From: Nitrospirae bacterium JdFR-86
GTDB lineage: Bacteria > Nitrospirota > Thermodesulfovibrionia > Thermodesulfovibrionales > JdFR-86
Length of the DNA stretch: 64,000 nucleotides
Direction of reading: 5' to 3'
NCBI GenBank assembly: GCA_002011815.1
Contig: MTOV01000015.1
Location: 1,405 to 65,404, forward strand
A program made the position numbers and the translations under genes. The notes beneath the pieces are model-generated. The model ran no database searches and was not told where the DNA came from. It was given only the letters and a program-made list of their open reading frames with translations. Positions 1-64,000 of the stretch are shown here, piece by piece. Numbering within the stretch: position 1 is the first letter of the stretch; each line of letters begins with the position of its first letter.

Positions 1-169
1 GGAACTTCCATAGGAAGTAAAGCTTTACAAGGGGAGGTGATAAAGGAGCAGCAAAAAAAAACGATTGATTACCGGACACGCCGGTAACGGAAAGTCCGCC
101 TTTGGCGGATGAAATTATGTCAGGTTGGCACATCGCCAGCCGCTAACTCAGGAAAAGGAGGGTTAGAAA

Positions 170-1498
170 TTGAAGAAATATTTAGCAATAGTCTTTAGCA
201 TTCTGTTCGTCCTTGGTCTTGCCGGTACTGCATTTGCAATACATGCCCAGATTCCTTCAGAGACACAGGCAGTCGTAGCAAAAGGGACGACACAGGTAAC
301 ACTTGGCGGAAGCATCAGGATAAGAGGCGAGTACAGGAACAACACTTCTGATTTCGATGATAATCTGCCTGACAACAAGGCAACATATGACCAGAGGGTA
401 AGGTTAAGCCTCGATGCAAAGGTAAGCGACAATGTATCAGGCTTTGTGATGGTTGAGTCAGGAGATAGCAACACGGCTGATACCTGGACATGGGGCGAGC
501 CTAATGATGGTGCAGCTGGCGTCTATGGCTATGGTAATGCCAAGAGCGGTGATCTCAGAATCCTTCAGGCATGGGTTCTTTACAAAGGCGAGAACGTCGG
601 ACTGAAAGTCGGTCACATGCCTCTGGCACTTGGTAACAAGCTCTTCTTTGACCACAGGAAGTTCGGCGATGACGCCATCGTCCTCTTCAAAGACATTGAC
701 AACGTTCATCTTGCACTCCTGACTGCAAAATTTAAGGAAGAGTTAGCAACTGCGGCTGATGATGCAAACGCATATGTTGCATTAGCCGTTTACAAAGGCG
801 ACGGCTTCACCATAAGCGGTGACATTACATGGGTGAATGACAATGATTTCCTTGATGATCCTGATAATGATAGTGCACGGGAAGAAGCTGACCTCTACAA
901 CATCGGTTTAAGGGGCGATTTCACTGTAGGTTCAATCGCTATAAAGGCTGACATTGAGCTCCAGTCTGGTGACACAACCGGAGGCATTGCCTCTCTGGGA
1001 TGCACTGGTAACTGCGACTTTGGCGGAACTGCTTTCTTGCTTGCTGCCAGCACAAAGGTCAACGATGTAAATCTCGGTCTTGAGTTCGGTATGGGTTCAG
1101 GCGATGACAATGCCGCTGACGGCGATATAGACCTCTTCGTGACCAGCTTGAGCAGTGGTGTTCCTTATGTGGCATTCGTATATGGCACAAGGACTTCACA
1201 TGCATCAGGCTTCAGCAATGCTGGTATTTCCAACACCACTTATGTAAAGGCATCAGCAAGCACAGCCCTTACCGATGCAGCTTCTCTGAAGGCTGACCTC
1301 ATCTTACTGAGGGCAACCGAGGATAACGCTGCCGGTGAGGATGAGATCGGAACAGAGATTGATGCAAAACTTACATACAACCTCGCAAAGAACCTGAAGT
1401 ACTGGGTAGAGGGCGGCTACCTCTTTGCAGGCGATTACTATGGAACAAATGCAGACGATGCCTATGCAATCAGGCACGGTCTCGAGCTGACATTCTAA
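170..1498 (+). CDS. outer-membrane beta-barrel porin-like protein
   Basis: TTG start 7 nt after AGGAGGG. Signal peptide MKKYLAIVFSILFVLGLAGTAFA. Gly/Asp/Thr-rich alternating pattern. C-terminal ...GLELTF aromatic terminus typical of OMP barrels. Followed by a strong terminator. Confidence 0.7.
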   Translation: MKKYLAIVFSILFVLGLAGTAFAIHAQIPSETQAVVAKGTTQVTLGGSIRIRGEYRNNTSDFDDNLPDNKATYDQRVRLSLDAKVSDNVSGFVMVESGDSNTADTWTWGEPNDGAAGVYGYGNAKSGDLRILQAWVLYKGENVGLKVGHMPLALGNKLFFDHRKFGDDAIVLFKDIDNVHLALLTAKFKEELATAADDANAYVALAVYKGDGFTISGDITWVNDNDFLDDPDNDSAREEADLYNIGLRGDFTVGSIAIKADIELQSGDTTGGIASLGCTGNCDFGGTAFLLAASTKVNDVNLGLEFGMGSGDDNAADGDIDLFVTSLSSGVPYVAFVYGTRTSHASGFSNAGISNTTYVKASASTALTDAASLKADLILLRATEDNAAGEDEIGTEIDAKLTYNLAKNLKYWVEGGYLFAGDYYGTNADDAYAIRHGLELTF

Positions 1499-1524
1499 GG
1501 ACAGCCTGCAATAAAGGCGCAAAC

Positions 1525-1558
1525 AAAAGGCGGTCGATAAAGCGACCGCCTTTTTTAT
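1525..1558 (+). terminator. rho-independent terminator after the porin gene
   Basis: GGCGGTCG-ataaag-CGACCGCC hairpin followed by TTTTTT. Confidence 0.8.
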
Positions 1559-1612
1559 TTGCAATCGATTAGACTTGAACCCTTCTATCATTAAAAGTTA
1601 CACTTCTTTATC

Positions 1613-2896
1613 ATGGAACTGTTTGAAAACGACGCTGCAATCCCGGCTAAAAAAGGGACTGTGTCCCCTGAGAAAGGGACCATGTCCCCGCTTGCATACA
1701 GGATGTGTCCTGAAACTCTTGATGAATATGTAGGGCAGGAGCATATCCTTGGTGAAGGCAAGCTCTTAAGAAGGGCGATAGAGGCGGACAGGGTGTCCTC
1801 GATAATACTTTATGGTCCGCCGGGCACAGGAAAGACCGCACTTGCAAGGGTTATCGCAAAAAAGACAAAGGCATCTTTTAACTGGCTTAATGCAGCAACC
1901 ACAGGACTTGAAGACCTGAGAAAGGTTATAAAGCAGGCAAGAGCAGATGCCTTAAAAGGCATAAAGACCATACTCTTTCTGGATGAAATCCACAGGTTTA
2001 ACAAACTCCAGCAGGACGCACTTCTTCCTGATGTTGAAGAAGGCAATATTATTCTGATAGCCGCTACTGTTGAAAACCCGTTCTTTTATGTAAACTCTGC
2101 ATTGATTTCAAGAAGCCAGATATTCGAACTCAAGCCTCTTACAAAAGAACATCTGCTTACGATACTTAAGCGTGCGCTTGAAGACAAAGAAAAAGGGCTC
2201 GGCAAACTCAATCTCTCTGTTACGGATGATGCACTTGAGCACCTTGCAGTCATGGCAGACGGTGATGCAAGAAGGGCGCTTTCCGCACTTGAGATTGCTG
2301 CACTTACCACACCGCCTGACAGGCAAGGGAAGATAGTTATAACAAAAGGCATTGCAGAGGAGTCAATACAGAAGAAAGCAGTGGTCTATGACAAAAAAGG
2401 CGACCAGCACTACGATACGATTTCTGCATTCATAAAGAGCATGAGGGGAGGAGACCCGGACGCCACTGTTTATTATCTTGCAAAGATGCTTTATGCAGGC
2501 GAAGACCCAAGGTTTATCGCAAGGCGCATAGTAATCTGCGCCTCAGAGGATGTAGGGAATAAAGACCCGATGGCACTTGTTGTGGCTACATCTGCATTAA
2601 GGGCAGTGGAGTTTGTAGGAATGCCTGAGGCACGCATCCCTCTTGCTCAGGCGGCAATCTATGTAGCCACTGCACCAAAAAGCAATGCCTCATACATGGC
2701 GATTGAAAAAGCTTTAAAAGATATAGAGGAAGAAGAGACAATGGAAGTGCCTGAACATCTGAAGGATAGTCATTACCGTGGTGCTGAAAAATTAGGCAGA
2801 GGCAAAGGCTACATATACCCGCACGACTACCCCGAAGGAACTGTAAAACAGGAGTATATTAAAAAGAAAAAGAAATATTATAAAGGGGAGAGGTAG
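1613..2896 (+). CDS. rarA: replication-associated recombination protein A (AAA ATPase RarA/MgsA)
   Basis: PLAYRMCPETLDEYVGQEHILG motif, Walker A GPPGTGKT, Walker B FLDEIHRFN, and the MgsA C-terminal region (GDPDATVYYLAKML...EDPRFIARR). Confidence 0.9.
   Translation: MELFENDAAIPAKKGTVSPEKGTMSPLAYRMCPETLDEYVGQEHILGEGKLLRRAIEADRVSSIILYGPPGTGKTALARVIAKKTKASFNWLNAATTGLEDLRKVIKQARADALKGIKTILFLDEIHRFNKLQQDALLPDVEEGNIILIAATVENPFFYVNSALISRSQIFELKPLTKEHLLTILKRALEDKEKGLGKLNLSVTDDALEHLAVMADGDARRALSALEIAALTTPPDRQGKIVITKGIAEESIQKKAVVYDKKGDQHYDTISAFIKSMRGGDPDATVYYLAKMLYAGEDPRFIARRIVICASEDVGNKDPMALVVATSALRAVEFVGMPEARIPLAQAAIYVATAPKSNASYMAIEKALKDIEEEETMEVPEHLKDSHYRGAEKLGRGKGYIYPHDYPEGTVKQEYIKKKKKYYKGER
1650..1691. 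repeat. two GGGAC-N3-GTCCC palindromes inside the rarA 5' coding region
   Basis: aaagGGGACtgtGTCCCct and aaagGGACcatGTCCCc lie 21 nt apart. The same motif pair occurs at 44335-44415. Confidence 0.6.
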
Positions 2897-2901
2897 CAAC
2901 T

Positions 2902-2948
2902 GAATTAATTCCAACTCGGTCGAAGCGACCTCAAACACGAATTAATTC
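2902..2948. repeat. 47-nt structured dispersed repeat, copy A
   Basis: A 9-bp outer stem GAATTAATT/AATTAATTC encloses a 29-nt conserved core, ccAACTCGGTCGaagCGACCTCAAACACG. Copy B at 56042-56088 has the same geometry with a different stem sequence. Confidence 0.55.
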
Positions 2949-3102
2949 TTAACGCTTTAACCTCCTTTGGGGTATAATGTGTTGGATTTGTTTAGGATTC
3001 AAGATATGGAAACTGTGAATTACTGTATAAAAAAAATATACTTTTTTTCATGCTGGCAAGGCTGGCTTTTAAAACATGTTGAATTTTAAAGGAAAATTTT
3101 TG

Positions 3103-3118
3103 TGGCATATGTCTTGCT
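3103..3118 (+). promoter_or_regulatory. sigma-54 (-24/-12) promoter candidate
   Basis: TGGCAT-atgtc-TTGCT matches the TGGCAC-N5-TTGCW consensus. It lies about 30 nt upstream of the 3149 start codon. Confidence 0.5.
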
Positions 3119-3148
3119 ACAGGTAGGGAGTGAAAGGGAGGTAGTTAT

Positions 3149-3919
3149 ATGGAAAAGGGAAAAAGGATACTGGTACTGGATGACGACCCTGTTGTGGGTC
3201 TAAGCTGCAAGCGGATACTCGGTGCCGAAGGCTATGTCGTATCAGCGGTAGCCAAAGGGGAAGATGCGATTAAGAGACTTTCAAACGAAGAGATTGATTT
3301 ACTTATCTCAGACATAAGGCTGCCTGACATATACGGCATAGAGGTGCTGAGAGAGGCAAGGCAGATACAACCCAAGACTGATGTCGTTATCATTACGGGT
3401 TACCCCACGCTGGAGGATGCAAAAGAAGCGATTCGGCTGGGTGCATTCGAGTATCTGGAGAAGCCTTTTACTCCTGAGTTTATGATAAACGTAGCGAACA
3501 GGGTTTTCGACAAGAGAGGATGGATACTGAGAAAGGCGTTTATAGACCAGTTCAAGCAGTACATAACTCCAATGTCAGAGCTGGATGAAAAGACCATATT
3601 CTACAAGGAAGGGACATGGGCAAGACCTCTAAGAGACGGCAGATGGGAGATAGGCTTTGATGTAAGGCACTGGTTCCTTGGAGGACAGTTGCTTTATGTG
3701 GATATAATTGATGCACCTACGATAACTTCGGGTCAGTCTTTTGCAAGGCTTCTCAGTGGAGACGGCAGAATACAGGAGTTGAAATCACCGATGACCGGAG
3801 TGGTGGATGAAAAGAACGAAAAGGTGAACGAAACGGTATGCTCGCTGGCAACGGAATGTCTTTCCGAAGGCTGGCTGATGTGGCTTCTGAGGGTAAAGCC
3901 TGTTTCTTCAGCTGAGTGA
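3149..3919 (+). CDS. response-regulator receiver domain fused to a GcvH-like (glycine-cleavage H fold) domain
   Basis: REC motifs are present (LVLDDD, LLISDIRLPD, LEKPF). The C-terminal half aligns by eye to the GcvH pattern (YKEGTWA..., KSPMTGVVDEKNEKV, SEGWLMWL). Confidence 0.65.
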   Translation: MEKGKRILVLDDDPVVGLSCKRILGAEGYVVSAVAKGEDAIKRLSNEEIDLLISDIRLPDIYGIEVLREARQIQPKTDVVIITGYPTLEDAKEAIRLGAFEYLEKPFTPEFMINVANRVFDKRGWILRKAFIDQFKQYITPMSELDEKTIFYKEGTWARPLRDGRWEIGFDVRHWFLGGQLLYVDIIDAPTITSGQSFARLLSGDGRIQELKSPMTGVVDEKNEKVNETVCSLATECLSEGWLMWLLRVKPVSSAE

Positions 3920-3937
3920 TATTAAAAAAACAGACAG

Positions 3938-4477
3938 TTGTGCGAGGTGGCGTGTTATACTAACTACCGTGAGGATGAAGGTTGTATGGTGGGGGCTGAT
4001 ATCAGGGAAGGGTATTTTTTGCTGAAGGGTGGAGAGTTTGCAGAGGCTGGTGCTGCTTCACGCGAGTTGAGGTCGGTTCTTTCGAGGCTTGGAGTGCCGC
4101 AGGATGTAATAAGGCGTGCGGCAATTTGTGCGTTTGAAGCAGAGATGAATGTGATAATCCATGCGGTTGCAGGCTCCCTGCATTATGTCGTTGATGACGA
4201 CAAGATTACGATTACGGTTACGGATATGGGACCCGGCATAGAAGACATAGACCTGGCAATGCAGGAAGGATACTCTACTGCACCTCAGTGGGCTGTGGAA
4301 ATGGGCTGGGGTAGTGGTCTGGGGCTGCCTAATATAAAGAAGAATTCCGACAGTTTGAAGATAGACTCCGTTGTAGGAGAAGGAACAACGCTTGAAATAC
4401 TTGTCCGTATTGACGGCGGACAGAACACGGAGGCATCCTCTGGCAAGGACAATAATGAAAGTCAGGGACATCGCTGA
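3938..4477 (+). CDS. small GHKL ATPase / RsbW-like serine kinase (anti-sigma regulatory factor type)
   Basis: AFEAEMNVIIH (N-box-like), DMGPGI, and GSGLGLPNIKK followed by GEGTTLEI. The start is uncertain; the ATG at 3986 (MVGADIREG) is more plausible than the TTG at 3938. Confidence 0.65.
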   Translation: MCEVACYTNYREDEGCMVGADIREGYFLLKGGEFAEAGAASRELRSVLSRLGVPQDVIRRAAICAFEAEMNVIIHAVAGSLHYVVDDDKITITVTDMGPGIEDIDLAMQEGYSTAPQWAVEMGWGSGLGLPNIKKNSDSLKIDSVVGEGTTLEILVRIDGGQNTEASSGKDNNESQGHR

Positions 4478-4799
4478 AATAGAAGGCGTACATCTTTTAG
4501 TAGACGGTGACCTTGATGCAGAGGTGACAGGTTGTTATGTGAGTGATCTTCTATCGGCTGTCCTTGCCAACAGCAGGGAAGGAGACCTGTGGATAACGCA
4601 TCAGACGCATCCAAATGTTGTTGCCGTGGCTTCTGTAAGAGACCTTTCAGGAGTGATTATAACTGGAGAGAGAGATGTTGAGCCCGAAACCATAAATAAG
4701 GCAAAGGCTGAAAATGTTACCCTTATGAATTGCAGTCTTTCAAAGTTTGAGATAGTCGGAAGGGTTTACAACCTGTTTAAGTCTAGGGGAAAGATATGA
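4455..4799 (+). CDS. DRTGG-domain protein
   Basis: Small protein with ITGERDV (DRTGG-like) and a VSDLLS motif. I chose the ATG at 4455 rather than the ORF-track start at 4392, which overlaps the upstream gene heavily. Confidence 0.55.
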   Translation: MKVRDIAEIEGVHLLVDGDLDAEVTGCYVSDLLSAVLANSREGDLWITHQTHPNVVAVASVRDLSGVIITGERDVEPETINKAKAENVTLMNCSLSKFEIVGRVYNLFKSRGKI

Positions 4800-4841
4800 C
4801 GGTGTGTCTGTCCGAAACAGTAGAAGCAGGCTGTCCGGTGT

Positions 4842-5579
4842 ATGAGCATGAAAAGGTTTATTGCAGACCTTCATATACATACGTGTCTTTCTCCGTGTGC
4901 TGAGCTGGATATGACTCCAAGGCGAATAATAGACAAGGCGGTTGAAAAAGGTCTGGATATGATAGCCGTATCCGACCATAATTCTGCTGAAAACGTGGGT
5001 GTTGCTGTAAAGATTGCTTCGGACAAGGGTATAACTCTTCTGCCGGCGATAGAGATTACTTCCTCTGAGGAAGCGCATATACTCGCTCTGTTTGAGACCG
5101 TTGACAAGGCGCTGAAGATGCAGGAGGTAGTCTACGAGAGTCTTGCTGAGGATGTCCGGAGCAAAAGGTTATGGGGTCATCAGGTGGTGGTTAATGAAAA
5201 AGACGAGGTGCTCGGTTTTAATCACAGGCTTCTTATGGGGGCAACAAGGCTTAGTGCAAAAGCAGTAGTGGATGAAGTGCATGCGCTTGGAGGTCTGGCG
5301 ATTGCAAGTCATGTAGACAGAGAAGCCTTCAGTCTTATATCCCAGCTCGGTTTCATACCAGAGGATGTGAGTATTGATGCACTTGAAGTAACCCGTCCGT
5401 CAAGTGCAGGTGAGATACTTAAACAGTATTTTGATATGCCGTGGGTGTGTTCTTCTGATGCACATCAGCTTGATGATGTGGGCAGGAGAACTACATCGTT
5501 TTTTTTAAAAGAGGCTTCATTTGATGAAGTGGTCATGGCGCTGAAAGGTATCAAAGGACGTGAGGTGCAGTGCAATTGA
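4842..5579 (+). CDS. PHP-domain metal-dependent phosphoesterase
   Basis: DLHIHTCLSPC N-terminal His motif, VSDHNS, LAIASHVDR and SSDAH. Confidence 0.75.
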   Translation: MSMKRFIADLHIHTCLSPCAELDMTPRRIIDKAVEKGLDMIAVSDHNSAENVGVAVKIASDKGITLLPAIEITSSEEAHILALFETVDKALKMQEVVYESLAEDVRSKRLWGHQVVVNEKDEVLGFNHRLLMGATRLSAKAVVDEVHALGGLAIASHVDREAFSLISQLGFIPEDVSIDALEVTRPSSAGEILKQYFDMPWVCSSDAHQLDDVGRRTTSFFLKEASFDEVVMALKGIKGREVQCN

Positions 5580-6116
5580 ATGCAGGATATATCACTACAT
5601 ATTCTTGATATAGCGGAAAACTCTATAGATGCAGGTGCTACAAGAATAGAGATTAAGATAAAAGAAGATTTAAAAAATGACAGGTTTATTTTAATAATAA
5701 AGGATAACGGAAAAGGGATGGAGGTCGGAAAAAAGACAAAAGACCCATATTTTACCTGCAAGACAGGCAAGAAGTTTGGACTGGGCATTCCTTTTCTTGC
5801 ACAGGCAGCTGAGGAGTGTAACGGACGGTTCTCCCTTAGTTCTGAAAAAGGCAAGGGCACAACCGTGGTTGCCGAGTTTCAGCGAAGCCACATAGACCTT
5901 AAGCCGCTTGGCGACATGGGTGCAACAATGACAACACTGATATGCGGACATCCTGAAATAGATTATCTGTTTCTTTATGAAAAAAACGGGCAGAGTTTCA
6001 GTTTTGACACAAAGGAACTAAAGCAGGAGCTGGACGGTGTGCCGGTAAATCTACCGGAGGTGCTTAAGTTTATAAAAGAAGAAATCAATGAAGGACTGAG
6101 GAGGATAAAGGGATGA
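5580..6116 (+). CDS. GHKL-family ATP-binding protein (histidine-kinase-like ATPase, no DHp domain)
   Basis: HILDIAENSIDAG (N-box), DNGKGM (G1) and GLGIPFL...KGKGTTV (G2). Same type as the small ATPases found in Hyd/Hnd operons. Confidence 0.65.
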   Translation: MQDISLHILDIAENSIDAGATRIEIKIKEDLKNDRFILIIKDNGKGMEVGKKTKDPYFTCKTGKKFGLGIPFLAQAAEECNGRFSLSSEKGKGTTVVAEFQRSHIDLKPLGDMGATMTTLICGHPEIDYLFLYEKNGQSFSFDTKELKQELDGVPVNLPEVLKFIKEEINEGLRRIKG

Positions 6117-6991
6117 AAGGTAATGTCCTTGTTGTTGATGATGAACAGATAGTACTTACAAGTTGCGAGAGGATTCTTGAGCCAGAGGGGTATGATGTAG
6201 ATACTGCCATCTCTGCAAAAGCTGCTCTCGCAATGCTTCAGGAAAAACCCTATGACCTTGTTATCACAGACATCAAGATGCCTGAGATGGACGGTCTGGA
6301 GTTTATCAGGCAGATAAGGGCGAAAGACCCTGATATGAATGTCGTTCTGATTACAGGTTATCCCTCGCAGGAAAGCATTAAAGAAGCCCTGAGCTTAAGA
6401 ATAATAGATTATCTGCCCAAACCGTTTTCTCCTGCGCTTCTTACCGAGGTAACCCACAAGGCAGTGGAGTTCAAAAAGAAGGGTGTTTCTCCAGAGCCTG
6501 CAGTCGAGGACTATACAGAGGAAGTAGCAGCAAAGCTCGATGAGATTATAAATCGTTACAAGGACAAGCCCGGCAGTCTTATACCTGTGCTTCAGGAGGC
6601 GCAGGAACTCGTTGGTTATCTGCCGCCGGTTGTTCAAAGGCACATTGCACGGGGACTTAACCTTTCTGTAAGTGAAGTTCATGGTGTGGTTTCATTCTAT
6701 TCGTTCTTTACGATGAAGCCTAAGGGCAAGCACAACATCAGGGTGTGTCTTGGAACTGCGTGCTATGTTAAGAGGGCAGAGGAAATACTCCAGAAGCTCA
6801 AGGAGATACTTAAGATAGATATAGGTGAGGTTACGCCTGACAGGACGTTTTCGCTTGAGAGTGTCCGTTGTCTTGGAGCTTGTGGTCTTGCGCCTGTGGT
6901 CGTTGTGGACAAGGACACCTATGGCGCTGTAAATCCAGTAAAGACTGCCGAGATCCTCGAAAACTACAACGGCAAGAAGAAGGAGGGTTAA
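6113..6991 (+). CDS. receiver domain fused to a NuoE/HndA-type [2Fe-2S] thioredoxin-like ferredoxin
   Basis: N-terminal REC (VVDDE, VITDIKMPEMDG, LPKPF). C-terminal NuoE motifs (SLIPVLQEAQ, CLGTAC, CLGACGLAP). Confidence 0.8.
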   Translation: MKGNVLVVDDEQIVLTSCERILEPEGYDVDTAISAKAALAMLQEKPYDLVITDIKMPEMDGLEFIRQIRAKDPDMNVVLITGYPSQESIKEALSLRIIDYLPKPFSPALLTEVTHKAVEFKKKGVSPEPAVEDYTEEVAAKLDEIINRYKDKPGSLIPVLQEAQELVGYLPPVVQRHIARGLNLSVSEVHGVVSFYSFFTMKPKGKHNIRVCLGTACYVKRAEEILQKLKEILKIDIGEVTPDRTFSLESVRCLGACGLAPVVVVDKDTYGAVNPVKTAEILENYNGKKKEG

Positions 6992-7375
6992 ATGCCAAGG
7001 CTGACAGTAGATGATTTAAAGAAGATAAAGGAACAATATAAGTCTACTCTTACTCTCAGGGAAGGCGGTTACAGGGCAAAGATAACCGTGCACATGGGCA
7101 CCTGCGGAATTGCAGCAGGTGCAAGGGATGTAATGGATGCACTGCTTGATGAAATGGCAGCAAGTGATACAAAGGATGTTATCGTTACCACCTCAGGATG
7201 TGCAGGGCTTTGCAGCCGTGAGCCGATGGCTACTGTCGAGATAATCAACGAAGCACCGGTTAAGTATTGTTATCTCGACCCTGAGAAAATCAAAAAGATA
7301 TTTAAAGAGCATGTACAGGGAGGCAAGGTAGTCGAGGAGTATGCACTGGTTGTGGGAAGCGAAACGTCTTATTAA
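6992..7375 (+). CDS. HndB-like small [2Fe-2S] ferredoxin
   Basis: About 127 aa with MGTCGIAAGA...SGCAGLCSREP, the thioredoxin-like 2Fe-2S pattern. Confidence 0.7.
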   Translation: MPRLTVDDLKKIKEQYKSTLTLREGGYRAKITVHMGTCGIAAGARDVMDALLDEMAASDTKDVIVTTSGCAGLCSREPMATVEIINEAPVKYCYLDPEKIKKIFKEHVQGGKVVEEYALVVGSETSY

Positions 7376-7416
7376 GAGAAATTAAATAATTTGTAATAAA
7401 TGGAGGAAGGCTGACT

Positions 7417-9258
7417 ATGGAGAAATACCGTGCAAATTTGATGGTATGCGGCGGCACAGGCTGTATAGCAGGCGGGGGACTTAAGATAAAGGATGCACTG
7501 GTTGAGGAGATTAAAAAGAGAGGGCTGGAAAACGAAGTCAATGTAGTGCTTACCGGCTGTAACGGCTTTTGCGCAGAAGGACCTATAATGACCGTTTATC
7601 CCGACGGCGTATTCTACGAAAAGCTCAAGGTGGAGGACATCCCCCTGCTCGTTGAAGAGCACCTGCTTAAAGGCAGGCCTGTCGAGAAACTGATGTATAA
7701 AGAGCCGGAGAAGAAGCATGCAGTGCCTGTGATGAAGGACATACCGTTCTTCAGCCTTCAGGTTTTAAGGGCATTGAGAAACAAGGGTATGATAGACCCT
7801 GAAAAGATAGAGGAGTATATAGCAAGGGACGGCTATCAGGCAGCAGCAAAGGCATTGACCGAGATGACGCCTGAGGAGATAATCAGCACGGTAAAGGCGT
7901 CAGGGCTTCGTGGAAGAGGCGGTGCAGGCTTCCTTACCGGACTTAAATGGGAGTTCTGTTCAAAGGTTACTGCTGACCAGAAATACATACTGTGTAACGG
8001 AGACGAGGGAGACCCTGGTGCGTTCATGGACAGAAGCATAATGGAGGCAGACCCGCATGTGGTTCTTGAAGGCATGATAATAGCGGCAAAAGCCATTGGC
8101 GCATCAAAAGGCTATATATATGTGAGGGCGGAGTATCCGCTTGCAGTAAGAAGGCTTCAGCTTGCCATAGACCAGGCAAAGGAATACGGACTGCTCGGTG
8201 AAGACATCCTGGGCACAGGGTTTAACTTGGACATAGAGATATATCAGGGTGCAGGCGCTTTCGTCTGCGGAGAGGAGACCGCTCTTATGCGTTCCCTCGA
8301 AGGAAAGCGTGGAATGCCGATACCAAGACCTCCGTTCCCTGTGCATAAAGGACTCTGGGCAAAGCCTTCGGTGCTTAACAATGTCGAGACGTTTGCAAAC
8401 ATCCCGCCGATAATCCTCCACGGTGCGGACTGGTACAGAAGCCTCGGCACGGAAAAGTCCACAGGCACAAAGGTCTTTGCGCTTACAGGTGCGGTAAACA
8501 ACATCGGTCTTATAGAAGTGCCGATGGGTATTCCTCTTAGAAAGATAATCTTTGACATAGGCGGTGGAATAAAGAAAGGCAGGAAGTTTAAGGCAGTTCA
8601 GCTTGGAGGTCCTTCAGGCGGATGTATTCCTGAAGAGTTGCTCGACACACCGGTTACATATGAAGACATAGTCAAGACCGGTGCGATTGTCGGCTCAGGC
8701 GGAATGGTTGTTATGGATGACCTGAACTGCATGGTCTCTGTTGCCAAGTTCTTCCTTGAGTTTACAGCTGATGAGTCCTGCGGGAAGTGCCCGCCGTGCA
8801 GAATCGGCACGAGGGTGATGCTCGATATGCTTACGGATATTACAGAGGGACGGGGCAAGCCCGGTGATGTAGAGCTTCTTCAGGACTTGGCACAGGACAT
8901 TATAAACACATCTCTTTGCGGTCTCGGGCAGACCGCACCGAACCCTGTGCTTACCACTATCAAGTATTTTGCCGATGAGTATGAATCTCATATAAAGGAC
9001 GGCTGGTGCAAGGCAGGGGTTTGCAGAGACCTTGTCACCTTCTACATAGATGCAGAGACGTGTAAAGGCTGTGGTGCATGCATGAGGGTTTGTCCTGCAG
9101 GAGCGATTACAGGCGAGAAGAAGAAACCGCATCACATCAATCAGGAGCTTTGCATAAAGTGTCGTTCATGTTTTGAAAGATGCAAGTTTGACTCTGTAAA
9201 GACAGGTCCAGCGAGCATGCGAGAAGAACTCTTGAAGAAACAGCCTGTTGAGGCATAG
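7417..9258 (+). CDS. NuoF/HndC-type NAD(P)H-binding flavoprotein subunit with extra Fe-S domains
   Basis: N-terminal 2Fe-2S-like domain (CGGTGC...CNGFC). GRGGAGF and GDEGDPGAF (FMN/NADH) motifs. ESCGKCPPCR N3 cluster. C-terminal 2x[4Fe-4S] (CKGCGAC..C, CIKCRSC..C). Confidence 0.9.
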   Translation: MEKYRANLMVCGGTGCIAGGGLKIKDALVEEIKKRGLENEVNVVLTGCNGFCAEGPIMTVYPDGVFYEKLKVEDIPLLVEEHLLKGRPVEKLMYKEPEKKHAVPVMKDIPFFSLQVLRALRNKGMIDPEKIEEYIARDGYQAAAKALTEMTPEEIISTVKASGLRGRGGAGFLTGLKWEFCSKVTADQKYILCNGDEGDPGAFMDRSIMEADPHVVLEGMIIAAKAIGASKGYIYVRAEYPLAVRRLQLAIDQAKEYGLLGEDILGTGFNLDIEIYQGAGAFVCGEETALMRSLEGKRGMPIPRPPFPVHKGLWAKPSVLNNVETFANIPPIILHGADWYRSLGTEKSTGTKVFALTGAVNNIGLIEVPMGIPLRKIIFDIGGGIKKGRKFKAVQLGGPSGGCIPEELLDTPVTYEDIVKTGAIVGSGGMVVMDDLNCMVSVAKFFLEFTADESCGKCPPCRIGTRVMLDMLTDITEGRGKPGDVELLQDLAQDIINTSLCGLGQTAPNPVLTTIKYFADEYESHIKDGWCKAGVCRDLVTFYIDAETCKGCGACMRVCPAGAITGEKKKPHHINQELCIKCRSCFERCKFDSVKTGPASMREELLKKQPVEA

Positions 9259-9287
9259 AAAATTTCATGGATTTAAGGAGTCCGGAT

Positions 9288-11774
9288 ATGATAGAGCTTA
9301 CGATTAACGGAAAGAACATTTCAGTAGAACCTAACACCACAATTTTGCAGGCGGCTTTGGCTAACGGGATATACATTCCGCATCTGTGCTGGGACAGGAG
9401 GCTTGCGCCTTACGGTGGATGCAGGCTTTGCCTTGTTGAAGTAGAAGGGCAGAGGAAGCTTCTTGCAGCGTGTTCGACTCCTGCGGAAAACGGCATGGTC
9501 GTGCAGACAGAGACGCCAAAACTGCACAAGGCAAGAAGAACAGTGCTTGAGCTTTTGCTCATACACCATCCTCTTGACTGCCCTGTATGTGACAAGGCAG
9601 GCGAGTGCGAGCTTCAGGACCTCGCCTTCAAATACGGACCGTCTGAAAGCAGGTTTAAAGGAGAGAGAAAGCACGAGCCTGAGAACCTTGCCGCACCGCT
9701 TGTCGAACGAAACCCCAACAGGTGCATACTATGCGGCAAGTGCGTAAGGGTCTGTAGTGACCATCAGGGTGTTGGCGCAATAAACCTCATAGGCAGAGGG
9801 TTTACGACAAAGGTCAGTCCTGCCTTTGAGGAAACGCTTGACTGCGAGTTCTGCGGTCAGTGCATAGACGCCTGCCCGGTAGGCGCTCTCGGAAGCAAGC
9901 CTTACAGATTCCGCTCAAGAGTGTGGTTTATGGAAGAGCAGGAGACAGTCTGTCCATACTGTGGTTGCGGATGCACGCTTACGCTCGGTATCAGAGAAGG
10001 CAGGATAATACGCTCAAGAGGGCAGGACGGCGTTGGTATAAGCAAAGGCGATCTCTGCGGCAAAGGCAGGTTCGGCTTTGACTACCTGTATTCAGAGCAC
10101 AGGCTGTCCACCCCGCTTATAAGAAAAGGAGAGGAACTTGAGCCTGCTACATGGGAAGAAGCTCTCTTTTTCATAAGTGAGGAAATCAAGAGGATTAAGG
10201 ATAAATACGGGGCAGAGGCAATAGGTGCTATAGGTTCTCAAAGATGCACGGTTGAAGACAACTACATGCTTCAGAAGTTCATGCGGGAAGTGGTTGGTTC
10301 AAACAACATAGACTCTGCGGCAAGATTCGGCTATGCAAAGATTCAGGAGGCTGTTAAAAAGGCATTCGGGATTAATGCCCTGCCGATAGATTTCGACTCG
10401 CCTTTAAAGGTAGATGTGATACTTGTTGTAGAGTCTGATATAACGTCAACGCATCCTGTGTTCGGACTTAATATTCTCATGGCGAAGAGGCAGGAGGGTG
10501 CTACTGTCATAGTTGCTGACCCGAAATTTACAAAGCTTTCAAGGCACAGCTCGAAATGGCTCAGGATGAAGCCGGGCACTTCTATTGCCCTTATGAACGG
10601 CATAATGAAGGTAATGCTTGATGAAGGGCTTGTCAGCGAAGATGCGACAAAGATTCCTAATTTCGATTCACTTAAAGAGACTTTAAACGACTATACGCCT
10701 GAGAAAGTGGCTGAGATTACAGGTGTGAGTGCCTCTGATATAGTGGATACGGCACGTAAGTTCGCACAGGCTAAAAACAGACTGCTTTGTCTTACAATCG
10801 GTGATTCTGAAAACACAAAGGGCTTGAATACTGCGCTGGCTGCAGCCAATCTTGTGCTTCTTTCAGGCTCAGGACCTGAGGCTTTGCAGATGCCTGCAGA
10901 GTTTTCAAACACGCTGGGGCTTTATGAAGCAGGCGTCAGACCGGACTGCACTGCCGCACATAAGCCTGTGGAGAACAAAGGGCTTGACATCTACGGCATG
11001 CTTTATGATGAAAACTCTCCTATAAAGGCGCTTTACATAATGGGAGAGAATCCGGTTGTAACATTCCCGCGTGCAAATTTTGTCGAGGGAGTGCTTAAAG
11101 GGCTTGATTTTCTCGTTGTTCAGGACATAATGCTTACGGACACTGCAAAACTTGCTGATGTTGTGCTTCCGGCTTCAAGCTGGTCGGAAAAAGAAGGCAC
11201 ATTCGTAGGCACAACAGGCATCCCGCAGAGGGTCGTGAAGTGTGTCCCTGAGACCGGACTTTCAATCCCTGACTGGATGATACTCAGGAACCTTGCAAGA
11301 ACCATGCAGAAGGACATCGGGGCAAAGGACATCGAAACCCTTAAGGCAGAGATAGCACAGAATATTGATTTTAAGTTTGAGATTTCAGAATTCGAGCCTT
11401 CGTTCAACCCTGTAGTTTACAGTGGCGGTGAGTCCCCTGACAGTGAGTATCCGCTTTGTATGGTTACAGGCATTCTTATGCAGCATTCAGGCAGTCTTAC
11501 AATACTGTCCAAGAGCCTGGGCAGTGTTGTCTCGGATGCCTATTTGCAGATAAACGATGCTGATGCCAGAAAGTTCAGCGTTAAGGATGAAGAATATGTC
11601 AGGGTTATATCAAGAAGGGGAGAGGTGTATCTCAAGGCGAAAGTCACCGATGAGGTGCCGGAGGGAATGCTCTTTGTGCCTGCTCATTTCCCGCATGCAA
11701 GGGTCAATGCGCTTACATACCCTCCTTCTAACGGTGACTCGCCGGTTGTTGCTGTGAAGATAGAACCAGCTTAA
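9288..11774 (+). CDS. NuoG/FdhA-like Fe-S and molybdopterin-oxidoreductase-fold subunit lacking the FDH catalytic Cys/Sec-His
   Basis: The ATG at 9288 lies 7 nt after AAGGAG. N-terminal 2Fe-2S (CRLC), HPLDCPVCDKAGEC, two 4Fe-4S motifs and MopB CPYCGCGC...CGKG. Where FDH has ARVC/UHGP, this sequence reads AARFGYAK (10305-10340). Confidence 0.8.
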   Translation: MIELTINGKNISVEPNTTILQAALANGIYIPHLCWDRRLAPYGGCRLCLVEVEGQRKLLAACSTPAENGMVVQTETPKLHKARRTVLELLLIHHPLDCPVCDKAGECELQDLAFKYGPSESRFKGERKHEPENLAAPLVERNPNRCILCGKCVRVCSDHQGVGAINLIGRGFTTKVSPAFEETLDCEFCGQCIDACPVGALGSKPYRFRSRVWFMEEQETVCPYCGCGCTLTLGIREGRIIRSRGQDGVGISKGDLCGKGRFGFDYLYSEHRLSTPLIRKGEELEPATWEEALFFISEEIKRIKDKYGAEAIGAIGSQRCTVEDNYMLQKFMREVVGSNNIDSAARFGYAKIQEAVKKAFGINALPIDFDSPLKVDVILVVESDITSTHPVFGLNILMAKRQEGATVIVADPKFTKLSRHSSKWLRMKPGTSIALMNGIMKVMLDEGLVSEDATKIPNFDSLKETLNDYTPEKVAEITGVSASDIVDTARKFAQAKNRLLCLTIGDSENTKGLNTALAAANLVLLSGSGPEALQMPAEFSNTLGLYEAGVRPDCTAAHKPVENKGLDIYGMLYDENSPIKALYIMGENPVVTFPRANFVEGVLKGLDFLVVQDIMLTDTAKLADVVLPASSWSEKEGTFVGTTGIPQRVVKCVPETGLSIPDWMILRNLARTMQKDIGAKDIETLKAEIAQNIDFKFEISEFEPSFNPVVYSGGESPDSEYPLCMVTGILMQHSGSLTILSKSLGSVVSDAYLQINDADARKFSVKDEEYVRVISRRGEVYLKAKVTDEVPEGMLFVPAHFPHARVNALTYPPSNGDSPVVAVKIEPA

Positions 11775-11795
11775 TTCAAAGCAGGGAGATAAGGC

Positions 11796-12203
11796 ATGAA
11801 GAAGAATGTTTGCGTAATAGGTATTCTGGTTCTTGTGGGTGTACTGTGGTATATGCCACAAATTGTTTCCGCTCAGAGTGTCAAATTTACTATTTCACGG
11901 ATGGTTGTTAGCTCAGACGTGCAGGAAAAAGAGCCTGTTGGTATTGCCGAGACATTTCCGGCTTCTACAGAAAAGGTTTATTGTTTTGTTGAAGCCCGTG
12001 ACATTGCTGAGGATACTAATGTCGGCTTTGTGTGGTATTACGAAGACAGGGAAGTGGCAAGAGTTCAACTGCCTTTGAAAAAAGGTATTAGATGGAGAAC
12101 TTACAGCAGTAAGCGATTAGCAGGGCTGAAGGGTAACTGGAAGGTGGAGCTTCATGATGCTGACGGAAATACCCTGCATGGCATTACGTTTAAGGTGGAA
12201 TGA
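11796..12203 (+). CDS. secreted DUF2914-like protein
   Basis: Signal peptide (MKKNVCVIGILVLVGVLWYMPQIVSA). The pattern VYCFVEARDI...VGFVWYYEDREV...W is as in DUF2914. Confidence 0.55.
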   Translation: MKKNVCVIGILVLVGVLWYMPQIVSAQSVKFTISRMVVSSDVQEKEPVGIAETFPASTEKVYCFVEARDIAEDTNVGFVWYYEDREVARVQLPLKKGIRWRTYSSKRLAGLKGNWKVELHDADGNTLHGITFKVE

Positions 12204-12225
12204 TCGAATATTTTCATTTCTGTTC

Positions 12226-12252
12226 AAGGGGCGACATATGTCGCCCCTTTCC
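12226..12252 (+). terminator. hairpin terminator
   Basis: GGGGCGACAtaTGTCGCCCC perfect palindrome followed by TTT. Confidence 0.6.
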
Positions 12253-12397
12253 ATCCTGAATTTAATTCCTTCAAATAAGAAAAATCACATCAGTCAAAGC
12301 ACCCTTTTGGTATTTATTGGAACGGATTTTGCTATAAATTATATTAGGAGAGGTGTGCAGATTTTAGACATAAGGCAGGCAGATGACATAACCGGCA

Positions 12398-13462
12398 TTG
12401 CCGACTGCAAAAGGGGGTACCGGGGCTGTGCAAAAGCGCGATTTTTTAAGTCTGCTTAAGGAAGACCTTGCCGGTTTGGTGCTGGCTGTTTTGATTGGGC
12501 TCATGGGGTATGGGGCAAAGCTGATTATGCAGTCTCCAATTGCTGACCCTCTGCTCGTTGCAATGGTTATGGGGATTGTTGTCAGGACAGCAACAGGAGG
12601 CAGTACAAGGTTAAGACCTGGATTTACTGTTGCCCCTATGATATTCATCCCTCTGGGCATAGGTTTTTATGCAGCAAACAATCTGAATTTTGTGAAATTT
12701 GCAAAGGTGCAGACAAGTATAATATCGATACTGATAGTTGTGATTTTTGTTTATTTTGCGGTTATACTTCTTCTTGGCAAGTTACTTGGACAGAAGAAAC
12801 AGATAACTTATTTAACGGCAACTGGTTCAGCTATCTGTGGTGCATCGGCAATTGCGATTACATCGCCTGCTGTTGAGGCAGAGCCTGATGATATTTCAAT
12901 CTCTCTCCTGTCAGTGGCTCTGGCGGCACTTGTTGGACTGTTTATAATCCTTCCTTTTTGTGCAACGCTTCTGGGTATAACAGACAGGAATTACAGCTTG
13001 CTTTCCGCCTCTGTTTTGCAATTCACCGGGTTTGTAAAGGCTGCAGTTGGAAGTGCAGCGTTTTTAAGCACCGATACTCCTGTCAGGGATTTGATGTCTC
13101 TTGCATTGTCAGTCAAGGCAGTGAGGTATCTCGGCTTGCTGATAGCCATTCCGTTGTTTGCAAGTCTTGTAAGAAAAAAGCTGTATATTCCATGGATACT
13201 TTGGTTTTTCCTTGGTTGCGGATTGCTCGGTACATGGGTTTACTCAAGCAACGAGACCTTTTATACAGAGACACTAACGCCCCTTATCAGACCGATATAT
13301 GATGTTTCATGGTCTATTGCCATGGCGGCGATAGGTCTGAATGTGGATGCACGAGAGTTGTTGAGCAACAACGGGACTAAAGCCCTGATAATGGCTTTTA
13401 CAGGGTTCTTTGCGGCAACTGCTACGTTTTTTATCGGGCTTTATATCTTTGTTATAAGGTGA
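12398..13462 (+). CDS. YeiH/UPF0324-family integral membrane protein (putative sulfate exporter family)
   Basis: Polytopic membrane protein of about 350 aa with TGSAICGASAIA, the motif characteristic of this family. Start is uncertain. Confidence 0.6.
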   Translation: MPTAKGGTGAVQKRDFLSLLKEDLAGLVLAVLIGLMGYGAKLIMQSPIADPLLVAMVMGIVVRTATGGSTRLRPGFTVAPMIFIPLGIGFYAANNLNFVKFAKVQTSIISILIVVIFVYFAVILLLGKLLGQKKQITYLTATGSAICGASAIAITSPAVEAEPDDISISLLSVALAALVGLFIILPFCATLLGITDRNYSLLSASVLQFTGFVKAAVGSAAFLSTDTPVRDLMSLALSVKAVRYLGLLIAIPLFASLVRKKLYIPWILWFFLGCGLLGTWVYSSNETFYTETLTPLIRPIYDVSWSIAMAAIGLNVDARELLSNNGTKALIMAFTGFFAATATFFIGLYIFVIR

Positions 13463-13468
13463 GCAGGG

Positions 13469-14848
13469 ATGGCTGGTGAAGCAAGTACTCAAAAGTCGAG
13501 TCTGAGAAACAACCTTATGGTGTTCTTCTTCCTGATTATCATAATTTGGGGGATTCTCATTACTGAGTTTTTCCAGTATGTGCTTCAGGAAACATTGAGT
13601 GGTACTGGACTTGACGAGGCAGTCATAAAGAAAATCACCGTTAATTTTACGACCCTGAGCACAGGCGTTACGATTGCCGGCACTCTGATAGTGTTGGTTA
13701 TTGCCTTACTTCTTTCAAAGACCATTACGGATCCGATTAAGAAATTAATTGACGGAGTGGCGGAGGTGGCCAAAGGCAATTTCAGCACAAGGATAGAGGT
13801 GACCAGTCAGGATGAGTTGGGTCAGCTTGCCAGAGGGTTCAACCATATGACTAATCAGCTTGAAGAGTTGCTCTACAGAATAGAAGCGGCAAAAAAATAC
13901 ACAGACAATATAGTGACGACAATACCCTCGATTCTTATAGTTCTGGACAGCAGGATGAATGTTCTTTCCACTAACATGGACTCTGACAAACTCAAGAATG
14001 GGACACCATCTATTGGACTTCTGCAATTTGTAGAACCGCTTAAAGATGAGATAAAGGCATGCCTTGAAACAGGAGAGATACAAAACAAGGAGATAGCCCT
14101 TAATACAGAAGGTGCTGAAACGCCTTTGGTTTTCTCTGCAGCGGTTTCTCAAATAGAGCTTGAAGAGGAGATAGGTGTGCTTCTTACAATCACTGATATT
14201 ACCGAACAGAAGCTGGCACAGGAACGTATAAAAGCATCGCTTAAAGAAAAGGAGGTGCTTCTTAAGGAGGTTCATCACAGGGTCAAGAACAATCTGCAGG
14301 TTATTTCAAGTCTCTTGAGTCTTCAGGCAGGCTATGTAAATGACAAGCAGGCGCTTGAGCTGTTTAAGGAGAGCCAGAACCGCGTAAGGTCAATGGCAAT
14401 TATCCATGAAAGGCTTTATCAGTCAAAGGATCTTGGGAGGATAGACTTTCGGGGTTATGTCCGGGATCTGGCAGACAACTTATTCCGCTCATACGGTGTG
14501 GATTCTGGACGTATTATGTTGAATGTGAATGTTGACAATGTTTTTCTTGGAGTGGACATGGCAATTCCCTGCGGGTTGATTGTCAACGAGCTGGTCTCTA
14601 ATTCTTTAAAATATGCTTTTCCAGAAGGAAGAAAGGGGGAAATTCGCATTGATCTCTTTCCAGAAGGAGAGAAAAATCTTGTGTTGATTGTCAAGGACAA
14701 TGGGATTGGTTTTCCAGAAGAGCTTGACTTCAGAAACACAGAGACATTGGGTTTACAGTTGGTGAATACCTTGACTGAGCAGGTAGGCGGCACGATTACT
14801 CTTAGTAGAGAAGGCGGAACAATGTTCAAGATTGTTCTGCCCAATTGA
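13469..14848 (+). CDS. sensor histidine kinase (HAMP + PAS-like + HisKA_2/HWE-type + HATPase_c)
   Basis: Two TM segments, HAMP (ITDPIKKLIDG...DELGQLARGFNHM), H-box EVHHRVKNNLQVISSLL, and ATPase boxes NELVSNSLKYAF, DNGIGF, GLQLV. Confidence 0.85.
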   Translation: MAGEASTQKSSLRNNLMVFFFLIIIIWGILITEFFQYVLQETLSGTGLDEAVIKKITVNFTTLSTGVTIAGTLIVLVIALLLSKTITDPIKKLIDGVAEVAKGNFSTRIEVTSQDELGQLARGFNHMTNQLEELLYRIEAAKKYTDNIVTTIPSILIVLDSRMNVLSTNMDSDKLKNGTPSIGLLQFVEPLKDEIKACLETGEIQNKEIALNTEGAETPLVFSAAVSQIELEEEIGVLLTITDITEQKLAQERIKASLKEKEVLLKEVHHRVKNNLQVISSLLSLQAGYVNDKQALELFKESQNRVRSMAIIHERLYQSKDLGRIDFRGYVRDLADNLFRSYGVDSGRIMLNVNVDNVFLGVDMAIPCGLIVNELVSNSLKYAFPEGRKGEIRIDLFPEGEKNLVLIVKDNGIGFPEELDFRNTETLGLQLVNTLTEQVGGTITLSREGGTMFKIVLPN

Positions 14849-14870
14849 AATAAAAGGAGTGTATTGAAAA

Positions 14871-16931
14871 ATGGAAGAGGTACGGATATTAATTGTTGAA
14901 GACGAAGGTATTGTAGCAAAGGACATACAGAATCGGCTGAAAAAGCTGGGGTATAGTGTTGCTGGTATTGTTGCATCAGGCGAAGATGCGGTTAAGAAGG
15001 CAGAAGAGACCCGTCCGGATTTGGTGCTTATGGACATCAAGCTAAAAGGCGAGATGAACGGCATAGGTGCTGCAGAGCAGATACGTAAGAAGTTTGACAT
15101 CCCAGTGATATATCTCACCGCGTATGCTGACGAAGACACCATTGAGCGTGCGAAAGTAACAGAGCCGTTCGGCTACATGCTGAAACCGTTTGAAGAAAGA
15201 GAGCTGCGCTCCAACATAGAGATGGCTCTTTACAAGCACAAGATGGAGAAGCGGTTAAGGGAGAGCAAGCAGTGGCTCGCAACGACTTTAAAAAGCATAG
15301 GTGATGCCGTAATTGCTACGGATGAAAAAGGCTGTGTTGCTTTTATGAATCCTGTTGCTGAATCACTTACCGGCTGGAAGCAGGAAGAGGCGATTGGTAA
15401 AAAACTCACAGAGGTGTTCAATATTATTAACGAGAAGACCCGTGCCCTTGCTGAAAACCCGGTGGAAAGGGTTTTGAGGGAGGGCGTTGTCGTCGGACTG
15501 GCAAACCATACAGTGCTTATTGCAAGGGACGGCAGAGAGATACCAATAGATGACAGTGCAGCCCCTATCAAGGACGACAAAGGCAATATTACCGGTGTTG
15601 TTCTGGTTTTTCGTGACATCTCCGAGCGCAAGGAGATGACCGAGGCGTTCAGGGAAAGCGAGGAGAAATTTCGGGGAATCGCTGCCGCTGCAAAGGATGC
15701 AATCATCATGCTGGACAATAATGGGTGTATCACCTATTGGAATCCTGCTGCGGAAAGAATATTCGGCTATACAGCTGAGGAGGCTGTTGGTAAAGAGGCA
15801 CATTTGTTACTTGCACCCAGAAGGTATCACGAAGCCTATGAAAAAGGTTTCAGTGTTTTCAGAATGACAGGACAGGGACCTGCACTCGGAAACACACTTG
15901 AGTTTCTGGCTATGAAAAAAGACGGAACGGAATTTCCCATAGAGGCGTCTGTTTCAGCCATTCAGATTAAGGGTCAGTGGCATGCCGTGGGGATAATCCG
16001 TGACATTACCGAGCGCAAGCGGGCAAAAGAGGCATTGCAAAAGTCTGAAAAATTTCTCAGCACGATATTTGACAGTATTCGCGACCCGTTCAGCATTGTT
16101 GACCGTGACTACAGGATAGTGCGCGTCAATGCAGCATATGCACAGATTAAGAACAAGCCGATTGAGACTCTCGTTGGCAAAAAATGTTACGAGATACTAT
16201 ACGGCAGAGACAGTGTATGCGAGGATTGCGTTGTGGAAAAGACATTCAGTTCATCAGACCCCTGTGCAAAGGACAAACGTATAACCCTTCCTGACGGAGC
16301 AGAGATATGGCTGGAGATTTATACCTATCCGCTGTTCAATGAAGAAGGAGTATTAACCCATGTTATTGAATACACAAGGGACATTACAACCCGTAAAAAA
16401 GCAGAAGAGGAGAGAAAACGTTTAATAGAAAGACTGGAGCATCTGTCCAGAACAGATGGCCTTACAGGGCTTCTTAACAGGAGGGCGCTGCTTGATAAAC
16501 TTGAGTATGAGGTTGACAGGGCAAAGAGATATGGCTCTGAGCTGTCTGTAATACTTTGTGATGTTGATTCCTTCAAGGAGATAAATGATACATATGGTCA
16601 TGCAGCAGGAGACAAAATCCTTCGTGCTGTTTCAGAGACCTTAAGTGAGTCGTTAAGAAGAACAGATATTGCAGGCAGGTATGGAGGCGATGAGTTTATG
16701 CTCATACTGCCGGAGACATCGATCAACGGTGCTGTGAATTTTGCAGAGAGAATTCGTCTGGCACTTGGAGACAAGGAGTTCCAGTTTACAGACAAGCGTT
16801 TAACAACGTCTTTAAGTCTTGGGGTTACAAGCCTCAGGGAAAACGATGATACTGATACATTGATAAAGCGTGCTGATATTGCCATGTATGCTTCAAAGCG
16901 GTCAGGCAAGAATAAAGTCTGTGCGCTTTAA
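14871..16931 (+). CDS. response regulator with PAS domains and a GGDEF diguanylate cyclase output
   Basis: REC ([18 protein letters not shown]), three PAS-like repeats, and RYGGDEF with an upstream RRTD I-site-like motif. Confidence 0.9.
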
Positions 16932-16977
16932 GCTCTTTTTTCTTGTCTTCAGGCTGAACATTCCATAAAATTAATTC

Positions 16978-17502
16978 ATGGCAGGCATCGCGCTCTGGAT
17001 AACAGGGCTTCCGGGAAGCGGAAAAAGCACTGTTTCAGATGCTGTAAAACAAAAGCACTCCGATTTTGTAATCCTCCGGATGGATGAACTCAGAAAGGTA
17101 GCAACCCCTGCACCTACATATTCCCAGACAGAAAGAGATATTCTTTACCGGTGTCTTGTCTTTATGGCAAAGACGCTTACAGAGCTTGGACATGATGTGA
17201 TAATAGATGCAACAGGAAACATGAGGAAGTGGAGGGAGCTTGCAAGAAAACTGATTCCAAGATATGTAGAAGTGTATCTTAAATGTTCTGTTGCGGTCTG
17301 TATGGAGAGGGAAAAGAGGCGTTTTGATACCCATGCTGCTCCAGAGGACATTTATGAGAAAGGCAAAAAAGGCTGGCCTGTTCCAGGCATGGCAGCACCC
17401 TATGAAGAGCCTCTGAATCCGGAGCTTACAGTAGATACAGAGACTGTATCCGTAGAGGATGCAGTAAAGCTCGTACAGAAGGCGATAGACAAGGTTAGGT
17501 AG
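16978..17502 (+). CDS. adenylyl-sulfate (APS) kinase-like P-loop kinase
   Basis: WITGLPGSGKST P-loop. Size and layout resemble CysC-type kinases. Confidence 0.6.
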   Translation: MAGIALWITGLPGSGKSTVSDAVKQKHSDFVILRMDELRKVATPAPTYSQTERDILYRCLVFMAKTLTELGHDVIIDATGNMRKWRELARKLIPRYVEVYLKCSVAVCMEREKRRFDTHAAPEDIYEKGKKGWPVPGMAAPYEEPLNPELTVDTETVSVEDAVKLVQKAIDKVR

Positions 17503-17535
17503 CTTCAGGGACTGTTTTTGGAGTAAAATCTATAG

Positions 17536-19215
17536 ATGCCGTCAATAACCGTTCTCCCTGATGAACTCAAGAACAAGATAGCCGCAGGTGAGGTCGTGGA
17601 AAGACCTGCCTCTGTGGTCAAGGAGCTTGTTGAAAACTCCATAGATGCCGGAAGCACAGCCATAGAGCTTGAAGTGCTTTACGGTGGCAGAAGGCTTATA
17701 AGGGTTTCAGACAACGGCGTTGGCATGGACAAGGATGACGCTTTCTTATGCCTTCAGAGGCATGCTACCAGCAAGCTTCATACAGAGGACGACCTTTTTA
17801 ATATAAGAACAATGGGCTTCCGGGGTGAAGCGCTGCCGTCTATAGCATCGGTTTCAAAGCTTACGCTTATCACTGCTCCGAAGGGTTCTTCATCCGGCGT
17901 CTCTGTAGAGGTAATCGGCGGTGAAATAAAAGAGATAAAAGATGCGCCCTCAAACGGAACGTCCGTAGAGGTCAGAGACCTGTTTTTCAACACGCCGGCG
18001 AGAAAAAAGTTTCTCAAGAAAGACAGCACTGAACTTATGCACATCATAGACACTGTTACCAGACTTTCGCTTTCACACCCTGAGATCAGGTTTAACCTGA
18101 AGGCAGAGGGACAGGAAACTATAGCTCTTCCGAGGGCTTCAAGCCTCAGGGAAAGACTTATGCAGGTTTACGGGAGCGAATTCCTCGAAGGGCTTGTGGA
18201 GTTTGAAAATGAGACCAGCGGGCTGAAAATTAATGCATTCGTGTCAAAGACCGACAACCTCAGAAGCACAAGGGCACACCAGTTTGTCTTCGTAAATAAA
18301 AGACCTGTAAAGGACTCCTCAGTCTCCCATGCCGTCTACAGTGCGCTTGAAGGCGTAATACCGCAGGGAAGGCATCCGATTTATTTTATCTTTCTTGAGG
18401 TTGACCCGCGTAAGGTGGATTTCAATGTGCATCCCACAAAGCGTGAGATAAGGTTTGAGGACAAGGAGGTCGTTTACCGGTTTATAAAAAGAAGTGTAAT
18501 GGATGCCGTAAGAGCAGGATTCAGACCCAGTGATGTAAAAGTATCCGTAAACGTTCCGGAGTCCACCGAAGATGCTGTTTATGCACCGACTCCGGAGAAG
18601 GTTTTCCCTGTTAAAGAACCTCAGGCCGAATTGACAACTATTCCCCTTGCGTATAAGACAGAACTGCCTTTTATTTACCTTGGAGATACGTTCATAGCTT
18701 TTTCTGAGGGGGAAGGTCTTACGCTCATAGACCACCATGCGGCACATGAACGCATTTTATACGAGAAGTTTCTGAAAGGGATTGATTTGGAGAGTCACCA
18801 GCTTTTGTTTCCGAGGCAGGTAAGGCTGAGCCCAAAGGAGTATATGGTCATACTCGAAAACAGGGACATCCTTGCTTCGTTTGGCATAGAGCTTGATGAT
18901 TTCGGTCATGACACTGTGGTTGTCCGTTCCTTGCCTGATGTCATGAATGAGGCGGATTTAAGAGGAATACTCTCTGATGTTGCGCAGGAAATACTTGACG
19001 GGATAAAGCCAGGGCAGTCGCTGAAAGAGGCGCTTGCCGCGCGTATTGCATGCCACCGTTCAATCAGGGGCAGGAAGATACTCAGCAGTGAAGGGCTTGA
19101 TGCTCTGCTTAGGGACCTGTCCAACGCTGACGACCCTGAACACTGTCCTCACGGAAGACCTACGAAGATCTTTCTTTCGCTGGATGAACTCAAAAAGATG
19201 TTTGGGAGGAAATAA
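17536..19215 (+). CDS. mutL: DNA mismatch repair protein MutL
   Basis: IAAGEVVERPASVVKELVENSIDAG, GFRGEAL, and the C-terminal dimerisation region with CPHGRP. Confidence 0.95.
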   Translation: MPSITVLPDELKNKIAAGEVVERPASVVKELVENSIDAGSTAIELEVLYGGRRLIRVSDNGVGMDKDDAFLCLQRHATSKLHTEDDLFNIRTMGFRGEALPSIASVSKLTLITAPKGSSSGVSVEVIGGEIKEIKDAPSNGTSVEVRDLFFNTPARKKFLKKDSTELMHIIDTVTRLSLSHPEIRFNLKAEGQETIALPRASSLRERLMQVYGSEFLEGLVEFENETSGLKINAFVSKTDNLRSTRAHQFVFVNKRPVKDSSVSHAVYSALEGVIPQGRHPIYFIFLEVDPRKVDFNVHPTKREIRFEDKEVVYRFIKRSVMDAVRAGFRPSDVKVSVNVPESTEDAVYAPTPEKVFPVKEPQAELTTIPLAYKTELPFIYLGDTFIAFSEGEGLTLIDHHAAHERILYEKFLKGIDLESHQLLFPRQVRLSPKEYMVILENRDILASFGIELDDFGHDTVVVRSLPDVMNEADLRGILSDVAQEILDGIKPGQSLKEALAARIACHRSIRGRKILSSEGLDALLRDLSNADDPEHCPHGRPTKIFLSLDELKKMFGRK

Positions 19216-19219
19216 GCCG

Positions 19220-20143
19220 GTGTTCTCAAAAGCACGCAAGACCACCTTTATAATCCTTTTTTTCATTTTGACTCTTATCCCTGTTTATTCCTATGCCATG
19301 CCTGAGTATGCCAGCAGAACCGGTGCGGGCTGTAAGACCTGCCATGTTAAGGCAGAGGGCGGCGCCCTTACAACCAGAGGGCTTCAGTATGCGGCATCAG
19401 GCTACAAGTGGCCGCCTCAGGGCGGCTACAAGGTGCTTGGTCCTATGGGGAAATTCGTAAGACTCCTGACAGGCTTTTTCCATGTTGTGGCTGCATTCAT
19501 ATGGTTTGGAACGATACTGTATGTGCATATTATTTTGAGGCCTGCCTATGCCTCAAGAGGCTTGCCTAAAGGGGAAGCTGCTCTGGGGATTGTTTCGATG
19601 GCTGTTGTAGGTGTTACGGGCATATTGCTTGTGGTGTCGAGGATAAGAAGCATAGATGTGTTTTATAAGAGCCTCTGGGGCGTGCTCCTTTCCGTAAAGA
19701 TTGCCCTTTATCTGGTAATGGTGCTTTCTGCTTTGGTAGTCATCGTGTTTGTAGGTCCCCGGCTCAGGAAAGGTGTAAAGCGGGCCTCATTGCCTCAGGA
19801 TGGAGTTTTTGACCCTGTGACCCTTTCGGGCTTTGATGGAAAAGAGGGAACGCCTGCCTATATCGCTTATAAGGGAAAGGTCTATGATGTAAGCGGTCTT
19901 AAGCTCTGGAAGGGCGGGTTGCATATGAGGCACCGTTCAGGAGAAGACCTCACGACTGCCCTGCCAAAGGCGCCTCACGGAGAGGAAAAGCTTGAAACCC
20001 TAAAGGTTGTCGGCTCTTATGATGCGTCGTTGAAGCCTCCACGAAGCCCTGCCCAGAAGGCGTTTTATTTTATCGCTTATATGAACCTCGCGTTGGTCTT
20101 TGCCGTGCTTTTCGTCATCTCTTTCTGGCGATGGGGGATATGA
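19220..20143 (+). CDS. membrane protein with one CxxCH haem-c motif and a C-terminal cytochrome b5-like haem/steroid-binding domain
   Basis: GTG at 19220, just after the mutL stop. Signal/TM segment, CKTCH, four TM helices, then FDGKEGTPAYIAYKGKVYDVS (b5-like). Confidence 0.6.
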   Translation: MFSKARKTTFIILFFILTLIPVYSYAMPEYASRTGAGCKTCHVKAEGGALTTRGLQYAASGYKWPPQGGYKVLGPMGKFVRLLTGFFHVVAAFIWFGTILYVHIILRPAYASRGLPKGEAALGIVSMAVVGVTGILLVVSRIRSIDVFYKSLWGVLLSVKIALYLVMVLSALVVIVFVGPRLRKGVKRASLPQDGVFDPVTLSGFDGKEGTPAYIAYKGKVYDVSGLKLWKGGLHMRHRSGEDLTTALPKAPHGEEKLETLKVVGSYDASLKPPRSPAQKAFYFIAYMNLALVFAVLFVISFWRWGI

Positions 20144-20191
20144 TTCATCTTGATTGTTGACATCCCTGTAGGTTTCCAGCCGTGCGTGCCT

Positions 20192-21172
20192 TTAAATCAA
20201 CCCCATTGCTTCTCTTACGAGGCTCATGGTTTGCTCTGCTGTTTTCCGTGCTTTTTCAGTCCCTTTGTCTATGGCTTCCTGGAGGACGTCAGGGTTGTTT
20301 ATGAGTTTTTGTCGTTTTTCCCATATAGGTTCAAGGGTTTTAAAGACGTTCTTTATGAGTATCTGTTTGCAATCCAGGCATCCTATGGCTGCGGTTCTGC
20401 AGCCGTGTGCAACCTCTTCTTGCTCTTCCTGTGTGGAGAATATTTTATGGAGCTGAAATACAGGTGAAAGTTCAGGGTCTCCTTTGTCGGTTCTTCTTTT
20501 TCTTGCAGGGTCTGTCATCATGGTCTTGATTTTCTTTTCGACTACATCAGGCGGGTCGCTCAGGTATATGGCATTGTCGTAGCTCTTGCTCATTTTTCTT
20601 CCGTCTGTGCCAGGCACTTTCGGAAACTCTGTAAGAAGCCCTTCTGGCTCAGGAAAGACTTTTTTGTAAAGATAGTTGAATCTTCTTGCAATCTCTCTTG
20701 TTATTTCAAGGTGCGGAAGCTGGTCTATGCCCACAGGAACATAGTCTGCCCTGTAAATCAGTATGTCAGCTGACTGCAATACAGGATAGCCTAAAAACCC
20801 GTAGGTATTAAGGTCTTTGTCTTTGAGTTCTTCTTTTTTCTCCTTGTAAGTAGGGACTCTTTCGAGCCATCCGAGCGGGGTTATCATGCTTAAGAGGATA
20901 TGAAGCTCTGCGTGCTCAAGCACTCTTGACTGAAGGAATATGGTGCACTTGTCCGGGTCCAGGCCGGCTGACAGAAAGTTTATCAGAAGGTCTGTAGTGC
21001 TTTCTTTTAATGCCTGTGGCTCTGTATATCCTGTTGTGAGAGCGTGCCAGTCGGCTACAAAATAATAACATTCGTATTTATCCTGAAGCCTTACCCAATT
21101 GCTCAGTGCACCTACAAAGTTTCCGATGTGGAGTTTTCCGCTTGCCTGCATTCCGCTTAAGACCCTCTGCAT
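20192..21172 (-). CDS. trpS: tryptophan--tRNA ligase
   Basis: HIGN (HIGH) and KMSKS motifs at class I TrpS size. Confidence 0.95.
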   Translation of the reverse strand: MQRVLSGMQASGKLHIGNFVGALSNWVRLQDKYECYYFVADWHALTTGYTEPQALKESTTDLLINFLSAGLDPDKCTIFLQSRVLEHAELHILLSMITPLGWLERVPTYKEKKEELKDKDLNTYGFLGYPVLQSADILIYRADYVPVGIDQLPHLEITREIARRFNYLYKKVFPEPEGLLTEFPKVPGTDGRKMSKSYDNAIYLSDPPDVVEKKIKTMMTDPARKRRTDKGDPELSPVFQLHKIFSTQEEQEEVAHGCRTAAIGCLDCKQILIKNVFKTLEPIWEKRQKLINNPDVLQEAIDKGTEKARKTAEQTMSLVREAMGLI

Positions 21173-21182
21173 TGAACCCTCC

Positions 21183-21851
21183 TTAAATTATTCTTAAGAG
21201 AGCCAGAAACAGACTGACTAACGGACTTATAAAGTATCTTGCTAGTCCAGTTGCAATAAGTATTATAACTATAAACATGCCGTAAGGCTCAATTCTGCTG
21301 AGCATTGCCGCCTGCCTTAATGGAAGAATTCCGACGAGGACTCTTCCGCCGTCAAGGGGAGGAATAGGCATAAGATTAAAAGATGCAAGCACTACATTTA
21401 TAACAATGCTTGAAGTAAGCATCATGTTAAGCGGCTTTAAGACAGTTAGTACTACGGATTCGGGTAGCAGAGCTGCTGCCGGAAGAAGAACGAATTTTAT
21501 TAGGAGCAGGCTTACCATGGCAAGCAGTATATTGGTCAGAGGTCCTGCTGCGGCTGATATAGCCGTGTCCCTTTTCGGGTCTTTGAAATTATACGGGTTT
21601 ATGGGGACAGGCTTTGCATATCCGAAGACGAACTGGCCGTTTGTAAATACCAGAAGGAGAAACGGCATGAGAATTGTTCCGAACAGGTCTATATGTGCAA
21701 TGGGATTCAGAGTGAGTCTTCCCAATGCTTTTGCGGTCCGGTCTCCGAGTTTATATGCAACAAAGCCGTGGGCAACCTCATGAAACGTGATTGCAACGAG
21801 AATCGGTACTGCCGATATGGCTATCTGTCTTAATACACCTGAAATGTCCAA
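21183..21851 (-). CDS. site-2 protease family (M50) membrane metalloprotease
   Basis: HEVAHG zinc motif, polytopic, and NLMPIPPLDGG motif. Confidence 0.85.
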   Translation of the reverse strand: MDISGVLRQIAISAVPILVAITFHEVAHGFVAYKLGDRTAKALGRLTLNPIAHIDLFGTILMPFLLLVFTNGQFVFGYAKPVPINPYNFKDPKRDTAISAAAGPLTNILLAMVSLLLIKFVLLPAAALLPESVVLTVLKPLNMMLTSSIVINVVLASFNLMPIPPLDGGRVLVGILPLRQAAMLSRIEPYGMFIVIILIATGLARYFISPLVSLFLALLRII

Positions 21852-21860
21852 GTATACAAC

Positions 21861-23525
21861 CTACTCAGGATTCAGTATCCTGTCTATAACGGTTCTTGCC
21901 ACTACAAGCGGGTCTATGAAGGAGTTGTCCATATCCTGGTCGATGTCCCTTTTGTTTGAAAGATAGGTGATTCTGTCCTGCATTCTGTCTCTCAGAAAAC
22001 GCAGATACTCAGGGTTCCTTGTAGGTTTGTATTTTTTGTCGTAGTCAGACCCAAAGAGTTCATTCCCGTTTTTAGGAAGCATAAGCCCTGTAAATGTGCG
22101 CCATTCCCTCCACTCGATTCTTTCTCTTACGAGTTCAGTCACTATGGACAGGGAGAGTTCTTTCGGAATGTCTATGAGCGAGCCTGGAAGTCCGAACGCA
22201 TGCGTGTTCATGATATAACATTCACAGCCCATCTTAAAGAGTTTCTTGAACTGCTGGCAATCCTCAAGCAGCGGATGAACTCTGAACGGGTTTGCAAACG
22301 GCTCTATGACGAGTTTTTCAAGCTCTTTCGGGTCTACGTTTTCAACGCCTTTTGCCCGCATCGTACTTAGCGAAGCTCCCATTGCAACGGCGAGAGAACT
22401 GCCGTTTACCTTGCAGATTGGCGGCAGACTTGTGTCCTTCTGAAGCCATATAACCTTGCCTGGTCTTTCGCAGAAATCAGCATGTTTGAACATATCCCGT
22501 GATTTAATGCATCTTCCGTTGTCGTTTCTTATATCTTCTGCCACGATTCTTCTTGAGCCGTCAGGCATTTGCGTAACCGCAACGTTTTGTGCCGAATAAA
22601 AATACTTTATAATCGGGTCGTTGAACTTTACTGCGTCGGTTTTGTCAAACAGTGAAGGTTCAAGCGCTACTGTAAAGTTATTTTCGAGATCTATAAGGAA
22701 GGCGTCGTCATGGATAACAGTGACTTTTTCACTTTTCTTTAGTGTGCCTTCGTGGTCAAGGCTGTTCGTTATGGAGGATTTTCCAGAGCCTGAAAGTCCG
22801 AATACAGCGATAGGAGGTTTGTTGCCTATCTTTTTGATTCCTCCGTGACAGGCAACCATGTTCTGTCTTACGCCTATTGTCCATGCGAGTGTGAGTGTGC
22901 CCTTCTTTCTTTCACCGAAGTATCTTAGTCCGAGTATGGCAATGTTGTTTTCCATTTCATCTATGATGACGAGCCCGTTAGGAAATTCAGGATGACGCCA
23001 TTCAGGGTCTGCAAACACCAGTATGTCAGGCTCATCGAGCTTGCGGGATTTTTTATACAGGTCAGACCACGGCTTCATAAACGGTGTGAAGTTTATGCCC
23101 CAGTCAAGCATGTTCTTTGCGTCGGTCTCCGGGCTAAGGAGATGTGCTTTTACCATGAAATCAGGATGCAGTCCCACGATTCCTTCAAGCCACAGGCACG
23201 GACGCCTGTTCATCTGGTAGACTGCCTCTTTCAGAATGCCCTGAAACTTGTCACTTTCTGCCTTTGTAAACTCTCTTACCAGCCGTCTTGCCCTTGCTGT
23301 TCTGCCTACGATACCTCCGTCGTTTGAGACGAGTATTTTTGCGCTTTTTGGCAGTCCAAACTGTTCAGGCTTGTGCATCGGCTCAGAAGTTATCATGACT
23401 TCAGGCTGTTTAAGTGCAAGCTTGTAAAGTTCAGCCATTGTGGTCTTTCTTACTGAGTTTGCAAAAAACGCACTCTCTAAGATTGCTCTCCAGGGTGACC
23501 CCGGTATTTTCCAGACAGAAGCCAT
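21861..23525 (-). CDS. divergent ATP-dependent phosphoenolpyruvate carboxykinase-like protein
   Basis: The P-loop FGLSGSGKSS aligns with PckA GLSGTGKTT. The downstream VIHDDAF segment aligns with GDDEHGW. Size is about 550 aa. Confidence 0.55.
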   Translation of the reverse strand: MASVWKIPGSPWRAILESAFFANSVRKTTMAELYKLALKQPEVMITSEPMHKPEQFGLPKSAKILVSNDGGIVGRTARARRLVREFTKAESDKFQGILKEAVYQMNRRPCLWLEGIVGLHPDFMVKAHLLSPETDAKNMLDWGINFTPFMKPWSDLYKKSRKLDEPDILVFADPEWRHPEFPNGLVIIDEMENNIAILGLRYFGERKKGTLTLAWTIGVRQNMVACHGGIKKIGNKPPIAVFGLSGSGKSSITNSLDHEGTLKKSEKVTVIHDDAFLIDLENNFTVALEPSLFDKTDAVKFNDPIIKYFYSAQNVAVTQMPDGSRRIVAEDIRNDNGRCIKSRDMFKHADFCERPGKVIWLQKDTSLPPICKVNGSSLAVAMGASLSTMRAKGVENVDPKELEKLVIEPFANPFRVHPLLEDCQQFKKLFKMGCECYIMNTHAFGLPGSLIDIPKELSLSIVTELVRERIEWREWRTFTGLMLPKNGNELFGSDYDKKYKPTRNPEYLRFLRDRMQDRITYLSNKRDIDQDMDNSFIDPLVVARTVIDRILNPE

Positions 23526-23691
23526 CTTACCCTCCTCTTAAGGACTAACTTGATATCATAAAATTATACGCCTCAATATGTCAAATAAAACTTGTCATAT
23601 TAGCCACTTAGCCACTAATTTAACCACTAATTGGTTTTGGACAGGTGCATGCGATTGACAAAGCTTTTTGTTTTCCATTAATCTAAAATTG

Positions 23692-24933
23692 ATGCTTAAA
23701 ACAGTAGAGGATATCAGCGAGACTAAGAAACGTCTCAGGATTGAAATTCCCCCTGATGCCATAGAGAGAGAAATAAAAAATGCTCTCAACAGGCTAAGGG
23801 CGAAAACAAAGATACCCGGGTTTCGTCCTGGCAAGGCTCCAATAGCTCTTCTTGAAAAACGCTTCGGGAAAGAGGTTGAGACCGAAGCCATGGAAAGGAT
23901 AATCCCCGAGTACTATGCCAATGCATTAAGGGAAGCGAATATTACCCCTGTCTCCAACCCTGTGTTCGAGGAGGGTCTTGATTTCAAAAGAAACAGCCCC
24001 TTAAACATGACACTTCTCGTGGAGGTAAGACCTAAGATCGAAGGACTTAATTACAAGGGGATAAAAGTTAAGGACATTCCTGTAAGCGTTGAAGACTCTG
24101 ATGTTGAAGGCACACTAAAGAGACTTCAGGAAGAGAAAGCCACCTATGAACCTTCTGAAGAACCTGTTAAGACAGGCGACCTTGTTATCATTGACTACGA
24201 GATAAAAGAGGAAGGGAAGAAGTTTACAGACCAGGTCTTTAAGGTTGGAAGTGAACGCATGCTCAAAGAGTTTTCTGAAAAACTCATGGGCATGAAAAAA
24301 GGAGAAGACAAGGAGTTTGAGATTACATTCCCTGAAGACTTCCATGTGAAGGAGTTTGCAGGCAAAACCCTTGGTTTTAAGGTCTCACTGAAAGACGTAA
24401 AGAAAGTTAATCTTCCTCCGATAGATGACGAGCTTGCAAAGGATGTAGGGTTTGAAAGCCTTGATGCCTTAAAGGAACATATAAGAAAAGAAATATTGAA
24501 ATCGAAAGAAGATGCCGTCTCGAAGATTCTTAAGGCTGAAGTAGTGAAGAAGATTCTTGATGCTCATGAATTTGAGGCCCCGGAGTCGCTTGTGAACGAG
24601 GAGCTGCAGAGACTTGTGGATGAGGCTAGGGCAGGAGGCAGAACAGAGACAGAGGATGCCTTGAGGCAGGAGTTTTTGCCTGCTGCCAAAAGGCATGTCA
24701 GAGCGTCTATTCTTCTTCAGACGATAGGGGAAAAAGAAGGGATTAAGGTCACAGAAGACGATGTTAAGGAAAAAGTAAAAGTGCTTTCAGAGAAGCTTTC
24801 CCTTACGCCTGAAAACGTAATGAAATACTACATCACAAGGGACGGTTCGCTTGACGGACTCAGACATTCGATATTCGAGGAGAAAGTGCTGGACTTTCTG
24901 CTTGAACATGCAGAGGTAGAGAAAGGAGACTGA
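23692..24933 (+). CDS. tig: trigger factor
   Basis: Ribosome-binding GFRPGKAP motif, central FKBP-like region, and tig-clpP-clpX synteny. I preferred the ATG at 23692 over the TTG at 23668. Confidence 0.9.
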
Positions 24934-24935
24934 CT

Positions 24936-25529
24936 GTGAGCATAATTCCAATTGTTATAGAGCAGACCGGAAGAACCGAAAGGGCGTATGATATATACTC
25001 TAGGCTGCTTAAGGACAGGATAGTCTTTGTCGGCACTCCTATAGACGACAGTGTTGCCAATACAGTTATTGCCCAGCTTCTGTTTCTTCAGACCGAAGAC
25101 CCTGACAAGGACATACACTTGTATATAAATTCTCCGGGGGGTATAGTTTCTGCCGGTCTTGCCATATACGACACGATGCAGTATGTAAAGCCTGACATTG
25201 CCACTTACTGTATAGGTCAGGCGGCAAGCATGGGTGCACTGCTTCTGATGGCAGGCACAAAAGGCAAGAGGTTTGCACTTCCGCATTCAAGAGTGATGAT
25301 TCACCAGCCGATGGGCGGATTCCACGGACAGGCAGCAGACGTTGAAATCCATGCAAGAGAGATACTGAAGATGAAGGATACGCTTAACAGCATAATAGCT
25401 ACTCATACAGGACAGCCGATTGAAAAAATACAGGCGGATACGGACAGGGACTTTTTCATGACTGGTGAAGAGGCAAAGGCTTACGGCATTGTGGATGATG
25501 TCATTCGCAGCATAAAGGAAAAGAAGTAG
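24936..25529 (+). CDS. clpP: ATP-dependent Clp protease proteolytic subunit
   Basis: [16 protein letters not shown] (catalytic Ser) and MIHQP (His). Confidence 0.95.
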
Positions 25530-25540
25530 AGGTTTTTCAG

Positions 25541-26779
25541 ATGGCGAAAAAAGAAGACAACACGACATTTAAGTGTTCTTTCTGCGGCAGGGCTCAGGAA
25601 GAGGTGCGTAAGCTCATCGCAGGACCCACGGTGTATATATGCGATGAGTGCGTCGGGCTTTGCAATGAGATAATAGCGGATGAACTCCATGAAGACGTAA
25701 AAGAGCGTGTGCTGCCTAAGCTGCCGAACCCAAAGGAGATAAAAAGCTCTCTTGATGAGTATGTCATAGGGCAGGAGAAGGCAAAGAAGATACTGTCTGT
25801 CGCCGTATATAACCATTTCAAGAGGATATACTCACCCAAAGACCCTGACATGGAGATCCAGAAGAGCAACATTCTCCTGATAGGGCCTACGGGTACAGGC
25901 AAGACCCTTATGGCGCAGACCCTTGCCAGACTCCTTGATGTGCCGTTCACCATAGCCGATGCAACGACTCTTACAGAAGCAGGCTATGTCGGCGAAGACG
26001 TGGAGAACATAATACTTAAACTTCTTCAGGCAGCTGATTATGATGTGGAGCGCACACAGCGTGGAATAGTCTATATAGACGAGATAGACAAGATAAGCCG
26101 GAAGTCGGACAACCCCTCTATAACAAGAGATGTCTCAGGCGAGGGTGTTCAGCAGGCGCTTTTGAAACTGATAGAAGGCACAATAGCCAATATTCCTCCG
26201 CAGGGCGGCAGAAAGCACCCGCAGCAGGAATACATCCATGTGGATACAAGTAACATCCTCTTCATCTGCGGTGGTGCATTTGTCGGTCTTGAGGATGTAA
26301 TCGGACAGAGAACAGGTAAGAAAGTAGTCGGCTTTGGCACTTCACTGAAAAGCAGTGGACAGAAGAAAATCGGTGACATTCTCTCTCTGGTTGAGCCGCA
26401 GGACCTTATAAAATACGGCATGATACCGGAGTTCGTAGGCAGAATGCCTGTTATTGCCACCCTTGAAGAACTTGACGAGGAAGCACTTGTAAAAATCCTC
26501 ACAGAGCCTAAGAACTCTCTGGTAAAACAGTATCAGAGACTTCTTTCCCTTGACAACGTGCACCTGATGTTCACGGACGCCGCACTCAGGGCAGTGGCAA
26601 GAAAGGCTATCAAAAGGAAAGCCGGAGCCAGAGGCCTTAGGGCTATCCTCGAAGAGATAATGCTCGATGTTATGTATGAGATACCATCTCAGAAGGGTAT
26701 AAAAGAGTGCCTGATAAACGAAGACGTCATCGAGAAGAAAGGAAAGCCTATCCTGATATACGAGAAGCAGTCAGCCTGA
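25541..26779 (+). CDS. clpX: ATP-dependent Clp protease ATP-binding subunit ClpX
   Basis: Zinc finger CSFCG...CDEC, Walker [20 protein letters not shown] loop-type pore motif. Confidence 0.95.
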
Positions 26780-26887
26780 AGAGACACAGCCTCTTTTAAA
26801 TCCGAGTTTGTCCTATCTGTGCGGTTGATTTTGCATTACAATTTTGGCAGACGCCTTTTATAATATAATGTCCATGCCCACCTGAAT

Positions 26888-26978
26888 GGAGGGGTGGCCG
26901 AGCGGTTGAAGGCGGCGGTCTTGAAAATCGCTGTAGGGTGACCCCCTACCGTGGGTTCGAATCCCACCCCCTCCGCCA
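26888..26978 (+). tRNA. tRNA-Ser (anticodon TGA)
   Basis: GGAGGGG/CCCCTCC acceptor stem, anticodon loop CTTGAAA, long variable arm, GGTTCGAATCC T-arm, G73, and encoded CCA. Confidence 0.9.
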
Positions 26979-27007
26979 CTGAGACTGTCTGAGGCGTGCG
27001 GTAGGAT

Positions 27008-28018
27008 TTACAATACACCAGCACTTATGATGTTCTGCGGACTGCCTGCCAGAAAACCAATTATATTCTGTGCAGTTGTCTCGATGATTCTCTCAAGTGC
27101 TTCCTTGCTGTAAAAGGCTATGTGAGGAGTAAACACGACGTTGTCGTTGTGCAGAAGAATATGGTCTTTGACGAGTTCGCCAAGAGCTTTTGATTTCTTT
27201 TTGTCGTACAGAAGCTGTTTTTCTTCTTTTATCAGTTTTTCTCCCTCAAGGACGTCGAGTCCTGCACCGGCAAGGATTTTTTTGTCAAGTGCTTCAATCA
27301 ACGCATCGGTCTCCACGACAGCGCCTCTTGAGGTGTTTATAAGAATCGCACCCCTTTTTATCAGTTTGATTGTATCCCTGTTGATAAGATGATGAGTATA
27401 TTTGTTGTATGGGACATGCAAGGTGATTATATCTGATTTCCTTAACAGCTCTTTAAGCGGGGCATATTTAAACCCCAAGACCTCTGCCAGAAAAAGGTTC
27501 TGGTTGACATCATAAGCCAGCACGTTCATCCCGAAGCTTTTGGCGATTCTGATTACATGCAAGCCAATGTGTCCTGCGCCGACTACACCAAGGGTCTTTT
27601 CCTTAAGGTCAAAGCCTTTAAGCCCTTCTATGGAGAAATCATTTCTCAGGGTTCTCATATACGATTTGTGAATGTTTCTTGACAGAGACAGAATCAGTGC
27701 AAAGGTGTGTTCAGCCACAGTGTTTTCTCCGTAGGACGGAACATTGCAGACAGCAATCTTTCTTTTTTTGCACTCCCTTATGTCAATGTGGTCGAACCCT
27801 GTTGACCTCGTGGCTATTAATTTCAGCCTCGGAAGGGCCTGAATAACCTGCTTGTCGGTCTTTGAATAAATGAAGACAGAGACGATGTCATAGTCTTTAA
27901 CCGTTTTTGCGTTTTCAGGGCTTAGCGGTTCTTTGAAAAACGAAAGAGAATGATCCTTAAGTGCCTTTTTAAGGTATTTTCTCTCCCACCCTTTAATTTC
28001 AAAGAAGGCGATGTTCAT
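27008..28018 (-). CDS. D-isomer-specific 2-hydroxyacid dehydrogenase (NAD-binding)
   Basis: GVVGAGHIGLHV Rossmann motif. Catalytic R/E/H layout (NTSRG, FTPHIAF). Confidence 0.85.
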   Translation of the reverse strand: MNIAFFEIKGWERKYLKKALKDHSLSFFKEPLSPENAKTVKDYDIVSVFIYSKTDKQVIQALPRLKLIATRSTGFDHIDIRECKKRKIAVCNVPSYGENTVAEHTFALILSLSRNIHKSYMRTLRNDFSIEGLKGFDLKEKTLGVVGAGHIGLHVIRIAKSFGMNVLAYDVNQNLFLAEVLGFKYAPLKELLRKSDIITLHVPYNKYTHHLINRDTIKLIKRGAILINTSRGAVVETDALIEALDKKILAGAGLDVLEGEKLIKEEKQLLYDKKKSKALGELVKDHILLHNDNVVFTPHIAFYSKEALERIIETTAQNIIGFLAGSPQNIISAGVL

Positions 28019-28106
28019 GGCGTTTTCCTCATCGATTTAAGTTAAGCGTAGCAGAAAAGGAGTGCTTTGGGAAGATGCTTTCTGTGCGTTCTGGTAAGAT
28101 ATATTC

Positions 28107-28877
28107 ATGGGGAGACGTCTCAGCCAGAATTTTCTTTATGACCCTTCCATCCTAAGAAGGATTATCCAGATTGCAGGGCTTTCCCAGGGTGACACTGTCG
28201 TCGAGATAGGTTCTGGTCCTGGCAGGCTTACAAAGATGCTTGCAGAAAGGGCAGGGCATGTTATAGCCATAGAGCTTGACAGAAGGTTCTGTGAGGCACT
28301 GAAAGAGGACACTCAGGATTACGAAAACATTGAGGTCGTATGCGGCGATGCTCTTAGATATCCTTATGAGACAGCAGGACAGTTCAGCGTCGTTGCCAAT
28401 ATCCCCTATCATATAACCACACCGCTTATCTTCAAGCTTTTTGAATACCGGGGGAGTATAAAATCCATGACCCTTACGGTGCAGAAAGAGGTTGCCGAAA
28501 GGATAGTTGCAGGGCCAGGCACAAAAGACTACGGGGTGCTTTCCATAACTGTTCAGTATTACGGAAAGCCGGAATTAAAGTTTTATATCCCAAGAGGTGC
28601 TTTCAGACCAGTGCCCCGTGTGGACTCTGCATGCATACATATTGATGTCTATAAAAAACCAGTAATCGATGTAAAAGACGAAAAGCTCTTTTTCCGCCTG
28701 ATAAGAACAGCGTTTTCCCACAGGCGCAAGACTATGCTTAACGCACTGAAGACAATCTCTCCTGGGATGAAAGCCGTACTCAATGCCACGGGCATAGAGC
28801 CTTCAAGAAGACCTGAAACCGTGAGCATAGAGGAGTTTGCAAAGCTGTCGGAATATCTCAGAACCCGCCTTGACTGA
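28107..28877 (+). CDS. rsmA: 16S rRNA (adenine1518/1519-N6)-dimethyltransferase
   Basis: LSQNFL, VVEIGSGPGRLT and ANIPYHITTP motifs. Confidence 0.95.
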   Translation: MGRRLSQNFLYDPSILRRIIQIAGLSQGDTVVEIGSGPGRLTKMLAERAGHVIAIELDRRFCEALKEDTQDYENIEVVCGDALRYPYETAGQFSVVANIPYHITTPLIFKLFEYRGSIKSMTLTVQKEVAERIVAGPGTKDYGVLSITVQYYGKPELKFYIPRGAFRPVPRVDSACIHIDVYKKPVIDVKDEKLFFRLIRTAFSHRRKTMLNALKTISPGMKAVLNATGIEPSRRPETVSIEEFAKLSEYLRTRLD

Positions 28878-29008
28878 TGGGGGCATCTAAAATTCAGGCA
28901 TGGCATTTTTCAGCCCTGAATTTTGGATGCTATCTTGAGTAATTTCAAGATACAGTTCTGTCAACCCTTTGTGTTATCATAGTTGACTGTGGAGGGAATT
29001 TTTCTCAT

Positions 29009-30229
29009 GTGGCAATGTTTCCGGAGAGAAAGGGGGTCGTTGACCCCTTGACTGTGAAAAGGGTAGTTGTTACAGGTATCGGGGCAGTGACTCCTCTGGG
29101 AAATTCCTTTATAGATTCATGGGATGCGGCAAAGAAAAGTATTTCAGGCATTCGTCCGGTGACAAGGTTTGATGTATCAGACATCCCGTGGAAAGTTGCA
29201 GGCGAGCTTAAAGGTTTTTCTCCTGAGGAATACATTCCCCGAAAGGATTTAAGGCGTCTTGACCTGTTTGTGCATTATGCATTTGCTGCCGCATGGATGG
29301 CTTTTAAGGATGCGGCTTTGGATAAAAAACATCTAAACTCTGCCGGTGTCATTATCGGCTCAAGCAGGGGCGGAATAAGCACGATAGAAGAGACCCTGAG
29401 GAAAAGACCCACTGCCTATGCCATGTCAGCCACGACGATAAGCATGGCTGCATCGTATATAGCCAAGAGGCTTGGCATAAAAGGGCATTGTCTGGGCATC
29501 TCGAATGCGTGCTCTTCAGGTGCAAGTGCAATAGGCGAGGCGTTCAGGTTAATCAAACACGGTCAGGCAGAGGTTGTGCTTGCAGGCGGAACTGAAGCCC
29601 CTGTGTGCAGGCTTTGCATTGAAGGCTATGGTGCATCCGGAGCACTCTCTAAAAAAGGCATCAGCATGCCTTTTGACAAAAAAAGAGACGGCTTTGTGCT
29701 CTCAGAAGGAGCTTCAGTGCTCGTTCTTGAGGATTATGAATCAGCAATAAAGCGCGGCGCAAGGCTTTACGGTGAGATTTTAGGCTACGGCAACACATCC
29801 GATGCCTTTCATCAGACAGTGCCGGACAAAAAAGGCCAGGCAAAGGCTATAAAAGCAGCACTTGAAGAAGCAGGCATTAAGCCGGATGATGTAGATTTCA
29901 TCAACGCTCATGCCACGTCCACTCCGATAGGTGATATAACAGAGGCAGAGGCTATAGAACTCGTGTTCGGAAAAACCACTATTCCTGTAAGTTCGGTCAA
30001 ATCCATGACAGGGCATATGCTCGGCGCATCCGGTGCATTCGAGGCAGGCATGACTCTGATGACAATAAACGAAGGGATAATCCCGCCGACTGTTAATCTA
30101 AAAGAGCCTGAAGGCGGTCTTAATTATGTAAGACAGACCAGAAAGGCTCGGGTAAGGGTTGCCGTGTCGAATTCTTTCGGCTTTGGCGGGGTGAACTCAG
30201 TGCTGGTCTTTGCGTCTGTTTCAGATTAA
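29009..30229 (+). CDS. beta-ketoacyl-ACP synthase II-like condensing enzyme
   Basis: Cys-His-His triad contexts are present: NACSSGASAIG, NAHATSTPIGD and SMTGHMLGASG. Confidence 0.85.
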   Translation: MAMFPERKGVVDPLTVKRVVVTGIGAVTPLGNSFIDSWDAAKKSISGIRPVTRFDVSDIPWKVAGELKGFSPEEYIPRKDLRRLDLFVHYAFAAAWMAFKDAALDKKHLNSAGVIIGSSRGGISTIEETLRKRPTAYAMSATTISMAASYIAKRLGIKGHCLGISNACSSGASAIGEAFRLIKHGQAEVVLAGGTEAPVCRLCIEGYGASGALSKKGISMPFDKKRDGFVLSEGASVLVLEDYESAIKRGARLYGEILGYGNTSDAFHQTVPDKKGQAKAIKAALEEAGIKPDDVDFINAHATSTPIGDITEAEAIELVFGKTTIPVSSVKSMTGHMLGASGAFEAGMTLMTINEGIIPPTVNLKEPEGGLNYVRQTRKARVRVAVSNSFGFGGVNSVLVFASVSD

Positions 30230-31329
30230 AGTGCTTTTTCGTATATCCTGTATTTTTTATAGAGTTTTCCGCCTATCATTTCCACGAGTCTTTGAACAGG
30301 CAGGTTGTCTTCGAGTATCCATGAAAACTCCACTCGTCTGTAACCGCCTTTCTTTACTCCTTTGAAGCCTTCTCTGAAGAGCAGGGCATCCACGCCTTTT
30401 AACCTGTAGTCCTTTTTTACGCCTAAAAGAAGCATTCTCAGGTCTTTGATTTTTCTTGAGTAATAAACGGCTTTGAGAATCGTCACGGGATTAACCCTGC
30501 CGTTCATGTGTTTTAAGACATAATTAAAGTCCGGAATAAGTCCCATAAAGCCTACTGGTTTTCCTTCTGCCTCGGCAATGAGCGTAAGTTCCGGCACTGC
30601 AATCTCCTTGAGTCTTTGTCCGAGAAAATCGAGCTCTTCATCAGTAAGCGGGATGAACCCCCAGTTTTTCTCCCATGCAGAGTTGTACACTTCTTTAAAG
30701 GCTTCAAGCTCGGATATGAAATTTTTCTTGTTGACTGCTCTTACTTTTATTTTTCTTTTCTCTGCGATGGATGCCACCTTGAGTATCTTTTCCGGCAGCT
30801 TGTCTTCTATGTTGTAGATGTATGCAAAAAGGTCTTTGGATTTTTTCATCCCGTAATCTGTCATAAGGTCGTTGTAATAAGGCGGGTTATAAGGTGTCAT
30901 GAGCATTGGTGGTTCGTTGAAGCCTTCTATGAGGAATCCGCATTCCTCGTTCGTTGAAAAATTCATCGGACCTCTCAGTGTTTCCATTCCTTGATTTTTA
31001 AGTTCCTCTGCAACCCTGTTTAATAGAAGCTTTGAGACATCAGGGTCTTCTGTGCACTCAAAGAAGCCGAAGAAGCCAGCCTTTTCTTTATGAAATTCGA
31101 TGTGTCTTCTGTTTAGAATTGATACGATTCTTCCTGTGCAGACTCCGTTTTTCCTGGCGAGGAACAGTTTTACCTCTGCATGTTTGAAAAACGGGTTTGA
31201 GGGTGAGAATTGTTTACGCATTTCCCGTATAAGAGGTGGGACATAGAAGCGGTTACTGGAATAAATCCTGAAGGGTAGTTTTATAAAGTCATCGAGGTCT
31301 TTTTCGGATTTAACCTCAGCTATTTCCAT
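30226..31329 (-). CDS. GNAT-fold acyltransferase-like protein (candidate bacterial ceramide synthase-type N-acyltransferase)
   Basis: About 367 aa, last gene of the epimerase/Spt-like operon. AGFFGFFE motif and C-terminal acyl-CoA N-acyltransferase-like segment. The functional call rests on context. Confidence 0.45.
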   Translation of the reverse strand: MEIAEVKSEKDLDDFIKLPFRIYSSNRFYVPPLIREMRKQFSPSNPFFKHAEVKLFLARKNGVCTGRIVSILNRRHIEFHKEKAGFFGFFECTEDPDVSKLLLNRVAEELKNQGMETLRGPMNFSTNEECGFLIEGFNEPPMLMTPYNPPYYNDLMTDYGMKKSKDLFAYIYNIEDKLPEKILKVASIAEKRKIKVRAVNKKNFISELEAFKEVYNSAWEKNWGFIPLTDEELDFLGQRLKEIAVPELTLIAEAEGKPVGFMGLIPDFNYVLKHMNGRVNPVTILKAVYYSRKIKDLRMLLLGVKKDYRLKGVDALLFREGFKGVKKGGYRRVEFSWILEDNLPVQRLVEMIGGKLYKKYRIYEKAL

Positions 31330-31333
31330 TGGG

Positions 31334-32563
31334 TTACTGGATAAGCCCCAGAGCCTTTCCTACTTTTTCAAAGGCAATGAGGACGATTTCGAGGTGTTCG
31401 TCTGTATGTGTAGCCATGTAGCTTGTTCTGATGAGTGCCTTGCCGTTGGGCACTGCTGGAGGCACAGCCACGTTTGCGAACACGCCTTCGTCGTGAAGCA
31501 TCATTGCCATTTTGAAGGCTGTCTCGTTGTCTCCGACGATTATGGGTATTATGGGTGTTTCACTTGCTCCGACTTCAAACCCGAGGGATTTAAACCCGTT
31601 AAGCATCTTTCTGGTGTTGTGCCAGAGCCTTTCGATTCTTTCAGGCTCGCTTTCGATAATATCAATAGCTGCGCTTACTGCGGCTATGCTTGCAGGCGGC
31701 GGACTTGCGCTGAATATCAACGAGCGTGCGAAATGCTTTACGTAATGTATTACTTCCTCTGAGCCTGCTATAAACCCTCCTATGGATGCAAGCGACTTGC
31801 TGTATGTTCCCATTATAATGTCCACTTCGTTTTCAAGTCCGAAGTGTTCGGCAGTGCCTCTGCCGGTCTTCCCCAGAACCCCGATGCCGTGTGCATCATC
31901 CACCATGACTCTTGCATCGTATTTCTTCGCCAGTTTTATTATCTCAGGAAGGTTTGCTATGTCGCCTTCCATGCTGAAGACTCCGTCAACGACTATGAGT
32001 TTTCCCTTGCCTTCGTTTTCCTCGAGTATGCGTTCGAGGTCAGCCATGTCGTTGTGCCTGAACTTTCTGACTTCTGCATATGAAAGCCGGCAGCCGTCTA
32101 TGATGCTTGCATGGTCCATTTTATCGATGATTACAACATCGTCTTTTCCTGCAAGTGCAGAGATGGTGCCGAGGTTGACCTGAAAGCCGGTGGAAAATAC
32201 AAGCGCTGCTTCTTTTCTCATAAATCTTGCAAGTTTTTCCTCAAGTTTGACATGTATGTCAAGTGTTCCGTTCAGAAACCGTGAGCCTGCACAACCAGAG
32301 CCGTATTTTCTGACTGCCTCTATGGCTGCTTCCTTGACCTTTGGATGGTTTGTAAGTCCTAAGTAATTGTTCGAGCCGACCATTATCATCCTTCTGCCGT
32401 TTATGACAACTTCAGGGTCTTGTGCGCTCTCTATCATCCTGAAGTATGGATAGAGCCCTACGGACATGAGTTCTTTTGCCCTGTTGAATTTATAGCACTT
32501 GTCGAATATGTCAGTTGATTTCTTTACAGCCATTGATGAATTCTGTACCAGTTTGCCGTCCAT
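31334..32563 (-). CDS. alpha-oxoamine synthase family PLP enzyme, serine palmitoyltransferase-like
   Basis: The PLP lysine context [13 protein letters not shown] resembles Spt GTFSKS more than KBL or AONS. DDAHG motif present. Start is uncertain (32563 or 32533). Confidence 0.75.
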
Positions 32564-33489
32564 TTAATCCCCTCGCTCATCTTCACCCTTGGTGAAAACC
32601 CAAGTTTCTTGTTTGCCTTTGAGGAATCGCATATCCATTTTGGATAACTCAATTCCTTCACCTTATCTTTGTTGATTATACTACTTTGTTTACTAAGACT
32701 ACTACTGATATGTGCAATAAGAGGGAATATGCGCTGTGGAATTCTCACACGGATGGGTTTTGTGCCGACTGCCTCTGATATGACAGAGGCTATGTCTTCG
32801 TTCGTGTAAATGTTTTCGTCGGAGAGGAAGAACACTCCGCCTTCTGCGTTTTCCGACTCAGCAGCCATAATGATCCCTCTGACGAGGTCATCCACATAAA
32901 GTAATGAGTAATAGCATTTGCCCCAGTACGGGAAAATCCCTTTTTTAAGTATCCTGTAGAACACGTAGAGGTCTTTGTCTCTTGGTCCGTAGACAGCAGG
33001 TGGTCTTATTATAGTGACTGGTATTTTGTCTTTGTATTTCATTACGGCATATTCGCCTTCGAGTTTGCTTTTTCCATAGCTGGAAACAGGTCTTGGAGGT
33101 GTATTTTCGTTAACAGGGTTTCCGTTGCTGCTTGGTCCTACCGCAGCAAGACTGCTGAGATAGAGGAATCTTTTAAGATTGGGATTTTTGGCTAAGGCAG
33201 CTTCAAGGAGGTTTTCTGTACCTTTTACATTTACAGCGAAGAAGTCTTCGTCCTTAGGTGCTTTTGTCAGTCCGGCGATGTGGAATATAGTATCGACGTC
33301 CTTGACTGCATCAAGCAAGGATTCTTTGTTTCGGCAGTCTCCATATATAAGTGTTACATCGAGGCTTTCTATCCACTTTAGTGTGGATTCTTTCCTTATG
33401 AGACAGGCAACTCTGTAACCTTTCTTGAGGAGTTCTTCTACGAGGTGGCTTCCGATGAAGCCTGTGGCACCTGTCACAAGGGCTTTCAT
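32524..33489 (-). CDS. NAD-dependent epimerase/dehydratase-family (extended SDR) reductase
   Basis: [12 protein letters not shown] Rossmann motif and YGKSK catalytic YxxxK. Confidence 0.8.
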
Positions 33490-33580
33490 AAGCTAAAAAT
33501 ATTTTGAGCCATCATTTAAGATTAGTCAAGTTAAAAACTTAAAAGATTGAGAATTGTTTAGAAAGGCGGTTAGGGCGGTG

Positions 33581-34414
33581 TTAGAGGCTCATGTTTTCAA
33601 GTCTGTAGATTCTTTCCTCAATTGGCGGATGAGTGCTGAAGAGCTTTAGTAGTCTGTCTCCTGTCAATGGGTTAACTATAAACATATGTGATGTTGCAGC
33701 ATTTGCCTTCATTGGGATTTGTCTTGATGCAGAGTGTAGTTTTCTCAGGGCGCTAGCAAGATACCTTGGATTTCCTGAGAGCCTTGCACCGCCCATGTCT
33801 GCCTGGTACTCCCTTGACCTTGAGATTGCCATCTGCACGATGAGTGCAGCTATCGGAGCAACTATCATCATTACAAGTGCAGCTATTGGGTTTTCGTCCT
33901 CGTCGTCGTGTCTGCCGAAGATTAGAGCCCATTGTGCCATCTGCGCAAGATAGCTTATAGCACCGGCGATTGTTGCCGCTATGGTGCTTATGAGAATGTC
34001 TCTGTGCTTTATGTGGGCAAGCTCATGCCCGATGACTCCTGCCAGTTCTTCAGGCGACAGAATGTGCATGATTCCAGTGGTGACTGCGACTGCTGCATGT
34101 TCTGGATTTCTTCCTGTGGCAAATGCGTTGGGCTGGTCAGCCTCTATTATGTAGAGTTTTGGCATTGGCATCCCGGCTTTTTTCGTAAGCCATTTGACTA
34201 TGCTGTAAAGTTCCGGTGCCTCAGCCTCTGTAACCTCCTTTGCACCATACATCTTCAGGACGATCTTGTCACTATACCAGTAGGCAAAGAAGTTCATGCC
34301 AAGAGCGAAAATAAGAGCTATAGTCATCCCCTGCTTTCCGCCAAACGCTCCTCCTGCAAACACGAGCATAACCGTAAGCGTGACAAGTAGAAACATCGTC
34401 TTTAAGTTGTTCAT
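33581..34414 (-). CDS. htpX: protease HtpX (M48 zinc metalloprotease)
   Basis: [10 protein letters not shown] zinc motif, N-terminal TM helices and C-terminal THPPIEERI. Confidence 0.9.
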
Positions 34415-34526
34415 CGTTACCTCCAGTTTGCAGTTATGTCAGAGATGACATTAAGGTTTTTATTTATTATAAATGAAATTTTGTGTCTGTTTGCAAGTGG
34501 GGGGCAGGTGTTGCAAGGATCCGGCA

Positions 34527-34907
34527 CTATAATGCCGAACACTGTTTAAGAGTGTTTTCCAGCTCAGCCAATTTGAATGGTTTTTTAAGCGTAAATATGC
34601 CTTTTTTCTTAAACTCATCAGCGAGTTCGGCAGTTATGAACGCTGAGCATACGACTATCTTTGGATTCTTGTCTGGGATTTCACTCACTTTTTTAAGCAG
34701 ATGTGTGCCATTTTCCTCAGGCATTCTAAGGTCAGTAAACAACACGTCGAAGTCGCTATGGAGTATATGGCGTAGAGCTTCACTGCTGCTGGAGGCTGAA
34801 ATTACTTCATGTCCCAGCTTTTTTAGTGCTCTTTCCAAAAACCACCTGACAAGTTGTTCATCATCAACAACAAGAACTCGCATAGTACCCATTGTTTTAA
34901 ATAGCAA
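34527..34907 (-). CDS. single-domain response regulator (receiver only)
   Basis: VLVVDDE, LFTDLRMPE and LKKPF. Confidence 0.85.
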   Translation of the reverse strand: MLFKTMGTMRVLVVDDEQLVRWFLERALKKLGHEVISASSSSEALRHILHSDFDVLFTDLRMPEENGTHLLKKVSEIPDKNPKIVVCSAFITAELADEFKKKGIFTLKKPFKLAELENTLKQCSAL

Positions 34908-34915
34908 AAAACGTG

Positions 34916-36301
34916 CTAATTTTTTTCAGGGAGGAAACCGAATTTTTGCATTCTGTACCGGAGGGTGTCTCTTGTAAGGTTGAGGAGCTTTGCGGCCCTT
35001 GTCTGGTTACCTTTAGTCGCGTCTAGAGCCTGTCTTATAAGTTCTTTTTCAACTTCTTCTATGTCTATGCCGCCTGGTGGGATCTTTATATCAATACCTC
35101 TTGCATTCTTTGTCATTATTTCGCTGGATGTCATCTCTAGCGGGAGGTGTTCAGGCAGTATGTATTCATCGCTTTCGAGTATCATGGCTCTTTCTATGAC
35201 ATTTTTGAGTTCTCTGACATTTCCGGGCCATGGGTATTCCATAAAGCATTTTTCAGTCTCTTTTGCCAGACCTTTGAGGTTCTTCTTGCATTCCCTGTTG
35301 AAATTATCTATAAAGTATTTTGCAAGCAGAAGTATATCTTCTCCTCTGTCCCTCAGGGGAGGCAGCACTATGGGTATTACCTTTAGTCTGTAGTAGAGGT
35401 CTTCCCTGAAGTTTCCTTTTCTTACCTCTTCGTCTATATTTCTGTTGGTTGCTGCTATGATTCTTACATCCACCTCTATATCTTTTGTGCCGCCGATTCT
35501 TTTAAAAGATTTATTCTCTATAACCTTGAGGATTTTTGCCTGTGTATTGGGGCTCATATCTCCGATTTCATCGAGGTATACAGTGCCGCCGTCTGCAAGT
35601 TCAAAGAGCCCTTTTTTCATCATTTTTGCGTCTGTGAAGGCACCTTTTTCGTATCCGAACAGCTCGCTTTCAACGAGGTTTTCAGGCAAAGCGGTGCAGT
35701 TTATTTCCATGAAAGGTTTTTCCGCGCGGCTGCTCTGGTAGTGGATTACCTTTGCAACAAGGTCTTTGCCTGTTCCGCTTTCGCCCTGCAGAAATATAGT
35801 AGTGGCGTCGCTCTTTGTGACCTTTGTTATAAGGTCGAAGACCTTTTTCATTTCCTCTGATTTTCCGATTATGCTGTCAAAGCCGTATTTGGCGGAAAGC
35901 TGGCTTCTGAACTGGGATACCTCTTTTCTGAGGGAGACGGTCTCCAGAGCCTTGTTCAAGAGGATTTTCAGCTTTTCCATATTAAACGGCTTTTCGACGA
36001 AGTCGTAAGCGCCGAGTTTGATGGTCTTGACTGCAGTCTGAATGTCTCCGAAGGCGGTAATCATCACCACGAGTGCGTGCCTGTCGATTTCTTTTATGCC
36101 TTCGAGTATGGTTATGCCGGATACGTCAGGCAGGTGGATGTCCAGCAGTGTAATGTCCGGCATTTCTTCTTTGAATATATCGAGACCTTCCAGCCCCTTC
36201 TCAGCGGTCAACACGGTATAACCTTCCTTGGAGAGATTCTGCTCAAGCGACCACCTTAGGAGCTTTTCGTCGTCTATAACAAGGATTTTTGCTTCAGACA
36301 T
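34916..36301 (-). CDS. sigma-54-dependent NtrC-family response regulator
   Basis: REC domain, AAA+ (GESGTGKD, GAFTDA, ESELFGY) and C-terminal Fis-type HTH (GNQTRAAKLLNLTRDTLRYRMQKFG). Confidence 0.95.
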   Translation of the reverse strand: MSEAKILVIDDEKLLRWSLEQNLSKEGYTVLTAEKGLEGLDIFKEEMPDITLLDIHLPDVSGITILEGIKEIDRHALVVMITAFGDIQTAVKTIKLGAYDFVEKPFNMEKLKILLNKALETVSLRKEVSQFRSQLSAKYGFDSIIGKSEEMKKVFDLITKVTKSDATTIFLQGESGTGKDLVAKVIHYQSSRAEKPFMEINCTALPENLVESELFGYEKGAFTDAKMMKKGLFELADGGTVYLDEIGDMSPNTQAKILKVIENKSFKRIGGTKDIEVDVRIIAATNRNIDEEVRKGNFREDLYYRLKVIPIVLPPLRDRGEDILLLAKYFIDNFNRECKKNLKGLAKETEKCFMEYPWPGNVRELKNVIERAMILESDEYILPEHLPLEMTSSEIMTKNARGIDIKIPPGGIDIEEVEKELIRQALDATKGNQTRAAKLLNLTRDTLRYRMQKFGFLPEKN

Positions 36302-37703
36302 TTTTCACCTCCAGCGGCAGTATTACGCGGAAAGTGCTGCCTGTGCCTATCTGGCTTTCAACCTCAATCCTTCCGCCGTGTTTTTCCACGATATTTTTAC
36401 TTATAGCCAGCCCCAGCCCTGTTCCTGTGTGCTTCGTTGTAAAAAAGGGCTTAAAGATATTCTTCAAGTTCTCGTAAGCAATACCCTGCCCGGTGTCCGT
36501 GATAGCTATCTCTGCCTCTCCCTTATCTTTTCTTAGATAAGTCGTAATGGTCAATGTTCCTCCTCCTGGCATCGAATGCAGAGCATTGAGCATAATATTT
36601 AAAAATACCTGCTGCATTTGTTCCGGATCTACGTTAATCTCTCCGATATCATCCGCTGTTATTATATTAACATCAATGCCCTGTTTTTTGGCTTTGGGTA
36701 AGATCAGCCTTTTTGCACGTTCGATTATAGGCATAATCGGAGTCCTCATAAAATGCGGCTCAGGCGGCTTTGCAAAACTGAGAAGGTCTCTTACTGCCTT
36801 GTCAAGGCGTTCAATCTCGCTTAACACTTCCTGTATTATGTCTCTTCGTGGGTCATCAGGGGGGAAGTCCTCTGCAAACACCTGTATTGCTCCGCTGATA
36901 CCGGCAAGTGGATTTTTTATCTCGTGGGCAATGGCAGATGCAAGTTCCCCGATGGTAGCCATCTTCTCAACTTTCTGCATAGCCTCTATCTGACAGGATT
37001 CAAGCTCATGTCGTGCCTTGTTCAGTTCGTTGAGCATGGAGTTAAGACTTTTGGCAAGAGAGCCTATTTCATCTTTTCGACTGGTATCAAATCTCACATT
37101 AAGGTCTCCGTCCTCGACTTTTTTTATTGTGCTGATGATGCGTTTTAGTGGTCTGTTTATTAGAAATGTGGTCAGCACGCCGACTGAGACCGTGAGGGTA
37201 AACAGGGTCAGCAGGTAGAGGAAAACAGTTTTTTCTCTCAGGTTCCGGATTTTCTTGAGGGTTCCCTCCATAGACATTTCCACACTAAGGATGCTCATCA
37301 CTTCTTTACTGCTGTTATGACACCGCTGGCACGGCTTTTCGTTATAAATAGGCATCCGGATGCAGTATATGTGCCTGCCGTTTATTTCGCGTGAAAAGAG
37401 TTCTGGGGTAAGGGGTTTTTCAGCGTCCCATGAGATGTTGAATTTAGTGCCTATCTCTGATGGGTTAGATGAGCTTATTACAGTTCCATCGGGCCTGAAG
37501 ATGCGCACCGAGTGTATATCCTGAGCGATTAAATGCTCGAGAAACAGATGGAAATCCTCTGCCTTGCCTTTAAGCATAATCGTGATAAGCCCGTTTTTTA
37601 TTATCTCTGTCACCAGAGTTGCCTTTGCTTTGTCTTCTTCTGCTATGTGTTTTTCTTGCAAATACAGGAACTGGTAGGAAAAGGCGCCGATAATCACCAG
37701 CAT
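36294..37703 (-). CDS. sensor histidine kinase with a CxxCH motif in the periplasmic sensor domain
   Basis: TM, about 150-aa extracytoplasmic domain ending in KPCQRCHNSSKE, TM, HAMP, H-box AHEIKNPL, then HATPase_c (NALHS, DTGQGI, GTGLGL). Confidence 0.85.
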   Translation of the reverse strand: MLVIIGAFSYQFLYLQEKHIAEEDKAKATLVTEIIKNGLITIMLKGKAEDFHLFLEHLIAQDIHSVRIFRPDGTVISSSNPSEIGTKFNISWDAEKPLTPELFSREINGRHIYCIRMPIYNEKPCQRCHNSSKEVMSILSVEMSMEGTLKKIRNLREKTVFLYLLTLFTLTVSVGVLTTFLINRPLKRIISTIKKVEDGDLNVRFDTSRKDEIGSLAKSLNSMLNELNKARHELESCQIEAMQKVEKMATIGELASAIAHEIKNPLAGISGAIQVFAEDFPPDDPRRDIIQEVLSEIERLDKAVRDLLSFAKPPEPHFMRTPIMPIIERAKRLILPKAKKQGIDVNIITADDIGEINVDPEQMQQVFLNIMLNALHSMPGGGTLTITTYLRKDKGEAEIAITDTGQGIAYENLKNIFKPFFTTKHTGTGLGLAISKNIVEKHGGRIEVESQIGTGSTFRVILPLEVKNV

Positions 37704-37766
37704 GATACATGTGGCAGAAAGGACGTATTTGCTTTTAAGGCTCAGATTGCCCTCCCGGGTTGAAGA

Positions 37767-38855
37767 TTACTCAAGCCCTCCGTATGCATGAAGCCCGCTA
37801 AGGAGCAAATTAACTCCCAGATATGTGAATATTACAGCAACAAACCCCAGAACGGCTACTACTGAAATCTTATGACCTCTCCACCCCCTAAGAAGTCTGG
37901 CGTGAAGGTAAAATGCATATACGAACCATGTTATCAGGGACCATGTCTCTTTTGGGTCCCAGCTCCAGTAAACACCCCATGCCTGGTCAGCCCATATGGC
38001 GCCGAATATGAGTCCGCCCAGTGTGAATATCGGAAAACCAATTGCAATGCTCTTGTATGTAATCTCATCAAGTGTACTCGCCGAGATGTTAAATGTCTCT
38101 ATTATCCGCTTCAGTATATAGCCGTATCGCCATATAACGAACAGTAAAACAAAAGCTGCAATATAGCTTAGTATGGACACAATAGAAGAGTCGCTGAAGA
38201 ATGTCGCTTTAAAGAGATAACTTTTTATGAGTGCTTCCGGCTTCATCCCTGCCACTTTAAATTTCAGGAAATCAAGCCCCAGTGCTCCCAGCACGATTAC
38301 GAATATGCCGAGCATTACACTCCAGAATATGTAAGAGGCCTCTGTTTTTCTTTCCGTTGTTACTATCAGATACATCATTGCTGTGCTGAAGGACAGTGCA
38401 AATGTTGCGTATGATATAAAGCTCATTATGACGTGCACGAGCAGCCAGTTGCTCTGAAGTGCAGGCACGAGAGGCTGAATCTCTTTTGACATTCCGGAGA
38501 TGTCTATAAATGCAAGGGCAAGACCTGCAACAGGGGTTACAAAAGCACCGAAAGAGCGGTTCTTGTATTTGAATTCTACTACCAGGTAGCCCAGTATCAG
38601 ACACCACACAAAGAATATCAGGGATTCATAGAGATTGGTAATCGGCACTGACCTTAGTATTCCCATCTGGCTTATGTCGTAAAATTCTTTCCATCTGAGA
38701 AGAATGGCTAACGTCTGGCAGACAAAACCTGTTATAGTGATAGTGGTTGCCGCTACACCAACACCATGTTTTTTAAAGGCTATGTAGGTGATGTAGGTTA
38801 TCATCGCGAGGATATAAGCTACAGTTGAGATTCCGAAGAAGACGGAACTATCCAT
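37767..38855 (-). CDS. ccsA: cytochrome c biogenesis protein CcsA/ResC (System II)
   Basis: WGVYWSWDPKETW tryptophan-rich WWD motif; polytopic. Confidence 0.9.
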   Translation of the reverse strand: MDSSVFFGISTVAYILAMITYITYIAFKKHGVGVAATTITITGFVCQTLAILLRWKEFYDISQMGILRSVPITNLYESLIFFVWCLILGYLVVEFKYKNRSFGAFVTPVAGLALAFIDISGMSKEIQPLVPALQSNWLLVHVIMSFISYATFALSFSTAMMYLIVTTERKTEASYIFWSVMLGIFVIVLGALGLDFLKFKVAGMKPEALIKSYLFKATFFSDSSIVSILSYIAAFVLLFVIWRYGYILKRIIETFNISASTLDEITYKSIAIGFPIFTLGGLIFGAIWADQAWGVYWSWDPKETWSLITWFVYAFYLHARLLRGWRGHKISVVAVLGFVAVIFTYLGVNLLLSGLHAYGGLE

Positions 38856-40411
38856 TATTTTCCTCCTTCCTTCAGAAGGGCGACCATTTTATCGATTTTT
38901 CTTTCAAATGCCTCTCTGTTTTTATTTGCAGATGCGGCAACCATGACTTTTGTGTTGCCTTTCTCGGTGGTGACTCTCACCCATAGTCTGCGGTGGCTCA
39001 TGAAGAAAGCTATAAAGAGCCCCACGCTCATAGTAGCACAGCCAAGATAAACAATCCATACGCCGGGGTCCCGTCTTACCTGAAGTCCTGTGTATTGTGC
39101 ACCCCAGATGTCTACGAGTTCTACAATGTGTCCGTTCTGCAGCCGCCATGTAACAGGGTATCTCTCGAGTATCCATTTTTTGTATGTTTTGCCGTTTTCG
39201 TTAATCTCCAGTTGTGCTCCAGGGTTGTTCATCATCTCGGAATAAGTGAAAGCCCTTCCATCCTTATCAAACGAAAGTGCAGGACTCCAGTCGGTTACGG
39301 TCGCCTCAATGTTTGTGCCGGGAATAAGGAATTTTTCTCCCTGCCGGACTCTCAAAGTTTCCGAGACTCCGGTTTTCGATGTCGTCCTGAAAATAAACAG
39401 GAAACTGGAACTGTCAGGCATAATCCCGTAGCTTGACTGGTAAAACGTAATCCCCTTGTATCTCAGCGGGTCATTAACCTCTATTCGCTTTTTAAGAACC
39501 TCTTTGCCATTGTCTATAACCGTAAGGAGGCTGCTGTATTCCTTTGGCATGTCGGACCTGCCGTAAAACGATACGTCGAAGTCATCGCACCTGATGGAGA
39601 ATCCCAAAGGCATCATACCGAGCTTCTTCATTCTGGCTGTAAGGTGTGACTCTTCAACCCCGAGCTTGCGTGCCGCCATGGACACATCGCCCCCTGATAT
39701 CTCAAGGGCGTTGAAGATTATTCTTCGCTCTGAGATTTCTGCTGGTGTGAGTTCGCCTGTCTTTGTGAACGCAACTCCAAAGCTTTCTCCTTCCGGAAGG
39801 TTCAGAAACCCTTTGAACCCAAAAAATATTCCAATAAGTGCCCCTACAAGTATGACGAGAATGCTGAAATGGGTGATATAGACGCCAAGCCTGCTGTATC
39901 TCCCTTTTTCCCAGTAGAACTGATGACCACCAGGGTCGCTTGCCTCAGAGTATTTAAACCCCTCTGACCTGAGAACCGAGCCTACTGTTTCCTTTACTTT
40001 CTCTGTCTTGCCTTTAAGGGTAATTTCTCTTTTTATGGGTATTGCCTTGAAGTGTTCTTCTTTTAAGGGTTTAATCGGTTCCTTTACCAGCTTCCATATC
40101 GAGGGGAATCTGTCAATCGAACATACAAGCAGGTTGGCTGCAAAGAGCATGAGCAATGTCACAAACCACCATGAGTGATACATGTCCATGAAGCCCAGTG
40201 CGTCGAATATTCTATACAGGGTTGGAGCAAGGGATTCGCCGAATAACTTGCTGATTACCTGGATGTTTTTCTCAGGTGATGCCTGCTGTTCGAGTATGGT
40301 TCCAATAATGGATGTAAGTGCTATCAGGGAGAATACTATGATAGCCAGTTTTACAGAGGCAAGAAAATCCCATATCCGGTCGATTATATTTTTGTCCTTT
40401 GATTTTGCCAT
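38855..40411 (-). CDS. ccsB: cytochrome c biogenesis protein ResB/CcsB (System II) with an internal HTH-like insert
   Basis: ResB N-terminus (FLASVKLAIIVFSLIALTSIIGTILEQ), TM pattern and conserved His contexts. Lies adjacent to ccsA. Confidence 0.85.
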   Translation of the reverse strand: MAKSKDKNIIDRIWDFLASVKLAIIVFSLIALTSIIGTILEQQASPEKNIQVISKLFGESLAPTLYRIFDALGFMDMYHSWWFVTLLMLFAANLLVCSIDRFPSIWKLVKEPIKPLKEEHFKAIPIKREITLKGKTEKVKETVGSVLRSEGFKYSEASDPGGHQFYWEKGRYSRLGVYITHFSILVILVGALIGIFFGFKGFLNLPEGESFGVAFTKTGELTPAEISERRIIFNALEISGGDVSMAARKLGVEESHLTARMKKLGMMPLGFSIRCDDFDVSFYGRSDMPKEYSSLLTVIDNGKEVLKKRIEVNDPLRYKGITFYQSSYGIMPDSSSFLFIFRTTSKTGVSETLRVRQGEKFLIPGTNIEATVTDWSPALSFDKDGRAFTYSEMMNNPGAQLEINENGKTYKKWILERYPVTWRLQNGHIVELVDIWGAQYTGLQVRRDPGVWIVYLGCATMSVGLFIAFFMSHRRLWVRVTTEKGNTKVMVAASANKNREAFERKIDKMVALLKEGGK

Positions 40412-40604
40412 ACTACTAAAAGTAATTTAATTATAATATTTTTTATGCATAACAAACAAGTTTATAACTTCAGAGTGTCAGGGATGTTCCGGGTTTTGTT
40501 CTTCACCGTGAAGTCTGCATAAATGCCGGTGCTGTCCGGTTTTCAGGTGCAGGGTCTCAGGCGTAAAAGCAGGATAAGTGTTTTACCTGCAAAGGATTAT
40601 ATCG

Positions 40605-41093
40605 TCATTTCTTCAGGGGTTTCGGTCTGTCTCTTTTTGAATCCACCAGACAGAAAAAACCGAACGGCTCTTTAAACGGGTTTTTCAACTGATGCGGGGC
40701 ATCAGGTGGTATGTAAAGCACATCGAGAAATCCGATGTCGTAGTTTTTCCCTTTGACAAGACATCTTCCTTTTCCCCTTATTCCCACCACCACGTGTTCG
40801 TGCCTGTGGTGTTCAAGGGTTGTGTAGCCTCCGGGTGATATCTCGAAGTATCTAAGGTGGAATTTTGTATTTTCTCCTCTGGTGCCGACGAGCACCCTTC
40901 TTAGGACTTCAGCCCATGTGCCGTCCTGAGACTTGTATTTTTCAGTCTTTACCCCCTGCCATGAGAAGTCTCCCTTGTGCCTGTAAAGCCTTGTCCTGAG
41001 GACAGATTTCCTTGTCTTTTCAGGTGTTTTCCAGTCGCATGACAAAGGTGCTGGTTTCTTAGGCATTAAAACACTCCAGGGTTTTCCATACAT
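40605..41093 (-). CDS. cupin-domain protein
   Basis: G-x5-HxH-x-E-like cupin motif (TTLEHHRHEHVVVGIRG) and a second motif (YIPPDAPHQL). Confidence 0.65.
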   Translation of the reverse strand: MYGKPWSVLMPKKPAPLSCDWKTPEKTRKSVLRTRLYRHKGDFSWQGVKTEKYKSQDGTWAEVLRRVLVGTRGENTKFHLRYFEISPGGYTTLEHHRHEHVVVGIRGKGRCLVKGKNYDIGFLDVLYIPPDAPHQLKNPFKEPFGFFCLVDSKRDRPKPLKK

Positions 41094-41134
41094 TATAAAT
41101 AAAAACGCTTCAAAGGGGAGGGGATTGGAGCGTG

Positions 41135-42160
41135 CTAATCAAAAACTATAATGCATTTCAGTGACTCTTTAGCCTCTGCCGTAAGCCTGTAAGCCTTTTC
41201 TGTCTCCTCTATTGGAAACCTGTGGGTGATGACATGGGATGCCTTTACAGCACCGCTTTCCATGAGTTCGAGTGCATCAGCGGTGTCTGAAGGTCCGCAT
41301 GAATAGCTCGTTATAAGACTGATATCTTTAAAATAAAGCTCGTTTGGGTTGATTGTCAGTGTTTCTTCAGGCTTAACCGGAGTAAACATGAGCACAGTGC
41401 CTCCTGCTCCTACAGAGGCTATGCCTGTCTTTAGCGCATCCACGCTGTTTGGACCTGCGATGACGATGTCTGCCATCTGCCCTGAAGTCAGGTCCTTGAG
41501 CGCCTCGATTGTATCTTCTTTGGATGCGTCTATGACATCATCAGCACCGAGTTCCCTGGCTTTGTTGAGTCTGTATGAAACCATATCCGCCCCTATTATT
41601 CTTCCCGCACCGTATTTTTTTAGTGCAAGGATGTTGAGCATACCCATGACTCCAAGCCCGATGACAAGCACTGTATCACCCTGTCTTATCCTTGCCCTTT
41701 TGAGTCCTTTCAGCACGCATGCCAGAGGCTCTATGAGGGTGCCGTCCTCGTAGCTCAGGGTTTCGGGAAGCAGCAGCGTGTCGTTTTCAAGGTTTGTCTC
41801 AGGTATAAGGATGTATTCAGAGATTCCGCCAGGGATGATTTTTGTCTCCCGCCATGTTTTGCACTGCACATAGTCGCCGCGGCGGCAGTGCCTGCATTGA
41901 AAGCACGGTGCATGGTGATGGACAAACACCCTGTCGCCGGGTTTAAAATCTGTAACCTCGCTGCCTGTTTCCACTATCTCGCCTGCAGGCTCATGTCCGA
42001 GGACAAGCGGGGCTTTTTTCTCGATATACCATGGCATAACATCACCTGAGCATATGCCTGATGCCCTGGTCTTTATAAGGGCGTCTTTTGGTCCGACCTT
42101 GGGGACAGGCATGTCTTCGATACGGATGTCATTGAAGCTGTATAGCCTGGCGACTTTCAT
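41135..42160 (-). CDS. zinc-dependent MDR-family alcohol/polyol dehydrogenase
   Basis: GHEPAGEIVETG, structural zinc Cys cluster (CFQCRHCRRGDYVQC) and GLGVMG NAD motif. Confidence 0.85.
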   Translation of the reverse strand: MKVARLYSFNDIRIEDMPVPKVGPKDALIKTRASGICSGDVMPWYIEKKAPLVLGHEPAGEIVETGSEVTDFKPGDRVFVHHHAPCFQCRHCRRGDYVQCKTWRETKIIPGGISEYILIPETNLENDTLLLPETLSYEDGTLIEPLACVLKGLKRARIRQGDTVLVIGLGVMGMLNILALKKYGAGRIIGADMVSYRLNKARELGADDVIDASKEDTIEALKDLTSGQMADIVIAGPNSVDALKTGIASVGAGGTVLMFTPVKPEETLTINPNELYFKDISLITSYSCGPSDTADALELMESGAVKASHVITHRFPIEETEKAYRLTAEAKESLKCIIVFD

Positions 42161-43173
42161 GGGATGATTGCGTATTTTATCCCCCTGCCTTTTGTCAACC
42201 GGTTGAATGCCTTTTCTATATGTTTTAAGGGGAAACTGCCGGATATGAGTCCGGATGTCCTGAGTCTCCGGCTCCGCAGGAGTTCGTATGCCTTTTTTAC
42301 ATCCTGCGGTGTGAAATGGAAAGAGCCTTTCAGTGTTATCTCATCATAATGAAGCCTGTATGTATCGTATGTGACTTTACTGCCCTTGGGGCAGCCTCCA
42401 AACAGCACCAGTGTGCCTCCCCTTCTCAGATACCATACGGCGGACTCCCAGACCTCTGGTCTTCCTGTGCACTCAAAGATATAATCAAAGCCGATACCGC
42501 CGGTAAGGTCTTTTACGGTTTTTTCTATCTTCTCAGGCTTAAGAGCAGTGTCTGCGCCGAGTTTCTTTGCTGTTGCAAGTCTTCCCTTGCTTATGTCGCT
42601 GACAGCCGTTACTGCCCCTTTTTCTTTTAAAAGCATAAGGTGTATAAGTCCTATGGGTCCGGCGCCGATTACCAGTGCTGTATCTCCCTTCTTTATGTCA
42701 AGAGGTTCGATGCCGTGGACAACGCATGAGAGCGGCTCAAGGAGCGCAGCCTCTTCAAAGCTTAGTTTTGCAGGCTTGTGAAAGACATTCTGTTTGACTA
42801 TGTGAGAAGGCAGGAGTATGTATTCAGAGAATGCGCCAAGGATTTTACTTTCCATAATGTTTTCGCAGAGGTTGTAGAGCTTCTTCTTGCAGTATCTGCA
42901 TTTAAGGCATGGTGCGCTGTGCACAGCCATTATTTCATCGCCTTCTTTGAACCTTCTGACGCCTTTTCCGGCTTTTGCCACCACGCCTGAGAACTCATGT
43001 CCGAAAGGACCAGGCATGGGGATTACTGGATGTCCTCTGAGGAAGGCCTTAAGGTCTGTCCCGCAAGTAAGGGCAGCTTTTACTTTTATAAGCAGTTGCC
43101 CTTTTGAGGGGTCAGGTGTTTTTGTTTCACGGATGATTATCTTTCCGGGTTTCAGAAGGAGGCTTTGAAGCAA
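42157..43173 (-). CDS. zinc-dependent MDR-family alcohol/polyol dehydrogenase (paralogue)
   Basis: GHEFSGVV, CLKCRYCKKKLYNLC and GAGPIGL. Overlaps the downstream ADH gene by 4 nt. Confidence 0.85.
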   Translation of the reverse strand: MLQSLLLKPGKIIIRETKTPDPSKGQLLIKVKAALTCGTDLKAFLRGHPVIPMPGPFGHEFSGVVAKAGKGVRRFKEGDEIMAVHSAPCLKCRYCKKKLYNLCENIMESKILGAFSEYILLPSHIVKQNVFHKPAKLSFEEAALLEPLSCVVHGIEPLDIKKGDTALVIGAGPIGLIHLMLLKEKGAVTAVSDISKGRLATAKKLGADTALKPEKIEKTVKDLTGGIGFDYIFECTGRPEVWESAVWYLRRGGTLVLFGGCPKGSKVTYDTYRLHYDEITLKGSFHFTPQDVKKAYELLRSRRLRTSGLISGSFPLKHIEKAFNRLTKGRGIKYAIIP

Positions 43174-43175
43174 GG

Positions 43176-43424
43176 TTAGAACTCCAGTTTACCGCCCCAT
43201 ATCTGCCCTATCAAGGCAGCGAGTATGAAGATAGGGATGTATCTCATGTCAAGGTTTGAAAAGAGTCTGCCAAGGAAGACAATGGGTATAGGCAGGTGAA
43301 TGCAGAGAAACCAGCTCATGGAGAGTTTCTTTGTCTTCCCTCTCATGTAGCCGAACGGAAGGTTGAGCATGAATGTAAGTGAAAATAGTCCGGTAACCAG
43401 AGCAAGTTTTGCACCGAAATCCAT
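43176..43424 (-). CDS. small hydrophobic membrane protein, unknown function
   Basis: 82 aa with 2-3 predicted TM helices. Ends 2 nt upstream of the ADH gene on the same strand. Confidence 0.45.
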   Translation of the reverse strand: MDFGAKLALVTGLFSLTFMLNLPFGYMRGKTKKLSMSWFLCIHLPIPIVFLGRLFSNLDMRYIPIFILAALIGQIWGGKLEF

Positions 43425-43490
43425 ATGAAAAAATAACTCAGCAGGATGTATAAAGTCAAACAGAAGGGTGTTTTGCGTGAAGGGGGATAA

Positions 43491-43517
43491 GGAGGCAGAC
43501 GGAAACCGTCTGCCTCC
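43491..43517. terminator. strong hairpin (bidirectional terminator candidate)
   Basis: GGAGGCAGACGG-aaa-CCGTCTGCCTCC, a 12-bp perfect stem just downstream of the 43530-43856 gene. Confidence 0.6.
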
Positions 43518-43529
43518 TTATAGGGGAGG

Positions 43530-43856
43530 TTACTTGTTTTCTGCTTTGGCGGCAGCCAGCTCTTTTGCCTTTGAAGGAGCTGAGACAGCCTCTGTGAGAT
43601 AGCCAACCACTGTGCCAAAGAGTGCGCCGAGCACAATGCTGACTGAACCGATACAGAAGAGCCCAAGCAGTATGCCTACCACTACGAGCATTCTGACCAG
43701 TATGTTCGGCTCAACAGGTCCACCCATCAGGTGAGAAAGAACTACAACTGTGCCATAACTGCCGAAATAAAACCCGGGGACAACTCCAAAGATGAGGAAC
43801 ACTATGGCTCCTATTACCGCCCCTATCTTTCTTCCAATTCTCATTGACTGTGTCAT
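43530..43856 (-). CDS. glycine-rich small membrane protein (paralogue 1)
   Basis: 108 aa, three hydrophobic Gly-rich helices. Clear similarity to the neighbouring 43885-44202 product. Confidence 0.55.
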   Translation of the reverse strand: MTQSMRIGRKIGAVIGAIVFLIFGVVPGFYFGSYGTVVVLSHLMGGPVEPNILVRMLVVVGILLGLFCIGSVSIVLGALFGTVVGYLTEAVSAPSKAKELAAAKAENK

Positions 43857-43884
43857 CTCATTCCCTCCTTTCAGTTAAATGGTT

Positions 43885-44202
43885 TTATGACACTTTCTCT
43901 TCCACTTCGGGTTTCTTAGGGACCCTGAGCATGTCGATAAGAGTGCCCAGAAGCCAGCCAATCAGTGAACAACCGACAACGAATATTATACCTGCAACCA
44001 TTACTCCAATAAGCATCGACATGCCAACTATAATCCTCGGAAGAACACCTGACGATACAGGAGTCCCAAAGAGCGTGCCTGCAATATTAAGTCCCATTGC
44101 CCCTCCGAGGATAGAGCCCGGAAGAAGACCGAATATGGCAAACAACACAAGCCCGATGCCTGCTCCTACATATGTTGCCTTCTTCGAGATTCTTCCTTTC
44201 AT
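43885..44202 (-). CDS. glycine-rich small membrane protein (paralogue 2)
   Basis: 105 aa with the same helix pattern (FAIFGLLPGSILGG versus LIFGVVPGFYFGS). Confidence 0.55.
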   Translation of the reverse strand: MKGRISKKATYVGAGIGLVLFAIFGLLPGSILGGAMGLNIAGTLFGTPVSSGVLPRIIVGMSMLIGVMVAGIIFVVGCSLIGWLLGTLIDMLRVPKKPEVEEKVS

Positions 44203-44286
44203 CTTTTCCGACCTCCTTCCTCGCTGTTCTGTCTATTAATATGCATTTCCTGTGCCAGCCCATAACTTATTGTTTTTAAAAGAAAC

Positions 44287-44337
44287 TTGCAATTTTTACT
44301 TTTGCAAAACTGCAAAACGCCTTGCAAACCTGCAAAA
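44287..44337. repeat. five closely spaced TGCAAA(A/C)C direct repeats in a divergent promoter region
   Basis: TGCAAA occurs at 44288, 44303, 44311, 44323 and 44331. Confidence 0.55.
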
Positions 44338-44415
44338 GGGGACATGGTCCCTCTTACCTTCTCGGTGGGCAGGCGGTTGCAGTTGTGGAATAAGAAAGGG
44401 ACCGTGTCCCCTTTT
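44335..44415. repeat. two GGGAC-N3-GTCCC palindromes (same family as 1650-1691)
   Basis: aaaaGGGGACatgGTCCCtctt and aagaaaGGGACcgtGTCCCctttt. Confidence 0.6.
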
Positions 44416-44451
44416 GACAACTCTCTTTATCCTCTGCTATCTTTTCTCATA

Positions 44452-45339
44452 ATGAGACTGTCTTTTCCACGGCTTGTATCTTTTATAAACATTGCCCTTT
44501 TAGCGGCACTGGTTGTTTTAAGTCTTGTATTCATAAGAGACGTCATATCTTTTGCTCTGAAGAAGCCCTTGAAAGAGTCCCGGTCCGTTGAGAAAACCGA
44601 CAATCAACTGAAGAAGCAGGCAAGGAGAAAGCTTCAGGATTATGCGCCTGTTCTTAAGAACAATGTATTTGGGTTTCCTGCCGGCGAACTCAAGCCGCTT
44701 TCGTCTTCATCCCTTTCAACGCCAGTGGAGATTGCAGATGTAGATATAAAGCTTTCTGGCACAGTATCCTGGGCAAGTGGATTCGGTTATGCAGTGGTTT
44801 TAGATACCTCCGGACAGCAGGAAGTCTATAAAACAGGGGATTATATTCCTGGTGCAGGCTATCTGAGACGGGTGGACAAGGACAGGATAATCATAGAAGC
44901 AGGAAAAGAAAGTGTAGAGATTCCGCTTGCTGAAATCACTGTCCTGAAAGAGGTGGGCAGGGCTGCAAAAACAGGCAGAAGGCATGGTAAGTTCCGGAGA
45001 TTTGCGAGAAAAACCTCAGAACATTCCTATATCGTTGATCAGAAGGCAATAGAGTCAGCGCTTGAAAACCCAAAACAGATAATGACAGATGCCAGACTTT
45101 TGCCAAATATGGTTGAAGGCAGGCAAGAAGGTTTTGTCATCAAGGAGATAAAGCCCGGTGGCATATATCAGAGTCTTGGCTTAAAAAACGGGGATGTTCT
45201 TCTCAGGGTCAATGAGTTTGATATATCCGACCCTGAGACTGCACTTCAAGCCTTTACAGCACTGAGGGGTATGGACAGAGTAGAGCTTGATATATTAAGA
45301 AACGGCTCAAAGATAACCTTGACATATCTAATAAGGTAA
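44452..45339 (+). CDS. gspC: type II secretion system protein C-like (TM anchor + PDZ domain)
   Basis: The ATG at 44452 gives an N-terminal TM helix (FINIALLAALVVLSLVFI). C-terminal PDZ-like region (GIYQSLGLKNGDVLLRVNEFDI). Immediately upstream of the secretin gene. Confidence 0.7.
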   Translation: MRLSFPRLVSFINIALLAALVVLSLVFIRDVISFALKKPLKESRSVEKTDNQLKKQARRKLQDYAPVLKNNVFGFPAGELKPLSSSSLSTPVEIADVDIKLSGTVSWASGFGYAVVLDTSGQQEVYKTGDYIPGAGYLRRVDKDRIIIEAGKESVEIPLAEITVLKEVGRAAKTGRRHGKFRRFARKTSEHSYIVDQKAIESALENPKQIMTDARLLPNMVEGRQEGFVIKEIKPGGIYQSLGLKNGDVLLRVNEFDISDPETALQAFTALRGMDRVELDILRNGSKITLTYLIR

Positions 45340-45355
45340 AGCAAAATTAAGGCTT

Positions 45356-47473
45356 ATGGGTGGAAGGAAGTATATCCTGTGTCTTGTTATTCTTTGTTTG
45401 CTGGCAGTGCCTTTTTCCATCAGTGCGGCAGAGACCAGGGACGAGAAAGTCACATTCAACTTTGTGAATGTAGAGCTGACTGCTGTCGCAAAGTTCATAA
45501 GTGAGATTACAGGAAAAAACTTTATATTCGACGACAGGGTAAGAGGGAAGGTAACGATAATAGCTCCTTCGAGACTGAGCATAGATGACGCATACAGTCT
45601 TTTTACATCTGTGCTGAAACTTAAAGGGTTTACCCTTGTGCCATCCGGTGTAGATGCCTACAAGATTGTTCCTGCCTCAGAGGCAAGACGGTTGGGCGTA
45701 GAGATAACGGTGGAAAGACCTCCAGTCAATGAGAGCTATATCGCCCGTCTGATACCGTTAAAATACATCTCTTCTGACGATGCCCTCAGGTTTATACAGC
45801 CGGTCGTTTCAAAAGACGGCCATATATCTTCGTTTGGTCCGGGCAATCTTCTGTTTGTAGTGGACTCCGGCCTGAATGTGGAAAAGATACTCAGCATCCT
45901 GGAGGTGATAGACCAGCCGCCTTTAAGTGAAGAGCCGGATGTGGTGTTCCTGAGACATTCAAGTGCAGAGTCCATTGCAAGGATACTGAACGAGGGTATG
46001 AGTAGAGTAAAAAAGCCAACTGCAGGGCAGGCAAAGGCAGTGGCAGACCAGAGACTTAATGCAGTTGTGCTTTTCGGTAATAAAGGTGCAAAAGAGGCAA
46101 TGAGACGGCTCATCGCACTGCTTGATGTGCCTTCAAAAGAGACACAGGGCACTATAAATGTATATTTCCTTGAAAATGCCGATGCAGAGGAACTTGCCGG
46201 AGTCCTTGAAAGACTGCTTAAAGCCCCGCAGACCAGCCGGAAGGCACCAAAAGGTCAGCCTTCTCCGTTTGAGTCTATAAGTGGTATAACCATCACTCCT
46301 GATAAGGCGACGAATGCCCTTGTAATAGTTGCTTCTCCTGCGGATTACCGCAGTCTTGTTCAGGTCATAAAGCAACTGGACAAAAGGAGAAAACAGGTAT
46401 TCGTCGAGGCTATGATAGTTGAAGCCTCTATAGACAAACTCAGGGAGCTGGGTGCAAAATGGCGAGCCATAGGAAGGAACAAAGGCGAGCCTGTGTTTGT
46501 AGCCGGCGTGGGCACCGTGGATTCAGCCACAATACAGACGATAATAAGCGGACTGGCAGGACTTACTGTGGGCGGTATGGGAAATTTCATGACCGTGCCG
46601 ATAACACAGGCAGACGGTACACAGACTGATATTACTATCCCGGGCTTTGCAGCCCTGTTCAGCCTTAGTGAATTCAAAGATGCAGTGAATGTGCTTTCAA
46701 CCCCTCAGATACTCACCTCTGACAATACAGAGGCAGAGATAGTCGTTGGCGAAAACGTGCCTTTTATATCAAAAAGAGAGCGCGATATAACCACTACGAA
46801 TACAGTGCTCAGTTCTATCGAAAGAAAAGACGTGGGCATAACCCTGAGGATTACCCCCCAGATAACAGAAGGCGACTATGTAAGATTAGACATATATCAG
46901 GAGATATCCTCTGTTAAAGAGCCTCCGGCAGCCATTGCAGAAAGCATACTTACGTCTGTCGGGCCGACAACGACCAAGCGCTCTACAAAGACCTCTGTCA
47001 TAGTCAAGAACAGACAGACCGTTGTCATCGGAGGGCTCATGCAGGAAAAACAGGAGACCATTGTCAGCAAGGTTCCCATTCTCGGTGACATCCCGATTTT
47101 AGGCTGGCTTTTTAAGCACAAAAGCGTATCCAAAAGAAAGACCAACCTTATTGTATTTCTTACTCCGCACATAATTGAGGACTCTGAAGAGCTTCAGAGG
47201 ATTACCAGCGAAAAACAGGACGAGTTTGCACGAAAGCAGAAACAATACGCTGAAGGAGAGCTCCTTGTGAAATTCAAGCCGGATGTGACAGAACAGGAGG
47301 CATTGAACTTAATCTCTGAAAAAGGCGCTGAGGTGATAAAGTTCTTTGAGGACTTAAGAATTTATCATGTAAAGATTAGAGAGGGACTGACTGTTGAGGA
47401 TGCCCTTGAGGAGTTTCTCTCCCTGCCTGAAGTCGAATACGCAGAGCCAAATTATAAGATGAAAACCCAGTAA
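45356..47473 (+). CDS. gspD: type II secretion system secretin GspD with an unusual C-terminal extension
   Basis: Signal peptide, N0-N3 repeats, and a secretin core (VPILGDIPILGWLFK...LIVFLTPHII). The extra about 72-aa tail ends in VEYAEPNY. Confidence 0.9.
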   Translation: MGGRKYILCLVILCLLAVPFSISAAETRDEKVTFNFVNVELTAVAKFISEITGKNFIFDDRVRGKVTIIAPSRLSIDDAYSLFTSVLKLKGFTLVPSGVDAYKIVPASEARRLGVEITVERPPVNESYIARLIPLKYISSDDALRFIQPVVSKDGHISSFGPGNLLFVVDSGLNVEKILSILEVIDQPPLSEEPDVVFLRHSSAESIARILNEGMSRVKKPTAGQAKAVADQRLNAVVLFGNKGAKEAMRRLIALLDVPSKETQGTINVYFLENADAEELAGVLERLLKAPQTSRKAPKGQPSPFESISGITITPDKATNALVIVASPADYRSLVQVIKQLDKRRKQVFVEAMIVEASIDKLRELGAKWRAIGRNKGEPVFVAGVGTVDSATIQTIISGLAGLTVGGMGNFMTVPITQADGTQTDITIPGFAALFSLSEFKDAVNVLSTPQILTSDNTEAEIVVGENVPFISKRERDITTTNTVLSSIERKDVGITLRITPQITEGDYVRLDIYQEISSVKEPPAAIAESILTSVGPTTTKRSTKTSVIVKNRQTVVIGGLMQEKQETIVSKVPILGDIPILGWLFKHKSVSKRKTNLIVFLTPHIIEDSEELQRITSEKQDEFARKQKQYAEGELLVKFKPDVTEQEALNLISEKGAEVIKFFEDLRIYHVKIREGLTVEDALEEFLSLPEVEYAEPNYKMKTQ

Positions 47474-47521
47474 CTACCTTCCTGTTAAGCCGTCGCCTGA
47501 TTCCGGAATTAATGTTAATAT

Positions 47522-48703
47522 ATGGGCGGTAATAACATGGGTTTGCAAAAAAAGACGAAGATAGCCTATCTTGACTGCTTCTCAGGCATAAGCGGGGATA
47601 TGTGCCTTGGTGCGCTCGTCAGTGCAGGCGTGCCTTTAAAGCATATAAAAAAAGAGCTTAAAAACCTTCCGATTGAAGGCTACAGCCTTGCAGAGAAAAA
47701 AGTTAAGCGCTCAGGGATTGAGGCGACAAAGATAGAAGTAAAGGTTGCGGACAGCCCTCCAAGGGCATGGAAGGACATCCGGAGGATAATTCAGAAATCC
47801 ACCCTTTCGCCTGATATCAAAGATAAGGGATTAAGGATATTTAAGAGCCTTTTTGAAGCCGAGGCAAAGGTGCACGGTGAGTCTTTTGATAAAATCCACC
47901 TCCATGAACTCGCAGCAGTAGACTGCCTTGTTGATGTGTTCGGCACGTTAATCGGCATTGAAGCCCTTGGAATTGAGGAAATATACTCCTCGCCTCTAAA
48001 CCTGGGAAGCGGGCAGGTGAAGTCGGCTCACGGCATGCTTCCAGTCCCTGCACCTGTAACCGTGGAGCTGTTAAAAGGCATCCCTGTGTATTCCGCAGAG
48101 ACTCCTCATGAGCTTACAACACCGACAGGCGCAGCCATCATCAGGGAGATTTCATCAGGCTTCGGCAATATTCCGATGATGCGGATAGACAAAACCGGAG
48201 CGGGCGCAGGCAGCAGGGATATAAAAGACAGACCAAACATATTGAGAATCTTTATCGGAGAGGGCAAGCCTTCAGAGCCAGCAATTACAGTAATCGAAAC
48301 CAATATAGATGACATGAACCCCCAGATTTACGAACACCTCATGGACAGGTTGTTCAAGGCAGGCGCACTGGATGTTTACCTCACACAGGTCATTATGAAG
48401 AAAGGAAGACCTGGCATAAAACTCACAGTGCTTTGCACAGATGACAAAAGACAGAAACTTATAGAGACGGTATTCAGGGAGACCACTACAATCGGCGTGA
48501 GATTCTTCAGGGCGGAAAGAACAGTCCTCGAAAGAAAGATAAAGGAGATAGATACAAAGTTCGGAAAGATAAGAGTAAAAGAGGCAAGGTTTGACGATGG
48601 AGTCAGGGCAACGCCTGAGTATGAAGACTGTAAGAAAGCGGCAAAAAGGCACAATGTGCCGCTCATCGAAGTAATCAGGCAGGTTAGAAAATCACTCGGC
48701 TAA
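47522..48703 (+). CDS. larC: LarC-family nickel insertion protein (DUF111)
   Basis: YLDCFSGISGDM N-terminal motif at family-typical length. The start may be the ATG at 47537. Confidence 0.8.
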   Translation: MGGNNMGLQKKTKIAYLDCFSGISGDMCLGALVSAGVPLKHIKKELKNLPIEGYSLAEKKVKRSGIEATKIEVKVADSPPRAWKDIRRIIQKSTLSPDIKDKGLRIFKSLFEAEAKVHGESFDKIHLHELAAVDCLVDVFGTLIGIEALGIEEIYSSPLNLGSGQVKSAHGMLPVPAPVTVELLKGIPVYSAETPHELTTPTGAAIIREISSGFGNIPMMRIDKTGAGAGSRDIKDRPNILRIFIGEGKPSEPAITVIETNIDDMNPQIYEHLMDRLFKAGALDVYLTQVIMKKGRPGIKLTVLCTDDKRQKLIETVFRETTTIGVRFFRAERTVLERKIKEIDTKFGKIRVKEARFDDGVRATPEYEDCKKAAKRHNVPLIEVIRQVRKSLG

Positions 48704-48707
48704 GGCA

Positions 48708-49589
48708 ATGGACATACATCAACTGAAGATATTTGTATCTGTCTTTAAGAATAAGAGCTTTTCAAAGGCATCTGAACAACTGCACCTTACACAGCCTACT
48801 GTAAGCGAACATATCAGGACACTTGAAGAGGAGCTTGACCTGAAACTCTTTGACAGGGCAGGAAGACTGGTAATCCCTACAAAAGAAGCCGAACTCCTTT
48901 ATCCCCGCGCCATGGAGATAATCGAGAAGGTCAAGGATATGAAGTCGGCTGTGGGAAGGTTTAAAGAGCAGGTAAGCGGGGAGCTGGTTATCGGGGCAAG
49001 CACCATCCCAGGCACATATATTATTCCGTCTCTGGCATCTAAATTCAAAAGAAAATATCCGGAGGTCTCCTTTCATGTAGTGATAGGTGACTCGAAAAGG
49101 ATAACCGAGATGGTCTTGAATCACGAGATACTTCTTGGCATTGTCGGTGCGAAGATGGACAAAGGCAGGGTGGAGTATGTTCCATTCGTAGAAGACGAGC
49201 TTGTGCTTGCCGCACTTCCGGGGCTTATTGCCAAGACAGTGATTGCTCCCGGAGAACTTGCCGGTATTCCGTTTTTGCTGAGGGAGGAAGGCTCTGGCAC
49301 AAGAAAGACAATGGAAAAACATCTCTCTGAAAAAGGAATCAGCCTTGATAATATGAATGTGGTCGCCGTTTTAGGCTCGACGGATTCTATAAAAGAGGCG
49401 GTTAAGTCAGGGCTTGGGGCTTCAATCCTGTCGAGACTTGCCATAAGGGAAGAACTGAAAGAAGGCAGGTTGAAAGAAATCAGAATAAGAGGGCTCAGCA
49501 TGAAAAGGAGCTTTTATATCATCACGCATAAAAGACGCACACTCCCGAAACAGTATCAGGCCTTTTTTGAATACCTGAAAAAGAAATAG
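48708..49589 (+). CDS. LysR-family transcriptional regulator
   Basis: N-terminal wHTH (FSKASEQLHLTQPTVSEHIRTLE) and a LysR substrate-binding domain. Confidence 0.9.
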   Translation: MDIHQLKIFVSVFKNKSFSKASEQLHLTQPTVSEHIRTLEEELDLKLFDRAGRLVIPTKEAELLYPRAMEIIEKVKDMKSAVGRFKEQVSGELVIGASTIPGTYIIPSLASKFKRKYPEVSFHVVIGDSKRITEMVLNHEILLGIVGAKMDKGRVEYVPFVEDELVLAALPGLIAKTVIAPGELAGIPFLLREEGSGTRKTMEKHLSEKGISLDNMNVVAVLGSTDSIKEAVKSGLGASILSRLAIREELKEGRLKEIRIRGLSMKRSFYIITHKRRTLPKQYQAFFEYLKKK

Positions 49590-49689
49590 ATTTTTCCTAT
49601 ATATTTCATTCATTTTATCAATATTAACTATTGGACTTGTTCTGGGGAGCTTGCCTAAAATTTTTTGATAAGTCTTTTGTTTTGAGCAA

Positions 49690-49784
49690 GAGGGGCATGG
49701 GGCTGGTGCCCCACCTGGTCTGCAAAACCAGGGGCAGGGTTGAGAGTCAGCCCTGGTGGGTTCGATTCCCACTGCCCTTCTCCA
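49690..49784 (+). tRNA. atypical tRNA with tRNA-Sec-like architecture, anticodon GCA and discriminator U
   Basis: Hand fold. 8-bp acceptor GAGGGGCA/TGCCCTTC. D arm TGGGGC-TGGT-GCCCCA. 6-bp anticodon stem CCTGGT/ACCAGG with loop CTGCAAA. 23-nt variable region forming about 9 bp. T arm GTGGG-TTCGATT-CCCAC, then T-CCA. Confidence 0.75.
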
Positions 49785-49813
49785 AGGAACAGTCAGTTTA
49801 AAAGAAGAGGTTG

Positions 49814-51751
49814 ATGCCGCATAAAAAGGTATTGTTTATTACCCCGTCCTACCATTGCGGGGTTGTGGAAGTAGCCGGTCATTGGATTCCCCTTCAATTC
49901 GTCTATCTTGGCGGCGCTGTCAGGGAAGCAGGTTTTGAGCCGATTGTTTACGATGCCATGACAAAGCGGCATAGCCTTGAGACAATAGCAAAAAAGATTG
50001 CAGATGTAAATCCGGATTATGTCGCTACCACGGCAATCACCGCAACAGTGCTTGATGCGCTGGAGGTTCTAAGGGTTGCAAAGGAGATAAATCCGGATAT
50101 CATCACCATTATTGGAGGGGTGCATCCTACTTTTCTTTATGACGAGGTTCTTGAGAACAAATATGTTGATTATGTTGTAAGAGGAGAGGGGGAGGAGACC
50201 ATTAAAGAGCTGCTTTTAGCTCTGGAAGGAGGCAGGGGACTTGACCGTGTAAGGGGGATAGCATACAGGAGCGGACGGCAGGTTATAACCACGTCAGCAA
50301 GGCCTTTTATTCAGGACTTGGACGGGCTTTCTCCTGCGTGGGACTTAATCGACTGGAAGGATTACAGGTATTTCGTCATACCCCGCAGCCGGCTTGGAGC
50401 GGTAAGCACCTCAAGAGGCTGCAGTCATAACTGCGCCTTTTGTTCACAGCAGAAGTTCTGGCATCAGTCGTGGCGGGGAAGGCAGCCAGAAAGTGTGGTT
50501 AAAGAGCTGGAACATTTAACCAGGACTTACGGGGTCAATGTCTTTTTAATCCCTGATGAGCATCCTACACAGGACAGGGAGCGGTGGGAAAGACTTCTTG
50601 ACCTGCTTATAGAAAGGGACTTGGGCATATATCTCCTGATGGAGACAAGGGCGGAAGACATCGTAAGGGACAGGGATATCCTGTACAAGTATAGGAAGGC
50701 AGGGGTTGTCCATATCTACATAGGGGTTGAGGCGACAAGGCAGGAGACGCTTGACCTTATAAAAAAAGACATGAAGGTGGAGACCGGAGCAGAGGCAATA
50801 AGGCTTATTCACGAGCACGGTATGATTACCGAGACGAGCTTTATCTTAGGCTTTCCGGACGAGACGAAAAAATCGATAAGAAACACCCTCAGGCTTTCCA
50901 AGTTTTACAATCCGGATTTCGCACATTTTCTTGCACTGGCTCCATGGCCCTATGCCGATATGTTCAAAGAGCTTGAACCTTATATCGCAGTAAGAGATTA
51001 CAGGAAATACAATCTTATCGAGCCTGTCATCAAGCCTGAAAAGATGAGTATCAAGGCTGTGGACAAGGCAATCATTGACTGCTACCAGAGCTTTTACATG
51101 AGCAAGCTCAAAGAGATACTGTCAATGGAGGATGCCTTTAAGAGAGGCTATCTGCTACGTTCCATGAAATTGATAATGAGCAGCTCGTTTATTGTAGACA
51201 AACTTGGCTCGCTCGGCAGGATTCCGCCTCAGGTCAACGCACTGCTTAATAAGCTGGAGAAGGAGAAAGTGGCGGATGAAGGCGTGCCGCAGGACTCGAT
51301 GTCAGAAGTATCAAGGTCTGTAAAGATCAATGCACCCTTGGGAAAAGTTTTTGAATATGTTGTAAACCCTTTAAACTGGCCCAGTTATGTTATGAGCCTC
51401 GTAAGCGTGAAGAACCTCTCCAACAAGGTTCCTGTATCAGGCACTACGTTTGAGTGGACATACAGAATGCTCGGCCTGAATCTAAAAGGCAAGGGCAGGG
51501 TGCTTGAATACGAAAAGGACAAAAAGTTTGCAGTAAAGATGCATGGTGCATTTCCAATAATAGAGACGTTTCTGTTTGAAGGAGACTCTAAGGCAACAAG
51601 ATTGACCATTAAAATCAACTATGAAGTTCCCGGCAAGGTGCTTGGTGTTTTAGCTGACAAACTTCTCATAGAGAAGATAAATGCGAAAGAGGCAGAGACC
51701 GTGCTTAAAAAAATAAAGATGATTTGTGAAAGCGAAAGTGCTACCATGTAA
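49814..51751 (+). CDS. B12-binding-domain radical SAM enzyme fused to a C-terminal SRPBCC (START/polyketide-cyclase-like) domain
   Basis: N-terminal cobalamin-binding-like Rossmann region. CSHNCAFC (CxxxCxxC) radical SAM cluster. The C-terminal about 150 aa (VSRSVKINAPLGKVFEYVVNPLNWPSY...) is SRPBCC-like. Confidence 0.75.
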   Translation: MPHKKVLFITPSYHCGVVEVAGHWIPLQFVYLGGAVREAGFEPIVYDAMTKRHSLETIAKKIADVNPDYVATTAITATVLDALEVLRVAKEINPDIITIIGGVHPTFLYDEVLENKYVDYVVRGEGEETIKELLLALEGGRGLDRVRGIAYRSGRQVITTSARPFIQDLDGLSPAWDLIDWKDYRYFVIPRSRLGAVSTSRGCSHNCAFCSQQKFWHQSWRGRQPESVVKELEHLTRTYGVNVFLIPDEHPTQDRERWERLLDLLIERDLGIYLLMETRAEDIVRDRDILYKYRKAGVVHIYIGVEATRQETLDLIKKDMKVETGAEAIRLIHEHGMITETSFILGFPDETKKSIRNTLRLSKFYNPDFAHFLALAPWPYADMFKELEPYIAVRDYRKYNLIEPVIKPEKMSIKAVDKAIIDCYQSFYMSKLKEILSMEDAFKRGYLLRSMKLIMSSSFIVDKLGSLGRIPPQVNALLNKLEKEKVADEGVPQDSMSEVSRSVKINAPLGKVFEYVVNPLNWPSYVMSLVSVKNLSNKVPVSGTTFEWTYRMLGLNLKGKGRVLEYEKDKKFAVKMHGAFPIIETFLFEGDSKATRLTIKINYEVPGKVLGVLADKLLIEKINAKEAETVLKKIKMICESESATM

Positions 51752-51777
51752 ACCGAAAACCGTCATGGAGGTGGAAC

Positions 51778-52404
51778 GTGGAGCCGAAAAACCTGGATGT
51801 AAGAGGGCTTAAGTGTCCTGAGCCTCTAAAGAGGACTCAGGAGGAACTGGAATCAATAAAAGAAGGCGTTTTAGTTGTTCTTGCCGAAAGTCCTGCAAAT
51901 TTGAGCATAGAGAGGTTTTCAAGGAAGTCAGGGTTTAGGATCGAAAGCACCAAGCGCGAGGGCTACCACGAGCTTAAGATAATAAAGACTCCTCACAGCA
52001 AGCCGAAAAAAGAAGGCATCCTGCAGAGGCTTATGCGGTTTGTGAAGAGAAACAAACAGGTTGAGGGGTTGAATGATACGATGGTTGTGGTCTCAACGAA
52101 TGTGTTTGGAAGACACGAGGACATAGGCAGGGTGCTCATGAAAGGGTTTTTTGAGACGATGAAGGTTATGGGTGACATACCGGCTGTCATGTTTTTCATG
52201 AACTCAGGGGTTTTGCTTACTACAACGGATGAGGAGATAATTCCCCTGCTTAAAGAATTTGAGTCCGAGGGCGTGGAGATATACTCCTGCAGCACCTGTC
52301 TTAAGCACTTTAATCTTGAGGAAAGTCTAAAGGTCGGACAGGCAGGAGGCATGGCAGTGCTTACCGACGGAATGAGAACATATAAGAAAATTGTAACTAT
52401 ATAA
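51778..52404 (+). CDS. yedF: YedF-type selenium-metabolism protein (TusA/SirA-like N-domain + DsrE-like C-domain), copy 1
   Basis: GTG start after GGAGGTGG. The motif is GLKCPEP (CPxP) and the C-terminal motif is YSCSTCLKHF. Confidence 0.7.
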   Translation: MEPKNLDVRGLKCPEPLKRTQEELESIKEGVLVVLAESPANLSIERFSRKSGFRIESTKREGYHELKIIKTPHSKPKKEGILQRLMRFVKRNKQVEGLNDTMVVVSTNVFGRHEDIGRVLMKGFFETMKVMGDIPAVMFFMNSGVLLTTTDEEIIPLLKEFESEGVEIYSCSTCLKHFNLEESLKVGQAGGMAVLTDGMRTYKKIVTI

Positions 52405-52418
52405 GAGGTGTTGTTCTG

Positions 52419-53003
52419 ATGGTTATTGATGCACGGGGTCAGGCGTGCCCCAAGCCTGTGATGATGGCTGAAGAGGCGGTCTCTAAAATCGGAGAGGGCA
52501 TAGTCGAAGTACTCGTTGACAACGAAGCCTCGGTCAAAAACCTTTCGAGATTTGCAAAAAACAATGCCCTGTATGCAGAGACCGAAAAGGTAGATGACTA
52601 CTGGAAAGTCAAGATTGTCAAAGGCTATCCCTGCGAGATTGCAGAGGAAGAAGAAAAACCGTTGGTGGACAAAGGGGTTTTTCTTATCATCGGCACTGAT
52701 GTGATGGGCAAGGACGAAGACATCGGAAGGGTGCTCATGAAAGGCTTCTTTGAGACCATGAAGGTGACAAAGGAACTGCCGCAGTCCATATTCTTTTTGA
52801 ACAAAGGAGTGATGCTGACTACAACAGACACCGAAATTATTCCTGTACTCAAGGAGCTTGAGTACATGGGTGTTGAGATATACTCCTGCGGCACGTGTCT
52901 TAAGCACTACGGGCTTGAATCAGAGCTTAAAGTAGGCCACCGGGGCACGACAAATCACATAATTGAAGGGCTGAAAGAGTTTAAAAAGGTCGTATGGATT
53001 TAA
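52419..53003 (+). CDS. yedF: YedF-type selenium-metabolism protein, copy 2
   Basis: ARGQACPKPV (CPxP), GRVLMKGFFETMKV identical to copy 1, and YSCGTCLKHY. Confidence 0.75.
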   Translation: MVIDARGQACPKPVMMAEEAVSKIGEGIVEVLVDNEASVKNLSRFAKNNALYAETEKVDDYWKVKIVKGYPCEIAEEEEKPLVDKGVFLIIGTDVMGKDEDIGRVLMKGFFETMKVTKELPQSIFFLNKGVMLTTTDTEIIPVLKELEYMGVEIYSCGTCLKHYGLESELKVGHRGTTNHIIEGLKEFKKVVWI

Positions 53004-53120
53004 GGGCATATCCTGAAATCTGAAGCTTGTACCCTGCGGGATCCTCTCCGGCTTTTTCTGCATTAATAATTCTGGTATGTTAAAATGTATAAAAATTTTT
53101 TGTAAAGGAAGGTATCGGCT

Positions 53121-53906
53121 ATGTTTAACATGAAGGTAGTTCAACCCACGAGGCTTGACCCTGACACAAGGTTCAAGTTCAGATGTCATAAAGCGATTAA
53201 ATGTTTTACGCGTTGCTGCAGCAACATAGATATAATGCTTACGCCTTATGATGTCTTGAGGATGAAGAACAGGCTGGGGATTACATCAGAGGAGTTTCTT
53301 GACAAATACACAATAATGCGCATTGACCAGAAGTCTTCGCATCCTTATGCCTATCTCAGGATGGGGGATGATGCAGAGCGGAGGTGTCCGTTTGTCGTTG
53401 TGCCTGACGGCTGCACTATCTATTCTGACCGCCCTGTAAGCTGCAGATACTATCCGATAGGACAGGCTACTTTAAAGAAGCGTGAGAAAGGGGGCATTGT
53501 TCACGAAGAGTTTTATTTTTTTATAAGGGAAGAGCACTGCCTTGGCTATCAGGAAGACACAGAGTGGACCATAGAGTCATGGAGGGACGACCAGGGTGCA
53601 TTGCACTATGATGAGATGAACAGAGAGTGGAAAGAGCTTTTGATGAGGAGAAACCTTCCGGGACAGCCTGAGCTTGACCCGAAGAAGCAGACCCAGTTCT
53701 TCATGGCAAGCTATGACCTTGACCGGTTCAGAAGGTATATATTTGAAAGCAGGTTTCTTGAGTTGTTCGAGGTTGACGAGGATGAAGTCGAGAAGATGAG
53801 GCAGGATGAAGTCGCACTTATGAAGTTCGGGTTTAAGTATCTGAAGTATCTTATGATGATGGAGCAGACGCTGAAGCTGAAGGACGGGGTGCTGCCTAAG
53901 CAGTAA
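53121..53906 (+). CDS. YkgJ/UPF0153-type cysteine-cluster (CxxCxxCC) protein
   Basis: FRCHKAIKCFTRCC motif plus CPF...DGCTIY...RPVSCRYYP. Confidence 0.65.
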   Translation: MFNMKVVQPTRLDPDTRFKFRCHKAIKCFTRCCSNIDIMLTPYDVLRMKNRLGITSEEFLDKYTIMRIDQKSSHPYAYLRMGDDAERRCPFVVVPDGCTIYSDRPVSCRYYPIGQATLKKREKGGIVHEEFYFFIREEHCLGYQEDTEWTIESWRDDQGALHYDEMNREWKELLMRRNLPGQPELDPKKQTQFFMASYDLDRFRRYIFESRFLELFEVDEDEVEKMRQDEVALMKFGFKYLKYLMMMEQTLKLKDGVLPKQ

Positions 53907-54255
53907 TATCTAACTGGCTTTTAAGCCATTTCTCCAGTTCTTCGTCAATTGGATACATGTCCGCAATGGGTTTGACACCTTCTTTTTTGACCGCATTCAG
54001 GAGCAACTCCTGTGGAACGTCAACGATTTCGCCTATGGTTTTACTTGTCAGGTTGTAGGTTTTCATCACCATAAGGCTGGCGGTGTCATCTACATAGTCT
54101 ATATAGAACATGAAGCCCTGTGTTTCCTTTATGAGGTCGCGGTCTTTTTCAGAGTGCACAAATCTTGGTTTAAAGAGGTCTTGGGGAGTTACGTCCCACC
54201 TCAGGTGCTTCATAAAGACTTTGTTTTTCTTAAGCCTTGAGAGTTTGAGACGCAT
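53896..54255 (-). CDS. hypothetical protein
   Basis: 119-aa ORF with host-like composition, translationally close to the upstream 54262-54609 ORF. I recognised no motif. Confidence 0.4.
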   Translation of the reverse strand: MRLKLSRLKKNKVFMKHLRWDVTPQDLFKPRFVHSEKDRDLIKETQGFMFYIDYVDDTASLMVMKTYNLTSKTIGEIVDVPQELLLNAVKKEGVKPIADMYPIDEELEKWLKSQLDITA

Positions 54256-54261
54256 TTCTTC

Positions 54262-54609
54262 TTAAGCGTTTCCTATCTTACCGAGTGAAGATTTATATGC
54301 CTCGATTGCACTTTGCTCAACATCTTTCAGCATCTCCTCTTTTGCCCTTTCCAGCCGTTTTAGCGGCAGTCTCAGGGTTCTGGCCACTTTTTCCAGTGGT
54401 TTTTTCTCGCTGAAGTGCATCTCTGCAATCAAGACTTTCAATGCGTCATCGAGGATTGAATTTCTCAGCACCTCGTCTTCTATATCAATAAGTGCTGCTG
54501 CCTGCTCAAAAGAAAGCGACTGTTTAACCGCATTTCTAATCTTATTAACAGACTCTTCGTAAAGTTTGTCCTCTTCCGAGGCGGCTTCATCATACCATGG
54601 TTTTTCCAT
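54262..54609 (-). CDS. hypothetical acidic helical protein
   Basis: 115-aa ORF, predicted all-helical. Separated from atpE by a strong terminator. Confidence 0.4.
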   Translation of the reverse strand: MEKPWYDEAASEEDKLYEESVNKIRNAVKQSLSFEQAAALIDIEDEVLRNSILDDALKVLIAEMHFSEKKPLEKVARTLRLPLKRLERAKEEMLKDVEQSAIEAYKSSLGKIGNA

Positions 54610-54645
54610 TATTTTATTTTAACACCAACTCTTAATAAGATGAAA

Positions 54646-54667
54646 GGGCAGGGCATACGCCCTGCCC
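54646..54667 (-). terminator. rho-independent terminator after atpE
   Basis: GGGCAGGGC-atac-GCCCTGCCC, a 9-bp GC stem flanked by A/T runs on both sides. Confidence 0.8.
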
Positions 54668-54683
54668 TTTAAGGCGGAGTAAT

Positions 54684-55034
54684 TTAAATCTTGAAAGGAT
54701 TTGCGAATAAAACGATCAAAACCACGACGAGGGCGTAAATGCAAAGAGACTCAATCATCGCCAAGCCGACGATGAGAGTTGTCATGATTTTGCCGGATAC
54801 TCCTGGGTTTCTGGCTACGCCTTCGCATGCCCTACCAAGACCGAGGCCCTGCCCTATACCTGTGCCGAGTGCAGCAAAGCCTATACCGATACCGCAGCCT
54901 ATAACAGCCATGGCATAATAGCTAAGCTTTGCATCCGTTAATTCTGCCGCAGCCTCCTCTGTAGCAAATGCAAGAGGTGCCAGTACCCAGAGCATAATCA
55001 GTGAGAGAATAACAACTGCCAGTGCTTTTCTCAT
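54684..55034 (-). CDS. atpE: F0 ATP synthase subunit c with N-terminal signal-peptide-like extension
   Basis: [19 protein letters not shown] loop, ion-binding MIESLCIY helix, and N-terminal [24 protein letters not shown]. Confidence 0.9.
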
Positions 55035-55063
55035 TACTCCTTCCTCCTTTCTTAGTAAAATTC

Positions 55064-55747
55064 TCAGTGCGCCTCTTCAACAGCGCCTGCAAGATAAAGG
55101 GTCGCCAAAAGGGCGAAAACAAATGCCTGAACTAAACCGACGAGAACACCGAGTATCAGAATAGCCGTCGGAACGATAATAGGTGTCAGAATGCCTAAGA
55201 CAATAAGTATTATATGTTTTGCAATCATGTTACCAAAAAGCCTGACGGACAGGGTGACAGGTCTTGCAAGATGCCCTATCACTTCCACGAAGAACATCAG
55301 AATCATCAGCGGCAGTGCGGCAAGAGAACGCATCGGACCGAGGAAGTGTTTTATGTAGCCAAGCTTGTGAACTCTAATTCCATAAACGTGTGTTGCGAAA
55401 AACACAGGCACTGCCATCGAAGCCGTCATATTCAGATTGCTTGTCGGTGATGCAAAGCCTGGAACAAGCCCCATGAAGTTGCAAAGAAGGATGTACATGA
55501 AGATTGTGGCTATCAGGGGGAAGAATGTCCTTCCCCAGTGATGCCCGATGTTTTCCTCCGCCAGATTGAGCATTGCCTCTACTATTACCTCAAAGACGTT
55601 TTGCGTGCCTTTTGGAACGAGCTTGATAGAGCCTCTTATGATAATGGAAACGGCTATGAGGATTATAGACGCCAGGAATGCATAGGAAACGTAGTGAGGC
55701 ACTACTTCCGGATTAATAATTAAATCCATTAATGCTGACTCGTGCAT
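55064..55747 (-). CDS. atpB: F0 ATP synthase subunit a
   Basis: Conserved LSVRLFGNM arginine helix; polytopic; adjacent to atpE. Confidence 0.9.
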
Positions 55748-55935
55748 GTATGCCTCCTCGAATGAAAATTACACTATGTTACTTAAGATACCTATTAATG
55801 TCAAGAAATTGTCTTATAAAAAAAACAAATAGAGGGTACAGCCCTTTATTTTCTTTTAAATCAGAGACTGCCATACAAATTCAAATTTTAAAAGGCGCTT
55901 ATGCCTTTTTTCTTTTATGTCCGCTTCCTGAGATA

Positions 55936-55986
55936 TGGGGCTCTGCCCCAAGCCCATTGCTACTTTTTGCTCGCCCAAAAAGTAGC
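55936..55986. other. pair of strong hairpins in a non-coding region
   Basis: TGGGGC-tct-GCCCCA (55936-55950) and GCTACTTTTT-gctcgccc-AAAAAGTAGC (55959-55986). Confidence 0.5.
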
Positions 55987-56041
55987 GCAAAAAGGGCGCC
56001 CTGTGAAAATTTCCGGGCGGCTTACTCGCTCTGCCTCCGGT

Positions 56042-56088
56042 AAATTTCAGCAAACTCGGTCGGATCGACCTCAAACACGCTGAAATTT
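56042..56088. repeat. 47-nt structured dispersed repeat, copy B
   Basis: A 9-bp outer stem AAATTTCAG/CTGAAATTT encloses the 29-nt core caAACTCGGTCGgatCGACCTCAAACACG. Followed by TTAACCCTCC, as in copy A (TTAACCTCC). Confidence 0.55.
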
Positions 56089-56394
56089 TTAACCCTCCGG
56101 CAGACCTCGTAAGCCTGAAATTTTCAAATGGGTTAAAACAGGGATTATAACTGCCGTTTTCAAAGAGCAAACTTATACTATATGCCATTAGTTGCATGTC
56201 GCTATAAATACACTACAAATAGTTGAATTTTTGCAGAAAAGTTATTAGTATTAACTGCAATTTTTAAGGGAGCTTCTTTAGCAGGGAGATAGCGGGGAAA
56301 AGAATAGTAGTTATGGTGATAGACAATAGGGGGATAAGGTAATGGTGGTGAGGGAGTTAGGAGGATAAGATATTATTATTTTGAAAATAATTTT

Positions 56395-57711
56395 ATGGTG
56401 GAGAATACTTTGTTACATGTAGAAGCAAAGAAGGCTTTAAAAGGGCACTTAGAAAGAATTTTGAATAATTGTAAAGTGAATGAAGGTGTTATTGATTTTG
56501 ATGATGATATCTATAGAGATATTTACAGTTATGTAAATGAGACAAAAAAGCATAAAAAAGTATGGATGCGTGATATAGACATACTTGGCGTCTTATACAA
56601 ACAAGTTTCAAATTATTTGAGTGAACATATCAAAAATTATTGGGAAACCTCGGGAGAATTAAAAAACATTATTGGGAATAAAACTATTAAAAGCTTATGT
56701 AGTAGAATTATTTCTTATTTAGAGTCCATTCCTAGAGATTATTTTGTCTTTTTTGAACTTCCTTATGTACGAGGAATAGGCGTAAAAGAAATAAGTTTAA
56801 CAAATAATATTTCATTTATAGAAGTAATTAATGATAATGATTTTTCTGAGGTTAGTGTTCCATACAATATAAGTATACCAAGGACAGGCGCTCTTGCCAT
56901 GGGGCTTTTGGGCAGTCCCCATGGTTATAAACTCAAAAAGGGACGATTGTATGTTCGTATCCAAGCTGATGGATATGCAGATGGGACATTAGAGAGTAGC
57001 GCAATAAAGAAGGCATACTCAAGATTCAAACAGGTAATTTTCCTTTCTAAATTATCAGGAGTGCTTACAGAAGGAAATGTAAAGACCTCGTCATCTAGAT
57101 TCCCTGATACAACTCCACAAGTGTATGCAATCTATGCCAAAGAACCAAGTACTGAAAAATATGGTTTTAACCTCCCTGAAACAGTATATGGCTATATATC
57201 AAGGCTTAGCATCAATGAAGATAGCTTAAAACCTACTAAATTAGAAATTTTTGCGGAATCGTTCGAAAATAAAGAATCCTTAACTCCAAAAGATAAAGCT
57301 AAAATTCTTAAAAACCGTCTTCACTATCCTATTAAATTATTGCAAACCTCTGAGGATGATAAAATCACTGAGCCGATAAAAACTGCGATTGAATGGGCTC
57401 TTGATTCACTTACTAATGACAATAATACATTTGCTTTTTTACAAGCATGTATAGGACTTGAAGCGATATTAGGAGATAACAATACTCGAGAAAAGCTGAC
57501 TGAAACTTTGGCAGACCGATGCGCTTATTTACTAGGAAACAGTATTCATACAAGAAGAGAGATAAGAAAAAAATTTGTGAAATTATATCGTAGCCGTTCT
57601 AAACTTATTCATGGCAGGAAAGCAATCTTAGGTAACGAAGAGCTTGGCTTATTAAGGTATGCTCAAAATATATTGAGTCGAATTATTTTGAAAGAAATTT
57701 CCTATATTTAA
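56395..57711 (+). CDS. AT-rich orphan protein with a C-terminal HEPN-like domain (Rx4H motif)
   Basis: Long ORF in a region that is visibly much more AT-rich than its flanks. The C-terminal helical region contains LYRSRSKLIHG (R-x4-H at 57595-57612). The N-terminal about 320 aa have no motif I recognise. Confidence 0.6.
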   Translation: MVENTLLHVEAKKALKGHLERILNNCKVNEGVIDFDDDIYRDIYSYVNETKKHKKVWMRDIDILGVLYKQVSNYLSEHIKNYWETSGELKNIIGNKTIKSLCSRIISYLESIPRDYFVFFELPYVRGIGVKEISLTNNISFIEVINDNDFSEVSVPYNISIPRTGALAMGLLGSPHGYKLKKGRLYVRIQADGYADGTLESSAIKKAYSRFKQVIFLSKLSGVLTEGNVKTSSSRFPDTTPQVYAIYAKEPSTEKYGFNLPETVYGYISRLSINEDSLKPTKLEIFAESFENKESLTPKDKAKILKNRLHYPIKLLQTSEDDKITEPIKTAIEWALDSLTNDNNTFAFLQACIGLEAILGDNNTREKLTETLADRCAYLLGNSIHTRREIRKKFVKLYRSRSKLIHGRKAILGNEELGLLRYAQNILSRIILKEISYI

Positions 57712-57784
57712 TGAGGGTTATAATTTGCAACCCCCTTATACAACCCCCTTACAATAGAAAAACAAATAGGACTTAAGGGAAAGG

Positions 57785-58636
57785 CTATGGTTTCTTTTTT
57801 GTAGCCACCACAATCCTCTCAATCCCTGCGTAATCCTTTATAACGCTTAAAGGCTCAAATTGGAAGCTGCGGACGATGTGTGTTATATCCTCTGCCTGTC
57901 CTTCACCTGCCTCTACGATTATCAGCCCTTTGGGTTTCAGATGCCGGGCTGCCTGCGAGAAGATTTCCCTGTAGAAATAAAGTCCGTCCTTACCTCCGTC
58001 GAGTGCGTCTTTGGGCTCCCAGTCCCTTATCTCAGGCTGAAGGCTCTGGATGTCTCCGGATTTTATATAAGGCGGGTTTGAGACGATTATGTCGAATATC
58101 ATGTCTTTTACAGGCTCAAACAGCGAGCCGTGCAGGAAAGTCACGTTTTTTATGCTGTTTATTCGTGCGTTTTCTTCTGCGTATTTGAGGGCTTTTTCCG
58201 AGGGGTCAGTGCCGTAGAGTTCTGCCATAGGCAGGTTTTTTGCCAGAGCAAGAGCGATTGCACCGCTTCCTGTGCAGAGGTCTATGATTCGGATTGGTGA
58301 ATTCCTGTCTGCTCTTTTCAGGGTTTCTTCAACGAGCAGTTCGGTCTCAGGTCTGGGGATGAGGACGCCCTGCCCCACATTTATCTTTAAGCCGTAGAAG
58401 TCAACGTAGCCGATTATATACTGAAGGGGCTCGCGCTTTGTCCTGCGCCGGAGTATTTCATTGAGTTTTTCTGTTTCAGCTTTACTGAGTGTGGGGTTGT
58501 CCCTGTAAAGTGAGACCCTGTCTATGCCGATGCCTTCGGTGATGATGAGTTCTGCTTCTTTTTCCGCCTGAGGTATGCCGTGCTTTTTCAGGAAAAGGGC
58601 GCAATGGCGCAGCAGGTCAAGGGCGTGCTCTGTCAT
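57785..58636 (-). CDS. prmC: release factor glutamine N5-methyltransferase
   Basis: [13 protein letters not shown] motif and NPPY catalytic motif. Overlaps the prfA 3' end. Confidence 0.9.
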
Positions 58637-59702
58637 TTCTGTCGATTTCTTTTAGTTTTTCTGTTTGATAGTGGGTATGAAGGGCGTCTATTATCTCATC
58701 GAGGTTTCCTTCGAGCACTTCCTCGAGCTTGTGGAGGGTTAGTCCTATTCTGTGGTCTGTGACTCTGTTCTGGGGGAAATTATATGTTCTGATTCTTTCG
58801 CTCCGGTCGCCTGTGCCGACCTGTAGCCTCCGTTCCTGCGCCCTTTGTCTTTCCTGAGCCTCCATCTCAATCTCATAGAGTCTTGAGCGCAGGACTTTCA
58901 TGGCTTTTTCCTTGTTTTTTATCTGAGACCTTTCGTCCTGACACTGAACGGTTATGCCTGTAGGAATATGCACTATTCTTACTGCCGAGTATGTGGTATT
59001 GACTCCCTGCCCGCCTGGTCCTGAGGCGCAGAAGGTATCTATTCTAAGGTCTTTCTCGTCTATTTTTATGTCTATGTCTTCTGCCTCTGGAAGCACGGCT
59101 ACTGTAGCCGCTGATGTATGAATCCTGCCTGATGCCTCTGTAAGGGGCACTCGCTGGACTCTGTGGACTCCGCTTTCGTATTTAAGCCTGCTGTAAGCAC
59201 CCTTGCCCTCGATGCTTACTATGGTTTCCTTTATGCCTCCAAGCCCTGTGGGACTGGACGCTATGGTATCTACTTTCCATTTTTTGGATTCTGCATATTT
59301 TGCATACATCCTGAAGAGTTCTGCTGCAAAGAGCGCTGCCTCTTCGCCTCCTGTGCCTGCCCTTATCTCCAGTATTACGCTTCTTTCGTCCCTTGGGTCT
59401 TTTGGTATGAGCATGAGCTTCAGCTGTTGCTCAAGTACGGGTTTTTTCTCTTTAAGTTCGTTAAGTTCTGCCTGTGCGAGTTCTTTAAGGTCGGCATCGC
59501 CGGAGCGGAGAAGCTCCTCTGCCTCTTCCATGTCATTCAGGAGCTTTTTGTATTCTGAGATTTTCTCCACCAGAGGAACGAGCTCTGCCTGTTCCTTTGA
59601 GTATTTCTGATACTCCTGTGGGTTTGAAAGGACATCAGGCTGCATGAGCAACTGAGTCAATTCCTCGTATCTTTCCTCTATGGTCTTCAGTTTATCGAGC
59701 AT
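58617..59702 (-). CDS. prfA: peptide chain release factor 1
   Basis: GGQ motif ([11 protein letters not shown]) and a PxT-type anticodon tripeptide context (RVQRVPLTE). Confidence 0.95.
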
Positions 59703-60576
59703 TGGTTTGTTCTGCCTCCAGCGAAAGCACCTCGGTGAGTGCCCTGATGGCTACCTGTATCTGTGCATCGTCCGGCTCGCGGGTCGTAAGCTTTTGAAGA
59801 AGAAGTCCGGGAAGGACAATCGCCCTGACAAAAGGGTTTTTCATTCTGGCTGAAAGCCTCAGTGCCTCATACGAGATGCCTGCAATCAACGGTATAAGGA
59901 CAATCCTTATAAGAAACTTATGTATGAGCGCCCACGACTGCGGAATAAATGAAAAAACAAGTATGCTTATTACCATTACTATAAGAAGAAAGCTCGTTCC
60001 GCATCTTGGATGAAGCGGACTCAGTTCCCTTACGCTTTCCACATCAAGTTCCTTGCCTTTCTCATATGCATGTATTGCCTTATGCTCTGCACCGTGATAC
60101 TCGAATATCCTTCTCATCTCGCCCCATAACCCTATAAGGACTATATAAAGAAGAAACATGGCGACTCTTACAACCCCGTCTACGAGATTAAACAGCAACG
60201 GGCTCTGAGCCACAGAAGGCAGAAGCAGTCCAATGAGCTTTGTCGCATAAAGCGGAACCGCTATGAACAGGACAATGCCGAGCGATATAGCCAATCCGAT
60301 AGTAAGTGCTATGGCAGTGCGGCTAAGGGGTTTTTCTTCCTCTTCGTCGTATGCCTTGCTTGCTGAAAATTCAAGCGCTTTTATCCCGATTACGAGGGCG
60401 TGAAAGAGCGCAACTATCCCCCTTATCAGGGGAAGTTTCAGTATCTTCGGAAGTTCAAAAAGTGTTTCTTTTTTCACGTGAATTTCCCCCTTTGGGTCTC
60501 TGACTGCGACCGTCCACCCTTTAGGTGATTTCATCATCACTCCTTCTATAACTGCCTGTCCGCCAATGGTTTTCAT
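59692..60576 (-). CDS. DUF1385-family membrane protein
   Basis: [13 protein letters not shown]-terminus and EYHGAEHK motif. Typical position between rpmE and prfA. Confidence 0.8.
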
Positions 60577-60642
60577 AAAAATATAATAAAAAAAGCCGTT
60601 AGCCTTGGTGACCGAGACTAACGACTTGCCAATTGATGTGTT

Positions 60643-60849
60643 CTATTTATTTTTCTTTGCGTATTTCTTTTTGAACTTTTCGACTCTGCCTTCAGTGTCG
60701 ACTATTTTCTGCTTGCCTGTGAAGAACGGATGACAGCTTGAGCATATATCTACGTGTATCTTCGGCTTTGTAGACCTTGTGACGAAGCTTTCGCCGCATG
60801 CACATACGACTTTTGCCTCTTTGTATTCAGGGTGAATGCCTTGTTTCAA
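60643..60849 (-). CDS. rpmE: 50S ribosomal protein L31
   Basis: MKQGIHPEY..., CxC...CSSCHPF zinc motif. The TTG at 60849 lies 7 nt after GGAGGG and is preferred to the ORF-track start at 60864. Confidence 0.9.
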
Positions 60850-61011
60850 CTTGATTCCCTCCAATTTTTAGGATTTCAAACTCTTATTATAAAAGATTCC
60901 TGCCTTTTTCGCAATGAGTGGATAGGTCTGTTTTTCCATCGCTGTTTTCAATAGCAGGGAAAATCACGACCATGCATAGAAAAGAACTCAAACCCCTGCT
61001 ACAATTAGGCT

Positions 61012-61503
61012 ATGCCGAGGGGGTTTACCGTCATAGAAGTCGTAGTCATAATGGTCATTATTGCGATACTGGCTGCGGTTGCGCTTACAAGGTTTTCCTC
61101 TTTTGAGACTATAAAACTTAACGGTGCTGTAAGGAAGATCGTTTCAGACATAAGGTATACCCGAAAGTTAGCTATATCCACACAAAAAAGAGCCGGGCTG
61201 ACATTTAATACAAACGGCTACAGTGTTTATGAGGACATAACAGTTCCCACTCTGGCGGAAAGTCCTGGTGAGCCGTGCTCTACGGATTCTTCGAATAAGT
61301 TTGTTGTTGATTTTACAGCGGACAGGTGCAGCAGTTACGAAGGGGTGACTTTGAGCTATTCTGCGGCGACTGTGGCATTTGATTCCTTGGGCAGCCCTGT
61401 GGATGCCTCAGGCTCTCCTCTGGACACGCAGACTGTTACTGTAACCCTGAACATTGCAAAAACCATAACCATAGAAGCCGGCACAGGGAGGGTAGGCTAT
61501 TGA
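61012..61503 (+). CDS. prepilin-type N-terminal methylation-domain pseudopilin (GspH-like)
   Basis: MPRG/FTVIEVVVIMVIIAILAAVA, a class III signal peptide with Glu+5. Confidence 0.75.
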   Translation: MPRGFTVIEVVVIMVIIAILAAVALTRFSSFETIKLNGAVRKIVSDIRYTRKLAISTQKRAGLTFNTNGYSVYEDITVPTLAESPGEPCSTDSSNKFVVDFTADRCSSYEGVTLSYSAATVAFDSLGSPVDASGSPLDTQTVTVTLNIAKTITIEAGTGRVGY

Positions 61504-61979
61504 AAACCCAGGGGTTTACTCTTATCGAAACGGTCATGATAATTGTCGTGGCTTCGGTGGCGATACCGGTTTTAATCATGGCTCTTGGCAGGCAGGCAAG
61601 GCTGGGTATGGATGCCGAGCTTCAGGTGGCAGCTTTGAATTTAGGGCAAGCGCTTATGGAAGAGATAGTATCCAAGAGATGGGATGAGACCCCTGGCTCT
61701 TACTCAAGCGTTCTCGGTCCTGAAGGCGAGGAAAGCAGGACTCAGTGCACAGGCACTTCGGCAACACCGTTTGATGATGTAGATGACTACAACGGCTATT
61801 CAGAAACGTGCACGCTCGGCGGAGTCGAATACACAAAGACCGTTACTGTCTGCTATGTTCAGTCCACAGACCTTGATGCCTGTCAGGGCAGCACTACGGA
61901 CTATAAACGCATAAAGGTGACGGTTTCTACTGACCGTCTCGGCTCTATGGAACTTGTAACTCTGGCAGTCAATTACTAA
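61500..61979 (+). CDS. pseudopilin (GspI-like)
   Basis: MKTQG/FTLIETVMIIVV signal; overlapping stop/start with neighbours. Confidence 0.7.
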   Translation: MKTQGFTLIETVMIIVVASVAIPVLIMALGRQARLGMDAELQVAALNLGQALMEEIVSKRWDETPGSYSSVLGPEGEESRTQCTGTSATPFDDVDDYNGYSETCTLGGVEYTKTVTVCYVQSTDLDACQGSTTDYKRIKVTVSTDRLGSMELVTLAVNY

Positions 61980-61980
61980 T

Positions 61981-62490
61981 ATGCAAGGGAAAAACGGTTT
62001 TACACTTATCGAACTCACGCTGGCAATAGTTATTACAGCCATTCTGGCGGTTGTGATAGGCAGTGCGCTTTCAGAAGGTGTAAGGGCATACCTTAAGACA
62101 GACAACCGCAATGAGGCACTTGAAGAGGCACGCACTGCTATTGAAAGGCTTTCAAAAGAGATAAGAAACGGCACTCAGATTGCTACTGCTACCTCTACTG
62201 TGCTGTGCTTTGCTGATGCAGACGGCAATACTGTAAGCTTCAGGTATGAAGGCGGAAATAACATTATATTGAGGGAGGCGATAGCAACCGGCATCGGGGG
62301 CTGTCCTGGCACAGGAGGTAACACTCTTGCAGCAAACATCACGAGTTTTAGTTTCTCGTATATACAGAATTCAGGTGCTTCTGACCCTTCTCCACCTTCT
62401 AATACAAAGCGGATAAGAGTTTCACTTACAGCTACGGTTTCGGATGAAAGCGTTGAGCTTCAGACAGAAATCCATCCAAGGGGGCTTTGA
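61981..62490 (+). CDS. pseudopilin (GspJ-like)
   Basis: MQGKNG/FTLIELTLAIVI signal. Confidence 0.7.
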   Translation: MQGKNGFTLIELTLAIVITAILAVVIGSALSEGVRAYLKTDNRNEALEEARTAIERLSKEIRNGTQIATATSTVLCFADADGNTVSFRYEGGNNIILREAIATGIGGCPGTGGNTLAANITSFSFSYIQNSGASDPSPPSNTKRIRVSLTATVSDESVELQTEIHPRGL

Positions 62491-63365
62491 TGAGGCAAGC
62501 AGGCGTTTCAGTGATAGGTGCTGTACTTGCTTTGCTGATTCTTTCGGTGCTTGTTGCAGTCAGTGTATCACTTGTAACAACAGGTGGAAGGTCAGGGCTT
62601 TATGAAGAGCAGGGGGGCAAGGCGTTTTATATTGCCGAGGGAGGGCTTCAATACAGTCTGCCTCAGGTCAAGAACTCGCCTTCATACTCAGGTGACACTG
62701 ACAAACCACTTGGAGAAGGCGCATTCACTGTTACGGTTTCAAGTGGTCCTGGGGTTGGGCAGAGAACAATAAGCTCTACGGGTAAGATTACATACGGCAC
62801 ATTTACAACGCAGAGAATTGTAAACGCCGTGGTGCAGGGCGGAGAGGCAATCACCGACGGTGGTTTTACTGACCTGGCAAACTGGCCTGACGGCGACTGC
62901 AAGCCGAACAGGAATCAGGGGACAGTCTCTATTGTGGACGGGGCACTGAGCATTGCCACAAACGCTGCCAGGAAGCAGTCCATGAAGGACTGCAGACAGC
63001 AGAGCCTTGCTGTCCCTATCCCGCCAGCAACAGATGTAACTTTATCATTGAGATATTATTTTTCCTCAACGCACACATGCAGCGATGAATCCGAGAAGAC
63101 CACAGCCAAGTGCGAGATGTCCGTAATCTTTGTTTATTCCGACGGAAGCGAGGAGGAACCGTGGACAAACTCTGATTATCCGACCTCCTGGGCATCCACA
63201 GGTGACATATCGTGGACTACGAAGGCAGACGTTAATCTGACGGATATAAAGCTTTTTTATGATATCAAGAGCGCTAATGCAAAGAATGCGCAGACAACAG
63301 GCTGGCTTGATGATGTCTCGCTTACATCCCCGTTTGTTGTTACCAGTATAAAGGAAAGCTTTTAA
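62487..63365 (+). CDS. large minor pseudopilin-like protein (GspK/PilX-like), degenerate signal
   Basis: N-terminal hydrophobic helix (GVSVIGAVLALLILSVLVAV) without the canonical GFTLIE. Last gene of the pseudopilin operon. Confidence 0.5.
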   Translation: MMRQAGVSVIGAVLALLILSVLVAVSVSLVTTGGRSGLYEEQGGKAFYIAEGGLQYSLPQVKNSPSYSGDTDKPLGEGAFTVTVSSGPGVGQRTISSTGKITYGTFTTQRIVNAVVQGGEAITDGGFTDLANWPDGDCKPNRNQGTVSIVDGALSIATNAARKQSMKDCRQQSLAVPIPPATDVTLSLRYYFSSTHTCSDESEKTTAKCEMSVIFVYSDGSEEEPWTNSDYPTSWASTGDISWTTKADVNLTDIKLFYDIKSANAKNAQTTGWLDDVSLTSPFVVTSIKESF

Positions 63366-63383
63366 ATGGGATCAGTCGCCATA

Positions 63384-63677
63384 TCAGCGGAGAGTTATTT
63401 TCCCTGTCTCAGGGTCGTAATCATACTTGTCAGGGTTCAGTTCTATGCCTGTAAAGGCTGCTATTTCGTCAAGGCTTTCCGGATACTTCCCGTTTGAGGC
63501 GTAATAGGCAGCAATAGAGCGCTTTATAGTGTCGAGGTTTGCGGCATCAGCCGCCTCTTTTGACATTTCATATGAATCTATGAGTGCATCTCCGTACTCT
63601 TCAACAGGACTTTCTTTGCAGGCGGAAATAAGGGATAAAAGAAACAGAACGGACAAAACAAAGAAAATTCTTTTCAT
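63384..63677 (-). CDS. small lipoprotein with a pseudopilin-G-like globular domain
   Basis: Lipobox LSLISAC. Mature part includes IKRSIAAYYASNGKYPESLDEI...YDYDPETGKI. Confidence 0.5.
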   Translation of the reverse strand: MKRIFFVLSVLFLLSLISACKESPVEEYGDALIDSYEMSKEAADAANLDTIKRSIAAYYASNGKYPESLDEIAAFTGIELNPDKYDYDPETGKITLR

Positions 63678-63687
63678 CAGTTGCCCT

Positions 63688-64000
63688 TCAGTATTCTATC
63701 CCTTTTCTTGCCTTTATGCCTTTTTGGAAAGGGTGCTTGACCGTTTTCATCTCTGTTACATAGTCGGCGAGTTGCTTGAGTCTTTCAGTTGCGCCTCTGC
63801 CTGTAAGTATGAGTTCGACTTCTTCTGGTTTTTCTTTTAGAAATGTAACAGCCTCTTCCTCTGTGATAAGCTCTTCAGGCAGTAGGCAGTTGAATTCATC
63901 GAGCACAGCGAGGTCGAACTGATTAAGCATGCTTTTTATGGATTGCAGTGCATTTCTGGCTTGTTCCTGCAGGAGGTTTTTGTCAATGTTTGGGTGAAAA
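63688..64000 (-). CDS. cobO: cob(I)yrinic acid a,c-diamide adenosyltransferase (CobO/BtuR-type), 5' part beyond the window
   Basis: LDEFN...ELILTGRGA...YVTEMKTVKHPFQKGIKARKGIEY C-terminus. The frame stays open to the window edge. Confidence 0.75.
   Translation of the reverse strand, partial: FHPNIDKNLLQEQARNALQSIKSMLNQFDLAVLDEFNCLLPEELITEEEAVTFLKEKPEEVELILTGRGATERLKQLADYVTEMKTVKHPFQKGIKARKGIEY

Follow-up and report, generated by a model that had tools for sequence, protein, structure and literature searches.

A predicted cerR-spt-bcerS operon for ceramide synthesis in an uncultured genus of the Thermodesulfovibrionales

The ceramide pathway of Caulobacter crescentus consists of Spt (CC_1162), bCerS (CC_1154) and CerR (CC_1164) (Olea-Ozuna 2021; Stankeviciute 2022; Uchendu 2024, PMC11087976). 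In alpha-, beta- and gamma-Proteobacteria, an acyl carrier protein (ACP), AcpR, and an acyl-ACP synthetase, AasR, always accompany spt (PMC9386255). Clustering of the three genes is unusual in Bacteroidota, and Spt-like 'clade B' operons have been described from uncultured anaerobes (Ding et al. 2024, PMC11334938). That work takes Spt, CerR and bCerS on one scaffold as its criterion for sphingolipid potential and reports the combination in 38 phyla. Nitrospirota are unnamed in its main text, and its supplements do not mention them.

We found a compact three-gene operon in Nitrospirae bacterium JdFR-86 that very probably serves de novo synthesis of ceramide (dihydroceramide), as judged from its predicted proteins. 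The operon lies in a 64,000-nucleotide stretch of one contig (the window). It encodes an extended-SDR reductase, an alpha-oxoamine synthase (AOS) and a tandem-GNAT acyltransferase (Table 1). The three enzyme families are those of Caulobacter, and each of the three proteins is homologous over its full length to published orthologues from E. coli and Sphingomonas. Genes that are spread over a larger cluster in Caulobacter are contained here in one short operon, with no LptFG paralogues or CpgD-type genes nearby. The Caulobacter gene CC_1154 is presumably CCNA_01212 in NA1000. In contrast to the Caulobacter/Rhodobacteria type, the window operon is without a dedicated ACP (AcpR) and acyl-ACP synthetase (AasR); the Sphingomonas and E. 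coli clusters carry genes for both. In having the Spt homologue, CerR and bCerS on one scaffold, the window resembles the 'clade B' operons (PMC11334938).

Table 1. Features of the operon and associated genes. Positions are those of the window except for the PAP2_3 gene.
Feature	Position	Strand	Remarks
cerR-like extended-SDR reductase (P0003)	32524..33489	(-)	321 aa; first gene of the operon
spt, serine palmitoyltransferase-type AOS (P0002)	31334..32563	(-)	409 aa
bcerS, tandem-GNAT N-acyltransferase, bacterial ceramide synthase family (P0001)	30226..31329	(-)	367 aa
FabF-like KAS II paralogue	29009-30229	(+)	406 aa; converges on the operon
Promoter-like site TTGACT-17-CAAAAT, tentative	33501..33529	(-)	in the 91-nt htpX/SDR gap; consensus scan only
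PAP2_3 (Aur1/SMS-like) membrane protein gene	G000:C4:129454-130353		unlinked to the operon

The genes are tightly packed. According to the list of open reading frames, the SDR frame runs 40 nt into the AOS frame, the AOS and GNAT genes are 4 nt apart, and the stop regions of the GNAT gene and the convergent FabF-like gene overlap by 4 nt. On either side of the operon are htpX and the FabF paralogue, and no gap exceeds 91 nt. A sequence-only reading of this DNA had described a tight minus-strand trio (SDR, AOS and a 367-aa GNAT) with a FabF-like gene back-to-back; the coordinates of the trio match the list exactly, as does the convergent position of the FabF-like gene. Pfam and NCBIfam searches backed the three enzyme families. 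The order SDR-AOS-GNAT and the SDR/AOS overlap were seen again across the order Thermodesulfovibrionales and beyond, indicating that the arrangement is not due to chance. The promoter-like site upstream of the SDR gene is weak, because the consensus scan found 11 sites where 7.6 were expected. By eye, the sole GG...GC pair in the 91-nt leader is spaced 15 nt apart, not 10, and a sigma-54 promoter was rejected. We also rejected htpX as a member of the pathway, as it occurs elsewhere in genomes without the operon.

We found that the AOS is of the Spt type, and its sequence predicts condensation of serine with a long-chain acyl thioester. The motif GTYSKS, proposed earlier as the context of the PLP lysine, is present at residues 252-257. 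H151, D222, H225 and K256 aligned with H159, D231, H234 and the PLP lysine K265 of Sphingomonas Spt, and an equivalent of R390 was found in the same comparison. The best NCBIfam model was NF047600 (SerpalmtaseCFB) at 591 bits, under its 640-bit equivalog cut-off; the AOS was also under the cut-offs of the other two Spt models (NF047599 and NF047603), and all three models are lineage-specific. Spt was still the top NCBIfam match, 125 bits ahead of the next family. The top PDB relative was the Spt of Sphingobacterium multivorum (PDB 3A2B, 8GUH) at 460 bits, and the next non-Spt chain scored 358. This closest solved relative is from a different phylum. The GT(F/Y)SKSLAS motif around the PLP lysine and the V-x-PAVP loop are common to this enzyme and the AOS, and neither has an equivalent of Sphingomonas R378. 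In a tree that contained no ALAS row and no cysteate acyltransferase row, the AOS fell in a 73-row clade (SH-aLRT 99) with Sphingomonas Spt, the Spt of the E. coli cluster and all GNAT-linked AOS enzymes. E. coli Kbl, E. coli BioF and the genome's own BioF lay outside, bearing out the suggestion that the AOS is nearer to Spt than to KBL or BioF. A separate, true bioF is located on contig C9 of the same genome.

The same three enzymes could also make another N-acyl amino lipid, either a ceramide analogue (1-deoxy or derived from glycine) or a cysteate-derived, capnine-type sulfonolipid. The capnine pathway likewise uses an AOS enzyme, followed by keto-reduction and N-acylation, and (1-deoxy)ceramide backbones were attributed to the same pathway in work on the Black Sea (PMC11334938). 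Moreover, sequence cannot give certainty on the amino-acid specificity of an AOS, and this one scored below the curated Spt cut-off. However, the solved cysteate-C-fatty acyltransferases (PDB 28EH/7U7H) scored 268 and 258 bits against the AOS, far below the 460 bits of Spt. The active-site loop and catalytic residues shared with S. multivorum Spt and the position within the clade of Sphingomonas and E. coli Spt also argue against such a product. We consider such another product very unlikely, and capnine, which had been suggested as an alternative, is disfavored by the difference in score.

We found that the GNAT protein belongs to the bCerS family. Its similarity extended over the full length of the acyltransferase of the Sphingomonas parapaucimobilis cluster (34% identity, E 3e-70) and over 367 aa of E. 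coli YghO (32% identity, E 4e-75). The assignment rests on the published orthologues of Caulobacter CC_1154 in these organisms, yghO (ECD_02850) and S. paucimobilis DRN02_007910 (PMC9386255), and it agrees with the proposed likeness to bCerS. Canonical sphingolipid clusters contain the genes for E. coli YghO and for its homologues in Sphingomonas and Roseomonas, although E. coli K-12 has no intact yghO cluster. The proteobacterial references were nested within the GNAT family tree. In a search for related loci based on a 12-row alignment, the GNAT gene immediately followed an Spt-type AOS gene in approximately 55 of 80 loci; more than 15 phyla were represented. Two AOS-GNAT fusion proteins (P0191 and P0203) were also found. 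An NCBIfam search with the GNAT protein returned 0 families, and a PDB search returned no sequence relative. The AF2 model (pLDDT 94; its alignment excluded sequences from annotated plasmid records) has a tandem-GNAT fold that resembles glucosamine N-acetyltransferase and MshD.

The SDR resembles the reductases of known sphingolipid clusters. It matched Pfam Epimerase (1.9e-42), and its motifs are intact (GATGFIG at residues 7-13; Y138-x3-K142, Y138GKSK142). Along its full length it aligned with the NAD(P)H-binding protein that occupies the CerR position in the CerR-ACP-Spt cluster of Sphingomonas (29% identity, E 8e-45), with GATGFIG and YxxxK both kept. In the yghO cluster of E. coli, its match was an epimerase-family protein (27% identity, E 2e-38). 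All three window proteins match homologues from published clusters, in line with the earlier proposal of the same families as the Caulobacter Spt/bCerS/CerR trio. With the Sphingomonas CerR-position protein as query, the SDR was the top match in the genome (116 bits versus 86 for a paralogue). The identity to the cluster reductases is modest, and the lead over the paralogue is 30 bits. The best curated NCBIfam model was HpnA-like, with a score far under that model's cut-off. The N terminus opens directly with the Rossmann motif and leaves no visible room for a signal peptide; Caulobacter CerR is reported to be periplasmic and peripherally membrane-bound (Uchendu 2024, PMC11087976).

We infer the substrates, the order of the steps and the final lipid as follows. 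Spt would form 3-ketosphinganine by condensing a long-chain acyl thioester with L-serine. Since the operon has no dedicated ACP or acyl-ACP synthetase, acyl-CoA is the most likely thioester; it is also the one used by the closest characterized enzyme (from Sphingobacterium). The tandem-GNAT bCerS would then acylate the amino group, and CerR would reduce the 3-keto group with NAD(P)H. Acylation is placed before reduction by analogy with the Caulobacter model (PMC11087976). We found no culture lipidomics of Thermodesulfovibrionia in the literature searched.

The operon is real but ordinary for its order. The GNAT gene was present in 40 of 42 sampled genomes of the Thermodesulfovibrionales and is thus near-universal there, and the order of the three genes was kept in the order-level loci read and also in Nitrospiraceae-like genomes. 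Most sampled genomes of the family that contains the loci labelled Nitrospiraceae (genomes of 3-5 Mb) also had the GNAT gene. The sequence-only reading had held that such lipid synthesis would be noteworthy in this lineage if its guess at the taxon was right. However, the lineage does not stand out for this trait, and the genetic potential of Thermodesulfovibrio for sphingolipids has already been cited in PMC10667739 (citing Stankeviciute 2022). The operon leaves the known picture of the ceramide pathway unchanged. It adds one uncultured genus of the Thermodesulfovibrionales to the bacteria with a complete predicted Spt-bCerS-CerR route, and helps trace environmental ceramides (in hot springs, serpentinite fluids and anoxic sediments) to their source organisms. 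Useful leads are the loss of the operon in sister genera, the independent KAS II and a co-occurring PAP2_3 candidate for a head-group transferase.

In the nearest relatives, Spt and GNAT were lost together and the FabF paralogue was retained. Three genomes that are 99-100% complete (G134, G138 and G022) had neither the GNAT gene nor an Spt-type AOS, and in G134 the same neighborhood was found with the operon missing. We regard this as a clean case of natural operon loss among sister genera.

These results bear on whether the three genes are unrelated housekeeping genes (for a Kbl/BioF-type synthase, a sugar epimerase and an acetyltransferase) that are adjacent by accident. The Pfam names of the three genes are generic, and the HpnA-like model as best match of the SDR would fit such an accident. 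In contrast, the placement of the AOS in the tree, the separate bioF, the synteny across phyla, the AOS-GNAT fusions and the joint loss of Spt and GNAT all speak against it. Chance neighborhood is hardly credible and is effectively refuted by the synteny, the co-loss and the tree. Enzyme families, intact catalytic motifs, similarity at the level of orthology, conserved operon structure, co-occurrence and co-loss were all observed here for a ceramide operon.

The FabF-like KAS II is very unlikely to be dedicated to the ceramide pathway as the source of a special acyl chain in the long-chain base or in the amide. The gene is a further KAS II in addition to the housekeeping fabF (452 versus 696 bits), and it lies convergently beside bcerS in several of the order's families (L018, L019, L104, L105, L106, L110 and L115). 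However, orthologues with 61-65% identity were retained in G134 and G138, which are of the same family and without the operon; in G134 the gene is in the same place and the operon is gone. KAS II adjoins bcerS in none of the loci from other phyla, and it is transcribed convergently to the operon. The neighboring genes resB, ccsB, HK, NtrC and htpX are as conserved as KAS II, so inherited synteny explains the adjacency. We rejected KAS II as a pathway member because its orthologues outlast the loss of the operon, and the tie to the operon that the sequence-only reading had implied does not hold.

A candidate for a further step is encoded elsewhere in the genome. The PAP2_3 (Aur1/SMS-like) membrane protein on contig C4 probably attaches a phospho-head group, if such a step takes place; we regard conversion of the operon's ceramide to a phosphosphingolipid by this protein as an evenly balanced proposition. 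Among 201 Nitrospirota genomes, 75 had both the PAP2_3 gene and bcerS, 15 had bcerS only, 1 had the PAP2_3 gene only and 110 had neither. The PAP2_3 gene is therefore nearly confined to genomes with bcerS. Its sole named relative was the model for Bacteroides phosphoinositol dihydroceramide synthase (25 bits). If the proposal is true, the protein would represent a distinct family of bacterial ceramide head-group transferases in Nitrospirota. In other families, the PAP2_3 gene adjoins bcerS or spt.

We found that three genes packed on the minus strand of the window are followed by a convergent FabF-like gene. The coordinates reported by the sequence-only reading for all four were reproduced by the ORF table, and its enzyme families for the trio agree with Pfam and NCBIfam matches. 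The SDR and alpha-oxoamine synthase (AOS) genes overlap by 40 nt, 4 nt separate the AOS and GNAT genes, and the stop regions of the GNAT and FabF-like genes share 4 nt. The genome is 2.1 Mb in 25 contigs and 100% complete; the names attached to its nearest homologues place it in the Nitrospirota.

Coordinates of the ceramide-type trio and its convergent neighbor
Feature	Position	Strand	Basis
Extended-SDR gene	32524-33489	-	ORF table
Alpha-oxoamine synthase (AOS) gene	31334-32563	-	ORF table
GNAT gene	30226-31329	-	ORF table
FabF-like gene (KAS II paralogue)	29009-30229	+	ORF table

By sequence, the synthase is an Spt. The GTYSKS motif, from which this identity had been proposed over KBL or BioF, is present at residues 252-257. 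The top curated model was NF047600 (CFB-type serine palmitoyltransferase), at 591 bits (cut-off 640, not reached) and 125 bits over the next family. Against solved structures, the synthase scored 460 bits with the Sphingobacterium multivorum Spt, 358 with the bifunctional BioF/Kbl chains 8S1Y/7POA, 313 with the Sphingomonas Spt, 288 with Kbl and 268 with a cysteate-C-fatty acyltransferase. In residue-level alignment, it has the PLP-lysine motif and the V-x-PAVP loop in common with the Sphingobacterium enzyme, and its H151, D222, H225 and K256 correspond to H159, D231, H234 and K265 of the Sphingomonas Spt. A tree of 84 sequences, including 70 GNAT-linked AOS, bore out the proposal. In it, the window AOS and every one of the 70 GNAT-linked AOS share a clade (SH-aLRT 99) with the Spt proteins of Sphingomonas and of the E. 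coli yghO cluster; outside this clade are the Kbl and BioF of E. coli and the BioF of the window's own genome. A second AOS in this genome, on contig C9, clears the bioF equivalog cut-off (454 > 426), so biotin synthesis is covered by a separate gene.

We found that the GNAT protein is, by homology, a bCerS. No NCBIfam model matches it and the PDB holds no sequence relative. Its family is very large (8267 clusters at 50% identity), and tblastn against annotated plasmid and chromid records identified full-length homologues in Sphingomonas parapaucimobilis, Roseomonas and E. coli. The E. coli PN43 homologue is yghO, with an acyl-AMP ligase, an epimerase-family SDR, an ACP, an AOS and LptFG as neighbors. 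The Sphingomonas homologue belongs to the classic cluster, made up of genes for an NAD(P)H-binding protein, an ACP, Spt, LptF/LptG paralogues, a desaturase and an N-acetyltransferase. The 'aca' N-acyltransferase orthologues are CC_1154 (Caulobacter bCerS), yghO ECD_02850, Swit_3908 and DRN02_007910, the 'epi' reductase orthologues include CC_1164 (CerR) and ECD_02852, and both genes are needed for dihydroceramide synthesis (PMC9386255). As the sequence-only reading had suggested, the window GNAT is similar to this family: it aligns end to end with YghO (32% identity, E 4e-75) and with the Sphingomonas protein (34%, E 3e-70). In the family tree, the proteobacterial references are nested within the family's diversity, not outside it. 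The AlphaFold model (pLDDT 94) shows a pair of GNAT domains, and its predicted fold resembles small-molecule amine N-acyltransferases, e.g. glucosamine N-acetyltransferase and MshD.

The SDR is CerR-like, judging from homology. Its GxxGxxG and YxxxK motifs are intact, and it is 29% identical to the Sphingomonas protein in the CerR position (E 8e-45) and 27% identical to the E. coli cluster reductase (E 2e-38). The best match of that Sphingomonas protein in the window's genome is this SDR (116 bits, versus 86 for the next SDR).

The three genes are linked well beyond this genome. We examined 80 loci from named assemblies, each encoding a GNAT relative. An Spt-type AOS directly adjoins the GNAT relative in approximately 55 of the 80, in Nitrospirota, Zixibacteria, Gemmatimonadota, Ignavibacteriota, Bacteroidota, Acidobacteriota, Chloroflexota, Planctomycetota, Elusimicrobiota, Bdellovibrionota, Myxococcota and others, and most of these loci also have an adjacent SDR relative. 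Two representative proteins of ~780 aa (P0191 and P0203) are natural AOS-GNAT fusions. The SDR-AOS-GNAT order, with the same SDR/AOS overlap, is kept in the window's order; the gene order also occurs at two loci (L111, L113) of another Nitrospirota family, with 3-5 Mb genomes. One genus of the window's order (G040, G055; loci L108, L109, L116 and L118) does not have the compact operon; there, 13-17 kb separate spt from bcerS. Complete genomes of this genus are ~2 Mb.

Some close relatives are without the operon. The window's own family contains just two further genera, represented by G134 and G138 (each 99% complete); these genomes and G022 lack the GNAT. These three genomes also have no Spt-type AOS; the sole AOS retained is BioF-level. 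A G134 locus (L132, G134:C66:6000-16174) reads resB-ccsB-HK-NtrC-REC, about 400 bp, then FabF-like: the window's gene order, lacking htpX and the ceramide trio, a natural 'empty site'. The absence in G134 looks like loss, because more distant families (G166) carry the operon at the same site.

The KAS II paralogue has an intact Cys-His-His triad and clears the PRK07314 subfamily cut-off; it scores 452 bits, versus 696 for the genome's housekeeping fabF, encoded at another site. Several families of the window's order have the paralogue convergent with bcerS, and it lies beside bcerS in no locus from another phylum in the 80-locus sample. Genomes that have lost the operon retain orthologues (61-65% identity). 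We therefore read the adjacency as inherited synteny, as for resB, ccsB and the two-component genes. We likewise rejected htpX as a pathway member; genomes without the operon carry it at other locations.

By analogy with the characterised route, Spt would produce 3-ketosphinganine, bCerS would N-acylate it and CerR would then reduce the keto group. For Caulobacter, acylation before reduction is favoured on localisation grounds (PMC11087976). In alpha-, beta- and gamma-Proteobacteria, spt is never found without an AcpR/AasR pair (PMC9386255); the window operon has no such pair. This difference, together with closeness to the Sphingobacterium enzyme, suggests that the window Spt uses acyl-CoA directly. 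We infer the mechanism of the whole pathway from the characterised route.

Sphingolipid potential in this lineage had been expected to be noteworthy. This did not hold. Among sampled Nitrospirota genomes, 90 of 201 encode the GNAT, as do 40 of 42 from the window's order, and Rempfert et al. (PMC10667739), citing Stankeviciute et al. 2022, already extend the genetic potential to Thermodesulfovibrio. Ding et al. 2024 (PMC11334938) reported that MAGs from 38 phyla carry Spt-like genes co-localised with CerR and bCerS. The operon is therefore a correct annotation of a known ceramide pathway in one further lineage. In the literature open to search, we found no lipid evidence from cultures of Thermodesulfovibrionia.

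Outside the window, the genome encodes a 300-aa PAP2_3/PAP2_C membrane protein (G000:C4:129454-130353; L134:856-1758) that is a reasonable candidate for a ceramide head-group transferase. Its only named relative is a phosphoinositol dihydroceramide synthase model (25 bits, far under cut-off). Among the 201 Nitrospirota genomes, 75 have bcerS and PAP2_3, 15 bcerS only, 1 (85% complete) PAP2_3 only and 110 neither, counts that come from related, non-independent genomes and are not a statistical test. PAP2_3 presence is almost a subset of bcerS presence. In many members of the family with 3-5 Mb genomes (G042 and G095 among them) the gene adjoins bcerS, and in G012 it adjoins spt.

The bCerS-family proteins P0180 and P0189 have an N-terminal PilZ domain, which would equip a ceramide synthase with a c-di-GMP-binding module. 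P0125 (784 aa) consists of two tandem bCerS-like modules. Locus L115 (G110:C73:13000-32000) has two tandem full-length bcerS genes (8178-9278 and 10172-11272) downstream of spt, 63-64% identical to the window's; they could represent two acyl-chain specificities. In Roseomonas mucosa (L121, NZ_CP025188.1, 5968-7125), as in many Roseomonas records, the bCerS homologue is labelled 'dATP pyrophosphohydrolase'. It is surrounded by LptF/G paralogues, a sterol desaturase and an NTP transferase. The label is probably an annotation error, copied from record to record, in a sphingolipid cluster.

What the first reader, a model, noticed from the sequence alone, without database searches (positions are those of the whole stretch)
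47255..47470. Secretin GspD carries a C-terminal subtilase-propeptide-like (I9/fervidolysin-N-pro-like) domain
After the conserved secretin core and the LIVFLTPHII end, the protein continues for about 72 aa: GELLVKFKPDVTEQEALNLISEKGAEVIKFFEDLRIYHVKIREGLTVEDALEEFLSLPEVEYAEPNY. The pattern (E/I)LVKFKP...G..V....L.....V......V.EA......P.VEYAEPNY is the signature I associate with N-terminal pro-domains of bacterial S8 subtilases. Secretins normally end in a short pilotin-binding S-domain. A propeptide-like beta-alpha-beta module fused there is unusual. It could act as a docking, inhibitor or chaperone module for a secreted protease, or as a replacement for a pilotin interaction.
Basis: partly seen in the sequence, partly recalled or inferred. 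Interest (0 to 1): 0.6.

Follow-up and report, generated by a model that had tools for sequence, protein, structure and literature searches.

The report
Secretin with a protease-prodomain tail
The outer-membrane pore protein (GspD) of this bacterium's type II secretion system really does end in a module copied from the "pro" piece of subtilisin-type proteases; this is standard across its whole bacterial class, appears undescribed, and suggests the pore itself can grip or silence a protease.

Summary
ORF 45356-47473 (+) is a complete GspD secretin. Its last ~75 residues score 65.5 bits (cutoff 21) on Pfam PF22148 (fervidolysin N-prodomain). They fold with pLDDT ~90 as β-α-β-β-α-β, and the best PDB fold matches are subtilase prodomains.

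It is not an artefact. The identical protein occurs in two independent assemblies. The fusion is present in all 120 closest database clusters and in 75 of 80 species-level genomes, nearly all Nitrospirota, class Thermodesulfovibrionia.

The module starts where the distal, pilotin-binding S-domain lies in classical secretins. The protein usually ends exactly 5 residues after the AEPNY motif. Those five residues are patterned (hydrophobic, K/R, hydrophobic, Q/K/R) and align with the P5-P1 end of a cleaved subtilisin prosegment.

In 15 of 80 genomes, mostly one subclade, the T2SS operon is flanked by lipoprotein S8 peptidases that carry their own prodomain of the same family.

Best reading, inferred and not shown: a periplasmic ring of secretin-tethered prodomain mimics that docks or inhibits cognate subtilases. 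Main rival: a structural or pilotin-replacing module. I rate it a new variant of a known kind, of moderate-to-good interest.

The parts
44452..45339 (+). gspC (T2SS protein C with a PDZ domain), immediately upstream of gspD. The maximal ORF starts at 44287.
   Evidence: Pfam T2SSC and PDZ hits. The JGI gene call L085 2097-2984 maps to these coordinates. gspC sits directly upstream of gspD in nearly all related loci.
45356..47473 (+). gspD, the 705-aa secretin with a C-terminal prodomain-like module (coordinates include the stop codon)
   Evidence: ORF. TIGR02517 scores 539 bits. Pfam N0, Secretin_N x3, Secretin and PF22148. An identical protein, P0001, is in the public collection.
45455..45667 (+). 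N0 domain (aa 34-104)
   Evidence: PF21305, E=4e-25
46676..47179 (+). Secretin β-barrel domain (aa 441-608), ending ...NLIVFLTPHII
   Evidence: PF00263, E=1e-50. Aligns to solved GspD 15-mers 5wq7, 6i1x and 6hcg.
47183..47236 (+). Single α-helix (aa 610-627), homologous to the first helix of the classical S-domain. It links the barrel to the tail.
   Evidence: AF2 helix H610-627. aa 603-635 align to E. coli K-12 GspD residues 567-599 of 627.
47246..47455 (+). Subtilase-prodomain-like module (structured core aa 631-700; Pfam envelope aa 620-699), β-α-β-β-α-β, ending in strand VEYAEPNY
   Evidence: PF22148, 65.5 bits. AF2 pLDDT ~90. Foldseek hits 1r6v, 3whi, 1spb_P and others.
47456..47470 (+). 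C-terminal pentapeptide KMKTQ (aa 701-705). It is conserved in pattern, predicted flexible, and in register with P5-P1 of a cleaved subtilisin prosegment.
   Evidence: Low pLDDT coil. BLASTP register against the BPN' prosegment. Pattern statistics over 170 C-termini. Length distributions.

Best explanation
GspD here is a normal T2SS secretin in which the distal, pilotin-binding part of the S-domain has been replaced by a paralogue of the N-terminal prodomain of fervidolysin-type S8 (subtilisin-like) peptidases.

Shown:
- The module has the prodomain sequence signature and fold.
- It was acquired once and has been inherited with the secretin across class Thermodesulfovibrionia.
- It lies after the first S-domain helix, so it sits on the periplasmic side at the outer periphery of the barrel. 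That gives 15 copies per pore, if this secretin is a 15-mer like the solved GspDs.
- It ends in a conserved, flexible pentapeptide that is in register with the P5-P1 strand of a processed subtilisin prosegment.

Inferred:
- The module binds the catalytic domain of cognate S8 peptidases in trans. Its β-sheet and the E-x-N of AEPNY would rest on the protease surface, and its C-terminal strand would lie in the substrate cleft. It would act as a secretin-tethered temporary inhibitor, chaperone or docking site.
- The likely partners are the lipoprotein subtilases that flank the T2SS operon in some relatives. These are lipid-anchored through their own prodomain, so autoprocessing would free the catalytic domain. 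The ring of prodomain mimics at the secretin, at outer-membrane level, could capture that domain and keep it silent until export.

In this particular window gspC-gspD stand alone. Any partner protease must be encoded elsewhere in the genome.
For: Domain identity: PF22148 at 65.5 bits. AF2 pLDDT ~90 with β-α-β-β-α-β topology. The best Foldseek hits are all subtilase prodomains. They also include 3wqb_B, the trans-acting ORF2 chaperone of Aeromonas sobria protease.

Conservation: the fusion is present in all 120 nearest clusters, in 75 of 80 species-level genomes, and in most hits around the most divergent member. The tails form one clade in a tree.

Retained prodomain signature: 24 of the 44 positions that are ≥60% conserved in cis N-pros are kept in the tails. 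These include GELLVKFK and V.YAEPNY, with E 98%, P 95% and N 85% conserved. In the divergent magnetotactic branch the E-x-[D/E] pattern persists. From my own knowledge of the 1SPB complex, the equivalent residues Glu69 and Asp71 of the BPN' prosegment cap two helices of the protease.

C-terminal register: the Y of PNY aligns to H72 of the 77-residue BPN' prosegment, so Q705 aligns to P1. Across 170 distinct C-termini, +2 is hydrophobic in 94%, +3 is K/R in 88%, +4 is hydrophobic in 84%, and +5 is Q/K/R/H in 86%. The stop falls exactly at +5 in 79 of 170, and sequence beyond +5 is variable. In cis N-pros the same position precedes [A/T]-x-P-N-D of the mature enzyme.

Links to S8 peptidases:
- 15 of 80 loci have S8 genes with their own PF22148 directly upstream of gspC and/or just after the T2SS operon, on the same strand.
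- These S8 genes have lipoboxes.
- The nearest non-secretin relatives of the tail are small stand-alone secreted proteins or lipoproteins encoded next to S8 genes.
- Some S8 peptidases carry a second, tail-like copy at their own C-terminus.

Precedent: ORF2 inhibits and chaperones its protease with its free C-terminus in the catalytic site (PMC5638518).
Against: No binding, inhibition or complex model was obtained, so the interaction is an inference.

The window has no S8 gene in 64 kb. Most related loci (65 of 80) show none within ±10 kb.

The S8-T2SS linkage is mainly one subclade: 12 of the 15 linked loci, and about 3 independent occurrences in all.

Tail versus N-pro identity within a genome is barely higher than between genomes (35.7 vs 32.9 ± 5.0%), so there is no co-evolution signal.

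The linked S8s have their own prodomains, so they do not need a foldase in trans.

Rare variants continue beyond the module into a linker and a SPOR domain, so a free C-terminus at +5 is not obligatory.

The conserved motifs may partly be fold determinants.

The module sits outside the barrel, so it cannot touch cargo inside the channel.
Confidence: 0.5

Rival explanations
1. Structural or assembly module. The prodomain fold was co-opted as a substitute for the distal S-domain and pilotin. It would stabilise the 15-mer from outside, aid outer-membrane targeting, or connect the secretin to the cell wall, and it would have no protease partner.
For: The module starts exactly where the pilotin-binding part of the S-domain lies in solved GspDs. 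Rare variants append a linker and a peptidoglycan-binding SPOR domain to it, so this end of the protein is used for envelope anchoring. Most loci, including the window, have no S8 gene nearby. The tails have their own conserved signature in helix 1 that differs from cis N-pros. Natural tail-less secretins exist, so it is an accessory module.
Against: The prodomain's protease-facing signature (E-P-N) is kept. So is a patterned, flexible C-terminal pentapeptide that stops at the P1-equivalent position. Neither is expected for a mere scaffold. The closest relatives are all encoded beside, or fused to, S8 peptidases. The S8-T2SS synteny occurs in 15 loci.
Confidence: 0.3
2. Lipoprotein-subtilase-as-pilotin. 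The tail is the handle by which an outer-membrane lipoprotein S8 peptidase binds the secretin monomer. The peptidase would pilot or anchor the secretin to the outer membrane and so functionally replace a classical pilotin.
For: The operon-linked S8 peptidases have canonical lipoboxes followed by Gly. The tail replaces the pilotin-binding segment. Several stand-alone tail-like proteins also carry lipobox-like signals.
Against: In the S8 proteins the lipid anchor is on the prodomain, and the tail would compete with that prodomain for the catalytic domain. After autoprocessing the catalytic domain would no longer be lipid-anchored. Linkage is limited to about one subclade. Only 22 of 84 stand-alone relatives match a lipobox pattern. 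There is no direct evidence.
Confidence: 0.08
3. The tail is a processed pro-region of the secretin itself, or a decoy substrate. It would be cleaved by a subtilase at the +5 position to regulate secretin maturation. Alternatively its C-terminal peptide could be a ligand for the PDZ domain of GspC.
For: Some variants continue beyond +5 with variable polar sequence or long linkers that could be trimmed. GspC has a PDZ domain that could in principle bind C-termini.
Against: In 79 of 170 sequences the gene itself stops at +5, so there is nothing to cleave. The C-terminal residue is Q, K or R, whereas (from my own knowledge) most PDZ ligands end in a hydrophobic residue. The variable extensions also argue against a fixed PDZ ligand. 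No evidence of processing is available.
Confidence: 0.07
4. Artefact: a gene fusion created by a sequencing or assembly error, or a chance resemblance.
For: None found. In two loci (L070, L078) the tail lies in a separate stop-to-stop segment, which looks like a local frameshift in those MAGs.
Against: The identical ORF is present in two independent assemblies. The same architecture is found in hundreds of homologues down to 48% identity. The Pfam E-value is 6e-18.
Confidence: 0.01

Closest known systems
Classical T2SS secretins GspD/PulD/XcpQ with a C-terminal S-domain bound by a lipoprotein pilotin (PulS, AspS)
   Same: Same N0-N1-N2-N3-secretin architecture, scoring above the TIGR02517 cutoff. 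gspC is adjacent. The first S-domain helix is conserved and aligns to 5wq7, 6i1x and 6hcg, which are 15-mers.
   Different: The distal S-domain, which is the pilotin-binding segment (own knowledge of PulD-PulS and GspD-AspS), is replaced by a ~70-residue globular subtilase-prodomain-like module. No solved secretin matched beyond the first S-helix.
N-terminal prodomains of fervidolysin-type and subtilisin-type S8 peptidases (Pfam PF22148; PDB 1R6V, 1SPB_P, 1SCJ_B, 3CNQ_P)
   Same: Sequence signature (GELLVKFK ... VEYAEPNY), β-α-β-β-α-β fold, and a C-terminal strand in register with P5-P1 of the prosegment.
   Different: It is not attached to a protease. It sits at the C-terminus of a secretin with a genetically encoded free end at the P1-equivalent position. 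Its conserved P1-equivalent is Q, K or R, and helix 1 has its own signature.
ORF2, the external (trans-acting) chaperone and temporary inhibitor of Aeromonas sobria serine protease (PDB 3WQB_B)
   Same: A prodomain-like fold acting in trans, with its free C-terminal residues in the protease catalytic site (PMC5638518). It appears among the Foldseek hits (prob 0.99, E=0.05).
   Different: ORF2 is a soluble stand-alone protein for a protease that lacks its own propeptide. Here the module is fused to the secretin, and the candidate proteases have their own prodomains. Structural similarity is only moderate.
Stand-alone PF22148 proteins, and S8 peptidases with a second C-terminal PF22148 copy (uncharacterised metagenomic proteins found here)
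   Same: These are the closest sequence relatives of the tail, at 38-57% identity. They have free C-termini a few residues after PNY, and the stand-alone ones group with the tails in the tree.
   Different: They are encoded beside, or fused to, the protease rather than the secretin. Their function is equally untested.
Lipoprotein T2SS cargo such as Klebsiella pullulanase PulA, and self-piloting liposecretins such as HxcQ (own knowledge)
   Same: The lipoprotein S8 peptidases encoded in these T2SS operons resemble the PulA situation, a lipidated exoprotein encoded with its T2SS. The lack of a recognisable pilotin-binding segment parallels pilotin-independent secretins.
   Different: No evidence was obtained that the S8 lipoproteins are secreted. 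GspD here has an ordinary signal peptide, not a lipobox.

Membership tests
T2SS secretin GspD (TIGR02517 / Pfam Secretin) | Full-length match above the curated equivalog cutoff | tested here: met
   TIGR02517 scores 539.1 bits against a cutoff of 351.35, covering aa 34-617
T2SS secretin GspD (TIGR02517 / Pfam Secretin) | N0, repeated Secretin_N (N1-N3) and a C-terminal secretin barrel domain | tested here: met
   PF21305, PF03958 (3 stretches) and PF00263
T2SS secretin GspD (TIGR02517 / Pfam Secretin) | Genomic association with other gsp genes | tested here: met
   gspC lies directly upstream in the window. gspE-L are not in the window, but they follow gspD in most homologous loci.
T2SS secretin GspD (TIGR02517 / Pfam Secretin) | Complete S-domain with a pilotin-binding C-terminal segment | tested here: not met
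   Only the first S-helix (aa 610-627) is present and alignable to solved GspDs. The distal part is replaced by PF22148. This feature varies among secretins and does not decide membership.
Fervidolysin_NPro-like prodomain (Pfam PF22148) | Profile score above the gathering threshold | tested here: met
   65.5 bits on the full protein and 69.2 bits on the tail alone, against a cutoff of 21
Fervidolysin_NPro-like prodomain (Pfam PF22148) | Subtilase-prodomain fold (four-stranded antiparallel sheet with two helices, β-α-β-β-α-β) | tested here: met
   AF2 model with pLDDT ~90. Foldseek top hits are 1r6v, 3whi, 1spb_P, 1scj_B, 3cnq_P and 2z56_B.
Fervidolysin_NPro-like prodomain (Pfam PF22148) | Located N-terminal to an S8 catalytic domain in the same polypeptide | tested here: not met
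   The module is C-terminal on a secretin, and there is no S8 catalytic domain in the protein or anywhere in the 64-kb window
Fervidolysin_NPro-like prodomain (Pfam PF22148) | Acts as an intramolecular chaperone and inhibitor that binds the S8 active site | not testable with these tools
   Only indirect evidence is available: the C-terminal register and pattern and synteny
Peptidase inhibitor I9 (Pfam PF05922) | Profile match to PF05922 | tested here: not met
   No PF05922 hit at E ≤ 1. The only hits are PF22148 and a sub-threshold PF16361.
External propeptide-like chaperones (ASP ORF2 type) | Prodomain-like fold acting in trans with a free C-terminus that enters the catalytic site | tested here: inconclusive
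   Fold similarity to 3wqb_B is E=0.05, prob 0.99. A free C-terminus in the P1 register is present. Binding was not tested.
External propeptide-like chaperones (ASP ORF2 type) | Encoded adjacent to its protease, which lacks its own propeptide | tested here: not met
   There is no S8 gene in the window. In the 15 linked loci the S8 genes have their own N-pro.

The most novel reading that the evidence does not exclude
The secretin carries a built-in, cargo-specific receptor and inhibitor. Fifteen tethered prodomain mimics at the periplasmic rim would capture mature lipoprotein-derived subtilases released from their own lipid-anchored prodomains. They would hold the enzymes inactive at the pore and hand them to the T2SS. 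In a bolder form, a lipoprotein subtilase bound to this tail would take over the role of the pilotin. Either would be the first secretin shown to recognise a specific exoprotein, or a piloting partner, through a domain borrowed from that partner's own maturation machinery.
Probability: 0.3. Interest if true: 0.8.

Novelty: new variant of a known kind. Interest (0 to 1): 0.58.

Why it matters
Two questions about type II secretion remain only partly answered: how the system recognises folded cargo, and how secretins without known pilotins reach and stabilise in the outer membrane.

This is a whole bacterial class (Thermodesulfovibrionia, including magnetotactic Nitrospirota) in which the secretin's pilotin-binding end is replaced by a protease-prodomain paralogue. 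In some members the operon also encodes lipoprotein subtilases with the matching prodomain. Together these give a concrete hypothesis that can be tested biochemically with two small recombinant proteins: do they bind, and does the tail inhibit the protease?

It also shows that the subtilase prodomain is a mobile trans-acting module. It occurs stand-alone, at the C-terminus of proteases, and on a secretin. This is relevant to protease regulation and to the engineering of protease inhibitors.

If instead the module is purely structural, it would still be a new solution to secretin assembly.

Tried and rejected
1. Sequencing or assembly artefact. Rejected: the identical ORF is in two assemblies, and the architecture is conserved in hundreds of homologues.

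2. The tail supplies a prodomain to a protease that lacks one. I first thought the S8 gene in L002 had no prodomain, but that gene call was 5'-truncated. The full ORF has its own N-pro. All operon-linked S8s also have one.

3. An S8 peptidase or other gsp genes in the window. None found. tblastn finds only the tail itself, and Pfam scans of 20 neighbouring ORFs show unrelated genes.

4. Recent duplication or gene conversion between the tail and the neighbouring S8 N-pro. Rejected: the tails are monophyletic, and same-genome identity is not elevated.

5. Gene fission in tail-less secretins. Rejected: gspE follows directly, with no separate PF22148 gene.

6. Sequence-only search of the PDB with a tail profile. 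This was uninformative. 1r6v scored only E=0.29, and the top hits were designed helical repeats. The structural search was needed.

7. NCBIfam gave nothing for the tail.

8. Literature searches for a secretin-prodomain fusion, for PF22148, and for pilotins in Nitrospirota found no description.

9. The organism's name could not be obtained. The cluster look-up gave no accession or name, and the window's species is not among the 80 best GTDB loci, where the maximum identity is 68%.

10. The PDZ-ligand idea for the C-terminus was judged unlikely. The terminus is polar or basic, and the extensions are variable.

11. The full-length AF2 monomer was of too low confidence (mean pLDDT 64) to say where the tail packs relative to the barrel.
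Full report
**1. The observation**

The region lies in one uninterrupted ORF, 45356..47473 on the + strand (705 aa). The finding's coordinates, 47255-47470, are aa 634-705: GELLVKFKPDVTEQEALNLISEKGAEVIKFFEDLRIYHVKIREGLTVEDALEEFLSLPEVEYAEPNYKMKTQ.

The protein is a bona fide T2SS secretin:
- NCBIfam TIGR02517 (GspD equivalog) scores 539 bits against a cutoff of 351, over aa 34-617.
- Pfam finds N0, three Secretin_N stretches and the Secretin domain at aa 441-608.
- gspC (T2SSC + PDZ) is directly upstream.

The tail hits Pfam PF22148, "Fervidolysin N-terminal prodomain", at E=6e-18 and 65.5 bits against a cutoff of 21. The match spans aa 620-699 and profile positions 4-81 of 81. There is also a sub-threshold hit to PF16361 (Peptidase_S8_N). 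The classical I9 family PF05922 is not hit.

No other ORF of 50 aa or more overlaps the tail on either strand. Base composition is unremarkable. No terminator-like site separates gspD from the next gene, larC.

**2. It is real and conserved**

The identical 705-aa protein is encoded on a 357,841-bp JGI metagenome contig and, independently, in a Logan SRA assembly. Both have the same neighbours.

All 120 best hits in the 5.8-billion-protein collection carry the same four Pfam domains, PF22148 included. They are 60-71% identical, 688-790 aa long, and those with a source name are called GspD of Nitrospirota, Thermodesulfovibrionales or "Nitrospira sp." MAGs.

A scan of GTDB species representatives returned 546 relatives. 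The best 80 loci (48-68% identity) are nearly all Nitrospirota of class Thermodesulfovibrionia: Thermodesulfovibrionales, Dissulfurispiraceae, Ca. Sulfobium, Ca. Magnetobacterium and Ca. Magnetominusculus. Six are MAGs labelled Desulfobacter*, Syntrophales or Thermodesulfobacteriota.

An HMM of the tail finds the module inside the GspD ORF in 75 of the 80 loci. In two more (L070, L078) it lies in a separate stop-to-stop segment, probably a frameshift. The remaining three are truncated by contig ends.

A search seeded from the most divergent member (Ca. Magnetominusculus, L080) again returns mostly PF22148-bearing secretins. So the fusion is the normal state of GspD in this class.

**3. Structure**

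AF2 was run on aa 609-705 with 30 homologues. It gives pLDDT of about 90 for aa ~631-700. The topology is β-α-β-β-α-β, and VEYAEPNY forms the last strand. The preceding linker and the last five residues are low-confidence coil.

The best Foldseek hits against the PDB are all subtilase prodomains:
- fervidolysin 1R6V (E=7.6e-4)
- unprocessed pro-subtilisin E, 3WHI
- the BPN' prosegment 1SPB_P (target TM 0.73, rmsd 2.1 Å), plus 1SCJ_B and 3CNQ_P
- the Tk-subtilisin propeptide
- PCSK9 and furin/PC1 prodomains

The list also includes 3WQB_B, the ORF2 external chaperone of Aeromonas sobria serine protease.

A sequence-only profile search of the PDB was not informative; 1r6v scored only E=0.29.

In the full-length monomer model (mean pLDDT 64) the tail stays confident at 88-90. 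It is joined to the last barrel strand (aa 587-607) by one helix, aa 610-627.

Solved GspD 15-mers (5WQ7, 6I1X, 6HCG) align up to aa ~635, that is, through the first S-domain helix. E. coli K-12 GspD residues 567-599 of 627 match aa 603-635. The module therefore replaces the distal S-domain, which in classical systems binds the pilotin (own knowledge).

This places the module in the periplasm, outside the barrel and near the outer membrane. Rare variants that continue after the module with a long acidic/proline-rich linker and a SPOR (peptidoglycan-binding) domain support this location: P0163, P0165, and P0151, which has two tandem modules.

**4. The C-terminal end**

BLASTP of the tail against the subtilisin BPN' pro-region aligns the Y of PNY (residue 75 of 80) with H72 of the 77-residue prosegment. 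Both sequences then have five more residues. GspD's last residue, Q705, is therefore in register with P1 (Tyr77) of a cleaved prosegment.

| Position after PNY | Residue class | Frequency in 170 distinct GspD C-termini |
|---|---|---|
| +2 | I/L/M/V/F | 94% |
| +3 | K/R | 88% |
| +4 | hydrophobic | 84% |
| +5 | Q/K/R/H | 86% |

The stop codon falls exactly after +5 in 79 of the 170. Whatever lies beyond +5 is polar and variable.

In genuine cis N-pro domains the same stretch reads x-V-x-V-[Q/A]-[A/T]-x-P-N-D, running into the mature enzyme.

A conserved peptide that is flexible in isolation looks like a partner-binding strand. With +5 as P1, the invariably hydrophobic +2 would be P4, the main hydrophobic subsite of subtilases (own knowledge).

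**5. Conservation of prodomain signatures**

The tails keep 24 of the 44 positions that are ≥60% conserved in cis N-pros. These include GELLVKFK (β1) and V·YAEPNY (β4), with E 98%, P 95% and N 85% conserved. The tails also have their own signature in helix 1.

In the BPN' prosegment the residues equivalent to E697 and N699 (Glu69 and Asp71) cap two helices of the protease. This rests on my own knowledge of the 1SPB complex and was not re-derived here.

In the magnetotactic branch the motif drifts (KFAEKED, KYVEQDY, KYVEPEY) but keeps E-x-[D/E].

Four clusters are full-length secretins that end just after the S-helix: P0305, P0345, P0352 and P0357. In the two contexts examined (P0352, P0345), gspE follows directly and there is no separate PF22148 gene. 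The tail is therefore an accessory module that can be lost.

**6. Relatives of the tail outside secretins**

An exhaustive phmmer search of 1.84 billion representatives gave 1101 hits at E ≤ 1e-3. Among the best 150 are the following groups:
- Secretin C-termini.
- Many stand-alone proteins of 80-200 aa. 22 of 84 match a lipobox pattern.
- Ordinary N-pro domains of long S8 proteins.
- S8 peptidases that carry a second copy at their extreme C-terminus: P0156, P0170, P0190 and P0208.

Where I looked, the stand-alone genes sit immediately upstream of S8 peptidase genes that have their own N-pro. L001 also has gspJ and gspK about 3 kb away; L002 and L003 show the same arrangement with an S8 gene.

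In an NJ tree the 58 extracted GspD tails fall on one side together with only these stand-alone proteins. The S8 N-pros lie outside that group. Same-genome tail versus N-pro identity is 35.7%, against 32.9 ± 5.0% across genomes. This indicates an old single acquisition and no gene conversion.

**7. Synteny**

In most related loci gspD is part of the operon gspC-D-E-F-G...K-L. In the window gspC-gspD are isolated. They lie between two ADH genes and small ORFs on one side, and larC, lysR and a B12-radical-SAM gene on the other. There is no S8 and no other gsp gene in the 64 kb examined.

In 15 of the 80 loci an S8 peptidase gene lies beside the operon on the same strand:
- Upstream of gspC in 12 loci: directly upstream in 11, and at -5.4 kb in L083.
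- Just after the operon, at +8.8 to +10 kb, in 9 loci.

In L046, from a complete chromosome, Pfam confirms this order: S8 (N-pro + S8 + fn3), gspC, gspD with tail, gspE, gspF, gspG... gspK, gspL, and then a second S8 with its own N-pro.

Almost all of these S8 proteins begin with a canonical lipobox, L-[AIVS]-[ASG]-C-G. They are therefore predicted lipoproteins anchored through the N-terminus of their own prodomain. The catalytic motifs (DSG, HGTH, GTSM) are visible in the L046 downstream S8.

Caveat: on a GspD-core tree 12 of the 15 linked loci form one subclade of 13. The others are a sister pair and a singleton. The linkage thus represents about three independent occurrences, not fifteen.

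**8. Mechanism**

Shown:
- A prodomain-fold module at the periplasmic, outer rim of the secretin.
- Class-wide purifying selection on the prodomain signature and on a P5-P1-like terminal strand.
- Repeated genomic association of this domain subfamily with S8 peptidases and, in one subclade, with the T2SS operon.

Inferred:
- The module binds the catalytic domain of cognate subtilases in trans, as a tethered temporary inhibitor, chaperone or docking site.
- A plausible sequence of events follows. The lipoprotein pro-S8 folds and autoprocesses. This frees the catalytic domain from its lipid-anchored prodomain. The domain is then captured by one of the 15 tails at the pore and kept inactive until export.

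The precedent is ORF2 of A. sobria, a trans-acting propeptide-like chaperone and inhibitor. Its free C-terminal residues occupy the catalytic site, and its IC50 is 84 nM (PMC5638518).

Main rival: a structural or pilotin-replacing role without a protease partner. This is supported by the module's position, the SPOR-extended variants, and the absence of nearby S8 genes in most loci.

I put about 0.5 on the protease-binding reading, about 0.3 on the structural reading, and the rest on minor alternatives.

**9. Novelty**

Searches of 8 million full-text papers and preprints found no paper that describes the architecture. The terms covered secretin with prodomain, propeptide or fervidolysin; PF22148; and secretin, pilotin and Nitrospira.

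The architecture is visible in precomputed Pfam annotations, so it is not hidden. It appears to be unstudied.

I classify it as a new variant of a known kind: a secretin with a novel accessory domain. The mechanistic hypothesis is concrete and testable.

Noticed in passing
L001:8001-8327; L002:8001-8336 (also L003, L004); proteins P0121-P0150: A family of small (about 100-135 aa) secreted or lipoprotein stand-alone PF22148 proteins, encoded immediately upstream of S8 peptidase genes that already have their own prodomain. They are the closest non-secretin relatives of the GspD tail, and they end 5-15 residues after PNY.
   Followed up: partly
P0156, P0170, P0190, P0208 (metagenomic proteins): S8 peptidases that carry two PF22148 modules: the usual N-terminal prodomain and a second copy at the extreme C-terminus after fn3 or PKD domains. 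The C-terminal copy is the one most similar to the GspD tail.
   Followed up: partly
P0151, P0163, P0165: Secretin variants in which the prodomain-like module (two tandem copies in P0151) is followed by a 150-230-residue acidic/proline-rich linker and a SPOR-like peptidoglycan-binding domain. None was found among the 80 reference-genome loci.
   Followed up: partly
L046:6973-8697 and L046:~20230-22127; likewise L021, L034, L048, L054, L056, L059, L063, L067, L073: T2SS operons bracketed by lipoprotein subtilases whose lipobox precedes their own prodomain. Autoprocessing would therefore detach the catalytic domain from its lipid anchor.
   Followed up: partly
P0153, P0155, P0158 (about 3000-3300 aa): Giant proteins with two or three PF22148 modules, some located internally at around residues 800-2000. 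This suggests multi-protease polyproteins or repeated pro/catalytic units.
   Followed up: no
window 45356-47473 compared with L005-L084: In the window gspC-gspD are detached from gspE-M and are followed by larC. In most relatives gspE starts about 300 bp after the end of the GspD core match. The rest of this genome's T2SS must be elsewhere.
   Followed up: partly
L070:11738-12034; L078:11692-12282: In two MAGs the tail lies in a separate stop-to-stop segment at the end of gspD. This is probably a frameshift or assembly error, or possibly a genuine split.
   Followed up: no
window 38855-40411 (-): A ResB-like cytochrome c biogenesis protein (PF05140) with an internal match to the Fis-type HTH_8 motif (E=5e-6) at aa 226-264. 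This is an odd combination for a membrane protein and is possibly spurious.
   Followed up: no
window 49811-51751 (+): A B12-binding radical SAM protein fused to a C-terminal SRPBCC/Polyketide_cyc2 domain. It is followed at 51778-52404 by a TusA-DsrE fusion.
   Followed up: no
window 56395-57711 (+): A 438-aa ORF with no Pfam family at E ≤ 1e-5.
   Followed up: no

Follow-up and report, generated by a model that had tools for sequence, protein, structure and literature searches.

A candidate selenium-status regulon unit with a tRNAReC-type tRNACys, paired YedF proteins and a radical SAM fusion in Nitrospirae bacterium JdFR-86

What holds together a locus in which a LysR regulator, a selenocysteine-like tRNA, a B12-binding radical SAM (rSAM) fusion, two YedF-type genes and a cysteine-cluster gene follow each other on one strand? 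A sequence-only reading of this DNA, from the Thermodesulfovibrionales-type (Nitrospirota) Nitrospirae bacterium JdFR-86, had suggested a co-regulated selenium or persulfide system that possibly acts on the tRNA itself. We analyzed the locus within a 64-kb stretch of DNA (the window) and compared it with related loci, which carry L numbers below. With a probability of roughly 0.65 we regard it as a selenium-status regulon unit, in which a Cys-for-Sec recoding tRNA is co-expressed with Se/S carriers.

Layout of the locus and its candidate operator

All six elements could be confirmed on the + strand with their coordinates unchanged and with short gaps. The LysR gene (48708-49589) is followed after 100 nt by the tRNA (49690-49784) and after a further 26-29 nt by the rSAM gene (49814-51751), for which ATG 49814 is the likely start and TTG 49811 the alternative. 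A gap of 26 nt leads to YedF1 (51778-52404), 14 nt to YedF2 (52419-53003) and 117 nt to the gene of the CxxCxxCC cysteine-cluster protein (53121-53906). From the tRNA to the last base of the CxxCxxCC gene, the + strand showed no terminator-like site between genes; its single match, at 50420, is located within the rSAM ORF. The complete six-element order was recovered solely from the same organism (JGI contig Ga0314848_000010 and two Logan assemblies).

Between the LysR gene and the tRNA we identified a candidate operator/promoter (49597-49661, + strand) composed of CTATA (49597-49601), TTCATTC (49605-49611), the LysR-type box ATCAATATTAACTAT (49617-49631), a -35-like TGGACT (49632-49637), an 18-nt spacer and a -10-like TAAAAT (49656-49661). 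The box is the window version of a conserved dyad, ATAGATAWTATCTAT, beside the -35 element. A promoter scan returned a promoter-like site here and sigma-70-like sites as numerous in shuffled as in real sequence; the promoter is called because of its conservation across lineages and not because of the scan. The same architecture of about 70 nt is present before the tRNA in the window, L027 and L063, before rSAM-YedF(-YedF) in L077, L015 and as a second copy in L027, before YedF in L076, before a transglutaminase-like (TGase) gene in L029 and L034 and before selD in L075. Its 13-mer AACTATTGGACTT occurs exactly in six lineages and always upstream of a module gene, compared to a chance expectation of about 0.02 exact matches in 1.33 Mb, and of 39 distinct tRNA loci, 11 carry the box ATNNATANTANCTAT in the 300 nt preceding the tRNA, with 0.2 expected from a background rate of 0.005 per 300 nt. 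Matches of an nhmmer operator profile over about 0.7 Mb were likewise restricted to such sites upstream of module genes. The operator might be the target of the LysR protein, a link that is correlative.

As the ~70-nt motif upstream of the tRNA recurs before homologous genes in other lineages, the arrangement exceeds chance. One could argue that unrelated genes of a compact genome simply came to lie side by side, having neither regulation nor function in common, as the region is indel-prone with four variants on one backbone (window, L073, L076, L077), the rSAM gene is mostly found elsewhere and the simple promoter scan performed no better than chance. We consider this very unlikely, since the specific operator recurs before each component on independent backbones, since LysR_Se, tRNAReC and YedF are repeatedly linked and since the literature connects each of these three families independently with selenium (PMC5322559, PMC5389517). 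The module genes are very probably co-regulated, as already proposed from the sequence, because of their tight spacing, the lack of a terminator and the recurrence of the LysR-type operator/promoter in relatives.

Regulator, tRNA and YedF proteins

The LysR protein reaches 326 bits against the model NF040786 for the 'selenium metabolism-associated LysR' (cutoff 250) and also shows PF00126 and PF03466. This score, together with its position next to tRNAReC and YedF here and next to selD in L075, places it in the LysR_Se family, and homologues with 46-70% identity adjoin the same tRNA class in L027, L028, L029, L038, L040, L057, L061, L063 and L075. LysR_Se is the bacterial counterpart of the archaeal HrsM; both, as well as YedF, have been described (PMC5322559, PMC9312934).

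ARAGORN called the tRNA as a tRNA-Cys(GCA) of 95 nt, and it scores 66.7 bits with the Rfam tRNA-Sec model RF01852 (gathering score 47). Its acceptor stem of 8 bp (G1:C72 to A8:U65) and its T stem of 5 bp form a 13-bp helix, the D stem has 6 bp closed by U9:A24 and a 4-nt loop, the anticodon stem has 6 bp and the variable arm is long, so that with its length above the 80 nt required it shows a tRNASec-like architecture. The 3' end, ...CCCTTC-T-CCA, carries the discriminator U73 and an encoded CCA. Together with the anticodon this gives the Cys identity set (GCA or UCA anticodon plus U73), and the same features are found in 36 of 37 distinct homologues, 27 of the 37 keeping the 8-bp acceptor stem; the acceptor and D stems covary, with compensatory changes across 23 homologues. 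The 'dedicated' tRNA of the sequence-only reading, thought to be undescribed, is thus not new: it is a tRNACys of the selC*/tRNAReC type, a published class with demonstrated decoding that was defined as selC* by Mukai et al. 2017 (PMC5389517) and also described as tRNAReC (PMC11415595, PMC13582414). In these three papers, charging by CysRS, binding to SelB and decoding as Cys are reported for other members of the class, expressed in E. coli. According to the summaries of Vargas-Rodriguez 2018 (PMC11415595, PMC13582414), EF-Tu does not use the GCA form, which is delivered by SelB and inserts Cys at UGA with a SECIS. By analogy to this class behaviour, the JdFR-86 tRNA would be charged with Cys, carried by SelB and read UGA as Cys.

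Both YedF proteins pass TIGR03527 (cutoff 110), YedF1 with 157 and YedF2 with 204 bits, and both consist of a TusA/SirA-like CPxP N-domain and a DsrE-like C-domain. YedF1 shows CPEP in the former and in the latter the variant CSTC, with both cysteines retained, and YedF2 shows CPKP and CGTC. With 42% identity between the two, YedF1 is a divergent paralogue having a counterpart in L077 (53% identity). YedF2 represents the conserved orthologue of the module, being 59-70% identical to the YedF encoded behind the tRNA or operator in L027, L028, L029, L040, L046, L067, L076 and L077. The CPxP and CGxC motifs suggest Se/S (perselenide/persulfide) carriers or redox proteins. The selenium link of the sequence-only reading is therefore borne out by a LysR passing the LysR_Se model, by two YedF passing TIGR03527 and by a tRNA of the Sec-mimicking tRNACys class, and all families named there (TIGR03527, PF04055/PF02310, PF03692) were found above cutoff.

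Whether the gene order recurs in relatives has a divided answer. The five-gene order tRNA-rSAM-YedF-YedF-CxxCxxCC is not kept as a unit, but LysR_Se, operator, tRNA and YedF do recur, and from these comparisons the conserved core is LysR_Se plus the ~70-nt operator/promoter plus tRNAReC and/or YedF. It was found on at least four chromosomal backbones, with the orders LysR-tRNA-...-rSAM-YedF in L027, LysR-tRNA-TGase-YedF in L028, LysR-TGase-tRNA-YedF in L029, where the tRNA starts 4 nt past the TGase stop codon, and LysR-tRNA-C11-YedF in L040. In one case, L075, the core adjoins a Sec-containing selD (UGA at codon 17), and there a gene for the YedF C-domain, the tRNA, LysR and selD are adjacent; selD also lies beside the tRNA in L065. 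The tRNA is dispensable for the rest of the module, because in L077 the operator and rSAM-YedF-YedF-CxxC stand without tRNA or adjacent LysR and L076 shows LysR-operator-YedF without tRNA. Within the 64-kb window tblastn gave no match to selB or selD, and neither a tRNA-Sec(UCA) or canonical selC nor yedE was present; we assume from its relatives that the JdFR-86 genome encodes the Sec machinery.

The proposed selenium-status unit compared to known systems

In the selenium-status reading the LysR-type operator abuts a sigma-70-like promoter downstream of the LysR_Se gene, from which most likely a single transcript covering the tRNA, rSAM/SRPBCC, YedF1 and YedF2 would originate. RNase P and 3' processing would free the tRNA, CysRS would charge it with cysteine as in published work on the class and the Sec-like 13-bp acceptor/T helix would steer it to SelB and away from EF-Tu, so that UGA+SECIS codons would be read as Cys. 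The YedF proteins could act alongside as Se/S carriers or redox proteins, the rSAM protein would be an accessory member of the regulon coupled to YedF and the CxxCxxCC gene would stand outside the unit. Control of the tRNA by LysR_Se may then tune the insertion of Sec versus Cys to the selenium supply; for HrsM, selenophosphate has been proposed as effector. If true, the locus would be a bacterial analogue of the HrsM-controlled Sec/Cys isoenzyme switching in Methanococcus, and its layout suggests that the cell controls when UGA means cysteine instead of selenocysteine.

In Methanococcus (PMC5322559, PMC9312934) a LysR_Se-family regulator is also linked to the choice between selenium- and cysteine-dependent enzymes, but HrsM switches separate Sec- and Cys-encoding genes whereas here the tRNA would re-read the same UGA. 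The published selC*/tRNAReC loci share the Sec-like body, GCA and U73 with the window tRNA (PMC5389517; PMC11415595, PMC13582414). In these a selB* following the tRNA has been described, matched by a selB paralogue (TIGR00475, 355 bits) located 14-44 nt after the tRNA in 14 of 43 related metagenomic loci. In contrast, the window and about 10 related lineages have no selB* after the tRNA, which instead is flanked by LysR_Se on its upstream and by YedF on its downstream side; the B12 rSAM fusion is a further flanking gene in the window. In the papers cited here we found no mention of a conserved LysR-type operator before the tRNA.

The selD/yedF/yedE neighbourhoods (Lin et al. 2015, PMC5322559) contain YedF with the same TusA-like and DsrE-like domains and CPxP/CGxC motifs. 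Several of the YedF partners listed there are also found around the tRNAReC class, namely LysR_Se, SelD, a transglutaminase-like protein and 2-hydroxyacyl-CoA-dehydratase-like (double-cubane) proteins with their activase (PMC5322559). The window differs in its tandem, divergent YedF and in the inclusion of a tRNA and of a class-B rSAM gene in the same probable operon. A Sec-system tRNA co-transcribed with an ORF only a few nt away is known from selC, which can lie within or directly beside selB/selA (Mukai 2021, PMC8124441); the window tRNA, in contrast, is of the Cys-charged mimic class, and its partners are YedF and rSAM instead of SelA and SelB.

The cysteine-cluster gene and the radical SAM fusion

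The CxxCxxCC protein belongs to PF03692 (36.5 bits, gathering threshold 23), its homologues being named 'YkgJ family cysteine cluster protein' by NCBI, and its sequence is conserved at 65-87% identity in many Nitrospirota. Irrespective of what precedes it, the gene keeps its place in L073 (where it comes straight after LysR), L076 and L077, adjoining LysR even in relatives without tRNA, rSAM and YedF, and it is present in 0 of 46 other tRNAReC loci. No operator box precedes it, and it has a -10-like element of its own. We therefore had to drop it from the module in which the sequence-only reading had placed it; probably it is a neighbour from the syntenic backbone.

The rSAM protein shows PF02310 (94.7 bits), PF04055 (87.7 bits) and, as a C-terminal SRPBCC ligand-binding domain, PF10604, all above cutoff, and its CX3CX2C motif (Cys203/207/210) is invariant in 19 of 19 orthologues. 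With an N-terminal B12-binding domain and a CX3CX2C radical SAM core it is a class-B enzyme like BchE, the anaerobic Mg-protoporphyrin IX monomethyl ester cyclase, and others. It matches positions 2-468 of 497 of the BchE model TIGR02026 but should not be filed as BchE, because its 447 bits stay below the cutoff of 481 and because of the additional SRPBCC domain.

Does this protein, with YedF and the CxxCxxCC protein, act on the adjacent tRNA, either by nucleoside modification or by converting the tRNA-bound Cys to Sec or a persulfide? The 26-29 nt between tRNA and rSAM start and the probable co-transcription would fit, and elsewhere TusA-type proteins serve as sulfur relays in the thiolation of tRNA. 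However, L077 has the operator and rSAM-YedF-YedF-CxxC but no tRNA, rSAM is found in 0 of 43 metagenomic tRNAReC loci and so is the CxxCxxCC gene, the tRNA is adjacent in 0 of 23 genomic rSAM loci and about 20 orthologues occur in unrelated contexts. Moreover, the protein is BchE-like with an SRPBCC domain binding small molecules, reaches 25-31 bits against the tRNA-modifying families MiaB, MtaB, RimO and MnmL (cutoffs 180-357), and the CxxCxxCC gene is a chromosomal backbone gene. We see nothing to indicate that the rSAM protein acts on the tRNA, and regard this strong form of the sequence-only reading as very unlikely.

Three lineages, distributed over two backbones, have the rSAM gene next to YedF behind the module operator (window, L077 and L027/L015). 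In L027 and L077 the end of the rSAM gene and the start of YedF share 11 nt, and the second operator copy of L027 is dedicated to rSAM-YedF. The rSAM gene is an accessory gene that recurs in the regulon and is coupled to YedF. The other orthologues, about 20 with 60-75% identity, are found without tRNA, YedF, LysR or operator nearby, their usual neighbours being CcsA/ResB-like, FtrD-like and a second B12-rSAM; no residues distinguishing them from the linked copies were found. In L027 a split-Soret cytochrome-like gene precedes the rSAM gene.

It could be that rSAM and YedF form a functional pair, under LysR_Se control, for the synthesis or repair of a hydrophobic metabolite or cofactor that depends on S or Se, the tRNA merely sharing the promoter. 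This possibility, less likely in our view than the selenium-status unit, overlaps with it and does not exclude it. It would agree with the adjacency and overlap of the pair, with its own operator copy, with the genes named above around the rSAM gene and with the SRPBCC domain and BchE similarity, which point to a lipophilic or tetrapyrrole-like ligand; our best guess for the substrate is a hydrophobic, possibly tetrapyrrole-like small molecule. The solitary orthologues of about 20 species and their lack of distinguishing residues speak against it, and we know of no class-B rSAM working with a TusA/DsrE-type donor. More doubtful still is a selenium-starvation regulon in which rSAM/SRPBCC would use Se/S delivered by YedF on a lipophilic (tetrapyrrole-like) substrate, co-switched with the tRNA that turns UGA from Sec to Cys; if true, class-B radical SAM enzymes would gain a new, chalcogen-dependent kind of chemistry. 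Among the solved class-B enzymes, TokK, OxsB, TsrM and AprD4 match the window rSAM only weakly.

Parts of the locus and identity of its tRNA

Each part of the window locus could be identified, and ORF, tRNA and HMM evidence confirmed that all elements lie on the + strand (48708–53906) in the order proposed by the sequence-only reading. The first gene (48708–49589) encodes a LysR regulator belonging to the "selenium metabolism-associated LysR" family (NF040786, 326 bits, cutoff 250; LysR_Se in the following). It is followed by a tRNA of 95 nt (49690–49784), a B12 radical SAM/SRPBCC fusion of 645 or 646 aa (rSAM, 49811 or 49814 to 51751), two YedF proteins, each about 200 aa long (YedF1, 51778–52404; YedF2, 52419–53003) and a YkgJ-type cysteine-cluster protein (CxxCxxCC, 53121–53906). 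The HMM checks suggested earlier bore these assignments out, as TIGR03527 gave 157 bits for YedF1 and 204 bits for YedF2 (cutoff 110) and the B12-binding (PF02310), Radical_SAM (PF04055) and CxxCxxCC (PF03692) families all scored above their curated cutoffs, as did the Polyketide_cyc2/SRPBCC domain (PF10604) of the fusion. The gaps between successive elements, from LysR through CxxCxxCC, are 100, 26–29, 26, 14 and 117 nt. Neither selB nor selD was found within the 64-kb window. The window corresponds to JGI contig Ga0314848_000010, and the locus is present in identical form in two Logan assemblies.

Rfam identified the tRNA as tRNA-Sec (66.7 bits, gathering score 47) and ARAGORN as tRNA-Cys(GCA). 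Reading of the sequence gives an acceptor stem of 8 bp, a T stem of 5 bp, a D stem of 6 bp with a 4-nt loop and an anticodon stem of 6 bp, together with a long variable arm; the anticodon is GCA, the discriminator is U73 and the gene encodes CCA. It belongs to the selC* tRNACys class that Mukai et al. published in 2017 (PMC5389517) and that was later named tRNAReC, and the locus is not a new pathway centred on a tRNA. A 2026 paper (PMC13582414) recognizes members of this class by three features, a discriminator U, the anticodon GCA or UCA and no fewer than 80 nt in length, and the window tRNA has all of them. As PMC11415595 and PMC13582414 summarize the work of Vargas-Rodriguez et al. 2018, the GCA form is not used by EF-Tu but is delivered by SelB, so that UGA with a SECIS element is read as Cys. 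tRNAReC can put Cys in place of Sec at UGA codons; according to the 2026 paper, the partitioning between it and tRNASec "remains unclear". Using a pattern of the anticodon and T arms we found 43 further loci in metagenomes with 37 distinct tRNA sequences, 36 of which combine GCA, U73 and CCA, and compensatory changes occur in the acceptor and D stems among the homologues. Some copies may be decaying tRNAReC genes: the one in locus L030 (about 1960–2065) is truncated at the 5' end with 4 of 8 acceptor pairs, and that of L034/L035 has an aberrant D arm and the 3' end TTCA instead of TCCA.

The shared chromosomal backbone

The window and three loci from relatives (L073, L076 and L077) share a backbone of GspD, LarC, a variable region, CxxCxxCC, a DVU0772-family gene, a hypothetical gene, AtpE, AtpB, PrmC and RF-1. 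Between LarC and CxxCxxCC the window carries LysR, tRNA, rSAM, YedF1 and YedF2, L073 only LysR, L076 LysR and YedF, and L077 rSAM, YedF and YedF without LysR and tRNA. This variable content on the same backbone shows that the region is prone to insertion and deletion and that the CxxCxxCC gene, whose product is 65–87% identical across Nitrospirota, is a backbone gene and probably not a member of the module; it is also absent from all 43 metagenomic tRNAReC loci. The partial order rSAM-YedF-YedF-CxxC recurs in L077, whose rSAM shares 75% identity with that of the window. Alignments made to look for remnants of the tRNA in L076 and L077, and of LysR in L077, scored within the range of shuffled sequences.

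LarC (nickel-pincer cofactor insertion; TIGR00299 and NF052512; 47522–48703) ends 4 nt before the start codon of LysR_Se, an adjacency that is also kept in L073 and L076. On the other side the DVU0772-family gene (NF045682, 52 bits; 53896–54609, − strand) is convergent with CxxCxxCC, and the two share 11 nt at the 3' end of the latter. It is followed by a 115-aa gene without family match, and both genes occupy the same position upstream of atpE/atpB in L073, L076 and L077.

A conserved putative LysR_Se operator before tRNAReC, YedF and selD

The spacer between LysR_Se and the tRNA contains, on the + strand, the elements CTATA (49597–49601) and TTCATTC (49605–49611), a LysR-type box ATCAATATTAACTAT (49617–49631) and a promoter-like region (49632–49661) with a −35-like TGGACT and a −10-like TAAAAT separated by 18 nt. 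The same architecture is found before the tRNA in L027 and L063, before rSAM-YedF-YedF in L077, before rSAM-YedF in L015 and, as a second copy, in L027, before YedF in L076, before a transglutaminase-like gene in L029 and L034 and before selD in L075. The box of other lineages, ATAGATAWTATCTAT, forms a perfect dyad of the LysR type (ATAG-N7-CTAT). By three measures this motif is specific. The exact 13-mer AACTATTGGACTT is present in six lineages, where chance would give about 0.02 copies in the 1.33 Mb of sequence covered. Of 39 distinct loci, 11 have the 15-nt box no more than 300 nt upstream of the tRNA (background 0.005 per 300 nt), and an nhmmer profile of the approximately 95-nt region matches such operator sites only, finding L015 alone among the rSAM loci L001–L023. 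A second match in the window at 14007, with two mismatches and inside an ORF, was taken as chance. The genes of the locus are probably co-regulated, as had been suspected, since the operator is conserved before genes of the module and a scan for terminator-like sites revealed no intrinsic terminator in the + strand intergenic gaps of the block.

LysR homologues with 56–70% identity were looked up in their own contigs. The order is LysR, Sec-like tRNA(GCA), a 100-aa ORF, a split-Soret-cytochrome-like gene, the rSAM/SRPBCC fusion and YedF in L027; LysR, tRNA, a transglutaminase-core protein and YedF in L028; and LysR, a transglutaminase-like gene, tRNA and YedF in L029, where the tRNA starts 4 nt past the transglutaminase-like stop codon. 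L075 carries a YedF C-domain gene, an oppositely oriented tRNA, LysR and selD. This selD (6925–7975, − strand; TIGR00476, 284 bits) is convergent to LysR_Se, has its own upstream operator and promoter of the window type and encodes Sec, as seen from an in-frame TGA at codon 17 within a GCG-U-AAK motif. The linkage of LysR_Se, operator and tRNAReC/YedF thus recurs on at least four backbones, and the rSAM-YedF pair was repeatedly recruited behind the same operator. Together with the families of LysR_Se, YedF (TIGR03527) and tRNAReC, the adjoining selD of L075 upholds the proposed link of the locus to selenium.

Among the metagenomic loci LysR_Se, YedF or the transglutaminase-like gene is located near the tRNA in about ten distinct lineages. 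A double-cubane reductase together with its activase, an "(seleno)protein" fusion of ArsM and ArsS and a protein named C11 also recur nearby, and several of the neighbouring families are already on the list of YedF/LysR_Se partners of Lin et al. 2015 (PMC5322559). The other main context, the selB* arrangement of Mukai et al., is seen in 14 of the 43 loci (L032, L039, L041, L042, L045, L047, L049, L051, L055, L056, L058, L065, L071 and L072), in which 14–44 nt separate the tRNA from the start of a selB paralogue (TIGR00475, 355 bits in L056). Simple ORF calling runs through the tRNA into selB in these loci, and their tRNAs form a sequence subgroup apart from the LysR/YedF-linked ones. The window locus can be regarded as a variant among tRNAReC loci and gene clusters for selenium utilisation.

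The ArsM-like methyltransferase/ArsS 'radical SAM (seleno)protein' fusion (TIGR04167, 345 bits) was detected near tRNAReC in L034 (12179–14248 in tRNA-oriented coordinates), L032, L064 and L066 and has a CC pair at the place of UU in related families; known selenoprotein families thus gather around tRNAReC. C11 (107–182 aa, without Pfam or NCBIfam match) is encoded immediately downstream of tRNAReC in six loci. It was seen in L040 (743–1291), in L034, L035, L038, L054, L057 and L067 (31–52 nt past the tRNA) and, divergently oriented, in L058, lying between tRNA and YedF in L040 and L067 and behind an operator copy in L058.

According to PMC5322559 and PMC9312934, HrsM controls the expression of Sec/Cys isoenzymes in Methanococcus and LysR_Se is its bacterial counterpart; YedF has been tied to SelD (PMC5322559). 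LysR_Se probably binds the box and drives or represses a single transcript starting with the tRNA. Sec versus Cys decoding would thereby be matched to selenium supply, while the YedF proteins would handle selenium or sulfur. With the tRNA behind LysR_Se and the operator, in a probable operon with YedF, and the operator before selD in a relative, it becomes testable whether cells adjust how UGA is read at selenoprotein sites to their selenium supply by transcriptional control. The conserved operator, which links LysR_Se to tRNAReC, YedF, selD and in some lineages rSAM/SRPBCC, is the most useful new element: it opens the physiological role of tRNAReC to experiment and provides a candidate LysR_Se binding motif for mapping selenium regulons in Nitrospirota.

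The radical SAM/SRPBCC fusion

The rSAM matches BchE (TIGR02026) over nearly its whole length, but its 447 bits are below the cutoff of 481, so it is a BchE-like class-B radical SAM enzyme and not BchE itself. In PDB sequence searches it found only distant class-B radical SAM enzymes, YedF found a TusA-like domain and CxxCxxCC had no match. Scanning one genome per species yielded 23 loci with orthologues at 53–75% identity, mostly in Nitrospirota/Thermodesulfovibrionales MAGs. YedF adjoins the rSAM only in L015 and a Sec-like tRNA, LysR or CxxCxxCC in none of them, and we therefore reject a five-gene operon conserved as a unit.

It had also been considered that the rSAM and YedF proteins modify the adjacent tRNA. 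This idea is disfavoured, because L077 has an rSAM-YedF-YedF operon without tRNA, the rSAM is missing from most tRNAReC loci (including all 43 metagenomic ones) and it resembles small-molecule class-B enzymes and not tRNA-modifying ones. The rSAM may partner YedF and act on a hydrophobic small molecule, perhaps related to tetrapyrroles. In L027 and L077 its stop codon and the YedF start overlap by 11 nt. No residues specific to YedF-linked rSAMs were found in the orthologue alignment. An NJ tree without bootstrap, which is only suggestive, does not place the window rSAM and the L015/L027 copies as sisters, and the YedF-linked rSAMs do not form their own clade. The repeated recruitment beside YedF draws attention to an uncharacterised family of B12 radical SAM/SRPBCC proteins.

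Outside the selenium locus the rSAM usually follows a 130-aa membrane protein without Pfam match and another B12-rSAM (about 440 aa), with CcsA (PF01578), ResB-like, FtrD-like (PF10080) and FtsX-type ABC transporter genes nearby (for example L002 264–3587, L003 1273–4790 and L019/L020). This neighbourhood hints at a link to heme/cytochrome c maturation or iron. The rSAM orthologues of two related MAGs are followed, about 2.1 kb downstream, by a canonical tRNA-Sec(UCA) (L012 8271–8368; L013 8823–8920, − strand), which was taken as coincidence, the 678–705-aa gene adjoining the rSAM not being selB. Finally, the fusion of rSAM and SRPBCC is lineage-specific, as the SRPBCC domain is absent from three Bacillota orthologues (L019–L021) and L022 encodes a stand-alone SRPBCC protein (3387–3824, − strand) with 61% identity to the C-terminal domain of the fusion.

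Follow-up and report, generated by a model that had tools for sequence, protein, structure and literature searches.

Among the tRNAs whose shape resembles that of tRNA-Sec, the described system closest to the gene presented here is selC* tRNA-Cys, whose definition combines a shape like that of tRNA-Sec with U73 and either GCA or UCA as anticodon, and which also has an acceptor stem of more than 7 bp, a long variable arm and an anticodon stem longer than the canonical one (Mukai et al. 2017, NAR 45:2776, PMC5389517). Its hosts were Firmicutes, Thermodesulfobacteria, Nitrospirae (Thermodesulfovibrio) and Proteobacteria; their genomes always contained the complete selA/B/C/D machinery, and in some deltaproteobacteria a second selB, sometimes together with cysS, was located downstream of selC* (PMC5389517). 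The CysRS of D. tiedjei was reported to work in vitro when cysteinylation was assayed with a selC* tRNA (PMC5389517). The class was later renamed tRNAReC (Vargas-Rodriguez et al. 2018, RNA Biol 15:471), and its working definition is a tRNA of at least 80 nt with a GCA or UCA anticodon and U as discriminator (PMC13582414). Two papers describe the tRNAReC of Desulfotomaculum (D. nigrificans) as reading UGA as Cys and as being carried by SelB and not by EF-Tu (PMC11415595; PMC13582414); the functional data come from this Desulfotomaculum tRNA, assayed in E. coli. The functional partitioning of tRNAReC "remains unclear" (PMC13582414). A related case is the tRNA-Sec(GCA) of Aeromonas salmonicida, which inserts Sec at Cys codons (Mukai et al. 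2016, Angew Chem, as cited in PMC11415595).

An earlier note on the window, that is, on the whole stretch of 64,000 nucleotides that was analysed, had placed a tRNA with the Cys anticodon GCA at 49690-49784, and ARAGORN, run on the 64-kb window, called a tRNA-Cys with anticodon gca on the forward strand at exactly the same coordinates. The covariance models, which the note had proposed as a check of the assignment, spoke for the tRNA-Sec shape. The tRNA-Sec model of Rfam (RF01852) matched the gene end to end, from 49690 to 49780 over model positions 1-91, with 66.7 bits (gathering score 47, E 2e-11). An overlapping match to the general tRNA model, which belongs to the same clan, was weaker and was dropped. 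The minimum free energy (MFE) fold of the 95-nt RNA, calculated with ViennaRNA, was a cloverleaf of -56.1 kcal/mol (z = -4.36, with 0 of 200 shuffles as good). It reproduced the earlier hand fold, with its 8/5 arrangement of acceptor and T stems, a D stem of 6 bp around a 4-nt loop and a variable arm of 9 bp. The CysRS identity elements U73, GCA and G1:C72 are all present in the sequence. The parts of the tRNA and its neighbours are collected in Table 1.

Table 1. Coordinates in the window of the tRNA gene, its structural parts and the neighbouring features.
Feature	Position	Strand	Evidence
tRNA gene, 95 nt, very probably a selC*/tRNAReC-type tRNA-Cys(GCA)	49690..49784	+	ARAGORN, Rfam, MFE fold, R1 model
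Acceptor stem, 8 bp, GAGGGGCA/TGCCCTTC, one G-U	49690-49697 with 49773-49780	+	MFE fold
D arm: 6-bp stem TGGGGC/GCCCCA, 4-nt loop TGGT	49698-49713	+	MFE fold
Anticodon arm: 6-bp stem CCTGGT/ACCAGG, 7-nt loop CTGCAAA	49714-49732	+	MFE fold
Anticodon GCA within loop CTGCAAA	49722..49724	+	ARAGORN, sequence
Variable arm, 23 nt, 9 bp	49733-49755	+	MFE fold
T arm: 5-bp stem GTGGG/CCCAC, fully paired, loop TTCGATT	49756-49772	+	MFE fold
Discriminator U73	49781	+	sequence
Encoded CCA	49782-49784	+	sequence
Putative promoter/operator-like block	49616..49661	+	putative function from consensus scan and conservation in relatives
LysR_Se, selenium-metabolism LysR regulator	48708..49589	+	NF040786 equivalog, 326.4 bits (cut-off 250)
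B12-binding radical SAM protein, C-terminal SRPBCC (rSAM-SRPBCC)	49814..51751	+	PF02310, PF04055, PF10604
YedF-like selenium metabolism protein, copy 1	51778..52404	+	TIGR03527, 156.9 bits (cut-off 110)
YedF-like selenium metabolism protein, copy 2	52419..53003	+	TIGR03527, 204.5 bits (cut-off 110)

The identical locus was present in the JGI metagenome 3300037583 and in two other public assemblies. A degenerate pattern scan over one genome per species detected tRNA-Sec-shaped tRNA-Cys(GCA) genes in many anaerobes, and 106 further loci came from metagenome contigs scanned with a pattern specific for the clade; the nearest relatives in named genomes belonged to Nitrospirota/Thermodesulfovibrionales MAGs. 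Once duplicates and non-members had been taken out, 91 distinct sequences, mostly metagenomic, were aligned with MAFFT (alignment A2). With these 91 sequences, uncultured Nitrospirota-like bacteria, a clade that was under-sampled before, prove rich in this family. The anticodon GCA, the anticodon arm and the T arm were fixed by the search patterns and are therefore invariant in all relatives, so that their invariance carries no evidential weight.

Across A2, 93.4% of the pairs were standard, and there were 14 double-changed pairs; column shuffles gave 8.5 ± 1.3 such pairs, and sliding the partners gave 3-5. The 7th acceptor pair was UA in 45 of the 91 relatives, CG in 27, UG in 4 and AU in 2, and the 8th was AU in 80, GC in 8 and another combination in 3; these acceptor-stem counts are slightly conservative, since MAFFT misplaces the 5′ end of the members with a 2-3-nt linker. 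The 8th pair, without which the helix would be 7/5 in place of 8/5, is maintained by compensatory change. In L110, one of the closest relatives, the acceptor stem was identical to that of the window tRNA. All five inner pairs of the D stem showed changes on both sides, and the sixth was standard in 62 of the 91 relatives, with five pair types. The variable region ranged from 22 to 37 nt with 83 different sequences, and a hairpin of at least 5 bp was predicted for it in 88 of the 91. The discriminator was U73 in 92 of the 93 family members (followed by CCA in 91 of the 93), and most members of the clade of the window had an acceptor-D linker of 0-1 nt. The outermost pair of the anticodon stem did not follow this conservation. 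The earlier note had counted a 6-bp anticodon stem among the hallmarks of the fold; such a stem does form in the MFE fold of the window sequence, but the sixth pair does not form in 79 of the 91 relatives, which rules a 6-bp stem out as a family hallmark and leaves it as a trait of the window sequence. The tRNA is real and conserved, with the shape of a tRNA-Sec and the identity marks of cysteine.

A covariance model, R1, was built from the clade of the window. The tRNAs of Desulfotomaculum-like Firmicutes, Carboxydothermus, Ammonifex and Thermosulfurimonas scored 49-77 bits with it, and those of Desulfotomaculum copahuensis, Desulforamulus, Desulfoscipio and other Peptococcaceae 55-77 bits. 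Among the controls, ordinary long-arm tRNA-Cys reached at most 40 bits and the tRNA-Ser of the window 27.6 bits. The window tRNA itself scored 101.1 bits with R1, whose alignment includes it.

Taking these results together with the published definitions, we are confident that the window tRNA is a member of the selC* tRNA-Cys/tRNAReC class. The earlier note had named, as its probable family, the SelC-like tRNA-Cys described by Mukai, Soll and co-workers; the class exists, and the sequence agrees with its definition, being 95 nt long with a GCA anticodon and a U before the CCA. The body is tRNA-Sec-like by the Rfam score, by the 8th acceptor pair and by the variable-arm hairpin, which is kept in the family. 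The scores of the Desulfotomaculum-type tRNAs with R1, above those of ordinary long-arm tRNA-Cys, place it by homology in the same group. The long anticodon stem listed for the class is seen in the window sequence and, as described above, is missing in most relatives. The neighbouring classes agree less well. Bacterial tRNA-Sec carries G73, with UCA or with another anticodon and SerRS identity, and the sense-anticodon tRNA-Sec of the Aeromonas type keeps this G73 and its SerRS/SelA identity; the window tRNA has GCA and U73. A canonical tRNA-Cys has a 7/5 arrangement, a variable loop of 4-5 nt and about 74 nt in total, in place of the 8/5 arrangement, 23-nt arm and 95 nt found here. Finally, the acceptor/T helix of allo-tRNAs has 12 bp (8/4 or 9/3), and that of the window tRNA has 8 + 5 = 13 bp.

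That selenium-handling genes adjoin the tRNA had been noted earlier, and the protein models bear this out: a LysR_Se gene ends 100 nt upstream and two YedF genes follow downstream, all of them above the model cut-offs. Lin et al. found LysR_Se confined to organisms with SelD, and YedF nearly confined to them (PMC5322559), which lends indirect support to the presence of Sec machinery in the genome of the window. It is copy 2 of YedF whose orthologues stand downstream of the tRNA in related loci; the full-length matches had 54-85% identity. The rSAM-SRPBCC gene begins 29 nt after the tRNA and separates it from the first yedF; its product scored 447 bits with a BchE-like model, below the cut-off of 481. 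By tblastn, the window's own contigs were the only ones with this gene beside the tRNA, and it was ruled out as a part of a conserved module; judging from this sequence comparison, the rSAM gene and the additional yedF copy are lineage-specific insertions.

In the relatives with enough flank, a yedF on the same strand was found within 3.2 kb downstream of the tRNA in 19 of 75, and selB (TIGR00475, 358 bits) directly downstream in 14 of 75; both together were never found (0/75). The tRNAs linked to selB form a sister subclade with an acceptor-D linker of 2-3 nt. A LysR_Se homologue lay within 1.5 kb upstream in 14 of the 65 relatives with sufficient flank on that side. At least one of LysR_Se, YedF and SelB was nearby in 25 of the 52 relatives with both flanks, and about half showed none. 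The window locus is of the LysR_Se - tRNA - yedF type, a context that is possibly new in its clade. A 185-aa protein encoded directly downstream in 17 loci gave no Pfam or NCBIfam match, nor did the small ORFs on either side of the window locus match anything in Pfam.

Upstream of the tRNA, the putative promoter block contains the dyad-like TATCAATATTAACTAT, which fits T-N11-A and abuts a -35-like TTGGACT (49631-49637), with a -10-like TAAAAT at 49656-49661. In form, this ATAG-N7-CTAT dyad next to the -35 box corresponds to a LysR T-N11-A site. A generic promoter scan independently picked TGGACT-18-TAAAAT (49632-49661); in the region as a whole, promoter-like matches were not in excess (8 against 6.3 ± 3.0 in shuffles). 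The window and seven further loci have a common block, consisting of tCTATAtat, about 17 nt, tATAGATATTatCTATT[T/G/A]GACTT, about 17 nt, a -10-like hexamer and about 8 nt before the tRNA. Its core CTATT[T/G/A]GACTT was conserved in L110, L131/L171, L158, L202, L203 and L207. The distance from the end of the -35-like box to the tRNA was 29-30 nt in the relatives and 51 nt in the window. The scan detected no terminator-like site between the tRNA and the rSAM gene. The extended operator-like motif had a single match in the window, the block upstream of the tRNA, so no regulon could be defined.

Neither selA, selB, selC, selD or cysS nor a canonical tRNA-Cys was found in the 64-kb window with about 8 kb of added flank (for the tRNA-Cys, the window was covered by ARAGORN). 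The same program gave no tRNA-SeC in 232 loci, and few other tRNAs in the loci of the clade and the window. The window and its flank of about 8 kb yielded no selenoprotein gene with a UGA, and the window no Cys-codon-plus-SECIS candidate; a six-frame scan of the window for ORFs with one in-frame TGA gave candidates that were all ordinary stops between neighbouring genes. The catalytic motif of Fdh is RV[C/U]HG. An FdhA-like protein encoded at 9267-11774 has ARFGYA at this place and, lacking the Cys/Sec-His motif, was ruled out as a formate dehydrogenase of the selenoprotein or Cys form.

The structure of the tRNA, its conservation with covariation and its linkage to selenium genes in the genome were observed directly. 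By analogy with the characterised member of the class, CysRS would load cysteine by means of U73, G1:C72 and the GCA anticodon, and the 13-bp acceptor/T helix (8/5) would exclude EF-Tu and recruit SelB. The latter would bring the Cys-tRNA to a UGA with its SECIS hairpin, where Cys would be inserted despite the G34-A mismatch. The outcome would be a cysteine back-up for selenoprotein synthesis. For SelB as the probable carrier speak the 13-bp helix and the selB gene located directly behind the tRNA in the sister subclade. We consider it rather likely that this full mechanism, from Cys charging through SelB delivery to Cys at UGA, operates in the organism of the window. Two functions had been put forward in the earlier note: a Cys-charged mimic of tRNA-Sec, which the literature favours, with a decoding of UGA that the note had not named, and the insertion of Sec at Cys codons, which belongs to a different class. 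A practical point for the annotation of such genomes is that a UGA within a selenoprotein gene may stand for Cys.

Considering that GCA, U73 and G1:C72 are the standard identity set of Cys (PMC5389517) and that GCA is fully cognate for UGC/UGU, the gene could instead encode an ordinary, EF-Tu-dependent tRNA-Cys of odd shape which reads these codons, either as an extra or as the only tRNA-Cys, with the selenium neighbourhood as a leftover of a selC ancestor. The lack of a canonical tRNA-Cys in the 64-kb window would agree with it, and other non-canonical tRNAs with long acceptor stems do serve ordinary translation in E. coli (PMC5389517). However, the characterised member of the class has no interaction with EF-Tu (PMC11415595), and compensatory changes keep the 8/5 helix. 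The linkage with selenium genes also persists across many species, including selB directly downstream in the sister subclade, and it counts against this explanation because an ordinary tRNA-Cys has no reason to keep it; selC* genomes, moreover, have been reported with complete Sec machinery (PMC5389517). We therefore regard an ordinary tRNA-Cys as improbable.

A true sense-anticodon tRNA-Sec, charged by SerRS through the variable arm, converted by SelA and brought by SelB to UGC/UGU with a SECIS, is very unlikely. It would account for the Rfam tRNA-Sec match and for the 8 bp of the acceptor stem and the D stem of 6 bp closed by a 4-nt loop, both of them features that SelA and SelB recognise. 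Against it, U73 is kept in 92 of the 93 members and forms with GCA the identity set of CysRS, and no candidate gene with a Cys codon plus SECIS was found in the window. U73 is held to be compatible with SerRS in allo-tRNAs (PMC5389517), and Sec at UGC by a tRNA-Sec(GCA) is documented (PMC11415595); the Desulfotomaculum member, however, inserts Cys and not Sec (PMC11415595), and the CysRS of D. tiedjei was reported to work in vitro with a selC* tRNA (PMC5389517). Least probable of all is a non-translational role or a relic (a regulatory RNA, a Cys carrier for the YedF or radical SAM proteins, or a selC-derived pseudogene): the tRNA appears to share a transcription unit with the rSAM and YedF genes, and such roles are allowed for some non-canonical tRNAs (Mukai et al.), but the universal tRNA features are intact (T loop, CCA end, 7-nt anticodon loop), the compensatory changes and the conserved promoter speak against decay, the rSAM gene is not conserved beside the tRNA, and, as the YedF and SelB contexts alternate, a link to Sec translation fits better than a cofactor role specific for YedF.

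Returning to the Cys-charged tRNA that would decode UGA, its setting bears on when it is used. The LysR_Se subfamily was proposed to sense selenium status, and its archaeal orthologue HrsM controls the choice of Sec versus Cys isoenzymes (Lin et al., PMC5322559). Taking into account that the tRNA has its own putative promoter with the dyad, a LysR_Se gene upstream and no terminator before the rSAM and yedF genes, the context suggests that its expression in the clade of the window is tied to selenium status. A more specific proposal, which we put forward only tentatively and consider possible rather than likely, is that a regulator of the LysR_Se/HrsM type binds the conserved dyad and turns the tRNA, together with the yedF operon downstream, on or off as the supply of selenium changes, so that Sec or Cys would be chosen at the same UGAs by controlling the transcription of a tRNA. 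If true, bacteria would have, at the level of a tRNA, a counterpart of the Sec/Cys isoenzyme switch that HrsM controls in Methanococcus. Selenium-dependent expression also offers a testable answer to when and why cells use tRNAReC over tRNA-Sec. Since the class and the mechanism from UGA to Cys were published in 2017-2018, the finding itself is no discovery; its value lies in scope and context, namely a large family, compensatory support for the 8/5 helix and two mutually exclusive selenium contexts.

By comparison with the known systems, the window tRNA is closest to selC*/tRNAReC, with which it has in common the tRNA-Sec-like body, the 8-bp acceptor stem, the long variable arm, U73, GCA and G1:C72, as well as anaerobic hosts including Nitrospirae/Thermodesulfovibrio, the linkage with selenium genes and, in some lineages, selB directly downstream. 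It differs in that its clade has an uninterrupted 8/5 helix (13 bp), whereas the deltaproteobacteria in the main text of PMC5389517 have 8/4 with a bulged A51a, and in that the clade has an acceptor-D linker of 0-1 nt and usually lacks the sixth pair of the anticodon stem. The order LysR_Se - tRNA - yedF, with the promoter and the dyad, is absent from that main text, in which yedF is mentioned 0 times. With bacterial tRNA-Sec (selC, RF01852) it has in common the 8/5 helix, the 6-bp D stem, the UGGU tetraloop, the long variable arm and the full-length Rfam match; in contrast, it has GCA and not UCA, U73 and not G73 and a shorter acceptor-D linker, and it is predicted to carry Cys and not Ser converted to Sec. 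The tRNA-Sec(GCA) of Aeromonas salmonicida resembles it in the tRNA-Sec shape with GCA and in the cross-talk between Sec and Cys coding, but the window tRNA bears U73 and the identity marks for CysRS, and in its class it is Cys that is placed at Sec codons. The allo-tRNAs (Mukai et al. 2017) came from the same search for tRNA-Sec-like shapes and are likewise long in the variable arm and the acceptor stem; they differ in their 12-bp helix, with Ser/Ala identity and varied anticodons, from the 13-bp helix and Cys identity of the window tRNA.

The promoter-like and dyad block was conserved 5′ of the tRNA in the window and in L110, L131/L171, L158, L202, L203, and L207 (L-numbers denote tRNA loci obtained by pattern scans of genomes and metagenome contigs). 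The spacing between the block and the tRNA was constant in the relatives, 29-30 nt, and the window differed from them by an additional insertion of about 21 nt, which separated the -10 box from the tRNA. In another subclade, it was also possible to see that the 14 nt abutting the 5′ end of the tRNA were nearly invariant, GGCTATACCTGAAT/C (L034, L035, L134, L145, L149, L161, L190, L195, L206, and L218), and this element was unlike the window-type promoter block.

Predicted features of the window around and away from the tRNA
Feature	Position	Remarks
Predicted promoter and dyad block	49616-49661	Conserved layout: ATAG-N7-CTAT-like sequence abutting TTGACT, then -10 box
BchE-like B12-binding radical SAM fused to C-terminal SRPBCC/polyketide-cyclase domain	49814-51751	447 bits, cut-off of 481 not reached
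Formate dehydrogenase alpha/NuoG-like protein, 835 aa	9267-11774	Fer2, 4Fe-4S, and molybdopterin domains
LarC-type nickel-pincer cofactor insertion gene	47522-48703	Directly upstream of the gene for the selenium-metabolism LysR-family regulator

The radical SAM-SRPBCC gene starts 29 nt past the tRNA, and this adjacency was found in the window's own lineage only, where it is accompanied by the tandem duplication of yedF. For the LarC-type gene, no association with the tRNA was seen among the relatives. The gene of the 835-aa protein is preceded by a NuoF-like gene, and the Cys/Sec-His active-site motif was absent from its product, which makes it unlikely that this protein acts as a catalytic formate dehydrogenase.

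Other genes recurred beside the tRNA in related loci. A transglutaminase-like lipoprotein gene (PF01841) ended just 5′ of it in 14 loci (e.g., L133, 42-1142), and in 17 loci the gene of a 185-aa protein without matches in Pfam or NCBIfam was located directly 3′ (e.g., L220, 955-1518), sometimes between the tRNA and yedF. Families named by NCBI as selenoprotein-linked were also observed near the tRNA (L131, L135, L214, L219, L221, and L230, among others); these neighbours were an ArsM-ArsS radical SAM (seleno)protein fusion and a protein that matched NF045663 (“dicluster-binding protein near Sec”) in part, below the cut-off. A double-cubane-cluster reductase was recurrent as well.

Two further groups of tRNAs with GCA anticodon and long variable arm were observed. 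The tRNA-Sec-shaped ones of Cloacimonadota MAGs (L011, L018, L033, L036, L044, L050, L084, and L103) scored 57-68 bits with R1, the covariance model built from the clade of the window tRNA; the base preceding the encoded CCA appeared to be G and not U, and the first acceptor pair appeared mismatched. They would fall outside the definition of tRNAReC used here (at least 80 nt, GCA or UCA anticodon, and discriminator U), and they could be Ser/Sec-type tRNAs reading Cys codons. The second group comprised otherwise ordinary 7/5 tRNA-Cys(GCA) genes with a class-II-like arm (L009, L015/L059, L049, L055, L065, L066, L078, L080, L101, and L113), coming from Mollicutes, Clostridium/Bacteroides, Armatimonas, and other MAGs. 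Considering that their R1 scores were 40 bits or less, we regard them as an oddity distinct from the selC*-type.

Within the same tRNA family as the window tRNA, a sister subclade carried a full-length selB (TIGR00475, 358 bits) directly 3′ of the tRNA, starting about 20-50 nt past it (L014, L152, L164, L166, L167, L173, L191, L194, L219, L221, and L230, among others), and yedF was never present in these loci. A similar pairing, of selC* with selB*, has been described in deltaproteobacteria.
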